This document shows positions 1 to 64,000 of a stretch of DNA of 64,000 nt, piece after piece (positions within the stretch are counted from its first letter, which is position 1; every line of letters begins with the position of its first letter). Under the pieces are notes generated by a model that had not been told where the DNA came from, ran no database searches, and saw only the letters and a program-made list of their open reading frames with translations. The DNA comes from a bacterium (GTDB lineage Bacteria; Zhuqueibacterota; Zhuqueibacteria; Residuimicrobiales; Krinioviventaceae). A program made the position numbers and the translations under genes. Where the stretch lies: assembly GCA_963675755.2 (NCBI GenBank), contig CAXXMD010000002.1:256001-320000 (forward strand), given 5' to 3'.

Positions 1-4
1 ATAG

Positions 5-30
5 TGTAACAAATGAATTTAATTTGCGTT
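5..30 (+). promoter_or_regulatory. ECF (SigW/SigE-like) promoter TGTAAC-N16-CGTT
   Basis: Motif lies directly upstream of the DUF4097 gene; near-identical motifs at 5814, 13394(-) and 52823. Confidence 0.55.
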
Positions 31-53
31 TTAAAATAAAAATGGAGGCAGGA

Positions 54-1037
54 ATGGAAAAATTAAAATTATATCTTTTATCAACTGTTATTTTATTCTT
101 TATTGCGCAAGGTGCTTTTGCCGATATAGATGCAAATTTAAAAAAGACATTTGATGTTAATAAAGGCGGTACATTATATATTGAATCTGATTTTGGCAGT
201 ATAGAAGTATCAACTCATAAAAGTAATTCTGTGATTGTTGAGATTTTAAGAGAAGTTGATGCTTTTACCAAAAAAGAAGCTGAAAGAATACTTGAAGACC
301 TTGAAATAACTCTTGATCAGCAGGGAAATGATGTATATGTTGAAGCTGATTATCATAAAGATGGTTTCAGATGGGGAAACCGTCGTATAAAGATGAAATT
401 TATTGTAACAGTACCAGATGAATATAATGTTGATCTGAGCACTTCCGGAGGCAGTATTTCTGTAGATGATCTTAAAGGTGCTGTAGCTGCAAAAACTTCT
501 GGTGGTAGTTTATCCTTTGGTAATATTGAAGGACCTGTAAATGGTCGTACTTCAGGTGGCAGTATAAGTCTTGATGGCTGCGATGGCAATGCGGATATTA
601 AAACCTCTGGTGGAAGTATCAAGATAGGAGATGTTAATGGAAGTGTTGATGCGCATACCTCTGGTGGTTCAATAAAAATAAATCGTGCAGAAGGCAATGT
701 AATTGCAAAAACTTCCGGTGGCAGTATTTCTGTTGAGGAAGTCTTGGGCGAGATTGAAGCCAAAACTTCTGGCGGTTCTGTAACAGCACGCATTTTATCT
801 CAACCCAAAGCCGATTGTACTCTTAGTACATCTGGTGGAAGTGTGAATATATACATGGCTAATAATGTGGATGTTAATGTAGATGCGAAAACCAGTGGCG
901 GCCGTGTAAAAACTGAATTTCCTGTGACTATTCAAGGTGAGATTAAAAAGAACGAGCTAAAAGCCAAAATCAATGATGGAGGTCCATTGCTTTATCTTCG
1001 AACTTCAGGTGGTAATATCAATTTAAATGAATTATAA
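54..1037 (+). CDS. DUF4097 family beta-strand repeat exported protein
   Basis: Signal peptide (..GAFA/D), ten xTSGG repeats; GGAGG/GGA RBS before ATG 54. Confidence 0.85.
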   Translation: MEKLKLYLLSTVILFFIAQGAFADIDANLKKTFDVNKGGTLYIESDFGSIEVSTHKSNSVIVEILREVDAFTKKEAERILEDLEITLDQQGNDVYVEADYHKDGFRWGNRRIKMKFIVTVPDEYNVDLSTSGGSISVDDLKGAVAAKTSGGSLSFGNIEGPVNGRTSGGSISLDGCDGNADIKTSGGSIKIGDVNGSVDAHTSGGSIKINRAEGNVIAKTSGGSISVEEVLGEIEAKTSGGSVTARILSQPKADCTLSTSGGSVNIYMANNVDVNVDAKTSGGRVKTEFPVTIQGEIKKNELKAKINDGGPLLYLRTSGGNINLNEL

Positions 1038-1060
1038 AAAAAGTTATTTCCTTTCCCCCA

Positions 1061-1091
1061 AGGCCCTGAAATTTTTTCAGGGCTTTTTTTT
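1061..1091 (+). terminator. Intrinsic terminator
   Basis: GCCCTGAAA/TTTCAGGGC stem followed by T-run. Confidence 0.85.
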
Positions 1092-1124
1092 GTTATATCA
1101 AACAAAATTAATCAAGGATAAAAT

Positions 1125-1820
1125 ATGACAATCAATTCCGGTTTTACAGGCTTTCCAAAGGAAGGTGTAGATTTTTTAGGGAAATTAAAATTAAATAATA
1201 CTAAACCCTGGTTTCAGGAGCATAAAGACGAATATGAAAAATACCTGGTAGACCCGGCAAGAGCTTTTATTCTGGAAATGGGGACTAGATTAACCACACT
1301 TTCACCATCTGTTACCTTTGATCCCAGAACGGATAAATCTTTGTTCAGAATTTATAGGGATGTTCGCTTTAGTAAAGATAAAACACCTTACAAGACACAT
1401 CTGGCAATTTGGTTCTGGGAGGGAAATCGGAAAAAGGTTGAAAACTCGGGCTACTATTTCCATCTTGAAGCAGACCATCTTTTACTGGCTGTGGGATTAC
1501 ATACCTTTCCACCTGATTTGATGGATAATTATCGTCAAGCTGTTGATGGTGAAAAATCAGGCAAGGAATTGCTCGATGCTGTGGATCTGGTTGAAAGTAA
1601 GGGATATGATGTGAGTGCTGAAACATATAAACGTGTACCGGGAGGTTATGCTCAGGACCATCCACGTATGCGTTTTCTTAAATATAAAGGTTTTGGTGCA
1701 ATGAAAGCTTTTCCAATTAATGACACGCTGCATTCTACAGATTTGATTGATTTCTGCTACAATGTCTATGAGGATCTGAGCCTGCTTCATTACTGGCTGG
1801 TTAAATATGTAACCAAATAG
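1125..1820 (+). CDS. DUF2461 / TIGR02453 family protein
   Basis: NNTKPWF..HKDEY and FRIYRDVRFSKDKTPYK motifs. Confidence 0.9.
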   Translation: MTINSGFTGFPKEGVDFLGKLKLNNTKPWFQEHKDEYEKYLVDPARAFILEMGTRLTTLSPSVTFDPRTDKSLFRIYRDVRFSKDKTPYKTHLAIWFWEGNRKKVENSGYYFHLEADHLLLAVGLHTFPPDLMDNYRQAVDGEKSGKELLDAVDLVESKGYDVSAETYKRVPGGYAQDHPRMRFLKYKGFGAMKAFPINDTLHSTDLIDFCYNVYEDLSLLHYWLVKYVTK

Positions 1821-1979
1821 TTACTACCTTTTTTCCGGTTCTTGTTTGACTTGTTTTCTTATTTGGCATATTTTACGTATATTTCATAATCTAAACATAA
1901 TATTGAATTAATGAATTGATTTTAAATTCAATTGTGTCTAAATTATTATCTTTTGTTTTTGAAAAAGGAGAAACGGCTT

Positions 1980-2606
1980 ATGAATGCTGTATTGGAAAAA
2001 CTCGGTCAGATGAGAATTGTACCTGTTGTTGCGATCCACAATGCAAGTGATGCACAGCCACTAGCCCTGGCATTAATGGAAGGTGGATTGCCTTGTGCTG
2101 AAATAACATTTAGAACAGATGCTGCGGAAGAAGCGATCAAGGCAATGGCAACAATTGACAATATGCTGGTAGGTGCCGGTACAGTATTAAAAGTTGATCA
2201 GGTAAAAACAGCAGTAGATGCCGGTGCATCTTTTATTGTTTCACCTGGCTTTAACCCAAAAGTAGTTGAATATTGTGTTAAAAACAATATTCCTGTAACC
2301 CCGGGCATCAGTAATCCAACGGATATTGAAATGGCTTTGGATTTTGATCTTGAGGTTGTCAAGTTTTTCCCGGCAGAGGCGTTTGGTGGATTAAAGACGC
2401 TTAAAGCCATGAGTGCCCCGTATCATATGGTGAAATTCATACCTACGGGTGGAATAAACGCTGACAATCTTGTATCATATTTGGAATTCCCCAAAGTGTT
2501 AGCTTGCGGTGGCAGTTGGATGGTTAAAGCAGATCTCATTAATGAAGGTAAATTTGAAGAGATATCCTGCCTTACCCGAAAGGCCATGGATATCGCAATG
2601 TCTTGA
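1980..2606 (+). CDS. eda: KDPG/KHG aldolase
   Basis: EITFRT, GAGTV, FIVSPG, KFFPAE, PTGGI motifs; AGGAG RBS before ATG 1980. Confidence 0.93.
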   Translation: MNAVLEKLGQMRIVPVVAIHNASDAQPLALALMEGGLPCAEITFRTDAAEEAIKAMATIDNMLVGAGTVLKVDQVKTAVDAGASFIVSPGFNPKVVEYCVKNNIPVTPGISNPTDIEMALDFDLEVVKFFPAEAFGGLKTLKAMSAPYHMVKFIPTGGINADNLVSYLEFPKVLACGGSWMVKADLINEGKFEEISCLTRKAMDIAMS

Positions 2607-2625
2607 CATAATTGAGGATATCATA

Positions 2626-4017
2626 ATGACGCAACCTGTTTTAACTAAAATAATTTGTTCAATATCCGACCGGAACGCGGGTAATGAATTTTTAACCGAT
2701 CTTTTCAACAGTGGTACAAAGATCCTGAGATTAAATACCGCACATCAATCTGTTGAATCGACAAAAGAAGTAATTGATAATATTCGCAAGGTATCTGAAC
2801 GTATCAGCATAATGCTTGATACCAAAGGGGCTGAAATGCGAACAGCCAATGTTGCCGAGCCTGTTACTGTTGCTAAAGATGGAATGATTAAAATAGTCAA
2901 TAGTCTGTCGGAAACGCAGCCAGATACTCCTGAATTTCAAATCAATTACAGTAATTTTGTCAAAGATGTACCTATTGATTCAATGGTACTTGTTAATGAC
3001 GGTAGTATTCGGTTAAGAGTAATAGAAAAAACAAAATCTTATTTACTTTGCCGAGCTGAACAGGGTGGGACTATTGGAGATAAACGTTCAGTAAATGTGC
3101 CGGATGTTCATATAAATCTTCCTGCGATCAATGTTAGGGACGATGATTATATCCGGTTAGCTGCTGACGAAAATGTAGAATATATTGCACATTCTTTTGT
3201 GCGTTCAAAACAGGATGTTGAGGCGGTCCGTAACCGTATTCAACATTATGGTGGTAATTCACAATTAATTGCAAAAATTGAAAATTATGAAGGTATAAAT
3301 AATCTAGATGAGATTATTAGTGCTGCGGATGCAATCATGATTGCAAGAGGTGATCTTGGTGTTGAGGTCCCCTTTGAAAAAGTTGCAAAAATTCAAAAAC
3401 ATATAATAAATCAATGCCGTATCAATGAAAAACCGGTAATTCTGGCTACCCACTTGTTAGAAAGTATGCGGGAAAATATACGTCCAACACAGGCAGAAGT
3501 CAGTGATATTGCTAATGCGGTTTTTGATGGTATAGATGCTTTAACATTGACGGGTGAAACTGCTGCCGGAGCACATCCTGTAGAGGCGGCACAGACTCTT
3601 GTGAGGATTGTGCAATATAATGAAAAGCTGCACCCATTGCTGCCAGTCGATTCTAATCCTCCATTATCCGAGCAGAATATTTATGAATGTCGCAAAGCAA
3701 TGGAAGCAGCAAATTACCGTCTTGCCAAAGCAATTGTTATTTCTTCAAAAGAGGAAAATACAATAAGATATTTATCAACATTCAGAAGCAGAGTTCCTTT
3801 GATTGTTGTATGTTCTTCACAAAAAGAAAGTAAACGTTTTGCACTGTATTACAGTGTAACTCCAATTGTTTTGGAGCATGAGAATGCTTTGTCTGATCTT
3901 TTTAAACAATGGGATTTTACTGAATCAGATCATATAATATATTTAACACCCCGCGATAATCATTTGCATTCTGAATTGTTAAATTTGAGAGAGGTGTGTC
4001 AGCACTTGAAAAAATAA
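2626..4017 (+). CDS. pyk: Pyruvate kinase (divergent, Bacteroides-like)
   Basis: TKIICSISDR, RLNTAH, LDTKG, KIEN, MIARGDLGVE; GAGG RBS before ATG 2626. Confidence 0.88.
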   Translation: MTQPVLTKIICSISDRNAGNEFLTDLFNSGTKILRLNTAHQSVESTKEVIDNIRKVSERISIMLDTKGAEMRTANVAEPVTVAKDGMIKIVNSLSETQPDTPEFQINYSNFVKDVPIDSMVLVNDGSIRLRVIEKTKSYLLCRAEQGGTIGDKRSVNVPDVHINLPAINVRDDDYIRLAADENVEYIAHSFVRSKQDVEAVRNRIQHYGGNSQLIAKIENYEGINNLDEIISAADAIMIARGDLGVEVPFEKVAKIQKHIINQCRINEKPVILATHLLESMRENIRPTQAEVSDIANAVFDGIDALTLTGETAAGAHPVEAAQTLVRIVQYNEKLHPLLPVDSNPPLSEQNIYECRKAMEAANYRLAKAIVISSKEENTIRYLSTFRSRVPLIVVCSSQKESKRFALYYSVTPIVLEHENALSDLFKQWDFTESDHIIYLTPRDNHLHSELLNLREVCQHLKK

Positions 4018-4033
4018 CTGTTTACCAGGGTAT

Positions 4034-4071
4034 ACAATAAAGCCGAATTAATCAAAATTCGGCTTTATTGT
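4034..4071 (+). terminator. Intrinsic terminator hairpin
   Basis: ACAATAAAGCCGAATT / AATTCGGCTTTATTGT inverted repeat. Confidence 0.75.
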
Positions 4072-4216
4072 TATTTTTATTATCTGGAACAATGCTAAAT
4101 TCCTGTTTTTATGAGATTATTGTAAAAAAAATTATTTTAAATTCGTATTTTTTATCTAAAATTGGTACATTAATTGTTACATAATATTTGAATTAATACA
4201 AATTGACTTTTTTAGA

Positions 4217-5797
4217 TTGGTAATTATGGCCTCACCCAATAACCGGTTGCTGGATAATTTTTTTATAAGAATGCTTCTAGGCCTTTTTCTTGGTGCATTG
4301 GCACTGAGTGTTGAACTCTTTTTTCAACAGGCCGTAATGGGGCAAAATCCGTTTTTATTCCGTGCATATATAATTCCAATTGTATATGGTGGTCTGAGTG
4401 GTATATTATTGTCATATTTTTATACCAAAAATCAAACTGCCATAAAGAAAAAGCTGCGTTTTGAAACTACACAAAAAAGCAGATACCAGCGAGAAAATGA
4501 AAAAAATAGTAAAATATTAAAACATCTCAAGGCAAAACTTGATCACGAGATTTTTGAAAATAAAAATACTACATCTGCACTTCGTAAAGCAAAATTGGAA
4601 ATCAATAAAATCAATGATAGTACCAATAGTATTGGCCGGGTATTGATTGTTGATGACGAGTATAATTTTTTAAAATTTTTACAAGACCAAATGTTTCAGG
4701 CCGAATTTGATGTCATTACCGCAACCAGTGGTAAAGAAGGACTCATGAAATTGGCTGCTAATAATGTTGATCTGGTAATCAGTGATTACAAGATGCCAGA
4801 AATGTCTGGTGCAGATTTTTTGAAAAATGTGAAATTTGATTTTCCGCAGGTTAATCGTGCAGTAATGAGTGATTTCGAGTTTCAACCCTCTGTTGTTAAA
4901 ATTCTTACCGAAGGTCTTGCCACTACAACTTTTGCTAAACCTCAGGGCAATGATGTTTCACCACTGACTCAGCAGATTACCAGAATGCTTAAAATGAGAA
5001 GGCAGTTGAATGATCAAAAGATTTTGGAATTGATGGAAAGTATAGATCATTTACCCAAATTGCCATATATTTTTAATGAATTTAATGATGCTGTCAGGAG
5101 GGAAGCTAATTTTCAAATGCTTTCTGAAATCATTAGTAAAGATGCTGGTATATCTACAAAGCTCATGCAAATTGCCAATTCAGCATTTCTTGCTACTGAA
5201 AAAACATCATCTCTTGAACAATCGATCATGATGCTGGGTGTAAATGCTACCCGTGATATTGTTTTGACTGTTTCTTTGATGGAACAGGGGACCGAGAAGA
5301 AAGAACATTTGGATTATTTTCAGAAAATCATGAAGCATTCTACTGTTGTTAACAAGTATATGGATCCCATTAGCAAGATTGTTTTAGGAAAAGGGATTGA
5401 TCGGAATTTCAAGTCCATTGGCCTTACGCATGATATTGGCAAAATTATGTTGCTACAGCACTTTCCTGAACGTTTCGAAAAAATTATGTCATATATGTTT
5501 TCTCATCCTAATACCAGTTTTTATGAAAGTGAAATAGCACTGGGATATGAGAATTGCACCCATTCTGAAATTGGTGCTTATCTGTTAGACCTGTGGAATT
5601 TTCCGGATGCAACTGTAGAAGTTTCTTTATTTCATCATAAACCCTCCGATGCCAGAGATATAAAAAATGTTGACGTTTTAAAGGCAGTAAGCATTACCAA
5701 TGAATTGGTCAATTATTTAACTCGCCCAGTCAATATTGAAAATGTTAATTTTAGCAACATGTTTAAAGCCATTCGAGCTGATCTGCTTAAAAACTAG
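4217..5797 (+). CDS. Membrane-anchored response regulator with HDOD output domain
   Basis: Two N-terminal hydrophobic helices, REC (LIVDDE, ISDYKMP, KP), HDOD (LPKLP, ANSAF, THDIGK, HSEIGAYLLDLWNFP, HH); start may be ATG 4226. Confidence 0.85.
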   Translation: MVIMASPNNRLLDNFFIRMLLGLFLGALALSVELFFQQAVMGQNPFLFRAYIIPIVYGGLSGILLSYFYTKNQTAIKKKLRFETTQKSRYQRENEKNSKILKHLKAKLDHEIFENKNTTSALRKAKLEINKINDSTNSIGRVLIVDDEYNFLKFLQDQMFQAEFDVITATSGKEGLMKLAANNVDLVISDYKMPEMSGADFLKNVKFDFPQVNRAVMSDFEFQPSVVKILTEGLATTTFAKPQGNDVSPLTQQITRMLKMRRQLNDQKILELMESIDHLPKLPYIFNEFNDAVRREANFQMLSEIISKDAGISTKLMQIANSAFLATEKTSSLEQSIMMLGVNATRDIVLTVSLMEQGTEKKEHLDYFQKIMKHSTVVNKYMDPISKIVLGKGIDRNFKSIGLTHDIGKIMLLQHFPERFEKIMSYMFSHPNTSFYESEIALGYENCTHSEIGAYLLDLWNFPDATVEVSLFHHKPSDARDIKNVDVLKAVSITNELVNYLTRPVNIENVNFSNMFKAIRADLLKN

Positions 5798-5813
5798 CCT
5801 CTTGACTCACTAT

Positions 5814-5840
5814 TGAAACCTTTTTTTCTATTTTCCCGTA
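5814..5840 (+). promoter_or_regulatory. ECF (SigW-like) promoter TGAAAC-N17-CGTA
   Basis: Matches SigW-type -35/-10 elements 35 bp upstream of the ATG. Confidence 0.6.
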
Positions 5841-5875
5841 TCTTAATTTATACTAATTAATTAAGGAGAGCGGGT

Positions 5876-6463
5876 ATGAAAAAGTTTTATCTACTATTAT
5901 TTCTATTTCCATTTTATTTATGCCTGGGGGCAGAAGTTGGCGAGGATTGTGATGAAATAATCCTGAATTTTAATGATGGGGTTCACATGGGTGAATTCAG
6001 CACTGATGATTTTAATCTCGATATTGAGGATGATGAAATCATATTCAAATCGAATGAAAATCATGATGTTGTGGTCATGACCAAAGATTGCGGACTGTTG
6101 ATTAATAACGAGTCTATCGATTTAAATGGCCATCAAACTGATATGGTTTGTGAATATCGTGAATTGATGTATGGAATAGTTGACGAGGCTAAAGATCTGG
6201 GATTAGCCGGGGCCAAAGTTGGTTTAAAAGGAGCTGCTATTGGTTTGACTGCTGCTGCAAGTGTTGTAAAACTTTTGTTGCCAGGTTATGATGAAGACGA
6301 TCTTGAACGTGATATTGAATTTAAAACTGAAAAATTAGAACTTGAAGCTGAAAAACTGGAAAAAAAGGGGGAAGAGATTGAAGTCATGGGTGATCATTTG
6401 GATGATTTGCATGATGAATTAAAAGACAATATCCCTGAGTTAAAGGAACTGGGCTGGTTTTAA
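5876..6463 (+). CDS. Exported acidic protein, YggN/DUF2884-like
   Basis: Signal peptide, 'GLLINNESIDLN', helical C-terminus ending IPELKELGWF; AAGGAG RBS. Confidence 0.55.
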   Translation: MKKFYLLLFLFPFYLCLGAEVGEDCDEIILNFNDGVHMGEFSTDDFNLDIEDDEIIFKSNENHDVVVMTKDCGLLINNESIDLNGHQTDMVCEYRELMYGIVDEAKDLGLAGAKVGLKGAAIGLTAAASVVKLLLPGYDEDDLERDIEFKTEKLELEAEKLEKKGEEIEVMGDHLDDLHDELKDNIPELKELGWF

Positions 6464-6476
6464 ACCAGCCCTTTTT
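6451..6476. terminator. Terminator hairpin between convergent genes, overlapping the 3' end of the upstream CDS
   Basis: GGGCTGGTTT-T-AAACCAGCCC-TTTTT, spanning the stop codon at 6461-6463. Confidence 0.7.
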
Positions 6477-6478
6477 CC

Positions 6479-9298
6479 TTAATTTTTCCTTGATAACAAT
6501 CCTATAATACCAGCCAGAATAAACAAGGTAGTCAGAAAACACATCGCAACTCCAATAAACAAAGCGCTGCCCAGTTGTCCGAATCCTCTCCATATTGAAA
6601 ATACCAAAGAGCCAAATCCCAGCATGGTTGTTAATGATGTAAGAAGTATCGCTTTTCCTGTACTTGAATAGACAAGCTGCAAATTGCTCTTTCCTTCGCT
6701 TATCCACCTATGCATAACATGTACGCCATCATCAATTCCTATTCCTATAATGAGCGGCAAGCCCATAACATTCATCACAGTTAATTGTAAACCTAACAAG
6801 TGCATTGTACCAACCATCCAGAACACACCGGCAATCAATGGTATCATGGCAATTAATGCATAACCTGGTTTTTTAAAGTCATACCATAATACAAAAAACA
6901 TTAAAATAATGGTTAATAATGCTGCGTTTCGTCCATCCTGACCAATCACATCAATTAATGCTCTGAAAACAGGCGGCATACCGGTTGCATTGGGACTAAT
7001 TCTCTCCAAATCATTTGAGAATTGTTCAAGAAATTTGGCATCCTGCCATATATTCCCTGATGGAAAAACAGTAACCATAAATTGATCTCTTTTCTTGTTA
7101 CTGTAACGGTCCTTGATAGACTCTGGCAAATCGTTAAAGGTGATTTGTTCTGTTTTGCACATGTTCAATACTGAACTTTTGAAATAAGGGGCCGCTTGTT
7201 TTTGATAATCTGCAAGTTTAATATTGGCTGTAGGATTTGATGCCAATTCATCTTTAACCAGCGAAATATAGCTGATTGGATTGTCTGCAGAAGGATCACC
7301 AACGAGTTCTTTACACTTGGTATCGACCTTGTCTTGTCCGCCCAGATAAGCCATATCCTGCATTTCCATAATGTTCATCTCGAGACGTTCAAGTTCGGTT
7401 ATCAAATTTTCCATGTCTTTGGAAGAGATTTGGGATTGAATTGTTGATTTTAAAAGTCTGTTCTGAATCTCTTTGATGTACGGCTTTCTCGCTTGCTGCT
7501 GTTTTTCTGATGGCAGATACATTGAAATATCATCTACTATGGCTACTGTGCCAGTCTTGCGATATTCTTCAGCGATTCTTCTTGATTCATCTATGGTCTC
7601 AGACAGTACCATTCCATAATCCATACTCAAATCAAATTTGTCCAGAATTGAATCCTGAAGTGCAATTGATGTAAGACCTTCCGGTTCGATGTTCATGTAA
7701 TTATGGTCAAACGTAATACGAAATGCAGCAATTGTTAATATGATTGTTAAAAGTAACGCAATAGTGAGTGATATTATGGGGTGTTTGCCCAATTTACCGG
7801 CAGTTTTGCCCATAAATTTGAAAGAAAGATCTCTTTTTTGAGCCACAATCCCTTTTTTCTCTTTTTTCCTTTCCCGCAAAACCAAAAGTGCGGGAAGAAA
7901 CAAGAATGTAGAAACCATAATCGCCAGTAATCCAAATCCACTAACCAAACCCATTTCTTTCATACCGCGAGAGCTGCTTATAACCAATGCAAGAAATGCA
8001 ATTGAAGTTGTAATACCACCAGTCAAAATGCCTCTGCCTATTTTAGAGAGGGTGAGCTCCAGGGATTCCTTGATGGATAAGTGTTTGGCCCGGTATTCTG
8101 TAAACCCGGTAATAATATGGATTGAGAAATCTATGCCCAAACCAATCAGAATTACCGTAAACATGTAGGTCATCATATTGAGTTGACCCACTGTTATAGC
8201 GGCTACACCCATGGCCCAAATGATTCCAATGATAAGATTTATGATAGCATAAAAGGGAGCCATTAACATTCTGAACGCAATAATAAGCATTACCAGAATT
8301 GCGATAAACGCAATAACGCTGGTAATACCCAGACTTTGCTCAGAGTATACCATTTCGTCATGAGACACTGCCATCATTCCAGTCAGACCAGCATGAACCT
8401 CGGGAAATGATTTTACATGATTATCGATCAATTCTTGAACAACATCCGTTAAAAGAATGGTTTTGTCCATTTCCATCAAACTAAAAGTTGGGATAACGTT
8501 CATGATAATAGCATCCTGATCATATGAGATCATAAATGGATCGCCATACAACAATTTTTCAATGACCTGTTTTGCTTTAGCTTCATCTGCATTATCATTA
8601 TTGTAATTTTGTAATAAAGTTATAAAGTCTTTGATGCCATCAAGAAAAACAACTGCATTATCTTCTTTTTGCCTTGTGCTGATTGATTCCTTTTGTCCCA
8701 CATATTCCTTTTCCATACTATTGTTCATATTTTCAATCAAGGAGACAAGATTAGCATCGTAATAAATATCTTTAATGTTTTTCAAATCATCTTCTTTTAC
8801 CAGCAAAAGACCATTTTTCTTTAGAAATTCTATTTCATTTTTATAATCAATACGTTTAACAAGTTTCTGTGATAAAAGAGATTTTTGGGTTATAATTTTC
8901 TGTTCTAGTTCTTGTATTGATTTACTGTCCTGATTCTCTCTAGCTTTTAAAAGTTCCTGTTCTAATGCAGCAATTTCTGAATTTAATTCTTCATTCCGGG
9001 TTGAATCAACAAGAGTTAGTATTTTGGGAGCAACAGATTCCGCAAACGATTTAATCTCTTTTTCATCGCCCTGTACTATGACGACCAGGCTGGTGGCTGT
9101 TGAAAATTCATCCAGGATTTTGTTAAATTGCAATGTACGGATATCTTTTTCCGGTAACAGATCAGACCATCGCATTGTAATATCGAGTTGTGAAGAAAAT
9201 GCCATGAATATCACTGTCATTACGAGTACAAAAGTGATCATCCTCCATGGATGTTCTGCATGTGCATCAGCAAGACGGGATAATAATTTTTCTCTCAT
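6479..9298 (-). CDS. MMPL/RND family transporter (HpnN-like)
   Basis: Two repeats of 1 TM + large loop + 5 TM; GLGIDFSIH and GIGIDDGVH motifs. Confidence 0.9.
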   Translation of the reverse strand: MREKLLSRLADAHAEHPWRMITFVLVMTVIFMAFSSQLDITMRWSDLLPEKDIRTLQFNKILDEFSTATSLVVIVQGDEKEIKSFAESVAPKILTLVDSTRNEELNSEIAALEQELLKARENQDSKSIQELEQKIITQKSLLSQKLVKRIDYKNEIEFLKKNGLLLVKEDDLKNIKDIYYDANLVSLIENMNNSMEKEYVGQKESISTRQKEDNAVVFLDGIKDFITLLQNYNNDNADEAKAKQVIEKLLYGDPFMISYDQDAIIMNVIPTFSLMEMDKTILLTDVVQELIDNHVKSFPEVHAGLTGMMAVSHDEMVYSEQSLGITSVIAFIAILVMLIIAFRMLMAPFYAIINLIIGIIWAMGVAAITVGQLNMMTYMFTVILIGLGIDFSIHIITGFTEYRAKHLSIKESLELTLSKIGRGILTGGITTSIAFLALVISSSRGMKEMGLVSGFGLLAIMVSTFLFLPALLVLRERKKEKKGIVAQKRDLSFKFMGKTAGKLGKHPIISLTIALLLTIILTIAAFRITFDHNYMNIEPEGLTSIALQDSILDKFDLSMDYGMVLSETIDESRRIAEEYRKTGTVAIVDDISMYLPSEKQQQARKPYIKEIQNRLLKSTIQSQISSKDMENLITELERLEMNIMEMQDMAYLGGQDKVDTKCKELVGDPSADNPISYISLVKDELASNPTANIKLADYQKQAAPYFKSSVLNMCKTEQITFNDLPESIKDRYSNKKRDQFMVTVFPSGNIWQDAKFLEQFSNDLERISPNATGMPPVFRALIDVIGQDGRNAALLTIILMFFVLWYDFKKPGYALIAMIPLIAGVFWMVGTMHLLGLQLTVMNVMGLPLIIGIGIDDGVHVMHRWISEGKSNLQLVYSSTGKAILLTSLTTMLGFGSLVFSIWRGFGQLGSALFIGVAMCFLTTLFILAGIIGLLSRKN

Positions 9299-9319
9299 TT
9301 TTACAACTGTCCTTTATGG

Positions 9320-10438
9320 TTAGATTTTATTGATTTCGGTTTTGATACCCATCGTATCTATATCACTAATAAACTGTTCAGGATCTACTATATTGGCCTG
9401 ATACCATAAACCGGTTTTCTTAAATGTTCCTTCACTATATTGTTTTAAACAAGCAACTATGGGTACTGCTGTTAAAAAATATCCATCCGTATGCATCAGT
9501 TTAATTTGTATGTTTGATTGTTTATTGTTTGACAATCCCTCTGCTTCCAGGTTTAACATGGTAATAAATGGGGGCTTGCTGAATTTTTGCAGACCCCATT
9601 GAAACAATTTCCCAAATTTCTTTTCAGATTTTGGAAACCATTTTAATCCCAGCATTACGATTGGTGTAATAAGATAATCTGTTATTCCATTGAATCCCGT
9701 AATGTAAAACCCGGTTTCCTGTAATGATGGTATTAAATCCAAAAGTTCTTCAAATTCATTCATCACCATGGCAATACAATTCGCTTTGCCTACGGGGTAT
9801 CCAAAGTCATATTTGGGCATATTTTTGTAAGCAAGCGTGGTCCATTCTCTGTTCTGGATTATCTGTGGTTTGTAATCTTTGAATTCATGCACCATTTCCA
9901 GCACGGTTGATTCTGAAAAAGTATAAGCCTGCCAGTCCAGCCGGATTGTGCTAAAGATATTACCAGTGACTAGTTCATCCATTTCACTTGCAGCATAACG
10001 GACCAACGCAGCTGGAACCCCCGGATGAAATCCTGCATCTGTAATGAAAAGCCGCTCATTCCTGAGCATTTCTGGTCTGTATTTTTTTAAAATATTCAGT
10101 TTCTGATGATTTGATAATTGTGTGTCCAAATAATCGGTTCCGGTATTGATTGCTGCTTTTATCACATTTTCAACATATTCCATTGTGCTCGAAGCCATTA
10201 CAGTCATATCTGCCAGGGTAAATGCTGATTCAAGACTCTTTTGGTTTGCTGCATCAACTACCAGAGCATGAACACGATTACCTGAAAACATTTTGTTCAA
10301 CTCGTCGGATGTTTCCTGAGCACGATTTTTATTCCTGCCCGCAATGATGACATTTGAATCTGTGTGTAATAACAGTAATTCAGCAATCTGGAAACCTGTG
10401 TTTCCGTACCCACCAACAATCAGGAATGTTTTACTCAT
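9320..10438 (-). CDS. Saccharopine dehydrogenase-like NAD(P)-binding oxidoreductase
   Basis: IVGGYGNTG, IAGRN, YLD, AGFHPGVP motifs. Confidence 0.82.
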   Translation of the reverse strand: MSKTFLIVGGYGNTGFQIAELLLLHTDSNVIIAGRNKNRAQETSDELNKMFSGNRVHALVVDAANQKSLESAFTLADMTVMASSTMEYVENVIKAAINTGTDYLDTQLSNHQKLNILKKYRPEMLRNERLFITDAGFHPGVPAALVRYAASEMDELVTGNIFSTIRLDWQAYTFSESTVLEMVHEFKDYKPQIIQNREWTTLAYKNMPKYDFGYPVGKANCIAMVMNEFEELLDLIPSLQETGFYITGFNGITDYLITPIVMLGLKWFPKSEKKFGKLFQWGLQKFSKPPFITMLNLEAEGLSNNKQSNIQIKLMHTDGYFLTAVPIVACLKQYSEGTFKKTGLWYQANIVDPEQFISDIDTMGIKTEINKI

Positions 10439-10450
10439 AAATCCCTCTAA

Positions 10451-11677
10451 TTAAAAGTAAACCCTTAATCTGGCAAGACCACCATTGCCCATATTTTGGG
10501 CATAACATCTGCCATTTTTACCGGTATAATAATTACCAAAAACTGTCAATTCAACATCCTGAAATACACTGTATACTATCATTGGAACAAGCGCTGCTGA
10601 ACCATCACTAATACTGTATATGGTCGATAATCCGGCGGTAATGAGGTCCGTTGCCGGGTATTGAACCAATCCTGAAAACTGGTCTTGTGATAGTGTCTTC
10701 ATTTCCGAGGAAAACATCCACATCCAATCATTCAAATCATAATTCTGCCAATCCGATTTTGCCATTGAATTGTGATAATATTCACCCATAACATACAAAC
10801 CTGATTCAAAAGTATAATCAATTCCTGCTAACCATTCCCAATGATCTTTGATGGATTGAATATTAATGTCAGATTTGCTTTCCATCATGTTATAGGCACC
10901 TTCTGCCCAGACACCCAAGCTCAACAATTCTCCAACCAAATCTCCACCAATCAAATCTCTTTTATAATCCACTGCTTGGAAGGAATAATAATCTGTAAAA
11001 GTCCAGTACCTGCTTAATCCCATAACAGAGACGTCAAAATGACCCAGTCTGCTTTTGAGTTTCAACATTTTAGCTGTATCTTTCCATTCTTCTCCCGCGG
11101 CAAGAATGGACACCAGACTAAATCTGTCACCCAATGGCATTTCAAGTTTAATGGCATTTTGACCGGGTTGTTCATAAGTGGGGTCGAGTATATCTTTATG
11201 ATTAAAAACATCTGTAGGGTTCCAGGTATAACCTGTGCCCATGGGTAACTGTTGTTTCCCAACGGTTAGATCGAATTTGTCAAAAGCCAATCTTACATAT
11301 GCATTGTCTAAAAAGATTTTATCTGCTCTGTCAACATACATGGGCCCTATATTGGATACCATATCTCCAAAGTTGAAAACAAAATATGGCTTAATCATAG
11401 ACGGTACCTGAGCCGTTATGTTTGTGGGGAGGTAATCCAGCATGTTCCACTCGGTTTTACCATGATATGTGATATAATCAAAATTAGCACCAAAAGAGAC
11501 CCTGTCTGACAGATCCTTGGCAATATCTAACCGAAGTTTGTTCGAACTAACATTATAATAATTATCTTTAAAATTCAGTACAGTATATTGGGGTTCAAAA
11601 TAACCATATATGTCCAGTTCTTGAGCAGAAAGGAGGGATGCGAGCAATAACAGTATTGTGAATACTTGTTTTGTCAT
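10451..11677 (-). CDS. Probable outer-membrane beta-barrel protein (DUF1302-like)
   Basis: Signal peptide, alternating aromatic strands, GKQQLPMG..WNPTD motif, C-terminal RVYF. Confidence 0.72.
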   Translation of the reverse strand: MTKQVFTILLLLASLLSAQELDIYGYFEPQYTVLNFKDNYYNVSSNKLRLDIAKDLSDRVSFGANFDYITYHGKTEWNMLDYLPTNITAQVPSMIKPYFVFNFGDMVSNIGPMYVDRADKIFLDNAYVRLAFDKFDLTVGKQQLPMGTGYTWNPTDVFNHKDILDPTYEQPGQNAIKLEMPLGDRFSLVSILAAGEEWKDTAKMLKLKSRLGHFDVSVMGLSRYWTFTDYYSFQAVDYKRDLIGGDLVGELLSLGVWAEGAYNMMESKSDINIQSIKDHWEWLAGIDYTFESGLYVMGEYYHNSMAKSDWQNYDLNDWMWMFSSEMKTLSQDQFSGLVQYPATDLITAGLSTIYSISDGSAALVPMIVYSVFQDVELTVFGNYYTGKNGRCYAQNMGNGGLARLRVYF

Positions 11678-12432
11678 TTTTTTAACTCTCTTTCGGTAAA
11701 CATGTCATCATCCAAGTCGATATTATATTGAATGTCTTTGATTTTCATTATGGTATTGGTATTGTCATTTCGGTTTACCATTTCCATAAAGGTACCTGTG
11801 GGAATGCTATCAATAACTTTAATTTCTTTTTGGTACAAAGATTTTTCAACCCGGTCAGGATCATCTTTATAATAATCTATTACAACCGGTACAAAATTTT
11901 CTTTGACTACCCACATGACCATTTTTACATAAGCCGAACTTGCATCCGGTTTTCGGTTTAATTCTAATTTATAGCAATTGTAACCTTCTTTTTCCTCACT
12001 ACCTGTTATGGTAGTTGTAAAGTCCGTTAAAAAAGCGTTTGATGCGCCCATATCTTCATAAGAAAAATCGCTGCCTTCCATTTTTTGTTTTTTTGCATGT
12101 GTTGCCAATTTCCTAACTCTCTTTGTCCGTACAAAATAGGACCATATATCATCCGCATTATTGAGCATTAAAATCTTTTGTCCCTTTACCCGCTGGGGGG
12201 ATTCATAGATCATTAGATTTTTTTCGCCCTTGTCTTTTGAATAGGTAAGGTATTCAAAAGTACGCTTATCTCCGCTCGAAGTGGTTATAGTCATTTCCAT
12301 TGTTGCTTTACTTGATGGTTGGTTCATTAAATCATTAACTTTTTTTATTATTTCATCTGCTGTAGGTTCTGCTGCAAACGATGGTATGGCTATGAAAAAT
12401 CCTAAAAATAAGGGGATTATTTTCAACTTCAT
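11674..12432 (-). CDS. Outer-membrane lipoprotein-sorting (LolA-like) protein
   Basis: Signal peptide, P.RVKG..IL, WSY..RVRKL, GSDFSYEDM, C-terminal FTEREL. Confidence 0.85.
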   Translation of the reverse strand: MKLKIIPLFLGFFIAIPSFAAEPTADEIIKKVNDLMNQPSSKATMEMTITTSSGDKRTFEYLTYSKDKGEKNLMIYESPQRVKGQKILMLNNADDIWSYFVRTKRVRKLATHAKKQKMEGSDFSYEDMGASNAFLTDFTTTITGSEEKEGYNCYKLELNRKPDASSAYVKMVMWVVKENFVPVVIDYYKDDPDRVEKSLYQKEIKVIDSIPTGTFMEMVNRNDNTNTIMKIKDIQYNIDLDDDMFTERELKK

Positions 12433-13025
12433 TTTTTTGCTCCTTTTTTAGGGTGAACGATCAAAAGTAAAATACCAATAAGCAGGGCCCCAAAACCAAA
12501 GACCCAGGTGAAAATTTCAAGCCCATATTTCAGAAAAATAGATACTGCTAAAATTCCACTTATGACCATGGTTTCACAGAAAAATAATAAAATTTTTCTC
12601 ACACTAAAAATAACCATAGAAAACATGGCGATACCTGTTGAAATTAACCAAAGACCCGGTATATAAATAGCTTGATCAATTTGTATAAATACAGTTGTAA
12701 AAATGATAGGGAACAAAAATATACTGAACGCTATGCCCCACATTTTCATTAGAAATGGATTAAAAGGTTCTATACCTCTGGATTTTGCCTCCCTGAACCA
12801 AAAAAATGTCTCCAGCGTTCCGCCAATGATAAATATTATAATCCATAAATTGAGAATGAATGAATATTGATTTGTTTTTATTAACCATTCTGTAATTAAC
12901 CCTCCGGCTAATCCCAAAAAGCCCCATTCAATCCATTGCCAGGGGGAGAAGAACATGCGGTCTGTCGCCTTGTCCATTAAATCACGAATATATTTAATCT
13001 GATCCAGTGCTTCTTCTTGTTTCAT
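12429..13025 (-). CDS. Integral membrane protein (about 6 TM), partner of HTH_34 regulator
   Basis: EEALDQIKYIR N-terminus followed by six hydrophobic helices. Confidence 0.7.
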   Translation of the reverse strand: MKQEEALDQIKYIRDLMDKATDRMFFSPWQWIEWGFLGLAGGLITEWLIKTNQYSFILNLWIIIFIIGGTLETFFWFREAKSRGIEPFNPFLMKMWGIAFSIFLFPIIFTTVFIQIDQAIYIPGLWLISTGIAMFSMVIFSVRKILLFFCETMVISGILAVSIFLKYGLEIFTWVFGFGALLIGILLLIVHPKKGAKK

Positions 13026-13037
13026 TGTCCCACCATT

Positions 13038-13343
13038 TTATTTGTTAATACCTTTAATGATTTGCTCCAGCATTTCAAGATAGTTCTCGAAAGCCTTTTT
13101 ACCTTTTTCGGTTATACTAAAAGTAGTACGGGGTTTATTTTCTACAAATTCTTTTGTAACCGTAATATACTCGTTTTGTTCAAGAACTTTCATATGAACA
13201 CTTGTGTTTCCACGTGTAAGGTTTAATTCATTCACAAGTTCGGTAAATGACACCTGTTCTTTGGCGATAAGAATTGTCATAATTCCCAGTCGCGCTCTTT
13301 CGTGAAAAATTTTGTCTAATTTGTTTGTTAGTTCTGTAACCAT
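13038..13343 (-). CDS. Winged-helix transcriptional regulator (HTH_34)
   Basis: IFHERARLGIM, F.EL, LTRGN.SVHMKVLE, KPRT, GKKAF..YL; AAGGA RBS before ATG 13343. Confidence 0.88.
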   Translation of the reverse strand: MVTELTNKLDKIFHERARLGIMTILIAKEQVSFTELVNELNLTRGNTSVHMKVLEQNEYITVTKEFVENKPRTTFSITEKGKKAFENYLEMLEQIIKGINK

Positions 13344-13372
13344 ATATCTTTTTTCCTTGGTGAGTACAAACT

Positions 13373-13389
13373 TGTTTGTATCACAAACA
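13373..13389. promoter_or_regulatory. Palindromic operator, probably autoregulatory
   Basis: TGTTTGT-ATC-ACAAACA between the promoter and the regulator start; a partial second copy at 13359-13372. Confidence 0.6.
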
Positions 13390-13393
13390 TGTC

Positions 13394-13420
13394 TACGTAA
13401 AGATATGAATAATTGTTTCA
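13394..13420 (-). promoter_or_regulatory. ECF (SigW-like) promoter TGAAAC-N17-CGTA for the HTH-MMPL operon
   Basis: Minus strand reads TGAAAC AATTATTCATATCTTTA CGTA. Confidence 0.6.
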
Positions 13421-13507
13421 TAATCAAGAAATATTTTTTTATTTTATAAATGAAATAATAAAATTTGAGTACTGTTATATTATTCTCACATGAACAGGAG
13501 TATTGTT

Positions 13508-13729
13508 ATGTCTGATGATTCTCACAATGCGGGTGTTTCAACATCCCAAATAAAATTTTGTGATTTGCGCTGCGAACATGCGGAATTTCCCAAACTTCAC
13601 GGTGTTGATGGTTCAAACAGTTGCAGAACTTTTGCAGCATTGTACTGTAAAGAGCTGGATCAATTGGTAACAAAAAACGCACCCTGTGCTGTTATTTTTG
13701 GTCAGCGTCGTCCAAAATCAAATGTTTAA
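13508..13729 (+). CDS. Small Cys-rich hypothetical protein
   Basis: CAGGAG RBS; CDLRC..SCRTF..YC..APC (5 Cys in 73 aa). Confidence 0.7.
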   Translation: MSDDSHNAGVSTSQIKFCDLRCEHAEFPKLHGVDGSNSCRTFAALYCKELDQLVTKNAPCAVIFGQRRPKSNV

Positions 13730-13744
13730 ATAGGGAACAGGGGC

Positions 13745-14623
13745 TTGAAGAAAATCTTGATTACCGGTGCCAGCGGATTCCTTGGCGGACATGTCTATAA
13801 ACTTGCAATGGACCGATTTGAAACATATGCCGGTTTCCATGATCATACAATCAATGAAAAAGGAGAGTGGGTACAGCTTGACTTGGCTGATACTGAAAAA
13901 CTGTCTCAAGTAATTCACAAGATTAAACCCGATGTGGTTGTACATTCAGCCGCTATCAGCAATCTGGATTTATGTGAAAAGGATCCGGATTTTGCTTACA
14001 AGATCAATACCACCGGTACATTGCATTTGGCCCGGCTTGCTAAAGAAATGAATTTCAGATTAATCTTTATATCTACGGATATGGTCTTTAATGGCCAAGC
14101 TGGAATGTACAAGGTTTCTGATCCTGTTTCTCCCATTGCGGTTTATGGGCAATCCAAAGTTACCGCAGAAAATGGAATTCTTGATGAAAAGATTAATGCG
14201 GTTATCATACGATCTGCATTGATCTATGGGCGTCCTGCAACCGGTGGTAGTTCTTTTTCCATGTGGATAGAAAACCAGCTGTTTGAAAATAAACCGGTTT
14301 CTTTGTATCATGATCAGTTCAGAACTCCAATATTGGTGAACAACCTTACAAGTTTGATCATTGAAATTGCCGAATCAAATATAACCGGAATCATACATGG
14401 CGGGGGAAGTGAACGCATTGATAGATATCATTTTGGATTAAAAATGTGCGAGCTGGGCGGTTTTGATTCATCATTATTATCAGCAATCTCCATGCATGAA
14501 CATAACCCACCTGCGCCCAGACCCCAGGACGTATCTTTGGATATTGCAAAAACAATACAGCAATGTAAAACACCTATTCTGAATGTTGATGCAGGATTGT
14601 CTGAAATGTTTAAAGCGAATTAA
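13745..14623 (+). CDS. dTDP-4-dehydrorhamnose reductase-like SDR (RmlD family)
   Basis: ITGASGFLG, ISTDMVF, YGQSK, DQFRTP, RPQDVSLD. Confidence 0.85.
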   Translation: MKKILITGASGFLGGHVYKLAMDRFETYAGFHDHTINEKGEWVQLDLADTEKLSQVIHKIKPDVVVHSAAISNLDLCEKDPDFAYKINTTGTLHLARLAKEMNFRLIFISTDMVFNGQAGMYKVSDPVSPIAVYGQSKVTAENGILDEKINAVIIRSALIYGRPATGGSSFSMWIENQLFENKPVSLYHDQFRTPILVNNLTSLIIEIAESNITGIIHGGGSERIDRYHFGLKMCELGGFDSSLLSAISMHEHNPPAPRPQDVSLDIAKTIQQCKTPILNVDAGLSEMFKAN

Positions 14624-14693
14624 TTCATTGGGAATATACCCAATATGAGATTAGTTACACTAGTCGCGATTGTAGTTTAGAAAGGATAAAAGG

Positions 14694-15233
14694 ATGAACC
14701 AGATAGATTTTAAAGAAAGTATGGAGCTCTGGAGAACCCCGGAAAGGGTTGTTCTGGTTACCAGTATAGATAAGCAAAATGTTCCTCATGTTATCACAGT
14801 TAGTTGGTTTAGTCGGGTTTCTTTTGATCCCCCCATGTTTGCTATTGCTATTGGAAACAACCGATCCATGTACAACCTGATTAATGATTCAAAAGAACTG
14901 GTAATTGCTATTCCCGGTCCTGAACTCGCTGATGCTGTTTTAGGCTGTGGTAAAAGTGGTCAGGAGCTGGAAGATCGATTTGAAAAATATGGAATTGAAA
15001 CCAAAGTCGGTAAAGTTGTTAAGAGCCCATTATTATCAAACTGTTTGGTTAATTACGAGTGCCTGGTTAAAGAACAAGTTGTTGCAGGGGACCATACTGT
15101 TTTTATTGCAAAAGTAAAACAAAGTTGGGCATCTGATGAACCAGTACAAAACCTGATACTGGTAGGCGATGAGAAAGGGTATGACATACTTGCAGAAAGC
15201 GGCCCTTATAAAGTTGGCACCATAAAAAAATAG
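14694..15233 (+). CDS. Flavin reductase family protein
   Basis: VVLVTS, VSFDPPM, ECLV..GDHTVFI. Confidence 0.85.
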   Translation: MNQIDFKESMELWRTPERVVLVTSIDKQNVPHVITVSWFSRVSFDPPMFAIAIGNNRSMYNLINDSKELVIAIPGPELADAVLGCGKSGQELEDRFEKYGIETKVGKVVKSPLLSNCLVNYECLVKEQVVAGDHTVFIAKVKQSWASDEPVQNLILVGDEKGYDILAESGPYKVGTIKK

Positions 15234-15242
15234 ATTTTACTC

Positions 15243-15273
15243 AAACCGCTGTGATCCTCAGCGGTTTTTTTTT
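15243..15273 (+). terminator. Intrinsic terminator
   Basis: AAACCGCTG/CAGCGGTTT stem plus T-run. Confidence 0.85.
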
Positions 15274-15331
15274 ATTATGATTATCCCTCAAATTTACTTA
15301 ATTTCTCTTTCATACAAGATCGGATTGTTTA

Positions 15332-16219
15332 ATGAATAAAGGCGTTATATACGCGGCACTTGCATATTTATTATGGGGTGTTTTTCCCGTTTTTTGGAAA
15401 GCAGTACAACATGTTCCCGCTTATGAAAGTCTGGGGCATCGTATGTTTTGGACTTTTCTTATAGCCGCATTGCTATTAATCATACGTAGAGACAAGTTCT
15501 TTTTTATAGAAATCAGACAACCTAAAACTATACTCGCTTTCATAGGTTCAAGTTTTCTTATTGTTTTAAACTGGTTTACTTTTATCTGGTCTGTTAATAA
15601 TAACTATATTCTTGAAGTCAGTTTGGGGTATTTCATAAATCCATTGGTACATGTATTGTTTGGAATTATTTTTTTAAAAGAACGTTTACGCAAAATGCAG
15701 TTGGTTGGTATTCTGATAGCTGCTTTGGGTGTATTTTATTTAACTTTTAATTATGGACGATTCCCCTGGATTGCTATGATATTGGCAATATCATTTGCAT
15801 TTTATGCTCTGTTGCGTAAAACCGCCAGACTTGATTCGCTTGAAGCTTTGACGTTTGAGACAGGTATTGCTTTTATACCTGCTTTGATTTATTTGATTTG
15901 GTTTGAAACTGCCCACCAGGGTTCTTTTTTTCATACCGATTATATTACTCCCGTACTCTTGATGGCTACCGGAATTATTACGGCATTACCACTGCTGTTA
16001 TTTGGAGCAGGTGCACGAAAAATTAAACTGGTGACATTGGGAATTCTTCAGTATATTGCACCTACATTACAATTCCTGCTGGGATTGTTCATTTATCATG
16101 AACATTTTCCCAGGGAGCGGTTTGTCGGTTTTGTGATTATCTGGATTGCTGTAGCAATATATACATTTGATAGTATATATACATTTAATATTAACCGACA
16201 GCGGATTGCCAGGGCATGA
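15332..16219 (+). CDS. rarD: EamA/DMT family transporter RarD
   Basis: AYLLWG, HRMFW, SLGYFINPL, YALLRK, QYIAPTLQF. Confidence 0.92.
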   Translation: MNKGVIYAALAYLLWGVFPVFWKAVQHVPAYESLGHRMFWTFLIAALLLIIRRDKFFFIEIRQPKTILAFIGSSFLIVLNWFTFIWSVNNNYILEVSLGYFINPLVHVLFGIIFLKERLRKMQLVGILIAALGVFYLTFNYGRFPWIAMILAISFAFYALLRKTARLDSLEALTFETGIAFIPALIYLIWFETAHQGSFFHTDYITPVLLMATGIITALPLLLFGAGARKIKLVTLGILQYIAPTLQFLLGLFIYHEHFPRERFVGFVIIWIAVAIYTFDSIYTFNINRQRIARA

Positions 16220-16347
16220 TAATTTTAACTGTTTAAGAAAAAAACTTGACTATCTGCAAAAAATTCTTAATTTCAATATTGCTAACCTGCCATAGCTATT
16301 TTTTAGTCTCACTTTAAGAGATTGATTTATAATCTCTTCATCAATAA

Positions 16348-16371
16348 AAAAGACCGGTCTTTTCCGGAAAA
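16348..16371. promoter_or_regulatory. Overlapping palindromes, putative operator upstream of MFS genes
   Basis: AAAAGACCGGTCTTTT (16348-16363) overlapping TTTTCCGGAAAA (16360-16371). Confidence 0.45.
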
Positions 16372-16426
16372 AATGAGGTTGGGTAATCCAAAATATATCA
16401 TATAACTTAACAAGGGAGTGTAATCC

Positions 16427-17584
16427 ATGAAGAAAATGACAGCTGTTGTTGCACTGATGGCAGTATTTACATTGGCAATGTGTTTTGTTGTGATCGGTGC
16501 GATTTCTGTGGAATTGATGGCAAAACTTGGAATTGGTCCTGCGGAAATTGGTAGTATGGCTTTTGCTTTATTCCTCACAGCAACAATTGTACAATTTATT
16601 ATTGGCCCATTGGTAGATAAATTAGGCCATAAACCTATTGCAATAATTGGATTTGTTGTAACCAGTGCAAGTATGTTTTTATTGGCTTTTGCTCCCAGTT
16701 TTGCATTGGCCATGTTGGCATCTATCTTTTTGGGTGTTGGTGCCATGTGCTTAAATACAGTTGGTAATACCCTGATCCCGGTTGTACTGTTTGATGGACA
16801 GGACCCTGCACGTGCCGGTAATTTTGGTAATGGATTCTTTGGTTTGGGTCTTGTTGTTGCTCCCTGGATGGTTTCAGCAGGTAGTGCTATGGGACTCGCT
16901 ACTAGTACTTCAATTATGATTTTAGGTCTTCTGGTTGTAGTCTTTTTACTTTTTGCATTGACTGCATCATATCCTCAGATCAGTACAGATTTTAAAATGT
17001 CTATGGCTCTAAAATTACTGTCAAAGGGAGCTGTTATAGTTGCTGCATTGGCACTATTCTGTTATGTTGCCCTTGAAAGTACTATGAATACATGGTTGAA
17101 ACCTTATTTAACTGAAGTTTTTAATGGTAATGCTGACACTGCTGGTTGGGTATTTGGCTTGTTTGGACTTTTCATGATGATTGGTCGTTTTATTGTTTCT
17201 GCTATTAAAAATCTTACTGCTATTGGTACAAAAATCATTGCCATTATGGCTGTTGTTTCCATCGGGACAATCCTGTTGATGATCTGGACCCCAAATCCTG
17301 CAACTGCAATTATTGCAGTGATTTTTACAGGTCTTGCATTTGCACCCATTTTCCCAACAGTTGTTGGTGTTACTTTTTCAAAGTTTGAACCACAATTCTA
17401 TGGTAGTATCTTTGGAATCATTTTTTCAATAGGTTTATTGGGGGGAACATTTGTACCCAAATTTGTTGGTGACTTGGCTGCTGGTAAAACGGTACAACAA
17501 AGCTTACCCATTGCTGTTGTAATGGCTGCTATTCTGGTCATTATTGCTTTGGTTATGTCCAAAGTTGGCAATAAAGCTGAATAA
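16427..17584 (+). CDS. MFS transporter (FucP/TsgA-like sugar permease)
   Basis: 12 hydrophobic segments, GPLVDKLGHK motif A, FCYVALE, APIFPT. Confidence 0.85.
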   Translation: MKKMTAVVALMAVFTLAMCFVVIGAISVELMAKLGIGPAEIGSMAFALFLTATIVQFIIGPLVDKLGHKPIAIIGFVVTSASMFLLAFAPSFALAMLASIFLGVGAMCLNTVGNTLIPVVLFDGQDPARAGNFGNGFFGLGLVVAPWMVSAGSAMGLATSTSIMILGLLVVVFLLFALTASYPQISTDFKMSMALKLLSKGAVIVAALALFCYVALESTMNTWLKPYLTEVFNGNADTAGWVFGLFGLFMMIGRFIVSAIKNLTAIGTKIIAIMAVVSIGTILLMIWTPNPATAIIAVIFTGLAFAPIFPTVVGVTFSKFEPQFYGSIFGIIFSIGLLGGTFVPKFVGDLAAGKTVQQSLPIAVVMAAILVIIALVMSKVGNKAE

Positions 17585-17603
17585 TTTATTTTTGTGTTTC
17601 AAG

Positions 17604-17635
17604 AGCGGCGGGTATTTGCCCTCCGCTTTTTTTTT
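17604..17635 (+). terminator. Intrinsic terminator
   Basis: AGCGGCGGG/CCCTCCGCT imperfect stem plus T-run. Confidence 0.7.
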
Positions 17636-17665
17636 ATCTGAATTTCAATAAATACGGAGATTGCT

Positions 17666-18889
17666 GTGAATAAAAAAGTCAGTCTTGGCATTATGATGTT
17701 TCTGGAATATGCCATCTGGGGTTCCTGGTACCCGGTATTGTCTGCATATATGCAAAATACTTTGGGTTTTAATGGTTCTCAGGTTGGTGTAATTTACAGT
17801 CTTTTGCCACTTGCTACAATTATTGCACCGTTTTTTTTCGGTCAGCTGGCTGATCGTTATTTTGCAACACAAAAGGTGATTGCTTTTGCTCAACTCATTG
17901 GTGGAGTTATATTATTATGGCTGGCCACTGTAGATTCTTATACTCCGATGGTTTGGGGCATGTTTATATATACTTTGCTCTATGCGCCTACAATGGCATT
18001 AACCAATTCAATTACTTTTACCCATTTGTCTGATTCCGAACGTGAATTTGGCTGGATACGGGTTGGAGGTACAATTGGATGGATAGCTGTTGGTTTTACC
18101 CTGACAGGTTGGAGAGTTTTGGCTGACAATGGAATCCTTCCCGGTACACCGGGAGATGCTTTGATTTTAGGTGGTATATTGTCACTCATTATGGGTGTCT
18201 TTTCTTTTTATTTACCCAATACACCTCCAAACAAGGAAGCAAAAAATCCCTGGGCATTTCTTGAAGCTTTTAAAATGTTCAAGAATTTCAATTTTGCAGT
18301 TTTTATGGGTATTGCATTTATTGTATCCACAGAATTAATGTTTTATTATGTTTTGACCGGCCCATTTTTAACATCTGAGAAAATTGGTGTAACCCAATCC
18401 GGGTTAGCTGGTGTTATGGCAATTGCACAGATTGCAGAAGTATTTGTTTTGGCGCTGTTACTGCCTTACTTTTTGCCCAAACATGGTATGCGTAAAACCT
18501 TGACCCTGGGTATTCTTGCGTGGCCTATTCGATACATCATTTTTGCAATTGGTTCACCCGCATGGCTGGTAATTGCATCTCTTGCATTGCATGGATTCTG
18601 TTTTGTTTTCTTTTTCGCGGCATCTCAGATCTATGTTGATACAGTTGCTCCACGTGATATCCGGGCTTCTGCACAGAGCATGTACTCGTTTATCACATAT
18701 GGAGTTGGTTTATATTTAGGTAGCCGTTTTTCCGGATGGATTCAGAATGTTTTTTCTGAATTAGGTCCGCAGGGTCAAATTATACAAACCAATTGGACCC
18801 ATGTGTTTATTGTACCTACAATCATGACCATTGTCTGTGCTGTATTGTTTTTGATTACATTTAGAGAAAAACCCAAGATGGCAGAATAA
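17666..18889 (+). CDS. MFS transporter, nucleoside:H+ symporter family (NupG/XapB-like)
   Basis: MMFLEYAIWGSW, ADRYF, IRVGGTIGWI, QIAE, LHGFC. Confidence 0.85.
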   Translation: MNKKVSLGIMMFLEYAIWGSWYPVLSAYMQNTLGFNGSQVGVIYSLLPLATIIAPFFFGQLADRYFATQKVIAFAQLIGGVILLWLATVDSYTPMVWGMFIYTLLYAPTMALTNSITFTHLSDSEREFGWIRVGGTIGWIAVGFTLTGWRVLADNGILPGTPGDALILGGILSLIMGVFSFYLPNTPPNKEAKNPWAFLEAFKMFKNFNFAVFMGIAFIVSTELMFYYVLTGPFLTSEKIGVTQSGLAGVMAIAQIAEVFVLALLLPYFLPKHGMRKTLTLGILAWPIRYIIFAIGSPAWLVIASLALHGFCFVFFFAASQIYVDTVAPRDIRASAQSMYSFITYGVGLYLGSRFSGWIQNVFSELGPQGQIIQTNWTHVFIVPTIMTIVCAVLFLITFREKPKMAE

Positions 18890-18892
18890 GAT

Positions 18893-18918
18893 AAGCCGGT
18901 GTTATCACCGGCTTTTTT
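18893..18918 (+). terminator. Intrinsic terminator
   Basis: AAGCCGGTG/CACCGGCTT stem plus T-run. Confidence 0.85.
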
Positions 18919-18987
18919 GTTTCATATTGTAATTTATTTTTGCAATATTCCATTTGATTTTAAACAACAAACTAAATGGAGTATTCA

Positions 18988-20184
18988 ATGTCATCGCCAT
19001 CTCTGGAATCTACTGATACAAAACAATTGCTGCTTAACCGGAATTTGCATATAATATTTGCAGTGACTTTGATGGCTGTACTGGGTGTTTCAAGCATCAC
19101 TCCGGCTTTTCCTCGCATTTCAGAAGCTTTAAATATTTCACCTCAATCTATTGGTTTATTGATTACAGTGTTTACTTTGCCAGGTATCTTTTTAACACCG
19201 GTTTTGGGTGTTTTCGCAGATCGATATGGTAGAAAGAGAATTCTTGTACCCTCTATGTTTCTTTTTGGCATTGCAGGTGGATTATGTGCCTTTACCCGCT
19301 CGTTTGAAACCTTATTGATTATGCGCTTCTTTCAAGGAATAGGTGCCGCATCTTTGGGGGCTATTAATCTTACGTTGATTGGTGATTTGTTTCCTGGTAA
19401 ACAACGTACCATAGCTATGGGATATAATTCAAGTGTGCTAAGTGTGGGGACAGCTTCGTATCCTGCTATTGGTGGCGCTGTTGCTGCCTTTGCATGGTAT
19501 TATCCATTTTTACTGGCTTTTATTGCAATACCCATTGGATTATGGGTTTTATTGGGATTAAAGAATCCCGAGCCCAAAAACAATCAATCTTTGGGGCAAT
19601 ATCTCAAATACGCTTTGAAAAGCATGAACAAGAAAAATGTATATGTTTATTTTACTGCCAACCTGGTTACGTTTATTATTTTGTATGGTATATTTTTAAC
19701 TTATATTCCCATCTTTTTGCATGAACACTTTCAGGCATCTACAGTTATTATTGGTCTGGTTATGTCTTCTACTTCGGTAGTAACAGCTTTTATGGCTTCT
19801 CAATTGGGGCGTCTTGTTCGTCGGTTTAGTGAGATCGAATTGTTAAGAGTATCCTATTTATTGTATAGCCTGGGTTTGATAATGATCCCTTTTATTCATA
19901 GTATTTATATGTTTATTATTCCTGTTGCCATATTTGGAATAGGTCATGGTTTAAATATCCCTGTTGTTCAATCGTTACTTGCAGGGGAGGCCCCACTCGA
20001 GCATCGTGCTGCATTTATGTCGCTTAACGGAATGGTGCTTCGCCTGGGTCAGACTTTGGGTCCCATTATTATGGCTGGAATATTTTTGTTATTGGGGTTG
20101 GATTGGATCTTTTTTGCCGGATGTATGCTGGCTGTTTTATTTGTGATTTTTCTTTTCACATTCATGAAAAAATCAAGGGATTAA
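18988..20184 (+). CDS. MFS transporter (DHA1-like)
   Basis: GVFADRYGRKR motif A, RFFQGIG motif B, 12 TM. Confidence 0.88.
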   Translation: MSSPSLESTDTKQLLLNRNLHIIFAVTLMAVLGVSSITPAFPRISEALNISPQSIGLLITVFTLPGIFLTPVLGVFADRYGRKRILVPSMFLFGIAGGLCAFTRSFETLLIMRFFQGIGAASLGAINLTLIGDLFPGKQRTIAMGYNSSVLSVGTASYPAIGGAVAAFAWYYPFLLAFIAIPIGLWVLLGLKNPEPKNNQSLGQYLKYALKSMNKKNVYVYFTANLVTFIILYGIFLTYIPIFLHEHFQASTVIIGLVMSSTSVVTAFMASQLGRLVRRFSEIELLRVSYLLYSLGLIMIPFIHSIYMFIIPVAIFGIGHGLNIPVVQSLLAGEAPLEHRAAFMSLNGMVLRLGQTLGPIIMAGIFLLLGLDWIFFAGCMLAVLFVIFLFTFMKKSRD

Positions 20185-20226
20185 TACATTTATTATCTCT
20201 GTTAAAATTTGAAAAATGAGGTGCTA

Positions 20227-21261
20227 ATGAAAAGAAGAGACTTTATTAAAACATCTTTGTTAACTTCTGTTTCACTTGGCTTGGTGAACCAGATTGCTTT
20301 TGGCAAGATTGAAGATTTTTACATTCAAGCTAAAGGAAAGATTGTTACTGTAACAGGATTAATTGAACCAAAGCAAGTTGGTAATCTCTTGCCACATGAA
20401 CACGTTATGTCTATCTTTGGTGGTGATGCTGCAGAAAAAGCTGAATATGACAAGAATAAACTGTTCAATGCAGTCATACCTTATCTTGAAAAAGTCAAGG
20501 CTACAGGTAGTAACGCTTTAGCAGATTGCACAACTGCTTATTTTGGCAGGGATCCTGAATTGTTAAAGCAAATCTCTGAACGTACAGGATTTTATTTACT
20601 CACCAATACCGGTTATTACGGCGCGGCAAATGATCGATATGTACCCAAACATGCATTGAAAGAGAATGCTGATGAACTTGCAAGACGCTGGTTAATCGAA
20701 TGGGAGCATGGAATTGCAGATACCGGCATTCATCCCGGATTTATCAAGATTGGCGTCGATAATGGCCCCTTGTCTGAAATTGATAAAAAGCTGGTTACCG
20801 CAGCTGCCAAGACACATGTAAAAAGTGGTTTAACCTTGTCAATCCATACAGGCGATAATCCCGAGGCAGCACTTGAGCAAATTGAGATTTTAAAACAAGA
20901 GGGTGTTCATCCATCAGCGTGGATCTGGGTACATGCGCATAATGTTAAAGACAAGCAAACTGTTCTCGAGGCAGCAAAAGCCGGAGCCTGGATAGAGTTT
21001 GACAGCTTGCAGCCGGATAATGTAGAACTGCATCTGGAGTGGATTCAATTTATGATTAACAATGGGTATATAAATCAGATATTGCTTTCTCACGATGGAA
21101 ATTCATTCAAGTATGGTGACAGACCTATGAAAACCTATCACCATTTACATGAATTACTTGTACCCATGATGAAGCAAACAGGTTTGGGTAATGAAGAGAT
21201 TAATCGGATAATTACACAAAATCCGCAAAGAGCGTTTACCGTTCAGAAACGGTTGATATAA
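20227..21261 (+). CDS. Tat-exported phosphotriesterase-family amidohydrolase
   Basis: KRRDFIK Tat motif; HEH, FIKIG, IHTG, VHAH, SHDG metal ligands. Confidence 0.88.
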   Translation: MKRRDFIKTSLLTSVSLGLVNQIAFGKIEDFYIQAKGKIVTVTGLIEPKQVGNLLPHEHVMSIFGGDAAEKAEYDKNKLFNAVIPYLEKVKATGSNALADCTTAYFGRDPELLKQISERTGFYLLTNTGYYGAANDRYVPKHALKENADELARRWLIEWEHGIADTGIHPGFIKIGVDNGPLSEIDKKLVTAAAKTHVKSGLTLSIHTGDNPEAALEQIEILKQEGVHPSAWIWVHAHNVKDKQTVLEAAKAGAWIEFDSLQPDNVELHLEWIQFMINNGYINQILLSHDGNSFKYGDRPMKTYHHLHELLVPMMKQTGLGNEEINRIITQNPQRAFTVQKRLI

Positions 21262-21290
21262 AAAAAGCCCGGTTTAACCGGGCTTTTTTA
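21259..21290. terminator. Bidirectional intrinsic terminator
   Basis: TAAAAAAAGCCCGGTT/AACCGGGCTTTTTTA between convergent genes. Confidence 0.9.
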
Positions 21291-23885
21291 TTATATCGTT
21301 ACTTTTTCTATCGTTATTTTTTCGGGTTTTTCTATTATCAATTCTATTACTGTATCTCCATTTTCTGTCTGCAAACTTCCGGATTCAGCAGCTCCTGTTA
21401 TTTTGTATGCTCCCAGTGATTGCGGCCAATAGATGTTTATTGTACCAGGAGCTCCGGATTCTATCATCATTGTCGTATCGTTCAGGATCTGAATATCTTT
21501 TAGCCAGCAAGTAGATCGACCAATGTATGCGCCAAAGTCATTGTTTCCTAATACAAATGCGTTTCTTGCAACATCCGGTTCTGTGAAATCAAATGTAAAT
21601 TCAAGATTGCTGTTTCCAGTTTGTGTTTCACCAAAAATACCGGGAACATGGTATGCATGCCCAATAACACCCAGAAAACTTTTTGTTTTAAAATATTGCG
21701 TTTGATAAGTTTCTGATGTTATGCTGCCGCTGAAAGCAATGACCTGACCCTGGGCTGAGAGAGAGTCTATCTGTTCATAGACTTCAGGAGATGAACCAAT
21801 GCTGCCGGTTTCTGTAGGTCTTACCGAAGATGCGGTTTTGGCTATTCTTTTATAAGTGTTAAAATGAAGCTTGCAAAAATCACGTTCTTCCGGTGACAGT
21901 TCAGAAAGATCGCCCCAAATACCATGACCACCCAGTATAGCAGTTGATAAATTATAATGTTGTGCTTTAAAAGGTGAACCATTGTGTGGATATACAGCAT
22001 ATGTCTGTAAAACAGGAGGGATGATGCTGTTATATTCATATGGAATTGTTCGCATGGATTTGGATCTATACTGACTCAGATCGTCATATCCTGAAGCGCC
22101 ATTATTCATCCAGAAATACCGGCCTTCATTGAAAAATTCCAGGCCAATATTACGACCTTTTTCGGTTACATCGTATACAATAATTAATCCCGGTTTGTAA
22201 TCGGTTAATGCTTTGGCAATACGTGTAACACTGTTTATAAGCTCAAATCCATAACGTTCTGCACGTTCTTGTGGGGAATCATTAGGGCCACCATGATGGT
22301 GATTGGCAGCATAGCAAAGTTGGCCATCTAAACCATCCCATTTAAAATATGTACAACCAAGATCAATTAGTTTTTTTGATTTTTCTATAAAATAAGGTTC
22401 AAAATCACTAACAAGACAGGCCATGTCTCGTCCCCAGCTAGCTTTGGGAATTGCACCGGTACTGTCTATTGCCATAAATTCAGGGTGTTTTTCAAATGTT
22501 TCGGATTCTTTGTGAACACAAAATGGGGCCATCCATAATCCCAGACGCATTCCGTATCCATCCAGTTTTTCTTTAATGGGTCCCAATTTTTTATCATAAT
22601 GACGTTTATCTACATTCCAGTCACCCATCCAGTCAAACCAGCCATCATCAATAACAAATACATCCACACCACATTCATGTGCAAAATCTATCTCTTTGAG
22701 TAAACGATCTTCATCGCGTAATACATCGCGAGGAGAAAAATACTTTCTGGGGCCACCGCTGCCTTTGATATTGTAATAATTTGCAGGATCATAAACTGTA
22801 GCGTCTCCATAAATATCAGTACCAATTTTCTTTTCCCGTAAATCGGCAAAATTTATAAATTCGCGTTGGTCATCTCGCTGCCAACCCCAGGTGTTATAAT
22901 AGATCATGGGAGTTCGGGTAGCTGATTTTTCACTTTGCCAGTTGTAGAGATAATTCCAAATGAGTTTTTTACCTGTTTCATAATCCGAATTGTTATAACA
23001 TCCTGTCAAAACCCAAACTGTTTGCAGAGGGTGTTGGGGAGAAAAAGTTTCATGTTCAGTAAACGTACCCCGAAGTGCAGTCAAACCTGTTTGGGTAGCA
23101 TTATTCAACAATAATCCTGTAGAGATATTGATAAAATCACGAGTTGTGTCATTGTCTGGTGATCCATGCTCATATGCCATTACCCAACCAGAGTTGTTTT
23201 CATTTTTTGCTAACAAGATAGGACCTTTAAAAGATCCTGCACCTGATTGCTCATGTACCAGTTCTGCCGGATGATACATATGGCATTGAGACAGGTTTGA
23301 ACCCGAAGCATTGCCAGAATTCCAATCTCTATCAAGAGGAAATGCATCAATGTTCGCGCCCTGTAATTGTTCGCGATTCCAAGATGCTAACCGGATCTCA
23401 AGTAATTCTGTCGCTTTCTCTAGGTTATATATGGGAAAAACATACTGAATGTTTTCTGCAACGTTTTGCATTGTAAAAGGTACTTTGCGTGGTCTTAGTA
23501 TAAAACGTTCCCGGGTTAATGAACAACCAGGAAAAATTTGAACAAGATAATGGATGATAATATCATTATGTTCCAACCGTATATCCACTTCTTTTCCACC
23601 ATGTCCCAATTCACGAATTGCATGAGATTGATAGCCGGCTGAATTCAAAGTATCGTTGTTTATTACAAATTTAAACCAGGTATTATTTGGTGCGGTTATT
23701 AAATTTTGCTCAATATCTTTATGATAAAATGATGTCGGGTAGAATGTATCCAAAGTATTGTAATCCCGTTTTATAACATCATTTTCAATAGAGAGCACAT
23801 TGTTTTCAAATATGATTTGAATTTCTTCAGCAGCACTCATGGATGCAAATAACATAATACAAAAGAGTAAGACCAGATTTTTCAT
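21291..23885 (-). CDS. Secreted alpha-galactosidase-like glycoside hydrolase (GH36/clan D)
   Basis: Signal peptide, YNTW, FVIDDGWF, GLWMAP, YFKWD nucleophile motif. Confidence 0.8.
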   Translation of the reverse strand: MKNLVLLFCIMLFASMSAAEEIQIIFENNVLSIENDVIKRDYNTLDTFYPTSFYHKDIEQNLITAPNNTWFKFVINNDTLNSAGYQSHAIRELGHGGKEVDIRLEHNDIIIHYLVQIFPGCSLTRERFILRPRKVPFTMQNVAENIQYVFPIYNLEKATELLEIRLASWNREQLQGANIDAFPLDRDWNSGNASGSNLSQCHMYHPAELVHEQSGAGSFKGPILLAKNENNSGWVMAYEHGSPDNDTTRDFINISTGLLLNNATQTGLTALRGTFTEHETFSPQHPLQTVWVLTGCYNNSDYETGKKLIWNYLYNWQSEKSATRTPMIYYNTWGWQRDDQREFINFADLREKKIGTDIYGDATVYDPANYYNIKGSGGPRKYFSPRDVLRDEDRLLKEIDFAHECGVDVFVIDDGWFDWMGDWNVDKRHYDKKLGPIKEKLDGYGMRLGLWMAPFCVHKESETFEKHPEFMAIDSTGAIPKASWGRDMACLVSDFEPYFIEKSKKLIDLGCTYFKWDGLDGQLCYAANHHHGGPNDSPQERAERYGFELINSVTRIAKALTDYKPGLIIVYDVTEKGRNIGLEFFNEGRYFWMNNGASGYDDLSQYRSKSMRTIPYEYNSIIPPVLQTYAVYPHNGSPFKAQHYNLSTAILGGHGIWGDLSELSPEERDFCKLHFNTYKRIAKTASSVRPTETGSIGSSPEVYEQIDSLSAQGQVIAFSGSITSETYQTQYFKTKSFLGVIGHAYHVPGIFGETQTGNSNLEFTFDFTEPDVARNAFVLGNNDFGAYIGRSTCWLKDIQILNDTTMMIESGAPGTINIYWPQSLGAYKITGAAESGSLQTENGDTVIELIIEKPEKITIEKVTI

Positions 23886-23897
23886 ATTTCCTCTTTA

Positions 23898-25691
23898 CTA
23901 TTTGATCAGTAACATTTTTCGTTTAAAATTATATGTATCTGTATTTAGTTGATAATAATAAATTCCGCTGGGCCAGGCTTGGGCTTGCAATGTTGTATTG
24001 TACGCACCTGCTGCCTGAAATTGATTAACAAGTATTGCTAAAAGTTCTCCTCGTATATTATAAACTGACAAATTGACCTTTGATGCTTGGGCCAAAGTGT
24101 AACGAATTGTGGTAACAGGATTAAAAGGATTGGGGTAATTTTGAAACAATTGAAATTTATCAGGTGATTGATCTTGATTGTTAACAGATACTGGAAAAGT
24201 AGTAATGATTGCATTTTGAATTGTTTTGGTTGTTTCACCACCGGGCCCTTTGACTGTCAGAGATATATCAAATGAATCAGCGCTTGTATAAATGTGTGAT
24301 GGACTTTTTGCGGTACTTTGAGTTCCATCTCCAAAATCCCAATTCCAACTTTCAATATTTCCGGTAGACAAATCCGTGAATTGCACTGTTAATGGAACTA
24401 GACCTGTGGAAGGTGAGAACTCGAAATCCGGAACAGGTGGTGAAGTAACGGTAGTGATATAATCTGTTTTTGTAGTGGTGTTGATTCCTGCCGTTCCTGC
24501 AACCGTTAGTGAAACCGTAAATGTATCTACTTTATCATATACATGTTCAGGATGTTGAGCTTCGCTTGTTGTGCCATCACCAAAGTCCCAATACCATGCA
24601 TTTATATTGCCATTTGATTGGTCTGTAAATTGTACAGATAGAGGGGCAATACCTGTTTTGGGTATAGCGTCAAATTCTGCAACAGGTAAGGGATCTTGAA
24701 CGATAATATAATTTTCTCGTATAAGCATATCTGTACCCAATTCACCATTTACTGTTAAGCGAACAGAGTAGGTATCTGGTTGAATATATGTGTGAACAGG
24801 ACTTTTCTTAATACCGGCTTCTCCATCACCAAAATCCCAGGAATATTCATCTATGTCACCTGAGGATTGATTTATAAATTGAACTGCAAGTGGTGCAAAA
24901 CCGATCCGGGGTTCAGCTACAAAATAGGCGGCAGGTGGACCTTCATTAACAGTGATGTAACTATATTTGATATTCTGCTTGTTACCACCGGGGCCCGTTG
25001 CATCAAGAGATACAGTAAACGTACCTGTTTCCCTGTAGGTATGCATTGGATTGGTTTCTGAACTTGTACTATCATCACCAAAATTCCAAAGTAAATCGGT
25101 AACTATGCCTGAAAGTTGACTGATAAAGTGTATGGTAAGAGGTGCGCTGCCATTCAAAGTATCTGCACTAAAATCAACAATCGGAAGCATAAAAGGTAAT
25201 ACATCAATTAAAACAACATAATGACTTTTGGCATTTACTGCTCCTGCGGCACGGTTACCACCTAATATCAATGTATCCGGAAGGCTTGACATTTTCCAAA
25301 CATTTAATGTATTAGCATCATCAGAAACACCAAGCGTCAATTCAGTTAATGTAAACGAATCAGATAACCAATTGGGAACAGAGCTTGCTCTGCTGTCAAA
25401 GCCTATATAGATATCTGCATCATCCAACAAAACCAGTTGAAGGTAATCGTTTGTTTGATTATCAGCATTATCATTTGAAGGAACAATCCAAAGCAGGCTG
25501 TCGAGCTCGCCAGGTATTTCAGTTATAGTATAATCACGATCACTATAATACATATTACCGGTTTCAAGTAAAGTTGTATTATAATTTTCCGGTGCTAGTA
25601 TCTGAACAGCTTGTTCTATTGGGTACTGGGCATAAAGATAGAAAGGCATTACTGCAAATAATAGCGAAAATATCAGAGTCCGGTTTTTCAT
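23898..25691 (-). CDS. Secreted PKD-repeat protein with T9SS/Por-type C-terminal tail
   Basis: Signal peptide, uncharacterised N-domain, four W.FGD PKD repeats, QNYPNPFNP..SGIYYY..KMLLIK tail. Confidence 0.88.
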   Translation of the reverse strand: MKNRTLIFSLLFAVMPFYLYAQYPIEQAVQILAPENYNTTLLETGNMYYSDRDYTITEIPGELDSLLWIVPSNDNADNQTNDYLQLVLLDDADIYIGFDSRASSVPNWLSDSFTLTELTLGVSDDANTLNVWKMSSLPDTLILGGNRAAGAVNAKSHYVVLIDVLPFMLPIVDFSADTLNGSAPLTIHFISQLSGIVTDLLWNFGDDSTSSETNPMHTYRETGTFTVSLDATGPGGNKQNIKYSYITVNEGPPAAYFVAEPRIGFAPLAVQFINQSSGDIDEYSWDFGDGEAGIKKSPVHTYIQPDTYSVRLTVNGELGTDMLIRENYIIVQDPLPVAEFDAIPKTGIAPLSVQFTDQSNGNINAWYWDFGDGTTSEAQHPEHVYDKVDTFTVSLTVAGTAGINTTTKTDYITTVTSPPVPDFEFSPSTGLVPLTVQFTDLSTGNIESWNWDFGDGTQSTAKSPSHIYTSADSFDISLTVKGPGGETTKTIQNAIITTFPVSVNNQDQSPDKFQLFQNYPNPFNPVTTIRYTLAQASKVNLSVYNIRGELLAILVNQFQAAGAYNTTLQAQAWPSGIYYYQLNTDTYNFKRKMLLIK

Positions 25692-25795
25692 GAATACAAG
25701 ATAAATGTTAGTTTTTAAACATACTTAATAATAGTTATCCTAATCGATCAATTCAAGTACTTAATTGTAAACTGATTGAATATGTAGGTATATAA

Positions 25796-27073
25796 TTAAT
25801 AGGTTGCCAGGACGTCCAGCATAAACTTGATGACGGTTATGTTTTGAATAGCCATAATAATTATGAAAATTGAAGAGATTACAATTGAAGCTATCCTGAA
25901 TTTGGATTTTAATCTGAAAATACCTGCAAAAAGAATGATCTCTGACAATATCCAGTGTTGAGAATACAAAAATAATTCTTTGCCATAAACAGAATGAAAT
26001 ATCCAGTTGAAAATTAATACGAGTAATGCTGCCAGTAACAGAAATTGAGAATTGGGGTCCCGGAATAATACCAGCATACCAATCATCATCATTAATAATA
26101 AAATGACCCGGATAATTATCAAAGGATTGATATTATCTTGCATGGAGAATGTGATGTCATATTTAGCATCGGGATTGTATGCTAAAGCACCGCTGTTATA
26201 GTCGATATCCGGTTCAGGGGTTACAAACGCATTGGTCAATGTTTGGGTGAATTCCTGAAATTTGTTACTAGCTTCTGAAAAAGTATGGGCGATAAATAGT
26301 TCGTGTTTTGTGCCATCCAGAATAGATTTTTCTTTGGGAAGAATGAATGTGTTCACCAATAGCGCATATCCCATATTAAAAATCAGGATGAAAATAGCCA
26401 TATAGGTTGTAAATTTTAAAGCAGTTTTAAAACTATAACGAATTTGATAGACCACCAATCCCCATAATATCATTACGACAGCAATATTAGACAAGGTTAT
26501 TCCTGCAATCAAAGTACCTAAAATAACCCATAAAGGTGTATAAAGTTTTTCTTTTTGCAAGCTTGTTAATGCCAACAGAAACAATAAAGCCAACAAAAAT
26601 CCGGTTATAGCAAAATGTTCAGGCATACTGTTAAACATCAGCCTGCTAAAACTCAACATTTCAAGCAGACATAGTATTACCGTAGAGAGAATATCGAATC
26701 CCCATTTATAAAAAAAGATAAAGAGAATAAGCGTTTTTAATGCTCCTAAAACTGGTAAAAGAAAAATGATAATATCTCTTCTAATATCATTGGGGTGTGT
26801 TTTTATCAATCCACTATGATAGAGAACAGAAGCCAATGCTCTAATAGGTGGATGTACAAAATTTGACAAATTAGGATGAACCCATTCATGACCACCCGGA
26901 CCCAAACCGTATTGAAAATTTTTTAATCTAAAACTCGGATCGGCATCAAACATAACATTGTGTTGAGAAAAAACCTGTAAATGGTCTAATTTTTTTTCAA
27001 GATAATAATTGATGAAAAAACTGCAAACAACAAGTATCATAATGTTTGCAAAAATAAGCCATTTGTCTTTCAT
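25796..27073 (-). CDS. Polytopic membrane protein of unknown function (possibly DUF6080/GT-C-like)
   Basis: About 10 TM with loop motifs FDAD, HP, PEHF, ELFLYSQHW; family call is tentative. Confidence 0.55.
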   Translation of the reverse strand: MKDKWLIFANIMILVVCSFFINYYLEKKLDHLQVFSQHNVMFDADPSFRLKNFQYGLGPGGHEWVHPNLSNFVHPPIRALASVLYHSGLIKTHPNDIRRDIIIFLLPVLGALKTLILFIFFYKWGFDILSTVILCLLEMLSFSRLMFNSMPEHFAITGFLLALLFLLALTSLQKEKLYTPLWVILGTLIAGITLSNIAVVMILWGLVVYQIRYSFKTALKFTTYMAIFILIFNMGYALLVNTFILPKEKSILDGTKHELFIAHTFSEASNKFQEFTQTLTNAFVTPEPDIDYNSGALAYNPDAKYDITFSMQDNINPLIIIRVILLLMMMIGMLVLFRDPNSQFLLLAALLVLIFNWIFHSVYGKELFLYSQHWILSEIILFAGIFRLKSKFRIASIVISSIFIIIMAIQNITVIKFMLDVLATY

Positions 27074-27302
27074 TTATTCAACCCGATAGTTTTAAGTTAG
27101 AATTATTATATTATATGAAAAAAAAATTAATATGCATAGTAAAATAATCTTGAAAATAACACCAGAAATGATTTTGTAACTGGTATTGTTGTAGTAACAT
27201 ATAAAAAAATGAATCCGGAATGTGTAAATTTTTCTGCTTTGCTTTTTTTATTCATAATAAATGATTACATTTATTGTTTGGTAAAAATGGAAAGGATTTT
27301 TT

Positions 27303-30149
27303 TTGTTACAACCAATTAAAACAGGACAGCGCTGGATTAGTGAAATGGAACCCGAATTGGGTTTAGGACTTGTGATAAAGCTGGAACATAGAAGAGCTTA
27401 TATTGAGTTTGAAGCAGGTGAATGCGTAAGGATTTATGCAATTGAAACTGCACCCATCAAACGTGTAGAATTTACCGTTGGAGACACTCTAAAAACCCGC
27501 GATGACGATGAATTTACTGTTGAAAAAGTTGACGATCAGGATGGATTACTGATTTATAGCGGTAATGGATTTGAGATTGTTGAATCTGATCTGAGTCCGC
27601 ATATCAGTTTTACCACACCTGAAAATCGCATGTCTGCCGGGCATGTTGATCCGAATGGATTGTTCAATCTACGCTGGGAAGCTCTGCAAACCCGTTATAA
27701 TATCCTCAAATCTCCGGTTAGGGGATTTGTTGGTGGTCGTATAGATTTAATTCCACATCAACTTTATATAGCGCATGAGATTTCTGAACGAAAAATTCCA
27801 CGTGCACTTTTGGCTGATGAAGTTGGTTTGGGTAAGACCATTGAAGCTTGTTTAATCATGCATCGTTTATTGGTTAGTGGGCGAATAAACCGCGTGTTGA
27901 TACTTGTACCCGAGGTTTTGATATATCAATGGTTTGTTGAATTGCTCCGTCGATTTAATTTAATGTTTAGAATTATCGATGAAGATTTTATGATGGATCT
28001 GGAAGAAGAACATCCGGATTCCAATCCCTTTGAAAATGAAGCTTTGGTTTTATGTAGCAGTGATTTCTTTGAATATGAACCGGACAGGTTTGAACAGGCA
28101 ATGCAAGCTGGCTGGGACCTGTTAATTGTGGATGAAGCCCATCATTTAAAAGAAGGTACGCACGAGTATGAACTGGTTCAGGGATTATCTTTGCAAACTC
28201 CTGGCTTGTTATTGCTGACAGCTACTCCTGAGCAACTGGGTCTACATGGACATTTTGAAAGATTAAGACTACTCGATCCTGCTCGATATTCGGATTATGA
28301 TGCATTTCTTAAAGAATCTGAAACATACCACAAAGTTGCAGAGTTGGGACATGTTATACTTGGAGATAAAAAAGTACCTGAAAAAACAATTAAAGAAATT
28401 GAAAAGATTTTTAGTGATGACAATTCTTTGATTCAAGTGATCCAGGATGCACTCGGTGGTGATGATAAATCAAAAAAACGGTTAATGGGACACATGCTGG
28501 ACCGTCATGGTATAGGCCGAGTCATGTTCCGTAATACGCGATCTGCTATGCCGGATTTTCCTAAAAGAGAGATTCATCCTGTTGAGTTAAAGGGAAAGAG
28601 TGATCCCGTTTTGCTTGCAAGGCTTGATAACGAGTTTTCCGGTGATACCGGAAGAATGAAGTTCAAGATTTCTTATGATTTTCAGGATGATCCACGTATT
28701 GATTGGCTTGCAGAGTTTTTGAAAAATAATCCCGATGAAAAAGTACTTTTGATATGCAGAACCCGAAGAAAAGCTCAAGCCATACATGATGCTTTGAAAA
28801 AGAAAATTGAAATCAAATCCACATTGTTTCATGAAAACATGTCTATTGTACAAAGAGACAGAAATGCGGCATGGTTTTCAGAACCTGATGGCGCGCGGTT
28901 GTTAATCAGTTCAGAGATTGGTAGTGAGGGACGGAATTTTCAGTTTTCTCATCATCTGGTTTTTGTTGATTTGCCGGTGAATCCGGAATTGTTGGAACAG
29001 CGCATTGGTCGTTTGGATCGTATTGGGCAAACTTCAACAATTCATATACATGTTTTATTTATACCTAATACGGCATATGGAATGTTGTTTGACTGGTATC
29101 GTAATGGTTTGAATGCCTTTGAAAAACATGTACCCGGAGCGAGACAAGTTTATGAAGAATTTAAAGAACCATTGTGGGAAATGTTAGGCCAGGCAAACAG
29201 CTCACCTGACCAGAAAAAATATAAACAGTTAATTAAAGATACCCATGATTTCAGTGAAAAGCTTGAGCAAAAGCTTGAGGAAGGTAGAGACCGTTTATTG
29301 GAACTCCATTCATTTCGACCTGAAGCTGCTGCGTCGCTTGTAGATTTAATTGAATCTGATGGGAAAAATACCAGTCTTGATCAATTGATGCATTTGATCT
29401 GGGAGTTTTATGGTATAAACTCGGATGATATAGATATCGATAAACGAACTTTTCGTTTGACTCCCGGTGATTTAAAGATTGATGCCTTTCCTGGATTTAA
29501 TCCCAAGGGAATGATTGTATCCTTTGATCGTGAAAAAGCAATAGAAAGGGAAGATATTGTATTCCTTAGCAATGATCATCCTATGGTACATGGAGCGCTT
29601 GATTTGGTATTAGGAAGTGAAATGGGAAACAGCACTATTGCTACTTTACAAAATAATCATGAAACCGGTATTTTACTTGAAACTATTTATGTTCTGGAAT
29701 GTCTTGCACCGCTCCGTTTACAGGTTGATCGTTTTCTTGCTCCCACACCTGTACGAGTTATGGTAGAACCGGGTGGTAAAGAAAAATCCGATGAGTTTAG
29801 TGAAAACAAAATGAAAAAGCGGTTAAAAACGCCCGTACAAGCGGGACAATTGCTTGATTCTATGCCCATTAAAACAGAATTATTACCGGACCTTTTAAAG
29901 CAAAGCAAGCATATTGCACAAGAAAAAGCTGCTCAAATAATAAAATCTGCCCTTGAGCAAACGGAACAATCTTTGGGTGATGAAATTAAAAGATTAAAGG
30001 CATTGAAACAGGTCAATGATCATGTAAGTGATGACGAAATAAACCTTGCTGAACAGGAAAAACAGGAAATTGTTGCAAGTATAAAAACCGCACGAATTCG
30101 TTTGGATGCTCTACGTTTGATTATTATTGGAGATTTTTCAAATGATTGA
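27303..30149 (+). CDS. rapA: RNA polymerase-associated SWI2/SNF2 ATPase RapA
   Basis: GQRWISEMEPELGLG, LADEVGLGKTIEA, DEAHH, SEIGSEGRNFQF, EQRIGRLDRIGQ, RLDALRLI. Confidence 0.95.
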   Translation: MLQPIKTGQRWISEMEPELGLGLVIKLEHRRAYIEFEAGECVRIYAIETAPIKRVEFTVGDTLKTRDDDEFTVEKVDDQDGLLIYSGNGFEIVESDLSPHISFTTPENRMSAGHVDPNGLFNLRWEALQTRYNILKSPVRGFVGGRIDLIPHQLYIAHEISERKIPRALLADEVGLGKTIEACLIMHRLLVSGRINRVLILVPEVLIYQWFVELLRRFNLMFRIIDEDFMMDLEEEHPDSNPFENEALVLCSSDFFEYEPDRFEQAMQAGWDLLIVDEAHHLKEGTHEYELVQGLSLQTPGLLLLTATPEQLGLHGHFERLRLLDPARYSDYDAFLKESETYHKVAELGHVILGDKKVPEKTIKEIEKIFSDDNSLIQVIQDALGGDDKSKKRLMGHMLDRHGIGRVMFRNTRSAMPDFPKREIHPVELKGKSDPVLLARLDNEFSGDTGRMKFKISYDFQDDPRIDWLAEFLKNNPDEKVLLICRTRRKAQAIHDALKKKIEIKSTLFHENMSIVQRDRNAAWFSEPDGARLLISSEIGSEGRNFQFSHHLVFVDLPVNPELLEQRIGRLDRIGQTSTIHIHVLFIPNTAYGMLFDWYRNGLNAFEKHVPGARQVYEEFKEPLWEMLGQANSSPDQKKYKQLIKDTHDFSEKLEQKLEEGRDRLLELHSFRPEAAASLVDLIESDGKNTSLDQLMHLIWEFYGINSDDIDIDKRTFRLTPGDLKIDAFPGFNPKGMIVSFDREKAIEREDIVFLSNDHPMVHGALDLVLGSEMGNSTIATLQNNHETGILLETIYVLECLAPLRLQVDRFLAPTPVRVMVEPGGKEKSDEFSENKMKKRLKTPVQAGQLLDSMPIKTELLPDLLKQSKHIAQEKAAQIIKSALEQTEQSLGDEIKRLKALKQVNDHVSDDEINLAEQEKQEIVASIKTARIRLDALRLIIIGDFSND

Positions 30150-30785
30150 TGATTTAAAAACTGGTGAAGGTATACCCAAATGGCTGGACTGGGCAAGAAG
30201 AATTCAGTCAATAGCACAAACTGGCCTGGCTTTTAATCAATCAGAATATGATATTGAACGTTTTAATCAATTGCAAAATATTGCAGCTGAAATTATAGAA
30301 GAGCATACCGATCTTGAAAAAACAGGTCTGTTTGAAAACTTTAATCTGCAAAAAGGTTACGCTACACCTAAAATTGATGTAAGGGGAGCTGTAATCAAAG
30401 ATAACCAGATTTTACTCGTGCAGGAAAAGTCAGACGAACATTGGTGTATGCCCGGAGGATGGGCGGATGTAGGAGAAGGGCCCGCTCATTCTGTTGTACG
30501 AGAGATACGTGAAGAAAGCGGTTTTGAAACACAGGTCGTCAAAGTTGTAGGTGTATATGATGCCAATAAAGTGGCAGGCAATTAGAATTGTACCATGCAT
30601 TTAAAATTGTTTTTTTGTGCGAGATTCTTGGGGGAAAAGCAACACCCAGCAATGAAACGCTTGCTGTGGAATTTTATGATTTCGATTCAATTCCTGATCT
30701 CTCTCAGAACCGGACCAACACATATCATCTTGAACATGTTTTTAAACATGTTCACAATCCAAATGAATTGACATTTTTCGATTGA
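30142..30785 (+). pseudogene. Nudix hydrolase (Nudix_N + Nudix, YjhB-like) split by a 1-nt frameshift near 30581
   Basis: IQSIAQTGL, GYATPKIDVRG, PGGWADVGE..REIREESG in one frame; YHAFKIVFLC..ETLAVEFY..TFFD in the next frame after GGC AAT TAG. Confidence 0.8.
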
Positions 30786-30786
30786 C

Positions 30787-31536
30787 ATGAAAAAAACTAT
30801 TATAACTTTGGGCACAGGGGCGGGGTATGCTTCACCCGAGAGAGGTGGTGCTGCTAATTTAGTATTAATAGATGATCAAGTGATTTTGTTGGATTGTGGG
30901 GAAGGAGCAGCTGGTTGGATAAATAAATTAAAAAAGACAAATGCTGTATCTGTAATTTTTATTTCTCATATGCATGCAGATCATATTGCCGGTTTGTTTG
31001 TATTGCTGCAAAATATGAAAATTCAAAAAAGAAACAAACCTCTTGAGATTTTTTTACCACAAACAGGAATAAATGACCTCGAAAGATTTTTACCTGCGGT
31101 TTATCTTGATGCTCCTAATAATGACTTGCTATTTACAATCAGATTTAAACCTGTTGATGTTGGAACTCTGTATGATAATAAATTGTTTAAAGTAAATGCA
31201 TGGATGTCCGATCATTTTGTTAAAGATGTGATCAAGAACAAAGAACAAAGACCTGCATTTGGATTTACAATTGTTACTTTTAACAATGAATACCTGATCT
31301 ATTCGGGTGATATTGCGAGTATTGAGTGTATAATACCAGAATTACAGGAAAATTCAATTCTTATTTGTGAAACGACGCATCCGGTGCTAAAAGACGTTAT
31401 TGAAATTGCAAAGCAAAAACATTTAAAATCTGTTGTTTTTACTCATATAGCTCCTGATTTTGATTTAGATGAAAAACTGATAAATATGAACGATTTTGTT
31501 TTTCTGGCAAATGATGGCCAGTTATATAATTGGTAA
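30787..31536 (+). CDS. MBL-fold hydrolase, RNase Z/ElaC-like
   Basis: LGTGAG, DCGEG, SHMHADH, YSGD, THI. Confidence 0.8.
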   Translation: MKKTIITLGTGAGYASPERGGAANLVLIDDQVILLDCGEGAAGWINKLKKTNAVSVIFISHMHADHIAGLFVLLQNMKIQKRNKPLEIFLPQTGINDLERFLPAVYLDAPNNDLLFTIRFKPVDVGTLYDNKLFKVNAWMSDHFVKDVIKNKEQRPAFGFTIVTFNNEYLIYSGDIASIECIIPELQENSILICETTHPVLKDVIEIAKQKHLKSVVFTHIAPDFDLDEKLINMNDFVFLANDGQLYNW

Positions 31537-31551
31537 TATGAGTATTTTTTT

Positions 31552-31567
31552 TGGCAAAAAAATTGCA
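31552..31567 (+). promoter_or_regulatory. Putative sigma54 -24/-12 promoter
   Basis: TGGCAAAAAAATTGCA (GG-N10-GC) about 80 bp upstream of the response regulator. Confidence 0.5.
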
Positions 31568-31648
31568 ATGTAATTTTATGTAAGGTATAATGTGTAGAAT
31601 TACACAAGGTGACTTGGTGGGGGGGTAAAAAATATAGGATAAATTGAC

Positions 31649-32530
31649 ATGATACTTGTGGTTGAAGACGACCAGATTACCCAAACCATTGTTGCGAAAA
31701 TATTGAGCAAAGCTCAATTTGAACTAGACATAACATCGGATGCATATCAGGCAATTACCAACATTCGTCAAAATCAATACCTGGTTGCTGTAGTTGATCT
31801 GGTTTTACCAGGTCCAATGAATGGTATTAATTTAATTAAACAGATTAAAAAATATTCTCCATCAACGCGAATTATCGCTTGTTCCGCATATGGTTCACAA
31901 CAGCAAAGCCGACTGGCAGCGCGTGCCGGTGCGGATTTGTTTCTGTTAAAACCTTTCAAGCCCAATGAACTTGTTGCCGCTGTTACTAAATTATCTGGTG
32001 GTGCGGCAAATACAATTTCTATCCGAAACAAGAATACACGTAAAGATATTAATCAACTTCGACCTTTGCTTTTCAATCAATTCCCCGAAGTTGTCATTGA
32101 AGATATTATGAAATTGGGTAAAATTTCACAACTGGGTCTTAAAGAGATGCAAGTGATTAATTTTACAGAAGATATTGCAATTGTTCTTGAAGGATCGTGT
32201 AGATGTTTATTTGCGAACCGTGATTTGGGTGTTTTAAAAGCCTTTGAATCTATTGGTCATGAATTTATTGCTGAAGGTTTTGATCCTGATTCTACTTTAA
32301 ATCTACAGGCATTAACTCCAACTGAGTTGTTCGTAATTCGCAGTGTTGACCTGGTAAAATTTCTTCACAGTCAGCAAAGTGATCTTTTGAATAAATTAAA
32401 AAATAATATTAGGTTCATGCATACCAAAAGTTTGTTTACACTGGCACTCAAGAGTAATGCAAGTGCTTCACCAAATGGAGCTGATGCCGCTGGTGTTAAT
32501 TTTGATGATACAAGCCTGTTAGGATTATAA
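31649..32530 (+). CDS. Response regulator with degenerate cNMP-binding-like C-terminal domain
   Basis: LVVEDD, VDLVLPG, CSA, KPF; C-terminal IVLEG..LGVL...ESIG..L.ALTPTEL pattern. Confidence 0.7.
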   Translation: MILVVEDDQITQTIVAKILSKAQFELDITSDAYQAITNIRQNQYLVAVVDLVLPGPMNGINLIKQIKKYSPSTRIIACSAYGSQQQSRLAARAGADLFLLKPFKPNELVAAVTKLSGGAANTISIRNKNTRKDINQLRPLLFNQFPEVVIEDIMKLGKISQLGLKEMQVINFTEDIAIVLEGSCRCLFANRDLGVLKAFESIGHEFIAEGFDPDSTLNLQALTPTELFVIRSVDLVKFLHSQQSDLLNKLKNNIRFMHTKSLFTLALKSNASASPNGADAAGVNFDDTSLLGL

Positions 32531-32543
32531 TTCAGGAATTTGA

Positions 32544-33161
32544 GTGATTCAATACTTTTATTTATCTTTTCTTTGGATTATTTGGTGCTTTTTGCACAGT
32601 TTTTTTATTGCTTTATCTTTTGTTCAAAAGATTGAGCATAAACTGGGGGATTCTTTTCGTTACTACCGATTGCTATATAACCTTTTTGCATTCATTTCAT
32701 TAATTCCAGTCTATCTGTACACCCGTTCTTTATATACCGAACCTTTTTGGATTTGGACTGGTAAACTTTTGATTGTTAAATATTTTCTAGTTTTTACAGG
32801 ATTTGTTTTATTATGGTTAGGATCAAAAAGTTTTAGCATGAAGCAGTTTACCGGTATTTCTCAGGCTTTGAAAAGTAATTCCTTTCGCACTTTGAATAAA
32901 AAAGGTGATATTAGTTCCAACGGAGTATTAAAATTTATCAGACACCCCTGGTATACCAGTGGAATTGTTTTAATTTGGTCCCAGAATTTTGATATAACCA
33001 GGTTGATCGTTGCAATTATTTTAACGATTTACATTGTAATAGGCGCTTTTTTGGAAGAACAAAAGCTTTTGAGGGAATTTGGTGATTCTTATAAAAATTA
33101 CCGGGAAAGTGTATCCATGTTTTTCCCGGTAAAATGGTTTAGAAAAAAGTTTAATTTTTAA
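32544..33161 (+). CDS. NnrU/ICMT-like membrane methyltransferase family protein
   Basis: LHS, YRLLYN, IRHPWY, EEQKL..FG.SY..Y...V.MFFP. Confidence 0.78.
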   Translation: MIQYFYLSFLWIIWCFLHSFFIALSFVQKIEHKLGDSFRYYRLLYNLFAFISLIPVYLYTRSLYTEPFWIWTGKLLIVKYFLVFTGFVLLWLGSKSFSMKQFTGISQALKSNSFRTLNKKGDISSNGVLKFIRHPWYTSGIVLIWSQNFDITRLIVAIILTIYIVIGAFLEEQKLLREFGDSYKNYRESVSMFFPVKWFRKKFNF

Positions 33162-33168
33162 TATCAGG

Positions 33169-33402
33169 TTATTTTGATAACCATTCAAGAATTTGCTTTT
33201 CTTCAGGTAGTTTTCCGGAACACATAACCGTACCATCAATAACCAATGCTGGCGTCATCATGATTCCATAAGAGAGAATGTCATTAATTTCAGACACCTT
33301 TTCAAGTTCTATGTTTATGTTGTTTGTTGAGGCAACCTGTTTAACACGATCTTCCAGCATATTACATTTTGGGCAGCCAGTACCCAGCACTTTAACATTC
33401 AT
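33169..33402 (-). CDS. Small redox-active disulfide protein (MTH895-type thioredoxin)
   Basis: VLGTGCPKC, GIMMTPALVIDG. Confidence 0.9.
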   Translation of the reverse strand: MNVKVLGTGCPKCNMLEDRVKQVASTNNINIELEKVSEINDILSYGIMMTPALVIDGTVMCSGKLPEEKQILEWLSK

Positions 33403-33413
33403 TTGAATTCCTT

Positions 33414-34193
33414 TTATATTGTTTTAATTTTATTAAATAATTCAGGCAATTTTGTATTATAAAATTCCATTATTTTTTCTTGTGTTTCACCCAGTGGTTT
33501 TACTGGAACGAGATCTTGAACTTGATCATATTCCAGTCCTGAATCAAACAAAGTTTTCAAAGAGGTGTCTGTCATGATTTTTACCGCAGAAACTGCTTCA
33601 TCCGCATCCATACCAAATTCTTTTGCCAGTTGGTGCATTGTGTGCCATTGAAACCACAAATAAGTGGGGCCCATTGCCACTATCATTGCATATGCTTCCA
33701 GTTTTGCTTCAGCTATAACGGGTGCTTGTCCTAAATATTTGAATGCTGTAAATACTTTTTCCTGTTCCTGGGGAGATACAAATGATGAAAAACAAATTGG
33801 ATTTAATCCTTCATTAATAATTGAAGCTGCACTTGGAATTGTACGAACAATATTCTTATGATTATCCAAACCAGCAGATATAGCCTGGATTGTGAACTTG
33901 GGAGCCAGGGAAATGATCAAGGTATTTTCTTCAATATGTCCTTTAATTGAATCCAGAACTGATTTTATTACAGGAGGGTGTACAGCAATTACAATTGTCT
34001 TAAAATCTTTAACATTTGAACCTATTGATTCCACTGTCTTGATGCTAAATTTATTCTCGAGTTTTTCAACAACGGTTGAATCAGGATCAAATACTGTTAT
34101 ATTGTTGAGAGGTATGTTGCTGTTAGCCCATCCCTGCAGCATAAAATTTACAACTCTTCCGCCACCAATAAACAAAATTTTTGAATTTAACAT
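33414..34193 (-). CDS. Pyrroline-5-carboxylate reductase-like NAD(P)-binding protein
   Basis: FIGGGRV, IAVHPP, ISLAP, RTIP, AMGPTY; diverged from true ProC (SGSGPA). Confidence 0.75.
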   Translation of the reverse strand: MLNSKILFIGGGRVVNFMLQGWANSNIPLNNITVFDPDSTVVEKLENKFSIKTVESIGSNVKDFKTIVIAVHPPVIKSVLDSIKGHIEENTLIISLAPKFTIQAISAGLDNHKNIVRTIPSAASIINEGLNPICFSSFVSPQEQEKVFTAFKYLGQAPVIAEAKLEAYAMIVAMGPTYLWFQWHTMHQLAKEFGMDADEAVSAVKIMTDTSLKTLFDSGLEYDQVQDLVPVKPLGETQEKIMEFYNTKLPELFNKIKTI

Positions 34194-34344
34194 GGTCCCT
34201 CCAGATAAATTTTTTTAAAAAATTGGTTATTCTGGTTACAGATTAACAATTCCATTCTTCTACTAAAATATTTGAATACATTATCTTAAATATTTTTAAT
34301 TATAAATCTCAAACTTATCATTCAATAATACTAGATGTAGATAA

Positions 34345-35640
34345 TTAAAAAAATATGCCAAAAACCAAACCAGTTAATGTAGACATGAGAATAACAAGTG
34401 TTATAAATACAGATGTCTTTTTAATTCCCATTACACTATTGATAACAAGCATATTGGGAAGTGACAATGCAGGACCCGCCAGCAACAAGGCAAGTGCAGG
34501 CCCCTTTGCCATACCACCGGCAATTAATCCCTGAAGTATTGGGATTTCTGTCAAAGTGGCAAAATACATGAATGCGCCAATAAACGATGCGAAAAAGTTT
34601 GAAAAAAATGTGTTTTTGCCAACAAACATGATAATCCATTTACTGTTGATAATACCTTCACTTCCCGGGGAGCCCAGCAAAAATCCTGCTGCAAGTACTC
34701 CTATTGCCAGCAAAGGCATAATTTGTTTTGCGAATACCCAGGTTGAAGTCATCCATTCACCAGCTTCGCCATTATCAAAGGACAGAATTATGGAAAGCCC
34801 AATAACTGCAAATATAAAGGGTACAAGCGGATTATTGGTAAGGATGGATATTAATACAGTCATTATTGTAATAGCAATAACCAGAATTTTTTTAATTTTT
34901 AAAACATATACAAGCGATACAGCGAAAAGAATTCCAAAAATCCCTGTAATCATCCATTTGTGACTGTATATCTGGAACCATGCTCCCACGGATTCTGTTG
35001 GTTTACCCCAGTTAACAAAAATAAGGATCGCAATCAGAGTAAACATGTGAAAAACAGTTTTCCATATATTTTGATCATTTTCTGAATTGATAACAACTGC
35101 CTGTAGTTTTTCTTTTTCTCGTTCTTCTTTAATAAATATTATATGCATTAACAAGCCAATAACAATGCTAAAAACAACCGCTCCTACAATTCTAGCAATA
35201 CCCAGTTCAAAACCTAAAATTCTTGCCGTAAGAATGATGGCCAGTATATTTATTGCCGGACCTGAATATAAAAACGCAACCGCGGGGCCTAAACCTGCAC
35301 CGCGCTGATAAATACTTGCAAAAAGAGGGAGGATGGTGCAGGAACAAACGGCTAGTATAGACCCGGAAAGCGATGCTACTAAATAAGCCGTTACTTTTTT
35401 AGCTTGTGCTCCCAGGTATTTAATCACGGCATTCTGACTGATAAATACACTGATTACACCTGCAATGAAAAAAGCTGGGACCAGGCATAATAAAACATGT
35501 TCACGCGCATACCATTTTAAAAGAATTAATGATTCTTTAACAGCATTAATTAACTCTGGTTTTTCAACAGGTAAAAAATATGCTGTAATAAATAATATTA
35601 CTATTATTAAAAGGGGTTTTCTTTCATTTTTCCAGTTCAA
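34345..35640 (-). CDS. ArsP/DUF318 family permease
   Basis: EHVLLCLVPAFFIAG, AVCSCTILP, FLYSGPAIN, MYFATLTE, GPALSLP. Confidence 0.9.
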   Translation of the reverse strand: MNWKNERKPLLIIVILFITAYFLPVEKPELINAVKESLILLKWYAREHVLLCLVPAFFIAGVISVFISQNAVIKYLGAQAKKVTAYLVASLSGSILAVCSCTILPLFASIYQRGAGLGPAVAFLYSGPAINILAIILTARILGFELGIARIVGAVVFSIVIGLLMHIIFIKEEREKEKLQAVVINSENDQNIWKTVFHMFTLIAILIFVNWGKPTESVGAWFQIYSHKWMITGIFGILFAVSLVYVLKIKKILVIAITIMTVLISILTNNPLVPFIFAVIGLSIILSFDNGEAGEWMTSTWVFAKQIMPLLAIGVLAAGFLLGSPGSEGIINSKWIIMFVGKNTFFSNFFASFIGAFMYFATLTEIPILQGLIAGGMAKGPALALLLAGPALSLPNMLVINSVMGIKKTSVFITLVILMSTLTGLVFGIFF

Positions 35641-35998
35641 TTTTATCTCCTAAACTACACAATTGGTTTCGATCCACAGTTTCTACAAGTTTTAAATCTG
35701 TTGCAACTGTATTGGGGTCCGATATTTTCTCATGAACAATTGCCAAGAGGGAGGTAATGATGGGGTCATTGGTTTTTTCATTTATATAATAATTCACCCA
35801 TTTTTGTTCTTTAATATCATAAATAAAGCCCGCATTCCTTAATATTTGCAAATGTTTAGATACGGTTGATGTTGCAAGTTTTAATACCGCCTGAATTTCA
35901 CAAACACACATGGAGCGTTGTTGCAGCATTTTGATAATGCGAATACGGTTAGGATCGGAAAGTGCTTTGAATTTTTCTGTGATTTCTCTCATGATCAT
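35624..35998 (-). CDS. arsR: ArsR/SmtB metalloregulator
   Basis: FKALSDPNRIRI, CVCE, STVSKHL, WVNY. Confidence 0.88.
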   Translation of the reverse strand: MIMREITEKFKALSDPNRIRIIKMLQQRSMCVCEIQAVLKLATSTVSKHLQILRNAGFIYDIKEQKWVNYYINEKTNDPIITSLLAIVHEKISDPNTVATDLKLVETVDRNQLCSLGDKIELEK

Positions 35999-36001
35999 CT
36001 C

Positions 36002-36021
36002 ATTTCGTTATTTGACGAAAT
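36002..36021. promoter_or_regulatory. ArsR-type operator
   Basis: ATTTCGT-TATTTG-ACGAAAT inverted repeat abutting the arsR start. Confidence 0.7.
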
Positions 36022-36090
36022 ATAATAATATGATATCTAAAAATCAATAAAAAAATTATGCAAGTGAATATAAGAGGGGGAAAATAAAAA

Positions 36091-36117
36091 TAAACTGCCC
36101 CAGGATGGGGCAGTTTA
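36091..36117 (-). terminator. Intrinsic terminator
   Basis: TAAACTGCCCC/GGGGCAGTTTA stem; T-rich downstream on the minus strand. Confidence 0.8.
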
Positions 36118-36130
36118 TAAGAATAACTAA

Positions 36131-37099
36131 TTATTGTACATATTTTTCGTACATTGCTTCCAGTTCTTCCTGAGTTTTTGTGCCTTCGTATACAATCACT
36201 TTAAAGTGAAAAGTAGCACTCTGACCAGGTTCAAGTGTCAGGTTGTAGGGAACTGGTTCCTGTTCACGACCTTTTTGGAAAACTGACTGGCCAAGTGGAT
36301 TGGCAGCAAACAGACCGTAATCACGTGCATGCCAATAGGTTGGGTAATTGTTGCTTTCAGGATGGTTAAAAATAGCAATGCCATAAACTTTATCGTCTTT
36401 TTTACCTTCAAGAGTAACCCATTTTGCGCGAGTTGCCCAGATGTTCTTGGCAGTACGATCACCATTTGAGCTCAGGTATTCACTATTGCCACTTCTTTCT
36501 TTTAACCAGTGAGCAACACGAATTGCAAACATACCTTCTTTGGTATCGTTGAAAACAACTTTATCATCAAGAGCCGTCAGGGTCATTTTCATATCAACAC
36601 AATTTGCAGTACCATTGCTGCTGAAAACCATAGTGCGGTCTTCTTTTAAAATTGGTTTTTCATTTTTGTCAACCCATTGCATTACCGTACCCAATGTACC
36701 GGTTTTTGCATCCATTTTGGTGGTTTCCAGGTGTTGAATTTGAGGGGGAAAAGTAGTATTGTTCCAGAAACCATTTTCATTTACTTCATCATAGGTGAAA
36801 AAGATACCGGTATGATGAGGATGGTCATGGCTTTCACCTTCAACTTCTTCAAATGGATACATACGAGTAACAACAGTACCTGAAACAGATTCTACCGGAA
36901 AAAGAACCGGTTTAGTCAAGGTTGTTTTATCATATTTGTAGGAAGTAAAAAAGTTACCATCTACCAATACGTCAATCTGATTTTCGCCCTCTACAAAAGA
37001 AATAGAGCGACCTGTTTTTTCTTGTGCCTCTTGCGTACTGCAGGCAACAAACATCACAGATACTGAAAACAATATCATGACTAGCAGTGCTTTTCTCAT
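36131..37099 (-). CDS. Lipoprotein, DUF6807 ('PmoA-like') family
   Basis: Lipobox FVAC, KPVLFP, DHPHHTG, DTKEG, WHARDYGLFAANP. Confidence 0.8.
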   Translation of the reverse strand: MRKALLVMILFSVSVMFVACSTQEAQEKTGRSISFVEGENQIDVLVDGNFFTSYKYDKTTLTKPVLFPVESVSGTVVTRMYPFEEVEGESHDHPHHTGIFFTYDEVNENGFWNNTTFPPQIQHLETTKMDAKTGTLGTVMQWVDKNEKPILKEDRTMVFSSNGTANCVDMKMTLTALDDKVVFNDTKEGMFAIRVAHWLKERSGNSEYLSSNGDRTAKNIWATRAKWVTLEGKKDDKVYGIAIFNHPESNNYPTYWHARDYGLFAANPLGQSVFQKGREQEPVPYNLTLEPGQSATFHFKVIVYEGTKTQEELEAMYEKYVQ

Positions 37100-37100
37100 T

Positions 37101-37625
37101 TTAACTCCTCCTTAGGATTGTATAGGTATTTTGAAAAATAGTAAATGAATTATTGTCAAATAAACTAAAGATTACATTATTTAAACTACTTTTTTTTTCT
37201 GAATAATCCAATACTGTTTTTAACATTATTTGGGCACATTTTTCAATTGGGTAGCCAAATATACCCGTACTGATTGCAGGGAATGCAATAGATAATAGCT
37301 TGTATTTATTTCCAAGTTCCAGAGCTGAAAGGGTGGCATTTTTAAGCTTGTTGTCTTCATCCCCAGAGCCCATTATGGGACCTACGGTGTGAATAACATA
37401 TTTTGCTTTTAATGATCCGCCTGATGTTATTGCAGCGGTACCGGTTTTGACAATACCATGGGTTTTAACCCATTCATTACTCTGTACCTGTATTATAGGG
37501 CCACCTTTACGAGAGATAGCGCCGGCAACACCACCACCATGAGAAAGATGTTCATTAGCTGCATTCACGATGGCATCAACATTCAGATCAGTTATATCTG
37601 CTTGAATTATATCTATTTTAATCAT
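37101..37625 (-). CDS. Macro domain protein (ADP-ribose binding/hydrolase)
   Basis: DIT, AIVNAAN, HGGGVAGAI, VIHTVGP, PAISTGIFGYP. Confidence 0.93.
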   Translation of the reverse strand: MIKIDIIQADITDLNVDAIVNAANEHLSHGGGVAGAISRKGGPIIQVQSNEWVKTHGIVKTGTAAITSGGSLKAKYVIHTVGPIMGSGDEDNKLKNATLSALELGNKYKLLSIAFPAISTGIFGYPIEKCAQIMLKTVLDYSEKKSSLNNVIFSLFDNNSFTIFQNTYTILRRS

Positions 37626-38946
37626 TTACAATGTCTTGATAAATATATATATTATTTGTATACACCCAGGGGTACCATTGGTCATCAAATTCTAAATACG
37701 CTGTTATGCGGTAATTACCTGGAGAAATATCTTTTGTAAATTGGTACATGTATTCTTTATTGATTGAATCAAAAAGCTTACCGTCTTTATACAACTCGTA
37801 CCTTACCGGGTAAGGAGAGACCGCCTGAATAGTACTAACCTGTTCAAGTTTTACAGAATCGCCTACAATAGCTGAAAGATTATTCCCCGCATCAAGACTA
37901 AAGAATTCAAAGCCTGTAGCATCTGCCAAATGATCAAAAGACACAAATGAATGGCCGGCAGCTAAATTGTTTTTGATAGCTTTGGCTGTCAATGTATCGC
38001 TAAACACGTGATCGTTTACATAATGAAAAGAACATTCATACGGATCCACATCCCAGCGAAAAGCCCAGCCGGTAACGTCTGTCTTTTTAAGTAGAATTTT
38101 TTCCAAAAGACCTGGAGCTTTAACTGTTATAGTATGTGCATCCGGTCCAACCCATTCTACACTATCATCTGCAGTATATCTTGCTCTTATATTCTGATTA
38201 TTGTGAGCATCAGGGGCACCAATTCCCGTAATGCGCCGGGTTTGGTTTAATCGATCCCAGTTTTCCAGTATCTCGGTTTGTATGTCAAAGAATTCTCTAA
38301 AAGCCCAATGTCTGTATTTTTTACCTGTAATTGCTGCATTGATCAGGATTGGAACCAGGCTTTCTTCATCTTTAATATCTGTGTGGATATTGTATATTTC
38401 CATTCCCTGGTAATCCGGATTGTCCCAATCATGGGGCTCTTCTGTATGTATATAATAGACAAATCCATTATTCCTGATAACATTTTTAATCAAAGTATCG
38501 ATTGCTGTTTTCCAATCCAAGATTACCGTATCTAGAGGATTAATTCCCAGGCCGCTTTTCTCAGAGCCAGGTTCAATAAGGATACCGTCATAGTCACCAT
38601 AATAGCTGCGTGGAAAAGAGTCTTGATCGCAATGTGGATGATCAGAGAAAAAGATGAAATCGAGGTTTGCTTTCTTGGCAGCGGGAAGTATTTCATTAAT
38701 ATTGCCATGACTGTCATGTGACCAATAGGTATGTGAATGCAGAATACCATTGAATGCATGCAACGGTATGTATTGTTTGGGGGTTTTATATTCCAATTGT
38801 AGTGCCAGTTTTTGTTTTTCGAGACGGGGATATGTAACCAGACGACGCCATATTGAAGGAGCTGTAAAATAGAGGGCAATTAATATTATCAATATTACTA
38901 CGATAGATAAAATATAACCAACAGTTTTTAAGACTTTTTTTAGCAA
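37618..38946 (-). CDS. Membrane-anchored PHP-domain metallohydrolase
   Basis: N-terminal TM, HSHTYWSHDS, SDH, GMEIYN, DAH. Confidence 0.75.
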   Translation of the reverse strand: MLKKVLKTVGYILSIVVILIILIALYFTAPSIWRRLVTYPRLEKQKLALQLEYKTPKQYIPLHAFNGILHSHTYWSHDSHGNINEILPAAKKANLDFIFFSDHPHCDQDSFPRSYYGDYDGILIEPGSEKSGLGINPLDTVILDWKTAIDTLIKNVIRNNGFVYYIHTEEPHDWDNPDYQGMEIYNIHTDIKDEESLVPILINAAITGKKYRHWAFREFFDIQTEILENWDRLNQTRRITGIGAPDAHNNQNIRARYTADDSVEWVGPDAHTITVKAPGLLEKILLKKTDVTGWAFRWDVDPYECSFHYVNDHVFSDTLTAKAIKNNLAAGHSFVSFDHLADATGFEFFSLDAGNNLSAIVGDSVKLEQVSTIQAVSPYPVRYELYKDGKLFDSINKEYMYQFTKDISPGNYRITAYLEFDDQWYPWVYTNNIYIYQDIVND

Positions 38947-39197
38947 GACTATCCTGAATTGTTTGGTTGCAATGCTTTAAGAAAAAGTTGGTAAAGGTGT
39001 GAGCAAAATTAACATATAACAATTTACAAAATGTATGCATATTTTAAAAGTGATTTATTTTAAAACAGATGATAGTGAATATTTTTTCAATATTCACCCA
39101 GTAACAATAACTTGATGTTTGTATTTTCTTTTATTTATCTTTCCAATTCATTATTTTGTAAAGGATTATTTATGAATTCTTAAATAAAGGATTGCAA

Positions 39198-41489
39198 ATG
39201 AAACGCATTATTGGGCTATTCATAATTTTGATGTTGATCGTTAATGGATTTTCTGCTGACCATTGTATGAATAATGATCTTACAAGTTTTGTAAACCCAT
39301 TAATTGGTACAGATTCTGAATTCAAACTGTCAAATGGCAATACATATCCTGCAATTGCGTTACCATGGGGTATGAATTTCTGGACACCCTATACTGCTGA
39401 TATGGGAAATGGGTGGCAGTATGCTTATGATGCTTACAAAATAAAAGGATTCAAACAGACTCATCAACCTTCACCGTGGATAGGGGATTATGCTGCATTT
39501 GCTTTAATGCCATTAACGGGTGAATTAAAAATAGATCAGGAAGAAAGGGCCTCGTGGTTCAGCCATAAACGGGAAACGGTTTTGCCTCATTATTATAAAG
39601 TATATTTGGGCGATTATGACATTTGGACTGAGATTGCTCCAACAGATCGCTCTGCTTGTTTTCGTTTCACTTTTCCCGAAGCAAATGAAGCTTATATATT
39701 GGTAGATGCTTTTTTTCAAGGTTCGTCGGTTACAGTACTTCCCAATGAGAAAAAGATTATGGGGTACTGCTCCAATAACCGGGGAGGTGTGCCTGATAAT
39801 TTCAAGAATTATTTTGTAATAACATTTGATAAAGAATTTGAAATGGCTTCCACTTGGGAAGATTCTACGGTTTATCCCAATACCTTGTCCCGAACAGGGG
39901 AGCATGTAGGTGCTGTTTTAAAATTCAAGACAAAACGTAATGAGCAGATCACTGCCAGGGTATCTTCTTCGTTTATTAGTCCTGAACAGGCTGAATTGAA
40001 TCTCGAACGTGAAATTGGACAAAAATCTTTTGATATAGTTAAAAATAATGCTCGAGAAATATGGAACAAAGAGCTTAATCGCATACGTGTGACAGGTGGG
40101 AGTGATGACCAAAAGATAGTATTTTATACCGCTCTGTACCGGACCATGCTTTTCCCGCGTAAATTTTGGGAACTTGATAAAGACGGTAATGTAATGCATT
40201 ACAGTCCATATAATGGCCAGGTTTTACCAGGTTATATGTATACTGATAATGGATTTTGGGATACGTTTCGAGCTGTTTTTCCATTTTTTACACTTGTGTA
40301 CCCCGAATTAAATAGCCAAATTATGCAGGGTTTGGTTAATACCTATAAAGAAAGCGGTTGGCTTCCAGAATGGGCGAGTCCGGGACATCGAAATTGTATG
40401 ATAGGCTCCAACTCTGCCTCACTCATAGCAGATTCATATTTAAAGGGGATACGGGGATATGATATAGAGACGCTATATGAGGCAATTCTCAAAAATTCAG
40501 AGAATGAAGGTCCATTGAAATCTGTTGGACGCTTTGGTGTGAAATATTATAATGAAATGGGTTATATACCTTATGATGTGAATGTAAATGAAAATGTTGC
40601 CCGTACATTGGAATACAGTTATGATGATTTTACAATCTGGAAGTTGGCCCAGGCTTTAAACAAGCCCCGAAATGAAATCGATCGTTTTGCAAAGAGAGCC
40701 CAGTTTTATCATAATGTGTTTGACAAATCTACCAATTTTATGCGGGGTAAAAATAAAGATGGTTCGTGGCAAGCACCATTTGTTCCTGAAAAATGGGGAG
40801 ATGCTTTTACAGAGGGTTGTGCCTGGCATTATACCTGGTCTGTTTTCCATGATCCTCAAGGTTTAATTGATCTTATGGGAGGTAAAGAAGCCTTTGTCAC
40901 AAAACTCGATTCGGTTTTTACATCACCTCCTGATTTTGATTTTTCCTATTATGGCATTCAAATCCATGAAATTACGGAAATGGTCATCGCAGGTATGGGG
41001 CAATATGCACATGGAAATCAACCCATACAACATGGAATATATTTGTACAATTATGCCGGAGAGCCCTGGAAAGCGCAAAAAAGAGTGCGCGAAGTAATGG
41101 ATCTGTTATATACCCCTAATCCGGATGGGCTCTGCGGAGATGAAGATAATGGACAAACATCAGCCTGGTATGTTTTTTCTGCAATGGGTTTTTATCCTGT
41201 ATGTCCTGGTACGGACCAGTATGTATTGGGTTCACCCTTGTTTAATAAAGTGGAATTAACTCTTGAGAATGGTAATGTTTTTACAATTAATGCTGAAAAT
41301 AATTGTAATTGCAATGTGTATATCCAAAAAGCAGAATTAAACGGTAAAGTGTATACCCAAAATTACCTCGCTCATAAAACCATTCAGGATGGCGGAGTTT
41401 TGAATTTGGAAATGAGTAAAGAACCCAATCTTAATCGGGGAATTGAAAAAGAGGACTTTCCATATTCCATGAGCAATGAACTAAAATAA
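39198..41489 (+). CDS. GH92 alpha-1,2-mannosidase
   Basis: VNPLIGT, THQPSPWIGDY, GFWDTFR, RTLEYSYDD, HGNQP, GDEDNGQTSAW. Confidence 0.95.
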   Translation: MKRIIGLFIILMLIVNGFSADHCMNNDLTSFVNPLIGTDSEFKLSNGNTYPAIALPWGMNFWTPYTADMGNGWQYAYDAYKIKGFKQTHQPSPWIGDYAAFALMPLTGELKIDQEERASWFSHKRETVLPHYYKVYLGDYDIWTEIAPTDRSACFRFTFPEANEAYILVDAFFQGSSVTVLPNEKKIMGYCSNNRGGVPDNFKNYFVITFDKEFEMASTWEDSTVYPNTLSRTGEHVGAVLKFKTKRNEQITARVSSSFISPEQAELNLEREIGQKSFDIVKNNAREIWNKELNRIRVTGGSDDQKIVFYTALYRTMLFPRKFWELDKDGNVMHYSPYNGQVLPGYMYTDNGFWDTFRAVFPFFTLVYPELNSQIMQGLVNTYKESGWLPEWASPGHRNCMIGSNSASLIADSYLKGIRGYDIETLYEAILKNSENEGPLKSVGRFGVKYYNEMGYIPYDVNVNENVARTLEYSYDDFTIWKLAQALNKPRNEIDRFAKRAQFYHNVFDKSTNFMRGKNKDGSWQAPFVPEKWGDAFTEGCAWHYTWSVFHDPQGLIDLMGGKEAFVTKLDSVFTSPPDFDFSYYGIQIHEITEMVIAGMGQYAHGNQPIQHGIYLYNYAGEPWKAQKRVREVMDLLYTPNPDGLCGDEDNGQTSAWYVFSAMGFYPVCPGTDQYVLGSPLFNKVELTLENGNVFTINAENNCNCNVYIQKAELNGKVYTQNYLAHKTIQDGGVLNLEMSKEPNLNRGIEKEDFPYSMSNELK

Positions 41490-41534
41490 ACCCACTGGAT
41501 TCAAAATCCAGCGGTACCCTGTTTCATAATCAAT

Positions 41535-41577
41535 ATCAACAAAAAAAGCCTCTTTAAAAGAGGCTTTTTTTGTTGAT
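41535..41577. terminator. Bidirectional terminator between GH92 and the tRNA
   Basis: ATCAACAAAAAAAGCCTCTTT/AAAGAGGCTTTTTTTGTTGAT. Confidence 0.9.
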
Positions 41578-41582
41578 TGTTG

Positions 41583-41656
<74 letters not shown>

Positions 41657-41800
41657 TTGTAAAGAAATTTACTAAATTAGATGCAATTTGTAAAGGATTT
41701 AATTCTTTTTTGTTCAATTCATTTTAATAAAATTTTAGAACGTTGAGAAATAAATAAGTTATTATTTTGTTTTTACATCTATACTTGGAAAAGGAGTTAT

Positions 41801-42709
41801 ATGGAATTTCAACCCGCTTATATTAAAGCTTATACGAGTGGTGATTTGGACCAAAAAATTGAGCAAGCTTTTAATGCTTTACATAATTGCACATTATGTC
41901 CCCGTCAATGCAAAGTTGACAGATTCTCACGACAACGAGGTATATGCAAGACCGGTATTCAGGCCAAAGTTGCAAGTTATCAACCTCATTTTGGTGAAGA
42001 GGAGGTATTGGTCGGTAATGGTGGTTCCGGCACCATATTTTTTTCAAATTGTAACCTGATGTGTAATTTTTGCCAGAATTTTGATATCAGCCATTCCGGG
42101 CAGGGCGAAGAAGTGACAGATACCCAATTGGCTAATATGATGATCTGGCTTGAGAATTATGGATGTCATAATATTAATCTGGTTACTCCTTCTCATGTTG
42201 TTCCGCAAATATTATCTGCTTTAAAAATTGCAATTGAAAATGGATTGTCAATTCCCCTGGTTTATAACACCAGCTCTTATGATTCGTTTTTTACTCTTAA
42301 ATTATTGGATGGAATCATAGATATTTATATGCCTGATTTTAAATTTGTAGACCCGGTTCAATCCGAGTTAACCATGAACGCTACTGATTATCCTGAAATT
42401 GCTAAACGTGCTATTCTCGAGATGTATCGTCAGGTTGGTGATCTGGTAATAGATTCTAAAGGTATTGCGCAACGTGGATTAATAGTACGTCATCTGCTTA
42501 TGCCTGGTAATACGAAAGAAACTGGAGAAATATTTGAGTTTTTATCAAATTCAGTATCAAAGAATACGTTTACCAATATTATGAATCAATATAAACCTCA
42601 AGGTACTGCATCACAATCACCTGAAATCAACAAGCTTGTCACTGATACAGAATTTAAACATGCAATTGAATTAGCCCGTTTGTCCGGATTGCATAGACTT
42701 GTTTACTGA
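41801..42709 (+). CDS. pflX: Radical SAM protein, PflX family
   Basis: CTLCPRQC, HFGEE, SGTIFFSNCNLMCNFCQN, YMPDFKF, VRHLLMP. Confidence 0.85.
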   Translation: MEFQPAYIKAYTSGDLDQKIEQAFNALHNCTLCPRQCKVDRFSRQRGICKTGIQAKVASYQPHFGEEEVLVGNGGSGTIFFSNCNLMCNFCQNFDISHSGQGEEVTDTQLANMMIWLENYGCHNINLVTPSHVVPQILSALKIAIENGLSIPLVYNTSSYDSFFTLKLLDGIIDIYMPDFKFVDPVQSELTMNATDYPEIAKRAILEMYRQVGDLVIDSKGIAQRGLIVRHLLMPGNTKETGEIFEFLSNSVSKNTFTNIMNQYKPQGTASQSPEINKLVTDTEFKHAIELARLSGLHRLVY

Positions 42710-42733
42710 TTATATATAGGTATTATTTTTGTT

Positions 42734-42749
42734 TGGAATAATTGTTGCT
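42734..42749 (+). promoter_or_regulatory. Putative sigma54 -24/-12 promoter
   Basis: TGGAATAATTGTTGCT (GG-N10-GC) upstream of the Cys-rich/DUF6901 pair. Confidence 0.4.
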
Positions 42750-42834
42750 GTTTATAATTAAGTTTTTTAAATAATAGTTATTTTTTTTGCATAATTCCTT
42801 AATTACTATAGAATTGTACCCATAAAAAAGAGAA

Positions 42835-43209
42835 TTGAATTTTTTGAGTATTAATCATGATTTCAAAAAGTGTCCTATGTGTGAACATATTTGGGCAGAT
42901 CGCATAGAGTTGATGAGTGACCCTAATGTCATTATAACAGGATATATGGCTAATTTTGAAGTTCTGGATTTAGGAATATTTGTATTTAATCATACAACCT
43001 GTAATGGGACATTTTCTGTAAAAGGGAAATATTTCATGGATTTGTATGAAGGTGAAATTTATGATTCGTGTAAAATAGGTTCAGATGAGTGTTTAGGATA
43101 TTGTTTAGATCACAATGTTCTTAAACCATGTTCCGCAGAATGTGAATGTGCCTATGTGCGTGAGGTAATTCAAATAATCAAACAGTGGCCAAAAGCAGTC
43201 TACAAATAG
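42835..43209 (+). CDS. Cys-rich hypothetical protein
   Basis: CPMC, FNHTTC, CLGYC, C.AECEC.YVRE; TTG start. Confidence 0.7.
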   Translation: MNFLSINHDFKKCPMCEHIWADRIELMSDPNVIITGYMANFEVLDLGIFVFNHTTCNGTFSVKGKYFMDLYEGEIYDSCKIGSDECLGYCLDHNVLKPCSAECECAYVREVIQIIKQWPKAVYK

Positions 43210-43239
43210 GCATAGGATATTTTAACAGGATTATGACAG

Positions 43240-43953
43240 TTGGAAGTTATAGATAAAAATGAACCCATCTTGATTCGTTATACTTTTACCATGGAAGACG
43301 GATTTAAAGAGGTATTTAACATACGTTTGGATCCAGTAACATTGGATTTGATTGCCCAGCATCCAAAAGTATTACCCGAATGGACGGAGCTAAGTTTTCA
43401 CAAGTGTCCTCATTGTCCGCTTGAAAAAGAAAAGCATTGTCCTTTGGCAACAAGTTTAGTGAATATTGTAAAGCGTTTTAACAGATTGATTTCTTATGAA
43501 AGAATACATCTTGATGTAGAAACCAAAGAACGTTTTATTTCACAACATACTACTGCCCAAAAGGGAATAAGTGCATTAATGGGATTGGTCTTTGCTTCCA
43601 GTGGGTGTCCGCATACATGGTTCTTGCGCCCAATGGCAAGGTATCACTTGCCCCTTGCAAGCAGGGAAGAAACAATATATAGAGCAACATCAATGTATTT
43701 ATTGGCTCAATATTTTATGAATAAACATAAAAAGCCAGTAGATCTGGATTTTGAAGGGCTGACCAAGCTCTATAAAAATCTTGAAGATGTAAGTCTTTCA
43801 GTTGCGGAACGTTTAAATGTTGCCAGTAAAACTGATTCCACAATAAATGCGCTAATATTGCTGGATGTTTATAATAAGACCCTTCCAATGGCAATTGATA
43901 CTTCATTAGAACAACTGGAATATCTTTTCGATTTTTATATCAACAAGAAATAA
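43240..43953 (+). CDS. DUF6901-like protein
   Basis: WTELSFHKCPHCPL..CP, SGCPH..LRPMARYHLPLA. Confidence 0.7.
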   Translation: MEVIDKNEPILIRYTFTMEDGFKEVFNIRLDPVTLDLIAQHPKVLPEWTELSFHKCPHCPLEKEKHCPLATSLVNIVKRFNRLISYERIHLDVETKERFISQHTTAQKGISALMGLVFASSGCPHTWFLRPMARYHLPLASREETIYRATSMYLLAQYFMNKHKKPVDLDFEGLTKLYKNLEDVSLSVAERLNVASKTDSTINALILLDVYNKTLPMAIDTSLEQLEYLFDFYINKK

Positions 43954-44334
43954 TAAATGAAACAATATTTAGTTGAATTTGCATAAAAGCTTTTTCTATT
44001 TATTGTTCTTTTATGCAAAAATTATTAACAAAAAATATATTAACGGAAAAATGTACTGTTAATACGCATTAAAAAGTTTCATAGTAAAATATTCATTAAT
44101 TGGTGATAATTTTTACTTTTTGCTAAATAAGCATGATTCATTTTTTAAATAAAGCAATATTGTACTTTAAAAACTAGTTTTTTCTTGCAATTTTAACTAT
44201 TTATTCGTTTATTTTTTAATATAGCGGTAAATATTTTTACTTTAGTGACTTGTTTTGCTTTTTAATAGTTGATTTGTATGGTACAAATTTTGCTTTCTGG
44301 TAATTTGAAGAGTCCGAATTTTCCGGGAGAATTG

Positions 44335-47070
44335 ATGGCCCAAAAGTCTGAAAACCAGTTACAGTATTCAATTGATAAAGTGATTGAGGAAAATGAAAGA
44401 CTGAAAAAACGCCTTGAATTAATTGAATCAAGTTATGAAGAATTACTTTCAAATGAAATTCGTTTTCATTCATTGATAGAAAATCTGTCTGCTGGTTTTA
44501 TTATTAATGATATTTTGGGTAATTGTATTTATGTAAATGATTATTTGATAAATCTTTTTGGCTACAATTTACAAGAAATTTTGAAAAGACCTTTAAAAAG
44601 ATTAATTGATTCAAAGAGTTTTTACATTTACGAAACTGAATTGGCCAAGATTAAAAATGGTGAATCATGTAGATTTGAACTGGATATGATCCATCATAAC
44701 CGATCCACTATGTCTGTACTGGTTACTTTGAATCCACTATTGGACCAAAATGGAAATTATAATGGCAATTATGGCCTTGTTACAGATATTACTAAAAGAA
44801 AACAAGCGCAGCAGGCATTATTAGAGAATGAAGAAAAATATCGAAACCTAGTTGAAAGAGCTCACGATGGTATTGGTATCATTCAGGATGATCATTTTAA
44901 ATATGTAAATAATCAATTAGCTCTCTTGACTGAATATTCAGTCGAAGAATTGATGAAAATGCCTTTTTTGCATATTTTTTCAAGTGATGATCTGGAAAAA
45001 TTAACAAAAGAATATACCCGGCATTTAAATGGAGAAGTTTCTGATAAAATATATCAGGCAAAGTTATTAACAAAGTTTGGCAATATCCGATATGTTGAGA
45101 TAAACGGTGGTTTTATACATTATCAGGGACAAAATGCCGATTTATTAATCATTCGGGATATCTCTGATAGAAAAAAAATTAATGCTGAGCTTATTGAGAG
45201 CCGAAAAAAATATAAAGTACTTGAAGCCAATATTCCATTGGGAATTTACAGATCTACTCCTGACGGAAAACTTGTATCCGGTAATCCATCAATGTTAAAT
45301 CTGTTCGGATTCAAGAAAGAAGGTGATATTAGGGATTTTGATGTTTCAAAATTGTATCAGAATAAAGAACAACGAGATAAATTTATAACCCAACTTAACA
45401 AAGATGGAACTATTGAAGGGTATGAAATTGAATTAAGACGGCTTGATGGCAGCACATTCTGGGCATCTATTAGTACCACAACAGTCTTTGATAAGCATAT
45501 GGAACCTGTTTTTTATGATGGAATTATTCGTGATATAAGTGAAAAAAAACAGGCAGAAATATCAATTCGTGAAAGTGAAGAGAAATTTCGTACTATTTCT
45601 GAACAATCCATTATGGCTATTGCTATCTTGCAGGAAGGCATTATCAAGTACATGAATAATGCTTTTTGTGAATTATTTGAATTTTCACGAGATGAAATTC
45701 AAAAATGGGGACCGCATCGATATTTGAAAGCGGTCCATTGGGATAGTATTAGCACCGTCCTGGATCGTGGCAGGCAAATGACTAAAGATCCTGAAAATGA
45801 AGGAAATAGATTCACTTTCAAAGGTATTACAAAAACAGGCAAAGTGAAATATGTTGATAATTATTCCAAGATTATAAAGTTTCAAGGCAAACCTGCTATG
45901 TTAATGTCTTTGATAGATATTACTGATAGAAAATTGATGGAAGCGGAAATACAAAGAGCTCAAAAACTTGAATCAACCGGTTTACTTGCCGGCGGCATAG
46001 CCCATGATTTTAATAATCGTTTATCTGTTATTTTAGGTAATGCCCAACTGGCAAGATTGTATTTTAGTCAAAAAGATAAACTTGAAAAGTATTTGGAGAA
46101 TATTGAACAGAGCGCAGCACAAGCTACATCTTTGACACAGCAGTTATTGACTTTTTCTAAAGGTGGCGCTCCAATAAAAACAGTCTGCAATGTAAAAGAA
46201 ATGATTCAGGAAGCAATTAATTTATCCCTTAGCGGTTCAAATGCCTTTTGTATCACAAATTTTCAAGAGGATTTGTACAATATTGATGTTGATAAGGGCC
46301 AGATTACACAGGTTTTGAATAATATTTTAATCAATGCAGATCAGGCAATGCCAAGCGGTGGGAAGATTCATATTACTGGAGAAAACCATGAATATTCCCT
46401 CAAAGATCCCATTCAATTGCGTGGTTCAAAATATGTTCGAATTACGGTTAAAGATCAAGGTACCGGTATTCCAGCAACCATTTTGGATAAAATATTTGAT
46501 CCATATTTTACCACAAAACAAAAAGGAAGTGGTTTAGGATTAGCAGTAGCTTATTCTATTGTTGAAAAGCACAAAGGTTTTTTAATGGTAGAATCAGAGT
46601 TGGGCCAGGGTACAACTTTTCTATTGTATCTTCCGGCTACAAATGAAAAAATTTCACTGGAGAAAGTAATGGATATTAACACATCAAAAGGATCCGGCTA
46701 TATCCTTGTGATGGATGATGAAGAGCTTGTGTTGGATATGGTGGGGGATATACTTTTAGAGGCAGGATATGAAGTAGCACTGGCTAAAGATGGTCAGGAA
46801 ACTCTTGATATTTATAAGAAAGCTAAAGATAGTAACAAGCCTTTTCAGGCGGTAATTATGGATTTAACAATACCTGGAGGTATGGGGGGCAAAGAAACTA
46901 TGGTTGAATTAAAAAAAATTGATCCAAATGTTAAAGCGATTGTTTCAAGTGGATATTCAAATGATCCTATTATGTCAGATTATGAATCGTTTGGATTTGC
47001 AGGAGTAATCGCAAAACCTTACAAGATTAAAGCGCTTCAAGAAACGCTTTGTCAGGTGCTAAATCAATAA
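44335..47070 (+). CDS. Cytoplasmic multi-PAS hybrid sensor histidine kinase
   Basis: Four PAS domains (DIT/DIS.RK linkers), AHDFNN H-box, DPYFTTK..GSGLGL, C-terminal REC (MDDE, MDLTIPG, KPY). Confidence 0.93.
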   Translation: MAQKSENQLQYSIDKVIEENERLKKRLELIESSYEELLSNEIRFHSLIENLSAGFIINDILGNCIYVNDYLINLFGYNLQEILKRPLKRLIDSKSFYIYETELAKIKNGESCRFELDMIHHNRSTMSVLVTLNPLLDQNGNYNGNYGLVTDITKRKQAQQALLENEEKYRNLVERAHDGIGIIQDDHFKYVNNQLALLTEYSVEELMKMPFLHIFSSDDLEKLTKEYTRHLNGEVSDKIYQAKLLTKFGNIRYVEINGGFIHYQGQNADLLIIRDISDRKKINAELIESRKKYKVLEANIPLGIYRSTPDGKLVSGNPSMLNLFGFKKEGDIRDFDVSKLYQNKEQRDKFITQLNKDGTIEGYEIELRRLDGSTFWASISTTTVFDKHMEPVFYDGIIRDISEKKQAEISIRESEEKFRTISEQSIMAIAILQEGIIKYMNNAFCELFEFSRDEIQKWGPHRYLKAVHWDSISTVLDRGRQMTKDPENEGNRFTFKGITKTGKVKYVDNYSKIIKFQGKPAMLMSLIDITDRKLMEAEIQRAQKLESTGLLAGGIAHDFNNRLSVILGNAQLARLYFSQKDKLEKYLENIEQSAAQATSLTQQLLTFSKGGAPIKTVCNVKEMIQEAINLSLSGSNAFCITNFQEDLYNIDVDKGQITQVLNNILINADQAMPSGGKIHITGENHEYSLKDPIQLRGSKYVRITVKDQGTGIPATILDKIFDPYFTTKQKGSGLGLAVAYSIVEKHKGFLMVESELGQGTTFLLYLPATNEKISLEKVMDINTSKGSGYILVMDDEELVLDMVGDILLEAGYEVALAKDGQETLDIYKKAKDSNKPFQAVIMDLTIPGGMGGKETMVELKKIDPNVKAIVSSGYSNDPIMSDYESFGFAGVIAKPYKIKALQETLCQVLNQ

Positions 47071-47090
47071 TTAGAAAGAATGGTGTACCC

Positions 47091-47465
47091 ATGAATAACG
47101 GACATAAAGTGCTGGTTGTTGAAGATGAATCAATTATTGCACTCAGTATTCAGGAAAAATTAATGTCACAAGGGTATGAGGTTCCAGCTATAGCTTCAAC
47201 AGGTGAGATGGCTGTAGAATTATTTAACAAATACCAACCTCATGTAATTTTAATGGATGTAGTACTTGCCGGATTAATGGATGGTATTGAAGCCTCTCGT
47301 GAAATTAGAAAAAATTCAAATGTGCCTATTGTTTTTTGCACGGCATACTCTGATGAACAAACAATGGAACGCGTAATGGCTGTATCTTTATCTGATTTTA
47401 TTCTCAAACCAATATCAGAGTCTGAATTAGACACTAAACTGCAGCATGTTCTAAGTAAAAAATAA
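47091..47465 (+). CDS. Single-domain response regulator
   Basis: LVVEDE, LMDV, DGIEA, CTAYSD, KP. Confidence 0.9.
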   Translation: MNNGHKVLVVEDESIIALSIQEKLMSQGYEVPAIASTGEMAVELFNKYQPHVILMDVVLAGLMDGIEASREIRKNSNVPIVFCTAYSDEQTMERVMAVSLSDFILKPISESELDTKLQHVLSKK

Positions 47466-47556
47466 TCCCTCTTTTTTTGCTTCCGGATGAATCCTTTTTC
47501 TGCATGGCACATCTAAATTTTAGAAAGTAAATAAACTAATATTTGGGAGATAAACC

Positions 47557-47934
47557 ATGGCAACAATAAATTTGAAAATGGATGAACTGGAAAGCACACT
47601 TCAAAATAATGATATCGTATTAATAGACTTTTGGGCTTCTTGGTGTGGCCCTTGTAAAATGTTTGCACCTGTTTTTGAAAAAGCATCTGAACAGAATACT
47701 GATATTGCATTTGCTAAAGTTGATACCGAAAAAGAACAACAGCTCGCAGCTGCTTTTGGAATTCAGTCTATACCTACATTGGCTATTTTTAGAGAAAATA
47801 TTTTATTGTACAAACAACCTGGTGCTTTGCCAGAACAAGCATTAACAGATTTGATCAAACAAGTTCGTGATTTGGATATGGAAAAAATCAAAGAAGAGGT
47901 TAAAGCAGCAGAAAAAGAAAATGCGAATGCTTAA
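47557..47934 (+). CDS. trxA: Thioredoxin
   Basis: DFWASWCGPCK, IQSIPTL. Confidence 0.92.
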   Translation: MATINLKMDELESTLQNNDIVLIDFWASWCGPCKMFAPVFEKASEQNTDIAFAKVDTEKEQQLAAAFGIQSIPTLAIFRENILLYKQPGALPEQALTDLIKQVRDLDMEKIKEEVKAAEKENANA

Positions 47935-47955
47935 TAAGTAATATATAATTTTTTT

Positions 47956-47990
47956 AAAAGGCAGCTTTGTTTCAAGGCTGCCTTTTTTTT
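47956..47990 (+). terminator. Intrinsic terminator
   Basis: AAAAGGCAGC/GCTGCCTTTT stem plus T-run. Confidence 0.85.
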
Positions 47991-48067
47991 ATATATTTTT
48001 CTTTTATTCGTAATTAAAAGTTTTTATATTATTTAAATATAATTATACCATGGGACAGGAACTTTTA

Positions 48068-48469
48068 ATGAAAACTTTGATTGTTGATGATGAACCTATC
48101 AATTTAAAATTATTCATAAAATATATGCAGCTTTATGGCCAATGTGTTCCTGCAATGAATGGCCAGGAAGCAGTAGAGAAATTTAAACATGCCCTGGATG
48201 TAAATATCCCTTTTGATTTGGTGCTATTGGATATTATGATGCCTCAGGTTGACGGTCACGAAGCTTTGAGGACTATCCGTAATCTGGAAAATGAGTATAA
48301 TATACCAACCGAGAACAGAGTCAAGATTATTATGACTACTGCTTTATCTGATTTCAAGAATGTTCAAACTGCTTTTAATGAATTGGCTGATGGGTATTTA
48401 GTAAAACCTATTGATAAACCCAAGCTTATTCAGGAAATTAATAAACTTTGCGGTACACAACTTGCCTGA
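48068..48469 (+). CDS. CheY-like single-domain response regulator
   Basis: LIVDDE, LLDIMMP, MTTA, KPI. Confidence 0.9.
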   Translation: MKTLIVDDEPINLKLFIKYMQLYGQCVPAMNGQEAVEKFKHALDVNIPFDLVLLDIMMPQVDGHEALRTIRNLENEYNIPTENRVKIIMTTALSDFKNVQTAFNELADGYLVKPIDKPKLIQEINKLCGTQLA

Positions 48470-48575
48470 CTTGTTTTGTGTTTTTTCTATCTAACTTTCC
48501 CACTTTTTTTTATTCTTTGAATATAATTTAATTTTGAATTATCATATGGTTTTTATATAAATAAGAGAAATATTT

Positions 48576-49541
48576 ATGAATGAATCTTATATTTCTATAG
48601 AATTTTTGAAATCTGTATGTTCAAAATGGGATATTGAACTCTCAACCTTGCCTAACAATCTTCCTATTGCGGGTAGTCCGGATCGAACAGAATACAGAGT
48701 TGTTGTTCAGGATGTACATGAGCGTTTATATATGCTGGAAAAAATAAATCAGGATAATCGCAAAGTAAAAGAAAATATAACCAAAGCTTTATCATTTCTT
48801 TACAAGAAAAATCTATCTTTTGTTCAGCCTTATATAAAGACAGTTACAGGTGATTCCTTGATATCTTGTAATGGGGAATATTGGCAGTTGATCCCGTTTA
48901 TTAAGGGGATGGAACTTGACAGACCCCAATACCTTAAAGATGCCTGGCGAGGAAAAGCCATTGCAGAGTTTTTGATTGAGCTTGAAGAAAAATCCATTGG
49001 TATTGAAGAGGTTGTAGATTTGGATTATTTTTCTATTATAGAGTTTATAAATGATTTTAAAATTAAACTTGAAGAAAATAATCCTAAAATATTTAATCAT
49101 TTAAAAGAATTGTTCGAGTATTTGGATTCGGAGTTTGTATATCAACATCAAGAACTGGCAGATGGATTCTGCCATGGAGATATACATCCATTAAACATCA
49201 TCTGGGGTAATGATGAAATTCGATCGGTGATTGATTGGGAATTTCATGGCAGAAAACCCAAGCTTTATGATCTTGCCAATTTAATTGGTTGTTTGGGAAT
49301 GGAAGCACCAGATGGTTTGTTATCAAGCATGATTTTACAATTGTTCAGTGAGCTAAAAGATAGAGATTATATTGAGCCATTAGGCAATAAAGTTTTATTA
49401 GATTTTGTTTTGGCAATACGCTTTGCCTGGTTGTCTGATTGGCTTAGAAGAAAAGATAATGAAATGATCAATTTAGAAATTGCATACATGTTTCTTTTGT
49501 TTGATAATCGTAACATTATTACCTCCAAATGGAATTTATAA
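48576..49541 (+). CDS. APH/homoserine kinase type II-like phosphotransferase
   Basis: CHGDIHPLN and VIDWEF kinase motifs. Confidence 0.8.
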   Translation: MNESYISIEFLKSVCSKWDIELSTLPNNLPIAGSPDRTEYRVVVQDVHERLYMLEKINQDNRKVKENITKALSFLYKKNLSFVQPYIKTVTGDSLISCNGEYWQLIPFIKGMELDRPQYLKDAWRGKAIAEFLIELEEKSIGIEEVVDLDYFSIIEFINDFKIKLEENNPKIFNHLKELFEYLDSEFVYQHQELADGFCHGDIHPLNIIWGNDEIRSVIDWEFHGRKPKLYDLANLIGCLGMEAPDGLLSSMILQLFSELKDRDYIEPLGNKVLLDFVLAIRFAWLSDWLRRKDNEMINLEIAYMFLLFDNRNIITSKWNL

Positions 49542-49662
49542 TTCAGCATGTTGTTGATTTTTGATAAAATAATTGTTCCGAATTATCCGTTATTTTTGTA
49601 TATTATTGTCTTGTTCTTTGAAATGAAATGGATTCACTACACATATAGAATAGAAAGATGTT

Positions 49663-50499
49663 ATGAACTGGTGGCAGAACCTTCCTTCTCATATTGATCC
49701 TGTTTTCTTCTCTTTGGGATCATTCCAAATCCGATATTATGGATTAATGTACGTTGCAGCATTTACTACAGTTTACCTGTTGATAAAATATCGTCTGAAA
49801 CATGAAGCCTATTCCTATACTTTGGAAACAATTCAATCTTTTATGGTTTGGGCAATTCTGGGCGTATTAATAGGTGGAAGGTTGGGTTACATTTTATTTT
49901 ATGACCTTTCATATTTTATAGCTAATCCATTGAAAATGATCATGCCTGTCGAGTTTTCTAATGGTTTTCGTTTTACAGGTATCAGCGGCATGTCTTTTCA
50001 TGGTGGTGTATTGGGAGTCTTTTTCGCTTCATTATGGTTCTGTTATCGGGAAAAAATCAATTTTTTCCATTTAGCAAGTTTAATTTTACCAGCAATACCA
50101 TTGGGATATACGTTTGGTCGTATTGGTAATTTCCTCAATGGTGAATTGTATGGCAGAACGACAACAGCACCTTGGGGAATGTATTTCCCTTTGGATGTTA
50201 CTCATCAATTGCGACATCCGTCACAGTTGTATGAAGCTCTTTTTGAAGGTATTGTACTGTTTATTGTTCTTTGGAGTTTGAGAAAAAATTTGTATATTCA
50301 TAAATATTTATTGGCTCTGTATTTGATTGGTTATGGAGTTTTTAGATTTTTTATAGAATATGTCAGAGAACCGGACGCGCATTTGGGATTAATTGTCCTG
50401 AATTTATCAATGGGACAGTTGCTGTGTCTGGGAATGATTATCAGTGGTGCAATTCTGATAATTTTGCAGAAATATATTATAAAAAATAATAATAGTTGA
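49663..50499 (+). CDS. lgt: Prolipoprotein diacylglyceryl transferase
   Basis: RYYGLMY, GGRLGY, GMSFHGG, GRIGNFLNGELYGR, HPSQLYE. Confidence 0.96.
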   Translation: MNWWQNLPSHIDPVFFSLGSFQIRYYGLMYVAAFTTVYLLIKYRLKHEAYSYTLETIQSFMVWAILGVLIGGRLGYILFYDLSYFIANPLKMIMPVEFSNGFRFTGISGMSFHGGVLGVFFASLWFCYREKINFFHLASLILPAIPLGYTFGRIGNFLNGELYGRTTTAPWGMYFPLDVTHQLRHPSQLYEALFEGIVLFIVLWSLRKNLYIHKYLLALYLIGYGVFRFFIEYVREPDAHLGLIVLNLSMGQLLCLGMIISGAILIILQKYIIKNNNS

Positions 50500-50520
50500 A
50501 CCAGGAAAAGGAGAAGGGGA

Positions 50521-50946
50521 ATGGCCGAGGGAAAAAACGCTGCTTCTACGGATAAAAGTCAGAATGAGCGCATAACCCCGTTTAGCGATGAAGAGTTGGA
50601 ACGCTTTCGCGAATTGATTGAGCAAAAGCGTGTAGAAGCACTTGAAGAAATTGATCGCTGGAGGAGTTTTTTGTCGACCGATAACCGTGAGGAACTTGAT
50701 AGTGATTCCGGTTATAGTTTCCACCTTGCGGATTCTGCTTCAGTGGGCACTGACCGTGAACAAGCTTATATGATGATTGACCGTCAGCAAAAACTAATCG
50801 GTTATCTTGACAGAGCGCTTGAAAGGATTAATAATAAAACCTATGGTATTTGTCGTGTAACCGGCAAACCTATTAATCCTGAACGGTTAGAAGCAATTCC
50901 ACACACAGAAATTTCTGTGGAAGCGAAATTAAAAAGCAAACGTTAA
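50521..50946 (+). CDS. dksA: TraR/DksA family protein (single-Cys type)
   Basis: HLADSAS, ALERI..KTYGICRVTG.PI..ERLEAIPH. Confidence 0.82.
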   Translation: MAEGKNAASTDKSQNERITPFSDEELERFRELIEQKRVEALEEIDRWRSFLSTDNREELDSDSGYSFHLADSASVGTDREQAYMMIDRQQKLIGYLDRALERINNKTYGICRVTGKPINPERLEAIPHTEISVEAKLKSKR

Positions 50947-51006
50947 TTTAAAAATAGAATATCAAAATTTTTTGATTCTAAGGGGTATATTGTGCCCCTT
51001 TACTTC

Positions 51007-51033
51007 AAGCCCCTTTTTAGGGGCTTTTTTTTT
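51007..51033 (+). terminator. Intrinsic terminator
   Basis: AAGCCCCT/AGGGGCTT stem plus T-run. Confidence 0.85.
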
Positions 51034-51092
51034 ACTTGAAATGAATTCAATTTTTATTTATCCTTAGATATACTAACTTTGAGAATTGAAAT

Positions 51093-51602
51093 ATGAATGT
51101 TAGAAAAATTATTCAACAAATGACTACTAATGCACTTGTTCTAGAAAAATTAACAAGCACAATTTCTTACGAACAAGCTGTTTGGAAGCCGACTCCCCAG
51201 AAATGGTCGGTGCTTGAAGTGGTTCATCATCTTTTGGATGAAGAAAAACTGGATTTTAGAACAAGGTTGAAATTGACGCTTGAAGGAAAAGGTGAGGCGT
51301 GGCCACCTTTTGATCCCCAGGGATTGATGACTGAGCATAAATATAATGATCAGGATTTTGAAAAAATTCTATCTCTATTTCTGGATGAACGAGCCGAATC
51401 ATTGGTGTGGCTGCAAAAACTGGAAAATCCCCAATGGGAATTTTATTATGATCATCCCAAAATAGGTATTATTCGAGCAGGGGATTTACTCGTATCCTGG
51501 TTGGAGCATGATCTGTTGCATTTGCGCCAGCTTTTAAATTTGCAAATTGAATATCAAAAGAGTCAATATCCACCTTTTAATAGTAAATACGCATCACCAT
51601 AA
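51093..51602 (+). CDS. DinB/YfiT family metalloprotein
   Basis: WSVLEVVHHL..EE, HDLLHLRQ. Confidence 0.85.
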   Translation: MNVRKIIQQMTTNALVLEKLTSTISYEQAVWKPTPQKWSVLEVVHHLLDEEKLDFRTRLKLTLEGKGEAWPPFDPQGLMTEHKYNDQDFEKILSLFLDERAESLVWLQKLENPQWEFYYDHPKIGIIRAGDLLVSWLEHDLLHLRQLLNLQIEYQKSQYPPFNSKYASP

Positions 51603-51826
51603 TATTTTTAGGCCAAGCAATGAAAAGCATGTTGGATAAATTTTTTTACAGTTGGTTTGGTTTTTTTATGTGATTACAAAACCTATTATTTTAATTCTAT
51701 CCCGAAGACAAGAGCGATCATTTCAATTTTGCCAGAATATGTAATTTAAATTTTATTGAATTCATGATTGACATTCACATTTCATTTCATTAATATTCCC
51801 CATTATAATAATTAGAGTGGTCCATA

Positions 51827-52780
51827 TTGCTGTCAATATCTTTTCAACAAATTAAAGAATCATACAAACGAATTCGTTCTTATATACATCAAACACCGGT
51901 AATGAGATCATCCCAACTTGATTCAGAAACGGGTTGTTTTCTATTTTTTAAATGTGAAAACCTGCAAAGAACCGGTGCGTTCAAAATACGTGGTGCCATG
52001 AATGCAGTGCTCCAGTTGAATGATATAGAACGTAAATGTGGTGTTGCAACACATTCATCCGGTAACCATGCTGCTGCTTTGGCACTGGCAGCAAAAACAT
52101 TTAATATACCTGCATATATGGTTATGCCTGATAATGCACCAACTGTGAAACGACAAGCCGTAAAAGGGTATGGTGCAGAAATAATTACATGTAAACCTAC
52201 AATGGATGATCGTGAACGTGTGTTGAATCAGGTTGTAGTGCAGACAAAAGCTGCTGTAATTCCTTCTTATAATGATCATCGCATCATTACCGGACAAGGA
52301 ACTGCGGCTCTGGAACTCCTTGAAGAATACCCGGAATTGGATATGCTGCTTGCCCCGGTTGGTGGAGGAGGCTTAATCAGTGGTACAGCAATTGTCGGTA
52401 AAGCTATGAATCCGGATTTAAAAGTGATCGGTGTTGAGCCTTTATTAGCTGACGATGCAAAGCGTTCGTTAAAAGCTGGTAAAATCATTCCTTCAATATA
52501 TCCCAATACAATTGCTGATGGTCTTCGCACATCATTGGGAGATATAACGTTTCCCATAATTCAAAATTATGTGGATGAAATAATAACGGTTACCGAGCAA
52601 GAAATTGTTGACGCCATGTTTCTGATATGGGAGCGAATGAAGATAATCATTGAACCTTCATCTGCTGTTCCTGTTGCAGCATTATTATTTCATGACATAA
52701 AACAAGCACGAAAAAAAGTTGGGATTATCCTTAGTGGTGGTAATGTTGATCTGAATTCTCTTCCCTGGATAAAATCATAA
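51827..52780 (+). CDS. PLP-dependent serine racemase / threonine dehydratase
   Basis: KCENLQRTGAFKIRGA, SSGNHA, PVGGGGL, EPSSA, SGGNVD. Confidence 0.9.
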   Translation: MLSISFQQIKESYKRIRSYIHQTPVMRSSQLDSETGCFLFFKCENLQRTGAFKIRGAMNAVLQLNDIERKCGVATHSSGNHAAALALAAKTFNIPAYMVMPDNAPTVKRQAVKGYGAEIITCKPTMDDRERVLNQVVVQTKAAVIPSYNDHRIITGQGTAALELLEEYPELDMLLAPVGGGGLISGTAIVGKAMNPDLKVIGVEPLLADDAKRSLKAGKIIPSIYPNTIADGLRTSLGDITFPIIQNYVDEIITVTEQEIVDAMFLIWERMKIIIEPSSAVPVAALLFHDIKQARKKVGIILSGGNVDLNSLPWIKS

Positions 52781-52822
52781 ATTCTGTATAACTTGAATAT
52801 TTTTTTTAAATTTCAAATATAT

Positions 52823-52848
52823 TGTAACCAGATCTGTATTTTTGCGTC
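52823..52848 (+). promoter_or_regulatory. ECF promoter TGTAAC-N16-CGTC
   Basis: 36 bp upstream of the DUF116 gene; same motif family as at 5, 5814 and 13394. Confidence 0.55.
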
Positions 52849-52884
52849 TATATGCATGTACAATAAATTGTTTTAGGTGAGATC

Positions 52885-54090
52885 ATGGTTGCAGATACAG
52901 AAAAAATTATTACATATTCATTGAAAAATAGTAATGATTCTTCTGATACTTTTTATAAAGAGCTTTCTAGTTTTACTACCAGGTTTGAAATCTATTTTGA
53001 TGAAAAACTGGGTCCTGTGCTTGATAATTATACAAGTTTTATCAATTTCAATCATATCGAGTTATTACGTGATCGTCGTGAATACATGTTTGACTGGCTT
53101 GCTTTTGGTGTATTGTGGCGTCTATATATATCAACTGCGGTGGGAGTAAGTCCAGTTTCAACCCGTTTATTGACGGAGCTTTATTTCCTCAGAAGAAATT
53201 ACCGGAAATTTAAACCTGCTATTGATCGGGTACGTGGTATTTTATCAACCTTGTTGTTGGAAACCAATAATAACAGACATTTTTCCAACATTCCTTTAAA
53301 GATTGCAACTGTTACCAAGTTTTTAAATTATTTAGACGCTACCGGCGAGTTTCGTGAAGAAGTAAAGCGGTTCAAGATTATCTTACAATTTTTTAAACAT
53401 ATTGGTCCTGATAAAACGGAATCCATTATTGAAAAGACGATTGAATTTTCAGGCTGGTTCAAAGATGTTGCCAAACAGGAATTCAAAGACTATACACCTT
53501 TTGTTGAATCTTTTATAGCAAATCAGGCCAAATCACATCGTTGGAAAGAAGATTATTTGTTTTGTAATCGCGGTGAAACAGAATATTATTTGAATATGGT
53601 GGGAAGCGAATTGATGAACCGTGCATTTGTTTCAAATTTTCACCAGACTCAAAGAAAAGCTGTTCTTTTACCTGCATGTATGCGAAAACATGCAAATGAT
53701 GGTCAATGCAAAGCAAAACGAATCAGTTTGGATTTTGTATGTACCGGCTGTGATAAGTCTTGCAAAATTAATCAATATACACAATTGGGAAAAGAACACG
53801 ATTTTGATGTACATATAATCCCGCATTCATCTGATTTTACGGCCTGGCTTGAGAACTTTGCAAAAGACCGGCAGGTAGGTGTTGTTGGTGTAGCATGTTT
53901 GTTAAATTTAATTACCGGTGGTTTGGAACTGAAATCCTTGAACATTCCCGCTCAATGCGTTTTCCTTGATAATTGCGGCTGTACAAATCATTGGCATGAG
54001 ACCGGTGTGGCTACGGATATCAATCCTCTGCAATTGTTAAAAGTTCTTGATGCTCCAAGCAGTATTCGGAAGCATGCGGCAGTTGCGTAA
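52885..54090 (+). CDS. DUF116 domain protein with long N-terminal extension
   Basis: LLPACMR..C.A..CTGC...C, VGVAC, C.FLD.CGC C-terminal Cys cluster. Confidence 0.75.
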   Translation: MVADTEKIITYSLKNSNDSSDTFYKELSSFTTRFEIYFDEKLGPVLDNYTSFINFNHIELLRDRREYMFDWLAFGVLWRLYISTAVGVSPVSTRLLTELYFLRRNYRKFKPAIDRVRGILSTLLLETNNNRHFSNIPLKIATVTKFLNYLDATGEFREEVKRFKIILQFFKHIGPDKTESIIEKTIEFSGWFKDVAKQEFKDYTPFVESFIANQAKSHRWKEDYLFCNRGETEYYLNMVGSELMNRAFVSNFHQTQRKAVLLPACMRKHANDGQCKAKRISLDFVCTGCDKSCKINQYTQLGKEHDFDVHIIPHSSDFTAWLENFAKDRQVGVVGVACLLNLITGGLELKSLNIPAQCVFLDNCGCTNHWHETGVATDINPLQLLKVLDAPSSIRKHAAVA

Positions 54091-54263
54091 ACGTATTTAT
54101 TACCTGAATAATTATCTTCTCTAATTATCATTCCATTAAAAATTTCTATTTCCTTTTAGAATCTTTCCAAATCTAGTTTTTTATTTGCTTTATTGCTATT
54201 AATTTGCTTTATTCGAATACATTGTATTAAACTTTTTCAATATTTATGATTATGGAGCATTGT

Positions 54264-55286
54264 ATGCGAAATTTTGTCAAAGTAAATGTTCTTATCTTGA
54301 TTTTTGTATCTTTATTGTTTGCACAAACTGATTTCAATATTTCCAACGTTGAAGCCGTGCATTTGACAGAATATCAACTCAAACGGATTGATAAAAAAAT
54401 AGATTTGTTCGCAACAGATGTCAGTCGTGGTTCATTTGATCAGGATCCCGCGCTTGTTGTTATAGGGTATGATGGCGCAGATGGATTTCGAGCAGTTATT
54501 AACGCCCGGACAGCCAGAGTCATGGAAATTTATAAAAACGGAACTGCTATCTATACCTGGCCCGGAATCAAAGTTGTTGGGCATCGGGGCAATGTCAAGC
54601 ACACACCTGAAAACACAATTCCTGCTTTTGAAAAAGCTATCGAGTTGGGGGTAGATTTAATTGAAATGGATGTTCGCCAGACAAAGGATGGAGAGTTGGT
54701 AATTCTTCATGATATTACTGTAAACCGCACCACTGATGGACATGGAAATGTGTTTGATATGACCTTGTCTGAAATCAAGAAACTGGATGCCGGATCCTGG
54801 TTTGGTGATGAATTTAAAGGTACACGTATACCTACACTCAAAGAAGCTTTGGATGCTTTAAGAGGCAAGGCTCTTCCGGATATTGATTTTAAAGGCGGTG
54901 ATCCAAAAAAGCTGGTTGATGTATTACGTAAAGAAGGTTTGTTAGGCAAAATAACCATGTATTGCGGCAACTGGAATTTGATGCAGGAAACATTACAAAT
55001 TGATAGTGGTTTTATGGTGCGTCCTTCTGTACCCGTGGGTTTTGCTGGTTTGCCAATTGTGTTGGACAAAGTAAATCCTCCTATTGTCAATATTGACTGG
55101 ATGCAGTTCTCGGAACGATTGGTAAGAGATGTTCATTTGAGTGGAAGAGCTTCTTTTGTCAATTCCATGTCTCATGATAATGCGTTTGGTATTCGTGAAA
55201 TGGTAAACACCATGCCAGATTATATTCAAACAGATGAAATGGAAATATTAATGCCCTTGTTGCGGGCCAAAGGATATCATAAATAA
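54264..55286 (+). CDS. Exported glycerophosphodiester phosphodiesterase
   Basis: Signal peptide, GHRG, PENT, IEMDV..TKDG..VILHD, IQTD. Confidence 0.88.
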   Translation: MRNFVKVNVLILIFVSLLFAQTDFNISNVEAVHLTEYQLKRIDKKIDLFATDVSRGSFDQDPALVVIGYDGADGFRAVINARTARVMEIYKNGTAIYTWPGIKVVGHRGNVKHTPENTIPAFEKAIELGVDLIEMDVRQTKDGELVILHDITVNRTTDGHGNVFDMTLSEIKKLDAGSWFGDEFKGTRIPTLKEALDALRGKALPDIDFKGGDPKKLVDVLRKEGLLGKITMYCGNWNLMQETLQIDSGFMVRPSVPVGFAGLPIVLDKVNPPIVNIDWMQFSERLVRDVHLSGRASFVNSMSHDNAFGIREMVNTMPDYIQTDEMEILMPLLRAKGYHK

Positions 55287-55307
55287 ATGGAAGAGTGGAG
55301 CAACGTT

Positions 55308-57110
55308 ATGAAAAAGATTTCTATGATGATCATTTTTTTATTAGCAGGATTAACTGTTATGGGTTTTTCTCAAATAGAGTTTCATGGTGAATTTGCAAAA
55401 CGTATTAAACTTGTTGAAAAACGCCTGAATAATGATTCTCCATATGATCTCGATCTGGTAGTGCAGGATGTTGCACGAATTCCTGAAAACAAGCGCAGAT
55501 TTGAAGAATACGAGGGGGATGTTTCTGGACGAATTTTAGGTGCCTGGAGCAGCATGGCACGTATATCAGGTGAACGTCCGGCAAAGCTGGATTCTATTGC
55601 AGAACGTGTTTTAAAATACCAACATCCTGAAGGCTATTTTGGTACCAATCAAAAGACGATTGGTTGGGACTATTGGGGAAGGCAGCTTTTTGGACATGGT
55701 CGTTTATTACTTGGACTTGTTGAATATTACAAGCTTTCTGGTGATGAACGGTTTTTAGAATCTGCTAAAAAATTGGGCGCCTATCTTGTAGAATCTGTAC
55801 CGGAACTGACAACTACACACGAAGGTAATCCGTGGACCGATACCCGGCGCACAGTTGATTGGAAAAACTCTGATTCAAATCGTCGACACTTTGTCAAGAC
55901 TCACCAAACCAGTATTCTTGAAGGACTGGTTTCGTTATACAAAATTGCCCCTGATCCTGATCTGTTAAAAACAGCTGAATATATTGTATCATTGTTCCCC
56001 GAGTTTGGTACCTATCATTCCCATTCATATATGAATACCATGGTGGGTATGGTAATGCTTTATCAGGTAAATCAGGACCAGGCATTACTACATAATATAT
56101 TGGAAATCTATTGGCAAAAGATACTGCCAAAGGGAATACGGATGGATGGTGCGGTATGCGAGTTTTTTCCTGATGATGAACGTACCGAAGGTTGTTCTTT
56201 GACAGACTGGGTACGGTTGAATTTATACTTATGGGATGTTACTCATGAAGCGGTATATCTGGACCAGGTGGAACAATGCTGGCTGAATTCACTATACTAT
56301 CATCAAACGGCTAATGGCGCGTTTGGTCATGCTTTTCTTACTCATGAAGGCTATGGCGATCGATACTCGGAATCCTGGTGGTGTTGTTTGATGCATGGCT
56401 TATATGCGTTTGCTGATATAGCAGAACGATGTGTTGTGCAAGATGATGAGACGCTGTTTATTAATTTCTATACATCGTTAGATTTCAAACCTTCTGATAA
56501 AGAAAAGGGTACAATAAAAATAGAAACTGACTATCCAGAAAAAGGAAAGGTCAAGATTGTATTACCGTCAATAGCGAAAAACCTGTCTGTTTGTAAAGTT
56601 CGTATTCCTGACTGGGTTGAAGATTATACTATTTCAGTGAATGGCAAAGTTGTTGAAGCTAATAGAGATAACGGTTACCTGATTTTGAATAATGCATGGA
56701 ACGATAGTGATATCGTTGAATTGTCATTTGAAAATGGACTGCGTTTTGTTGATGGTGCCGGGAATAACATCCAGGACCGGCGGTCGATTGATGAGATAAC
56801 AGATCCTGTTTACTTTTTTCATGGCCCCATGTTATTAATGGTTGATAATAGCCAAAACAATCAATTCCCCAATACTATCAATTTGGATATAAAGAAAGCA
56901 TATACTGAACATAAAAACCACGAGTCACAGTACACATTCCCTGCAGTGAACAAGAGTGGGAAATTTAATGTTGTAATGGTACCCTTGAAAGATGAAACCT
57001 GGAACGACGAATGGACCGAAAAGTGGAAGAATTTCATTCGGAATGGTGAAACCCCTATTGAAAGACATGATATTAAAATTAAACAAAAGATTAGAGCTGT
57101 CAAGGAGTAA
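55308..57110 (+). CDS. GH127/GH146-like glycoside hydrolase
   Basis: Signal peptide, TEGCS and WWCC Zn/Cys motifs, ETDYP, RIPDW. Confidence 0.78.
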   Translation: MKKISMMIIFLLAGLTVMGFSQIEFHGEFAKRIKLVEKRLNNDSPYDLDLVVQDVARIPENKRRFEEYEGDVSGRILGAWSSMARISGERPAKLDSIAERVLKYQHPEGYFGTNQKTIGWDYWGRQLFGHGRLLLGLVEYYKLSGDERFLESAKKLGAYLVESVPELTTTHEGNPWTDTRRTVDWKNSDSNRRHFVKTHQTSILEGLVSLYKIAPDPDLLKTAEYIVSLFPEFGTYHSHSYMNTMVGMVMLYQVNQDQALLHNILEIYWQKILPKGIRMDGAVCEFFPDDERTEGCSLTDWVRLNLYLWDVTHEAVYLDQVEQCWLNSLYYHQTANGAFGHAFLTHEGYGDRYSESWWCCLMHGLYAFADIAERCVVQDDETLFINFYTSLDFKPSDKEKGTIKIETDYPEKGKVKIVLPSIAKNLSVCKVRIPDWVEDYTISVNGKVVEANRDNGYLILNNAWNDSDIVELSFENGLRFVDGAGNNIQDRRSIDEITDPVYFFHGPMLLMVDNSQNNQFPNTINLDIKKAYTEHKNHESQYTFPAVNKSGKFNVVMVPLKDETWNDEWTEKWKNFIRNGETPIERHDIKIKQKIRAVKE

Positions 57111-57114
57111 TAAA

Positions 57115-57501
57115 ATGACCAAGTCAGAAATTGGTAAAATTGGCTGGATAGATCTTACAGTTAAAAATGCAGATAAAATAAAGGATTTTTACCATGCTGT
57201 TACGGGATGGGAAGCCACTGGCTACCCTATGGATGGGTATGAAGATTTTGTAATGAAAATGCCAGAAACTGGTGATGCAGTTGCAGGAATTTGCCATCCC
57301 ATGGGTTCCAATTCCGGGCTACCCCCTGTGTGGATTATTTATATTCATGTTGAAAATTTAGAAAAAAGCATTGAAACCTGCCGCGAAATGGGAGGGGCGA
57401 CATTATCTGATATTAAAAAGATGGGTGACGAGGGACGCTATTGCTTTATTAAAGATCCTGCCGGTACCGTATCCGCATTATACCAGTCAAATAACAAATA
57501 G
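57115..57501 (+). CDS. VOC/glyoxalase family protein
   Basis: WIDLTV, FY..VTGW, WIIYI.V, IKDPAG. Confidence 0.9.
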   Translation: MTKSEIGKIGWIDLTVKNADKIKDFYHAVTGWEATGYPMDGYEDFVMKMPETGDAVAGICHPMGSNSGLPPVWIIYIHVENLEKSIETCREMGGATLSDIKKMGDEGRYCFIKDPAGTVSALYQSNNK

Positions 57502-57638
57502 GATGCTTGCTGTATTTTACGGCATTTAACTGTTTTCTTATTTCATGTTGAAACAACATAACTTTTAAAACATACAATTTTAAGAAATGTTTTGGTTGTG
57601 GAAACTGTTATTTTTCCCTTATACAGGAGGATACAGTT

Positions 57639-58586
57639 ATGAAAACAAAAAATATCTTGAAATTCGTTGTTTTAGCAATTTGGATTGGAATTGTGGGCTT
57701 GAATGTGCATTTTTCAAATGCAAAGGAAGATAACATGAAATATAACAAACTTACACCGGAAGAAGAACGTGTTATAATTAATAAAGGAACTGAAAGGCCC
57801 TATACAGGACAGTATTACAAGTTTGAAGAAAATGGTACCTATACATGTAAGCGTTGTGACGCACCTTTGTACAAATCTTCAGACAAGTTTGACGCCCATT
57901 GCGGTTGGCCCAGTTTTGATGATGAAATTGAAGGTGCCGTTAAACGCCAAACAGATGCTGACGGACATCGGACTGAAATATTGTGTGCCAATTGTGGAGC
58001 GCATTTGGGGCATGTTTTTACCGGTGAACAGTTTACAATAAAAAATACTCGCCATTGCGTGAATTCCATATCATTGAATTTTGTACCCGCAGGAGAAATG
58101 ATGCAAACACAAAATGCCTATTTTGCAGGTGGATGTTTTTGGGGAACGGAATACTATTTCCAGCAAGCCAAAGGAGTAAAGAGTACGACTGTAGGTTATA
58201 TGGGCGGCGATAAAGATGATCCCACTTATAAACAAGTATGCAGTGGTACTACCGGTCATGCTGAAGTTGTCAAGGTAGAGTTTGATCCGAAACAAACTGA
58301 TTTTGAAACCCTGGCAAAATTGTTTTTCGAGATCCATGATCCTACTCAGGTAGACCGTCAAGGTCCCGATATTGGTGAACAGTATCGTTCTGCTATTTTT
58401 TATACCAGCGAGGATCAGAAAAAGACTTCAGAAAAGTTGATTGATGTTTTAAAGGATAAGGGTTACAAAGTGGCTACAGAGCTGGTAAAAGCTGATGATT
58501 TTTGGGATGCTGAGGACTATCATCAGGATTATTACCAGCACAATGGTAAAGAACCTTATTGTCATTTTTATACCAAGCGGTTTTAA
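57639..58586 (+). CDS. msrAB: Exported bifunctional methionine sulfoxide reductase MsrB-MsrA
   Basis: Signal peptide; GTERP, CGWPSF, HLGHVF, RHCVNS (MsrB); GGCFWG, GHAE, AEDYHQDY (MsrA). Confidence 0.95.
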   Translation: MKTKNILKFVVLAIWIGIVGLNVHFSNAKEDNMKYNKLTPEEERVIINKGTERPYTGQYYKFEENGTYTCKRCDAPLYKSSDKFDAHCGWPSFDDEIEGAVKRQTDADGHRTEILCANCGAHLGHVFTGEQFTIKNTRHCVNSISLNFVPAGEMMQTQNAYFAGGCFWGTEYYFQQAKGVKSTTVGYMGGDKDDPTYKQVCSGTTGHAEVVKVEFDPKQTDFETLAKLFFEIHDPTQVDRQGPDIGEQYRSAIFYTSEDQKKTSEKLIDVLKDKGYKVATELVKADDFWDAEDYHQDYYQHNGKEPYCHFYTKRF

Positions 58587-58617
58587 AAAAAGCGGGATTC
58601 ATTCCCGCTTTTTTTTT
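58585..58617. terminator. Bidirectional terminator
   Basis: AAAAAAAGCGGGA/TCCCGCTTTTTTT. Confidence 0.85.
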
Positions 58618-58668
58618 GCAACTAATTATATCTGGTAATCTATTAAATTTATGATTCTGTTTAAGAGG

Positions 58669-58695
58669 CACCGGGATGACTAGGGCATCCCGGTG
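58669..58695 (-). terminator. GC-rich hairpin just after the DUF2202 gene
   Basis: CACCGGGATG-N7-CATCCCGGTG; no clear U-tail, may be a stability element. Confidence 0.5.
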
Positions 58696-58710
58696 TTTGA
58701 TGGGGGGCAT

Positions 58711-59754
58711 TTATTTCAAGAGAGACAGTTTGTTTACAATCTTTTGACTACCTGTATTGATTTCATAAAAGTACATTCCGCTTGACATATGTTGACCATA
58801 CCGATTGGTTCCATTCCAATTTTGACTGTGGATGCCTTCACCAAGGTATCCCATGTCATAATCCATTACCAATTGTCCACGAATGTTATATATTTTCAAA
58901 GTTACATTTGCTGGTTCTTCAAGAGAAAACTGTATTGTTGTTCCTGGATTAGCAGGATTAGGATAATTTGAAGCTTTGAATGTTGAATTACTGGTTTCAA
59001 TGCTACCCTGCTGATTTGCCGGATTAGTACAATTTATATTTTTTTTTCCTAAACCTTTTCCGCGTCCTTGTCCATTGCCGCCACGTTCAATAGCAGATTC
59101 AATAATTTCAGTAAATTCTTCTACTGAAATATATTGTGGTTCATATGTTAAATCCTGTGCAGAATAAAGATTATTAAAGGCACGCATATGGTTTCTTGAA
59201 CCTTTTAAGAGATTGGTATAAACCAGGGTAATATCCTGATTGTCTGTACGTTCCAGTGTTTCATGCAGATCATAGATATCCAGATCTTCAATGGTCAAGC
59301 CAACATACAATGCTTCAATCAGAGATTGACTTCCTGATTCTACTAAGCTGTTATAGATTGCCTGAAGATCTGCATTGCTGAATTTCCCTGTTTCTTCCTG
59401 AAAAGGATCTTCAAGTTCGTATTTATCGATTAAAAGTTTCACCATATCAGTATGCTGCTGCTCACTTTTAGCGATGTTTGTGAAAACAGCAGTTTGCCAT
59501 TTTTCATATAAAACCTGGTAAACGTCATGTGCAAGTTTTTCTTCTTCACGCATATGAAGTAAATCGTTAATTTCGGCTTCTGATAAATCTTCGAAAGGAA
59601 GGTCTGCTAAAATAGCAGAAGCATTAATACCACCGGTATTCCCTTTGTTACCGCGATTACCAAAATTTCCTCTTCCCTGAGCAAAGAGTGTTTGACTTGT
59701 AACGAATGTGACAATCAGCATTGCTGCAATTAATAATGTTTTAGAGTTTTTCAT
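58711..59754 (-). CDS. Secreted DUF2202 ferritin-like protein fused to FlgD-Ig/T9SS-type C-terminal tail
   Basis: Signal peptide, MREEEKLAHDVY, SEQQH, IEDLDI.DL, GSRNHMRAF; NYPNPANP..WNG..SSGMYFY tail. Confidence 0.85.
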   Translation of the reverse strand: MKNSKTLLIAAMLIVTFVTSQTLFAQGRGNFGNRGNKGNTGGINASAILADLPFEDLSEAEINDLLHMREEEKLAHDVYQVLYEKWQTAVFTNIAKSEQQHTDMVKLLIDKYELEDPFQEETGKFSNADLQAIYNSLVESGSQSLIEALYVGLTIEDLDIYDLHETLERTDNQDITLVYTNLLKGSRNHMRAFNNLYSAQDLTYEPQYISVEEFTEIIESAIERGGNGQGRGKGLGKKNINCTNPANQQGSIETSNSTFKASNYPNPANPGTTIQFSLEEPANVTLKIYNIRGQLVMDYDMGYLGEGIHSQNWNGTNRYGQHMSSGMYFYEINTGSQKIVNKLSLLK

Positions 59755-59791
59755 GATGTTTCTCCTTTTTGTTAGATTTTACCCCTGCTTA

Positions 59792-59807
59792 TGCAAGGGG
59801 TGTGCCA
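59792..59807 (-). promoter_or_regulatory. sigma54 -24/-12 promoter
   Basis: Minus strand TGGCACACCCCTTGCA matches TGGCAC-N5-TTGCA, about 40 bp before the DUF2202 start. Confidence 0.85.
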
Positions 59808-59879
59808 TTTTATTTTATCTGTTCTAATCTCTTGTTTTTGGATAAGTTACGTAAATAGTCATGTTTTGTAAGATTGAAT

Positions 59880-59930
59880 GATTTCGACGACTCGGGCGAG
59901 AAATCTCGACAATTTGGTCGAAATCTCAAA
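59880..59930. promoter_or_regulatory. Putative enhancer (bEBP binding sites) shared by divergent sigma54 promoters
   Basis: GATTTCGAC (59880-88), CGAGAAATCTCG (59897-908), GTCGAAATC (59917-25): related sites about 20 bp apart. Confidence 0.6.
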
Positions 59931-59998
59931 CTTGAGTATTTTGCTAAACTTACCATAACTATCTAATAAATAGTTACTTACTTCATTGGGTAATGTTT

Positions 59999-60014
59999 TG
60001 GCATAACAATTGAA
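59999..60014 (+). promoter_or_regulatory. sigma54-type promoter (TTGA variant)
   Basis: TGGCATAACAATTGAA, GG-N10-GA, upstream of 60077. Confidence 0.6.
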
Positions 60015-60076
60015 TAAGCAAAAGAAATTTCTATCAAGAGAGAATTAAAATTATAAAATTTTTTTTAGGAGGGACC

Positions 60077-60460
60077 GTGAAGACAAAATTCATGTTTTCT
60101 GCAATATTTGTTGCTATTGCTCTTTATTTTTCTACTGCGTCTGCGTGTGAAATTGAAGTTTCTGTAAAAGGAGAAAATGCAGCAATTTATAATCCCGGAC
60201 AAGTTGTTGTTTTGCAGGTCAAAGTTTTTCTAACTCACAAGGATTGTCCTGAAGGTATAAAATCAACAAAAATGAATCCATCTGGTATGACCTTGTTGGG
60301 TGCAACCAAATGGAAACAAATCTCAGATCTGGAATACATTCGTTTGGTTCAGGCAAAAATTGATTCTTCTGTAACCGAGGCAATTTTAAATGTTGGCCGC
60401 TCATGTGATAAAGAGGGTGGTATTGGTAAAATATTATTAAAAGTTGGGCAGGGTTCATAA
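60077..60460 (+). CDS. Small exported protein with three Cys
   Basis: AGGAGG RBS, GTG start, signal peptide ending ASA/C, THKDC and RSCDKEGG motifs. Confidence 0.75.
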   Translation: MKTKFMFSAIFVAIALYFSTASACEIEVSVKGENAAIYNPGQVVVLQVKVFLTHKDCPEGIKSTKMNPSGMTLLGATKWKQISDLEYIRLVQAKIDSSVTEAILNVGRSCDKEGGIGKILLKVGQGS

Positions 60461-61485
60461 TGAGGAATATCATAATTATTGCTTTATTGTTCATTATTGG
60501 AATTTCCTTTTCCCAGGAAACAGATTCTACTGAATTGTCATTTGATGATTTTGGAGCTGAATTTGAATCCATTTCCGATTCTGAATTAGAAGACATTTCA
60601 ACATCTACTCATAGCTGTTCTACCATAGCAGGAATGCCAAAAGGATTGTACTATTCACTTATAGCATTATCAATGACTTTAATAGCTGGTATTTTTGTTA
60701 AATTTAAAGCTCTACGTAAATTCCGTTATCTTTTCCTTCTTTCATCATTGATTGTGTTTGGATTTTGGAATGGTGGCTGCCCTTGCTCAATTTCAAGTTT
60801 TCAAAATGTATTTTTAAAGATTTTTGGTGCCACCGTAAACTGGCACAGTCTTGTATGGTTTTTAGGTTTGATTCCCATTACCTATATATTCGGCAAAGTC
60901 TGGTGTGGTTGGGTTTGCCATTTGGGAGCCTTTCAGGAATTTTTATACAGAATAACAGATGTGAAAATTGTGAAATCTAAAGGTTTCCAAAAATCACTTA
61001 AAATTTTACAATATAGTGTTTTCGTAATTCTTGTGATTCAGTTATTTGTAACCAAAACCAATATTTTTATCCATTATGATCCATTCAAAGTTGCCTTTAA
61101 TATGATTTCTTTTCATACATCCGGCTGGGTATTACTGGGTATTTTACTTGTCAGTTCTTTATTTATCTATCGCCCTTTTTGTAAAGGATTTTGTCCTGTT
61201 GGTTTGGCATTGGGGTGGGTAGGCAAGATACCGGGTGCCCATAAACTCCAGATAGCCGGCAGTTGTACTAGCTGCAAATCCTGCATACGTCATTGTGATA
61301 TGCAGGCAATTTCGGATGATTATAAAGCTGACAGTCATAGCTGTATTTTATGCGGTGATTGTCTTGATTATTGTAAAAAAGAATCTATCAAAGTTACGCA
61401 TAAAGGATTACAGAATGAAAAAAATATTGATCTTGTTGTTCCTGATTTCAAGCTTGAAACCATCGATAGCGAGAGACTGTCATAG
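60460..61485 (+). CDS. Membrane 4Fe-4S protein, NapH/MauN/NosR-like
   Basis: About 5 TM, GCPC, CGWVCHLG and CKGFCPVG motifs, two CxxCxxCxxxC motifs. Confidence 0.87.
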   Translation: MRNIIIIALLFIIGISFSQETDSTELSFDDFGAEFESISDSELEDISTSTHSCSTIAGMPKGLYYSLIALSMTLIAGIFVKFKALRKFRYLFLLSSLIVFGFWNGGCPCSISSFQNVFLKIFGATVNWHSLVWFLGLIPITYIFGKVWCGWVCHLGAFQEFLYRITDVKIVKSKGFQKSLKILQYSVFVILVIQLFVTKTNIFIHYDPFKVAFNMISFHTSGWVLLGILLVSSLFIYRPFCKGFCPVGLALGWVGKIPGAHKLQIAGSCTSCKSCIRHCDMQAISDDYKADSHSCILCGDCLDYCKKESIKVTHKGLQNEKNIDLVVPDFKLETIDSERLS

Positions 61486-62716
61486 CGATATTGGGGTTCA
61501 TTTAAAACCCATACTACCCAATTTACAATGGGCTGTTGAAACATCTGCATCAATTGGACAGATGTCTGGCAGTGGTATTGATAGAAGACTAAATACTGAA
61601 TCTTTATTTTGGGCATTGGATTATAATCTAAAAAAGTTTGAGATTTATCTTGAAGGTGGCGCAAAATACTGGCAAAAATCTGATGATGGCCCCGGTTTAG
61701 GTGCAATAGTAAGTGGCTGGGAAAGTTTACCCAAACCTGAACAACGTAATTTTGGTATGCGCGAAGCTTATACAAGATTGACATTATTTAATAACAGAAT
61801 GACCATGGGGTTGCAGTCAATGACCCTGGGTACAACCATGCTTCTTGATGAACGTGTATTGGGTATATCAAATAGCTATGAAAAAGGACATTACAAGTTT
61901 GAGCTCAAAGGTGGTACTGTATCTACTGACTTTGCACGTATGAATGATTTTTGTGGAACGCGTCATGTTTACAGGTTGTTACGTGGTGGCCGGTTTGATA
62001 TGGTAGCCACAGAACCCTGGAAGACCAATTTTTACGCTGCATCGATAACCTGGAATGCCGAAGAGCCTGTAGAAGTCGTTTCAGGAGATCAGAGTGAATT
62101 TGAAATGGAATCTTTTTCGGATTTTTCATTTGAATCGTTCGACGAAGAAGAGACCCATATCGTTCAAAATGCCGGATTGTTATTTTATCAAGAATTTGGT
62201 TCAGGTTTTTTTGATTACAAATATTATGGTGGTGCTTTTTCTGACATCCTTTTACCATTTGATGTTGATCTGCATTTAGAAATGATATATCAATATATCT
62301 GGCATGAACAAGCTGCTGCTTTTAAAGGACAATTTAGTAAAAATTTCAATATTTTTCCTGCATACCCATTTTCAACAAGTCTATCATATTACGGAGTTTA
62401 TGAGGTGAGTCAGGATGCACGGTTTTTTCCGGCATTCAGTAACCTTTATCTGGGTGAAGTCAGCCGGTTGGATGCATTGCACATGCCATTATTGGTTGTT
62501 GATGTTAAACAATACTTGCCTGGGAAGCTGGAACCTGCACTCCGTTTACAATATGTAAACCAGATTCAATTTGATCATAATACCGAGTTGGATTTTCAAT
62601 TATCAGCCAAATTGTTTAAAGGATTAAGAACAATCATCATGTTGAGTAAAATCGATTCTGATTTACTTTCAGAATCTGTAATGCTCAATAAACTTGAATG
62701 TCGTTGGTCATTCTAA
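61415..62716 (+). CDS. Probable outer-membrane beta-barrel protein
   Basis: AAAGGA RBS, signal peptide, REAY..GLQ..LG pattern, amphipathic strands, terminal aromatic ..RWSF. Confidence 0.62.
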   Translation: MKKILILLFLISSLKPSIARDCHSDIGVHLKPILPNLQWAVETSASIGQMSGSGIDRRLNTESLFWALDYNLKKFEIYLEGGAKYWQKSDDGPGLGAIVSGWESLPKPEQRNFGMREAYTRLTLFNNRMTMGLQSMTLGTTMLLDERVLGISNSYEKGHYKFELKGGTVSTDFARMNDFCGTRHVYRLLRGGRFDMVATEPWKTNFYAASITWNAEEPVEVVSGDQSEFEMESFSDFSFESFDEEETHIVQNAGLLFYQEFGSGFFDYKYYGGAFSDILLPFDVDLHLEMIYQYIWHEQAAAFKGQFSKNFNIFPAYPFSTSLSYYGVYEVSQDARFFPAFSNLYLGEVSRLDALHMPLLVVDVKQYLPGKLEPALRLQYVNQIQFDHNTELDFQLSAKLFKGLRTIIMLSKIDSDLLSESVMLNKLECRWSF

Positions 62717-62729
62717 TCAGGAGAACAGA

Positions 62730-63551
62730 ATGAATTCGGATCGAAGAATTTTTATAAAGAATTTAGGTGTACTTGCTGCAGGCTCAGCGGCAGGAATACT
62801 AACTGCTTGTACCAAACATGGCACGAATCCCTTAGAATTTGTCGATATATGTCAAAATACGTGTACCGGTTGTGGTGATTGTGTTGATTCCTGTCAGGAT
62901 AATGCAATTTTACTTGAGCAAAAATCAACATATGTCATAGATATAGATGATTGTACTGAATGTGGACAGTGTGTTCCTCACTGCAAGCTTGAAGCTATCC
63001 ATATCTCTTCAAGTCAATATATCCTGGATTCTGAAGAATGTATTGGATGTGGTTTGTGTATTGATGTGTGTGATCAGGAAGCACAGGCTATTGTTTGGGA
63101 GAGAGAAGAGTACCTGGTACGTGGTAAATGCAGAAACACTCATTGTAATTTTGAATGTGCTGCTGCTTGTCCTGAAAATGCAATAACCATTGTTAATAAT
63201 ACTGCCGTAATTGATATGGAAAAATGTACGCGTTGTGGTTTGTGTATCGCTCCATGTCCAGCAGAAGCAATTAATCCTGCGCATGTTGAAATGGTGGTTG
63301 ATCAATGTACCCGCTGTGGTAAATGTTTTGATGTCTGTGAATTTGATGCAATTACCAAAGTTGAACCTGAAGGCTATTCAGATCCCCATATTGATGCTGA
63401 GGTTTGTAATGCCTGCTCAGAATGTAAGGACTATTGTCCCGAAAATGCTATCTATGGTAAATTGTTTAAAGCACAAATTGATAACGAAAATTGTACTGCT
63501 TGTGGTGAATGTTTTGAAAAATGTACGTATGATGCAATACGGCATGTTTAA
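62730..63551 (+). CDS. Tat-exported lipoprotein polyferredoxin (8 x 4Fe-4S motifs)
   Basis: DRRIFIK Tat motif, LTAC lipobox, seven canonical CxxCxxCxxxC plus one spaced variant. Confidence 0.88.
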   Translation: MNSDRRIFIKNLGVLAAGSAAGILTACTKHGTNPLEFVDICQNTCTGCGDCVDSCQDNAILLEQKSTYVIDIDDCTECGQCVPHCKLEAIHISSSQYILDSEECIGCGLCIDVCDQEAQAIVWEREEYLVRGKCRNTHCNFECAAACPENAITIVNNTAVIDMEKCTRCGLCIAPCPAEAINPAHVEMVVDQCTRCGKCFDVCEFDAITKVEPEGYSDPHIDAEVCNACSECKDYCPENAIYGKLFKAQIDNENCTACGECFEKCTYDAIRHV

Positions 63552-63552
63552 A

Positions 63553-64000
63553 CTAAACATCTCTGACGCAGCGGAATCCCATATTGCCTGATGAACTGTC
63601 AGGAGTATTTGAACTTCGTGCTGCAACACGATAGCGATTGCAATATGATTTATGACACAGATATGATCCACCGCGCATAACCCTGTTGGTACCCTCTGTT
63701 GGGCCAACAGGATTTACTCTGGTATTATTTATATGAAAAGTAGGGTGGAACCAATCCGCGCACCATTCCCATACATTCCCGCAAACATTATATAATCCAA
63801 AATCATTCAGAGTAAATGATTTTGCCGGAGCTGTACCTATAAATCCATCATCGGCTGTGTTTTGTGTGGGAAATATACCCTGCCATACATTACACATGTG
63901 TCTGCCATTGGGCTCAAGTTCATTGCCCCAGGGAAAAATGGTTTGTTCTCTGCCTCCACGTGCGGCATATTCCCATTCGGCTTCAGTTGGTAAACGTTTA
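63553..64000 (-). CDS. Formylglycine-generating enzyme (5' end beyond the window)
   Basis: RLPTEAEWEYAARGG, GNVWEW, RGGSYLCHKSYCNRYR, GFRC. Confidence 0.92.
   Translation of the reverse strand, partial: KRLPTEAEWEYAARGGREQTIFPWGNELEPNGRHMCNVWQGIFPTQNTADDGFIGTAPAKSFTLNDFGLYNVCGNVWEWCADWFHPTFHINNTRVNPVGPTEGTNRVMRGGSYLCHKSYCNRYRVAARSSNTPDSSSGNMGFRCVRDV

Follow-up and report, generated by a model that had tools for sequence, protein, structure and literature searches.

A rare but conserved four-gene cassette of FCB bacteria, a possible envelope redox module with a NapGH-type iron-sulfur pair and a predicted AlgE-like barrel

The NapGH, MauMN and NosGH systems each encode, in one operon, a membrane protein of the Fer4_5 type that combines CX3C(P) motifs with a pair of C-terminal 4Fe-4S motifs, together with a Tat-exported protein that carries only 4Fe-4S clusters. 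NapH has four transmembrane helices, and NapG is a soluble protein with 4 clusters. To our knowledge, periplasmic electron export of the NapGH type has been described solely in the supply of named reductases, and we know of no electron route to or across the outer membrane that does not use haem. In the porin-cytochrome conduits (MtrCAB, PioAB/MtoAB, Pcc), the gene for a periplasmic multi-centre redox protein lies beside two others, one for a barrel in the outer membrane and one for a quinol-linked protein of the inner membrane; the barrel MtrB has 26 strands. Two other described proteins come close to components of the locus presented here. PMC7558416 describes CcoG (FixG/RdxA) as a metal-ion-reducing membrane protein that contains a pair of 4Fe-4S clusters and a periplasmic Ig-like domain. 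The outer-membrane protein AlgE has, according to PMC4118822, a pore of ~5-10 Å that is half filled by loops, and it operates with a periplasmic lipoprotein partner, AlgK.

In the window (the whole stretch of 64,000 nucleotides that was analysed), we found four tightly packed genes, B, C, D and E, at 60077-63551, all on the (+) strand (Table 1). All five ORFs, A included, were present at the coordinates of a preliminary description of this DNA, and its gene junctions were also as it gave them, with overlaps of 1 nt between B and C and 71 nt between C and D, and a spacing of 13 nt between D and E. The longer overlap hinges on the start chosen for D, whose ORF opens at 61295. The ATG at 61415 yields a 433-aa protein with a signal peptide, and the public gene call (P0001, 420 aa) begins 13 codons further downstream; we favoured 61415 because the relatives have signal peptides ahead of a conserved Cys. 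For E, the reading frame extends back to 62694; starting from the ATG at 62730, it yields 273 aa, with a twin-arginine motif at the N-terminus. The GTG start of B is preceded by AGGAGG. Pfam and NCBIfam searches detected no molybdopterin, hydrogenase or c-type cytochrome genes within the cassette, in line with the earlier view that it lacks a catalytic subunit and a multihaem cytochrome. The next gene 3' of E is convergent and FGE-sulfatase/GldK-like. The palindrome between A and B is kept in a 92%-identical relative (locus L002) while the flanking sequence of the alignment varies, and it is possibly an operator.

Table 1. Coordinates of the cassette genes, the neighbouring gene A and the intergenic palindrome in the window
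Feature	Position	Strand	Length	Description	Basis
A	58711..59754	(-)	347 aa	DUF2202 + T9SS C-terminal sorting domain	Pfam, NCBIfam
B	60077..60460	(+)	127 aa	Small protein, predicted Sec-exported, 3 Cys	ORF, GTG start
C	60460..61485	(+)	341 aa	NapH/Fer4_5-type membrane Fe-S protein	Pfam Fer4_5
D	61415..62716	(+)	433 aa	Predicted outer-membrane protein, probable distant AlgE/Alginate_exp relative	hhalign
E	62730..63551	(+)	273 aa	Tat-signal lipoprotein polyferredoxin, eight 4Fe-4S motifs	Fer4
Imperfect 22+22-nt palindrome	59880..59925	not assigned		A/B intergenic region	Repeat search

Protein C matched Pfam Fer4_5 (E 2e-14) and contained one CX3CH, one CX3CP and two CxxCxxCxxxC motifs, which we counted across 43 relatives. 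These are the motifs on which it had been called NapH-like, although its scores remained far below the cut-offs of NapH/MauN TIGR02163 (66.9 bits, cut-off 213.05) and PRK09477 (57.3 bits, cut-off 234). Hydropathy and charge predicted a signal peptide, an acidic periplasmic tail and five transmembrane helices, with both 4Fe-4S motifs on the cytoplasmic side. C differs from NapH in its predicted helix number, in the CX3CH that replaces the first CX3CP, in the additional N-terminal acidic tail and in a CPC that is invariant in the family alignment, at the periplasmic end of the second transmembrane helix. CcoG belongs to the same Fer4_5 superfamily, but C reached only 28 bits against CcoG/FixG TIGR02745 (cut-off 316.7) and no cco genes are nearby. 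Furthermore, unlike at the NapGH, MauMN and NosGH loci, no Nap, Mau or Nos enzyme is encoded near the cassette.

Protein E matched Fer4 over 7 stretches (E 9.2e-40), with seven canonical cluster motifs and one variant. Its Tat motif, with R5, R6 and F8, was invariant in 21 sequences, as were Cys27 of the lipobox and the Cys of the clusters, which bears out its designation as an exported Tat-lipoprotein octa-ferredoxin. In contrast to NapG, E has a lipobox, and its relatives carry 8, 10 or 12 cluster motifs; such a variable number fits a wire better than a catalyst. NapG was absent from the best 25 of the 82 NCBIfam matches of E. An acidic surface-export signal is a feature of Bacteroidota lipoproteins, and the residues following the lipid Cys of E and its relatives mostly lack one.

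The assignment of D rests on profile comparison. Neither D nor 13 relatives matched PF13372 (AlgE, Alginate_exp) even at E 10, D had no Pfam match at all, and a PF13372 profile search of the window's own genome returned no matches. However, hhalign aligned D over its full length with PF13372 members of similar length (probability 92.2%, E 5.8e-7, 366 columns), and the value was 80.1% after removal of the signal peptides; with smaller alignments it fell to 28.9% (E 5.9e-4). The 13 controls stayed low, with at most 0.6% for the 12 that were shuffled or reversed and 0.8% for Porin_O_P. Among the Atlas features of the D homologue P0014, PF13372 appeared in 16 of 30 matches, at 0.96. Paired motifs could be recognized as well (GLQS..LLDERVLG with GRQE..RLiG, FSNLF with tF..lF, and an E.D near the C-terminus). 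D, whose C-terminus is RWSF, is very probably an outer-membrane beta-barrel, as had been supposed from its signal peptide, barrel-like strands and terminal Phe. It appears to be a distant relative of the AlgE/Alginate_exp barrels, and the controls suggest that the match is specific to this type. A lipoprotein gene adjoins D, as AlgK does for AlgE (PMC4118822). Unlike AlgE, D lacks several pore arginines, has no polysaccharide context, and contains an acidic Phe-rich insert (approximately residues 225-247) and two almost invariant Cys, 22 and 180, both present in 61 of 66 sequences. In the alignment, Leu (GLQS) takes the place of the PF13372 GRQ arginine. DEF-like acidic motifs are common to this insert and the periplasmic tail of C; in 43 C proteins their density was 2.08 per 100 aa in the tails vs 0.054 elsewhere.

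Protein B had been described as an exported Cys protein, and we indeed observed three Cys downstream of a Sec-type signal, all conserved in the family alignment. The mature protein would begin with Cys, in an AxA|C[ED] cleavage context, and it contains a T-H-R-x-C motif, while a thioredoxin-like CxxC is absent. B has no family match in Pfam, NCBIfam, PDB or Atlas, and its family has 340 representatives among 1.84 billion proteins. Protein A is a DUF2202 protein (PF09968, E 2.6e-57, 193.6 bits, cut-off 22) with a T9SS tail (Por_Secre_tail 40.7, cut-off 27; TIGR04183 51, cut-off 23). The suggestion that it is a secreted partner of the cassette was weakened: just 4 of 44 lineages encode a DUF2202 domain in the vicinity of D, not counting one further match that covers the T9SS tail only. 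A is at most an occasional partner, lying outside the core cassette.

The same gene order was found at 31 genome loci and 34 metagenome loci from several FCB lineages, placing the arrangement beyond chance. Over 44 dereplicated D lineages, with denominators that vary by gene, D had C next to it in 38 of 42, B in 32 of 37 and E in 27 of 39. C and D therefore form the tightest pair, tighter than C and E. In 12 of 39 lineages E is missing although C and D are retained, so the wire is not central to the system, which could function without it or be completed from elsewhere. Among 146 flanking ORFs from 27 loci, no family occurred in more than five, and no terminal reductase, cytochrome, glycosyltransferase, OPX or polymerase family was recurrent. 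With a barrel very probable, the genes co-conserved and no recurrent reductase, the preliminary description keeps its footing on all three points. Some neighbours appeared repeatedly: a B paralogue and an ArsP_1/SO_0444/SaoE-like permease after E (7/30 lineages), and an ECF sigma factor, zf-HC2 anti-sigma and CpxP/Metal_resist protein flanking the cassette (5/44). In both the window and L002, exported MsrB-MsrA is encoded directly upstream. Locus L084 adjoins a cluster of Fur-family, rubrerythrin, desulfoferrodoxin and ferritin genes, and L079 adjoins the gene for an exported thioredoxin. The cassette is rare but conserved, and we found no published description of it in the literature.

The cassette probably brings electrons into the cell envelope. 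Our preferred reading, put forward tentatively and with less than even confidence, is an envelope redox module on a NapGH-type pair, acting in envelope stress on what is probably a thiophilic metal, metalloid or sulfur substrate. The exported locations are predicted from the signals, and we infer the direction of electron flow, the protein contacts and the substrate. C, in the inner membrane, would use its cytoplasmic 4Fe-4S and CX3C(H/P) sites to draw electrons from menaquinol or from a donor in the cytoplasm. E, folded before its export through the Tat pathway and anchored by its lipid, would relay them across the periplasm over its eight (elsewhere 10 or 12) clusters. D would form a narrow channel of the AlgE kind in the outer membrane and let a small solute in or out. 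This solute would be handled at thiol-rich periplasmic sites, which B, the Cys pair of D and two elements of C (its CPC and its N-terminal Cys) would provide. Most likely, the substrate would be a thiophilic metal, a metalloid or a sulfur species that the cell reduces, or keeps reduced, in its periplasm when responding to envelope stress.

In favour of this module are the NapGH-like character of C and E, the latter with a Tat signal and Fe-S motifs only, the tight pairing of C, B and E with D, cluster numbers suited to a wire, the specific AlgE-type match of D, the extracytoplasmic Cys conserved in B, C and D, and the acidic motifs common to C and D. NapGH-type pairs feed different periplasmic reductases (PMC4585668), and CcoG, a Fer4_5 relative, is reported as a proven Cu(II) reductase (PMC7558416). 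The metal and stress neighbours (permease, sigma factor and CpxP, DUF2202, Msr, and those of L084 and L079) add to the case, and these contexts fit a metal or envelope-stress module, the second option of the preliminary description, better than a conduit. However, each metal or stress association is confined to a minority of 4-7 lineages, no permease, sigma factor or metal-binding family adjoins the cassette in the window, and no cassette protein matches a metal-specific family. The conserved Cys may instead form structural or redox disulfides. The low scores of C against NapH and CcoG, the missing NapG among the best matches of E, the lineages without E and the 29% for D with smaller alignments also weigh against it.

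A haem-free conduit across the outer membrane, with E or its N-terminal part in or on D exchanging electrons with extracellular acceptors or donors as MtrA does in MtrB, seems very improbable. It would account for the combination of an inner-membrane redox protein, a multi-centre periplasmic lipoprotein and a barrel with no terminal enzyme in the flanks, and the variable wire length, the two Cys of D and the AlgK partner of AlgE (PMC4118822) are compatible with it. Unlike the porin-cytochrome conduits, though, the cassette has no haem motifs or cytochrome family, its barrel is of the small AlgE type and its wire is dispensable in 12 of 39 lineages. An AlgE-like barrel is unlike the large cofactor-holding porins, which makes threading hard to picture, and a two-cluster ferredoxin domain is far wider than a lumen of ~5-10 Å. 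The scarcity of surface-export signals in E also argues against a conduit, and the window's genome has many multihaem cytochrome ORFs outside the cassette, with up to 37 CxxCH motifs, available for such work. Of the Fe-S conduit first proposed, the gene content, the co-conservation and a very probable barrel stood, whereas a polyferredoxin threaded through D is unlikely. Quite improbable, too, is an envelope-spanning path in which the 8-12-cluster lipoprotein would bridge C and D, both docking it or its partner through their shared acidic DEF motifs, and deliver electrons to the surface or to a substrate at the barrel mouth without a cytochrome.

A role in envelope repair is unlikely; in that reading the module would export reducing equivalents for periplasmic thiols or for methionine sulfoxide reductase during oxidative stress, B would act as a thiol carrier and D would be only loosely involved. 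The Msr genes, the oxidative-stress cluster at L084, the thioredoxin at L079 and the zinc-finger anti-sigma and CpxP-like proteins would suit such a role, but Msr adjoins the cassette at just 2 loci (cluster c13), those of the window and of the 92%-identical relative, B has neither a CxxC nor a family match, and it would be left unexplained why C is coupled so tightly to a channel in the outer membrane. An ordinary NapGH-like quinol dehydrogenase for a periplasmic reductase encoded elsewhere, with B and D as a separate uptake pair sharing the operon, is rather unlikely. NapGH-like pairs do serve NapA or PceA (PMC4585668), and C and E have the matching motifs and export signals; yet C is more tightly linked to D than to E, its CPC and DEF tail are family-specific and partly shared with D, and no reductase recurs nearby. 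Export of an anionic polymer or peptide by D, as by AlgE, with the Fe-S proteins unrelated or regulatory, is barely credible: D resembles Alginate_exp, and 18-strand barrels are involved, together with partners in the periplasm, in exporting polysaccharides (PMC9601211), but polymer-synthesis and OPX families do not recur in the flanks and the GRQ arginine is replaced.

The cassette thus presents a pair of the NapGH kind locked to a predicted outer-membrane channel and thiol-rich exported proteins, with no enzyme attached, and two of its families, B and D, are unnamed in Pfam and NCBIfam. Its carriers are sediment and anaerobic FCB bacteria of approximately 44 lineages. Cultured carriers exist, making its function directly testable. 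Should the envelope redox module act on metals or metalloids, it would represent a new redox-linked envelope system for these substrates; should electrons be carried to the outer membrane, the porin-cytochrome conduits would have in the cassette their first iron-sulfur counterpart.

An ORF listing recovered, at unchanged coordinates, all five genes proposed in the preliminary description, namely a DUF2202 gene (A) and, divergent from it, a cassette of four genes designated B, C, D and E. If D starts at 61415, it shares 71 bases with C. The gene located 3' of E is FGE-sulfatase/GldK-like and convergent, which sets the end of the operon at 63551. On its 5' side, the cassette is bordered by unrelated genes (GH127, GDPD, glyoxalase, DUF116 and an exported MsrB-MsrA fusion), and the arrangement of MsrB-MsrA with DUF2202 was shared only with L002, a relative locus with 92% identity. 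Two palindromes in the A/B intergenic region were both kept in L002, in which the adjacent bases differ, and they may be operators. A Bacteroidetes-type promoter pattern was found at three sites in the window versus 4.7 expected, none of them near the cassette.

Coordinates of the cassette, its surroundings and related loci (L, loci of D relatives; G000, the window's own genome)
Feature	Location	Strand	Remarks
DUF116 protein	window 52885-54090		401 aa; C-terminal half rich in Cys
MsrB-MsrA fusion	window 57639-58586		N-terminal hydrophobic signal or anchor; immediately upstream of DUF2202 gene
A, DUF2202 protein	window 58711-59754	-	T9SS tail
Palindrome 1	window 59880-59925		imperfect, 22+22 nt
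Palindrome 2	window 59956-59976		TAACTATCTA/TAAATAGTTA
B	window 60077-60460	+	GTG start preceded by AGGAGG
C	window 60460-61485	+	1-base overlap with B stop
D	window 61415-62716	+	open frame from 61295, ATG at 61415; signal peptide, then the family's conserved Cys
E	window 62730-63551	+	starts 13 bases past D, with a twin-arginine motif
Multihaem ORFs (examples)	G000 C1:387393-390047, C2:1674449-1678883, C3:1627828-1630638
B paralogue (middle Cys only) and ArsP_1/SO_0444/SaoE-like permease	L014 10604-11984; also L015, L017, L019, L021, L024, L025, L028, L029		paralogue directly after E, overlapping permease start
NuoB/NuoI-like, Complex1_49kDa, Mrp-antiporter-like cluster	L020 2351-6528; L023 44-6721		directly upstream
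Rnf-Nqr subunit genes (Prolixibacteraceae-type)	L025 2827-6114; L029 86-3372		immediately 5' of B
Ferritin, desulfoferrodoxin, rubrerythrin, Fur-family regulator	L084 10271-12757	opposite	just past B-C-D

The D family is rare, with 14 clusters among 5.8 billion proteins, 31 loci in one-genome-per-species contigs and 34 metagenome loci. Within the window's own class, D was present in 7 of 125 genomes, all from the window's order, and the window's genome carries B, C, D and E in single copy. Carriers in culture include Labilibacter sediminis CG51, Mangrovibacterium lignilyticum BM_7, Carboxylicivirga caseinilyticus A049 and the Saccharicrinis sp. strains 156 and FJH54. Neighbours were counted after merging loci with D proteins at least 85% identical, and absence was scored only where the flank was sufficient. 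C was found beside D in 38 of 42 lineages, B in 32 of 37 and E in 27 of 39, indicating that the core is C-D, then B, then E. Loci L020 and L023 had C-D without B or E, and L084 had B-C-D without E. A downstream B paralogue with an ArsP_1-type permease was less frequent (7/30 lineages), as were an ECF sigma factor (5/44, adjacent in loci of the L032 type), a CpxP/Metal_resist protein (5/44) and DUF2202 (4/44), the suggested partner of the cassette in the preliminary description. A fifth apparent DUF2202 neighbour was discarded, since the match spans the T9SS tail only. The T9SS tail of A (residues ~261-347) had very many matching places on all three contigs of its genome, and this abundance suggests that the predicted T9SS cargo set of the organism is very large.

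D has a signal peptide, and throughout its family the C-terminus is a strand of alternating hydrophobicity whose last residue is Phe or, failing that, a different aromatic or hydrophobic one. No Pfam match was obtained for D, even at an E value of 10, and a loose-threshold Pfam scan of 14 relatives gave scattered single matches only. A lead came from the Atlas, where 16 of the 30 clusters nearest to the D homologue P0014 carried PF13372 (Alginate_exp), with a score of 0.96. From genomes within the window's phylum, we aligned 26 sequences of PF13372, leaving out one unpublished genome, and compared them with 32 D sequences using hhalign. The two families aligned end to end over 366 columns with a probability of 92.2% (E value of 5.8e-7), and the motifs of both coincided. 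The probability was 80.1% after removal of the signal peptide, and at most 0.6% for 12 reversed, column-shuffled and block-shuffled controls. Porin_O_P, a rough control that may combine two neighbouring paralogue sets, reached 0.8%. The smaller alignments A1 and A7 kept the register, with only 28.9% (E value of 5.9e-4). PDB sequence searches with the D and Alginate_exp profiles returned nothing useful, a ferritin match to D being at chance level (E value of 0.17), and a scan of D for alternating hydrophobicity gave no trustworthy strand count. From these profile comparisons, D is very probably an AlgE-type outer-membrane barrel.

Among the other proteins of the cassette, C and E are parts of a known kind. 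C matches Fer4_5, and its top NCBIfam models were NapH/MauN, NosR and CcoG, each far below the cut-off. Judged by hydropathy and charge, it begins with a signal peptide and an acidic tail of 42 residues in the periplasm, followed by five transmembrane helices, and its CX3CH, CX3CP and both 4Fe-4S motifs face the cytoplasm. Where TM2 meets the periplasm, all aligned sequences covering the site have a CPC. In the E family, both RR-x-F and the lipobox Cys are invariant, and E has eight cluster motifs, its relatives having 8, 10 or 12. B has a Sec-type signal with an A-x-A cleavage context that leaves Cys as mature residue 1, and its family alignment shows two further conserved Cys and a T-H-R-x-C motif. 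No family match to B was found in Pfam, NCBIfam, PDB or the Atlas, in which a stored homologue gave unnamed clusters only, and 26 relatives gave scattered single matches in a loose-threshold Pfam scan. The PDB entry 4e6f was rejected as a relative (E value of 0.55, chance level). A full HMMER scan of 1.84 billion proteins yielded 340 representatives of the B family, all small and free-standing.

C and D also have features in common. The periplasmic tails of 43 C proteins are dense in acidic DEF-like motifs (2.08 per 100 residues, versus 0.054 over the remainder of these proteins), and the tails often have a Cys cluster too. An insert in D resembles them in character, the window's D having SEF, ESF and DFSFESFDEEE, not the strict motif. 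A hand count from the C-terminus suggested that the insert lies in a periplasmic turn, with uncertain parity. Both members of a Cys pair in D were found in 61 of 66 sequences, the others being four truncated sequences and one with Tyr at 22. From this likeness, we infer that C and D may each expose a similar segment in the periplasm, for docking or for binding cations. A direct comparison of the two families (hhalign, 15% over 22 columns) was read as low-complexity likeness.

How might these parts work together? The preliminary description had envisaged, as one of two options, a haem-free Fe-S analogue of the conduits that thread a wire through a barrel. In AlgE, according to PMC4118822, the pore measures about 5-10 A, half the barrel is loop-filled and the partner lipoprotein is AlgK. 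Were D AlgE-like, a folded ferredoxin domain would be unable to traverse it; a small solute would be able to pass and E could dock beneath D. Moreover, multihaem cytochromes are plentiful in the organism, which is not short of haem wires: 22 ORFs in its genome contain at least three CxxCH motifs (up to 37, 25, 20, 20 and 19 in single frames). A true haem-free conduit is rated improbable, and polymer export through D, for all its likeness to Alginate_exp, highly improbable. C and E resemble the NapGH pair, which in PMC4585668 is described as passing menaquinol electrons to periplasmic enzymes and as recruited for different reductases, and the variable cluster number of E suits a wire. A Pfam scan covered 146 of 163 candidate flanking ORFs from 27 loci, leaving out the near-duplicate L031 and L019, one spurious ORF within C, one L013 ORF and three large distant ORFs. 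No family was present in more than five of the 146 ORFs, the commonest being T9SS tails, TPRs and, in two loci, Rnf subunits. The commonest 25 of the 193 families, a range that one or two occurrences would escape, included neither a reductase nor a cytochrome, and within it the outcome that would have refuted the preliminary description, a known terminal reductase in every homologous operon, was not seen. A plain quinol dehydrogenase serving a distant reductase would draw on the NapGH likeness and leave the C-D core aside, and appears quite unlikely.

The thiol-rich exported sites, the permease of the ArsP/SO_0444/SaoE kind (preprint 10.1101/2022.07.06.499078) and the stress-type neighbours suggest that the solute is thiophilic, the permease and stress-neighbour links all being in a minority of lineages. 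Reduction of Cu(II) is reported for one Fer4_5 protein, CcoG (PMC7558416). Envelope thiol or methionine repair would find room for the same thiols and for the MsrB-MsrA gene, itself next to the cassette in the window and L002 only, and seems unlikely. We tentatively favour, as a possible reading, a NapGH-like C/E pair with an AlgE-like channel D handling a thiophilic solute at thiol-rich periplasmic sites. A full-text literature search, which does not reach supplementary gene lists, returned no description of the B-C-D-E cassette, and the sole mention of DUF2202 found was as a ferritin-like protein of ferrosome gene clusters. What is new here is the fixed pairing of proteins of the C/E kind with an AlgE-like barrel and the unnamed B family.
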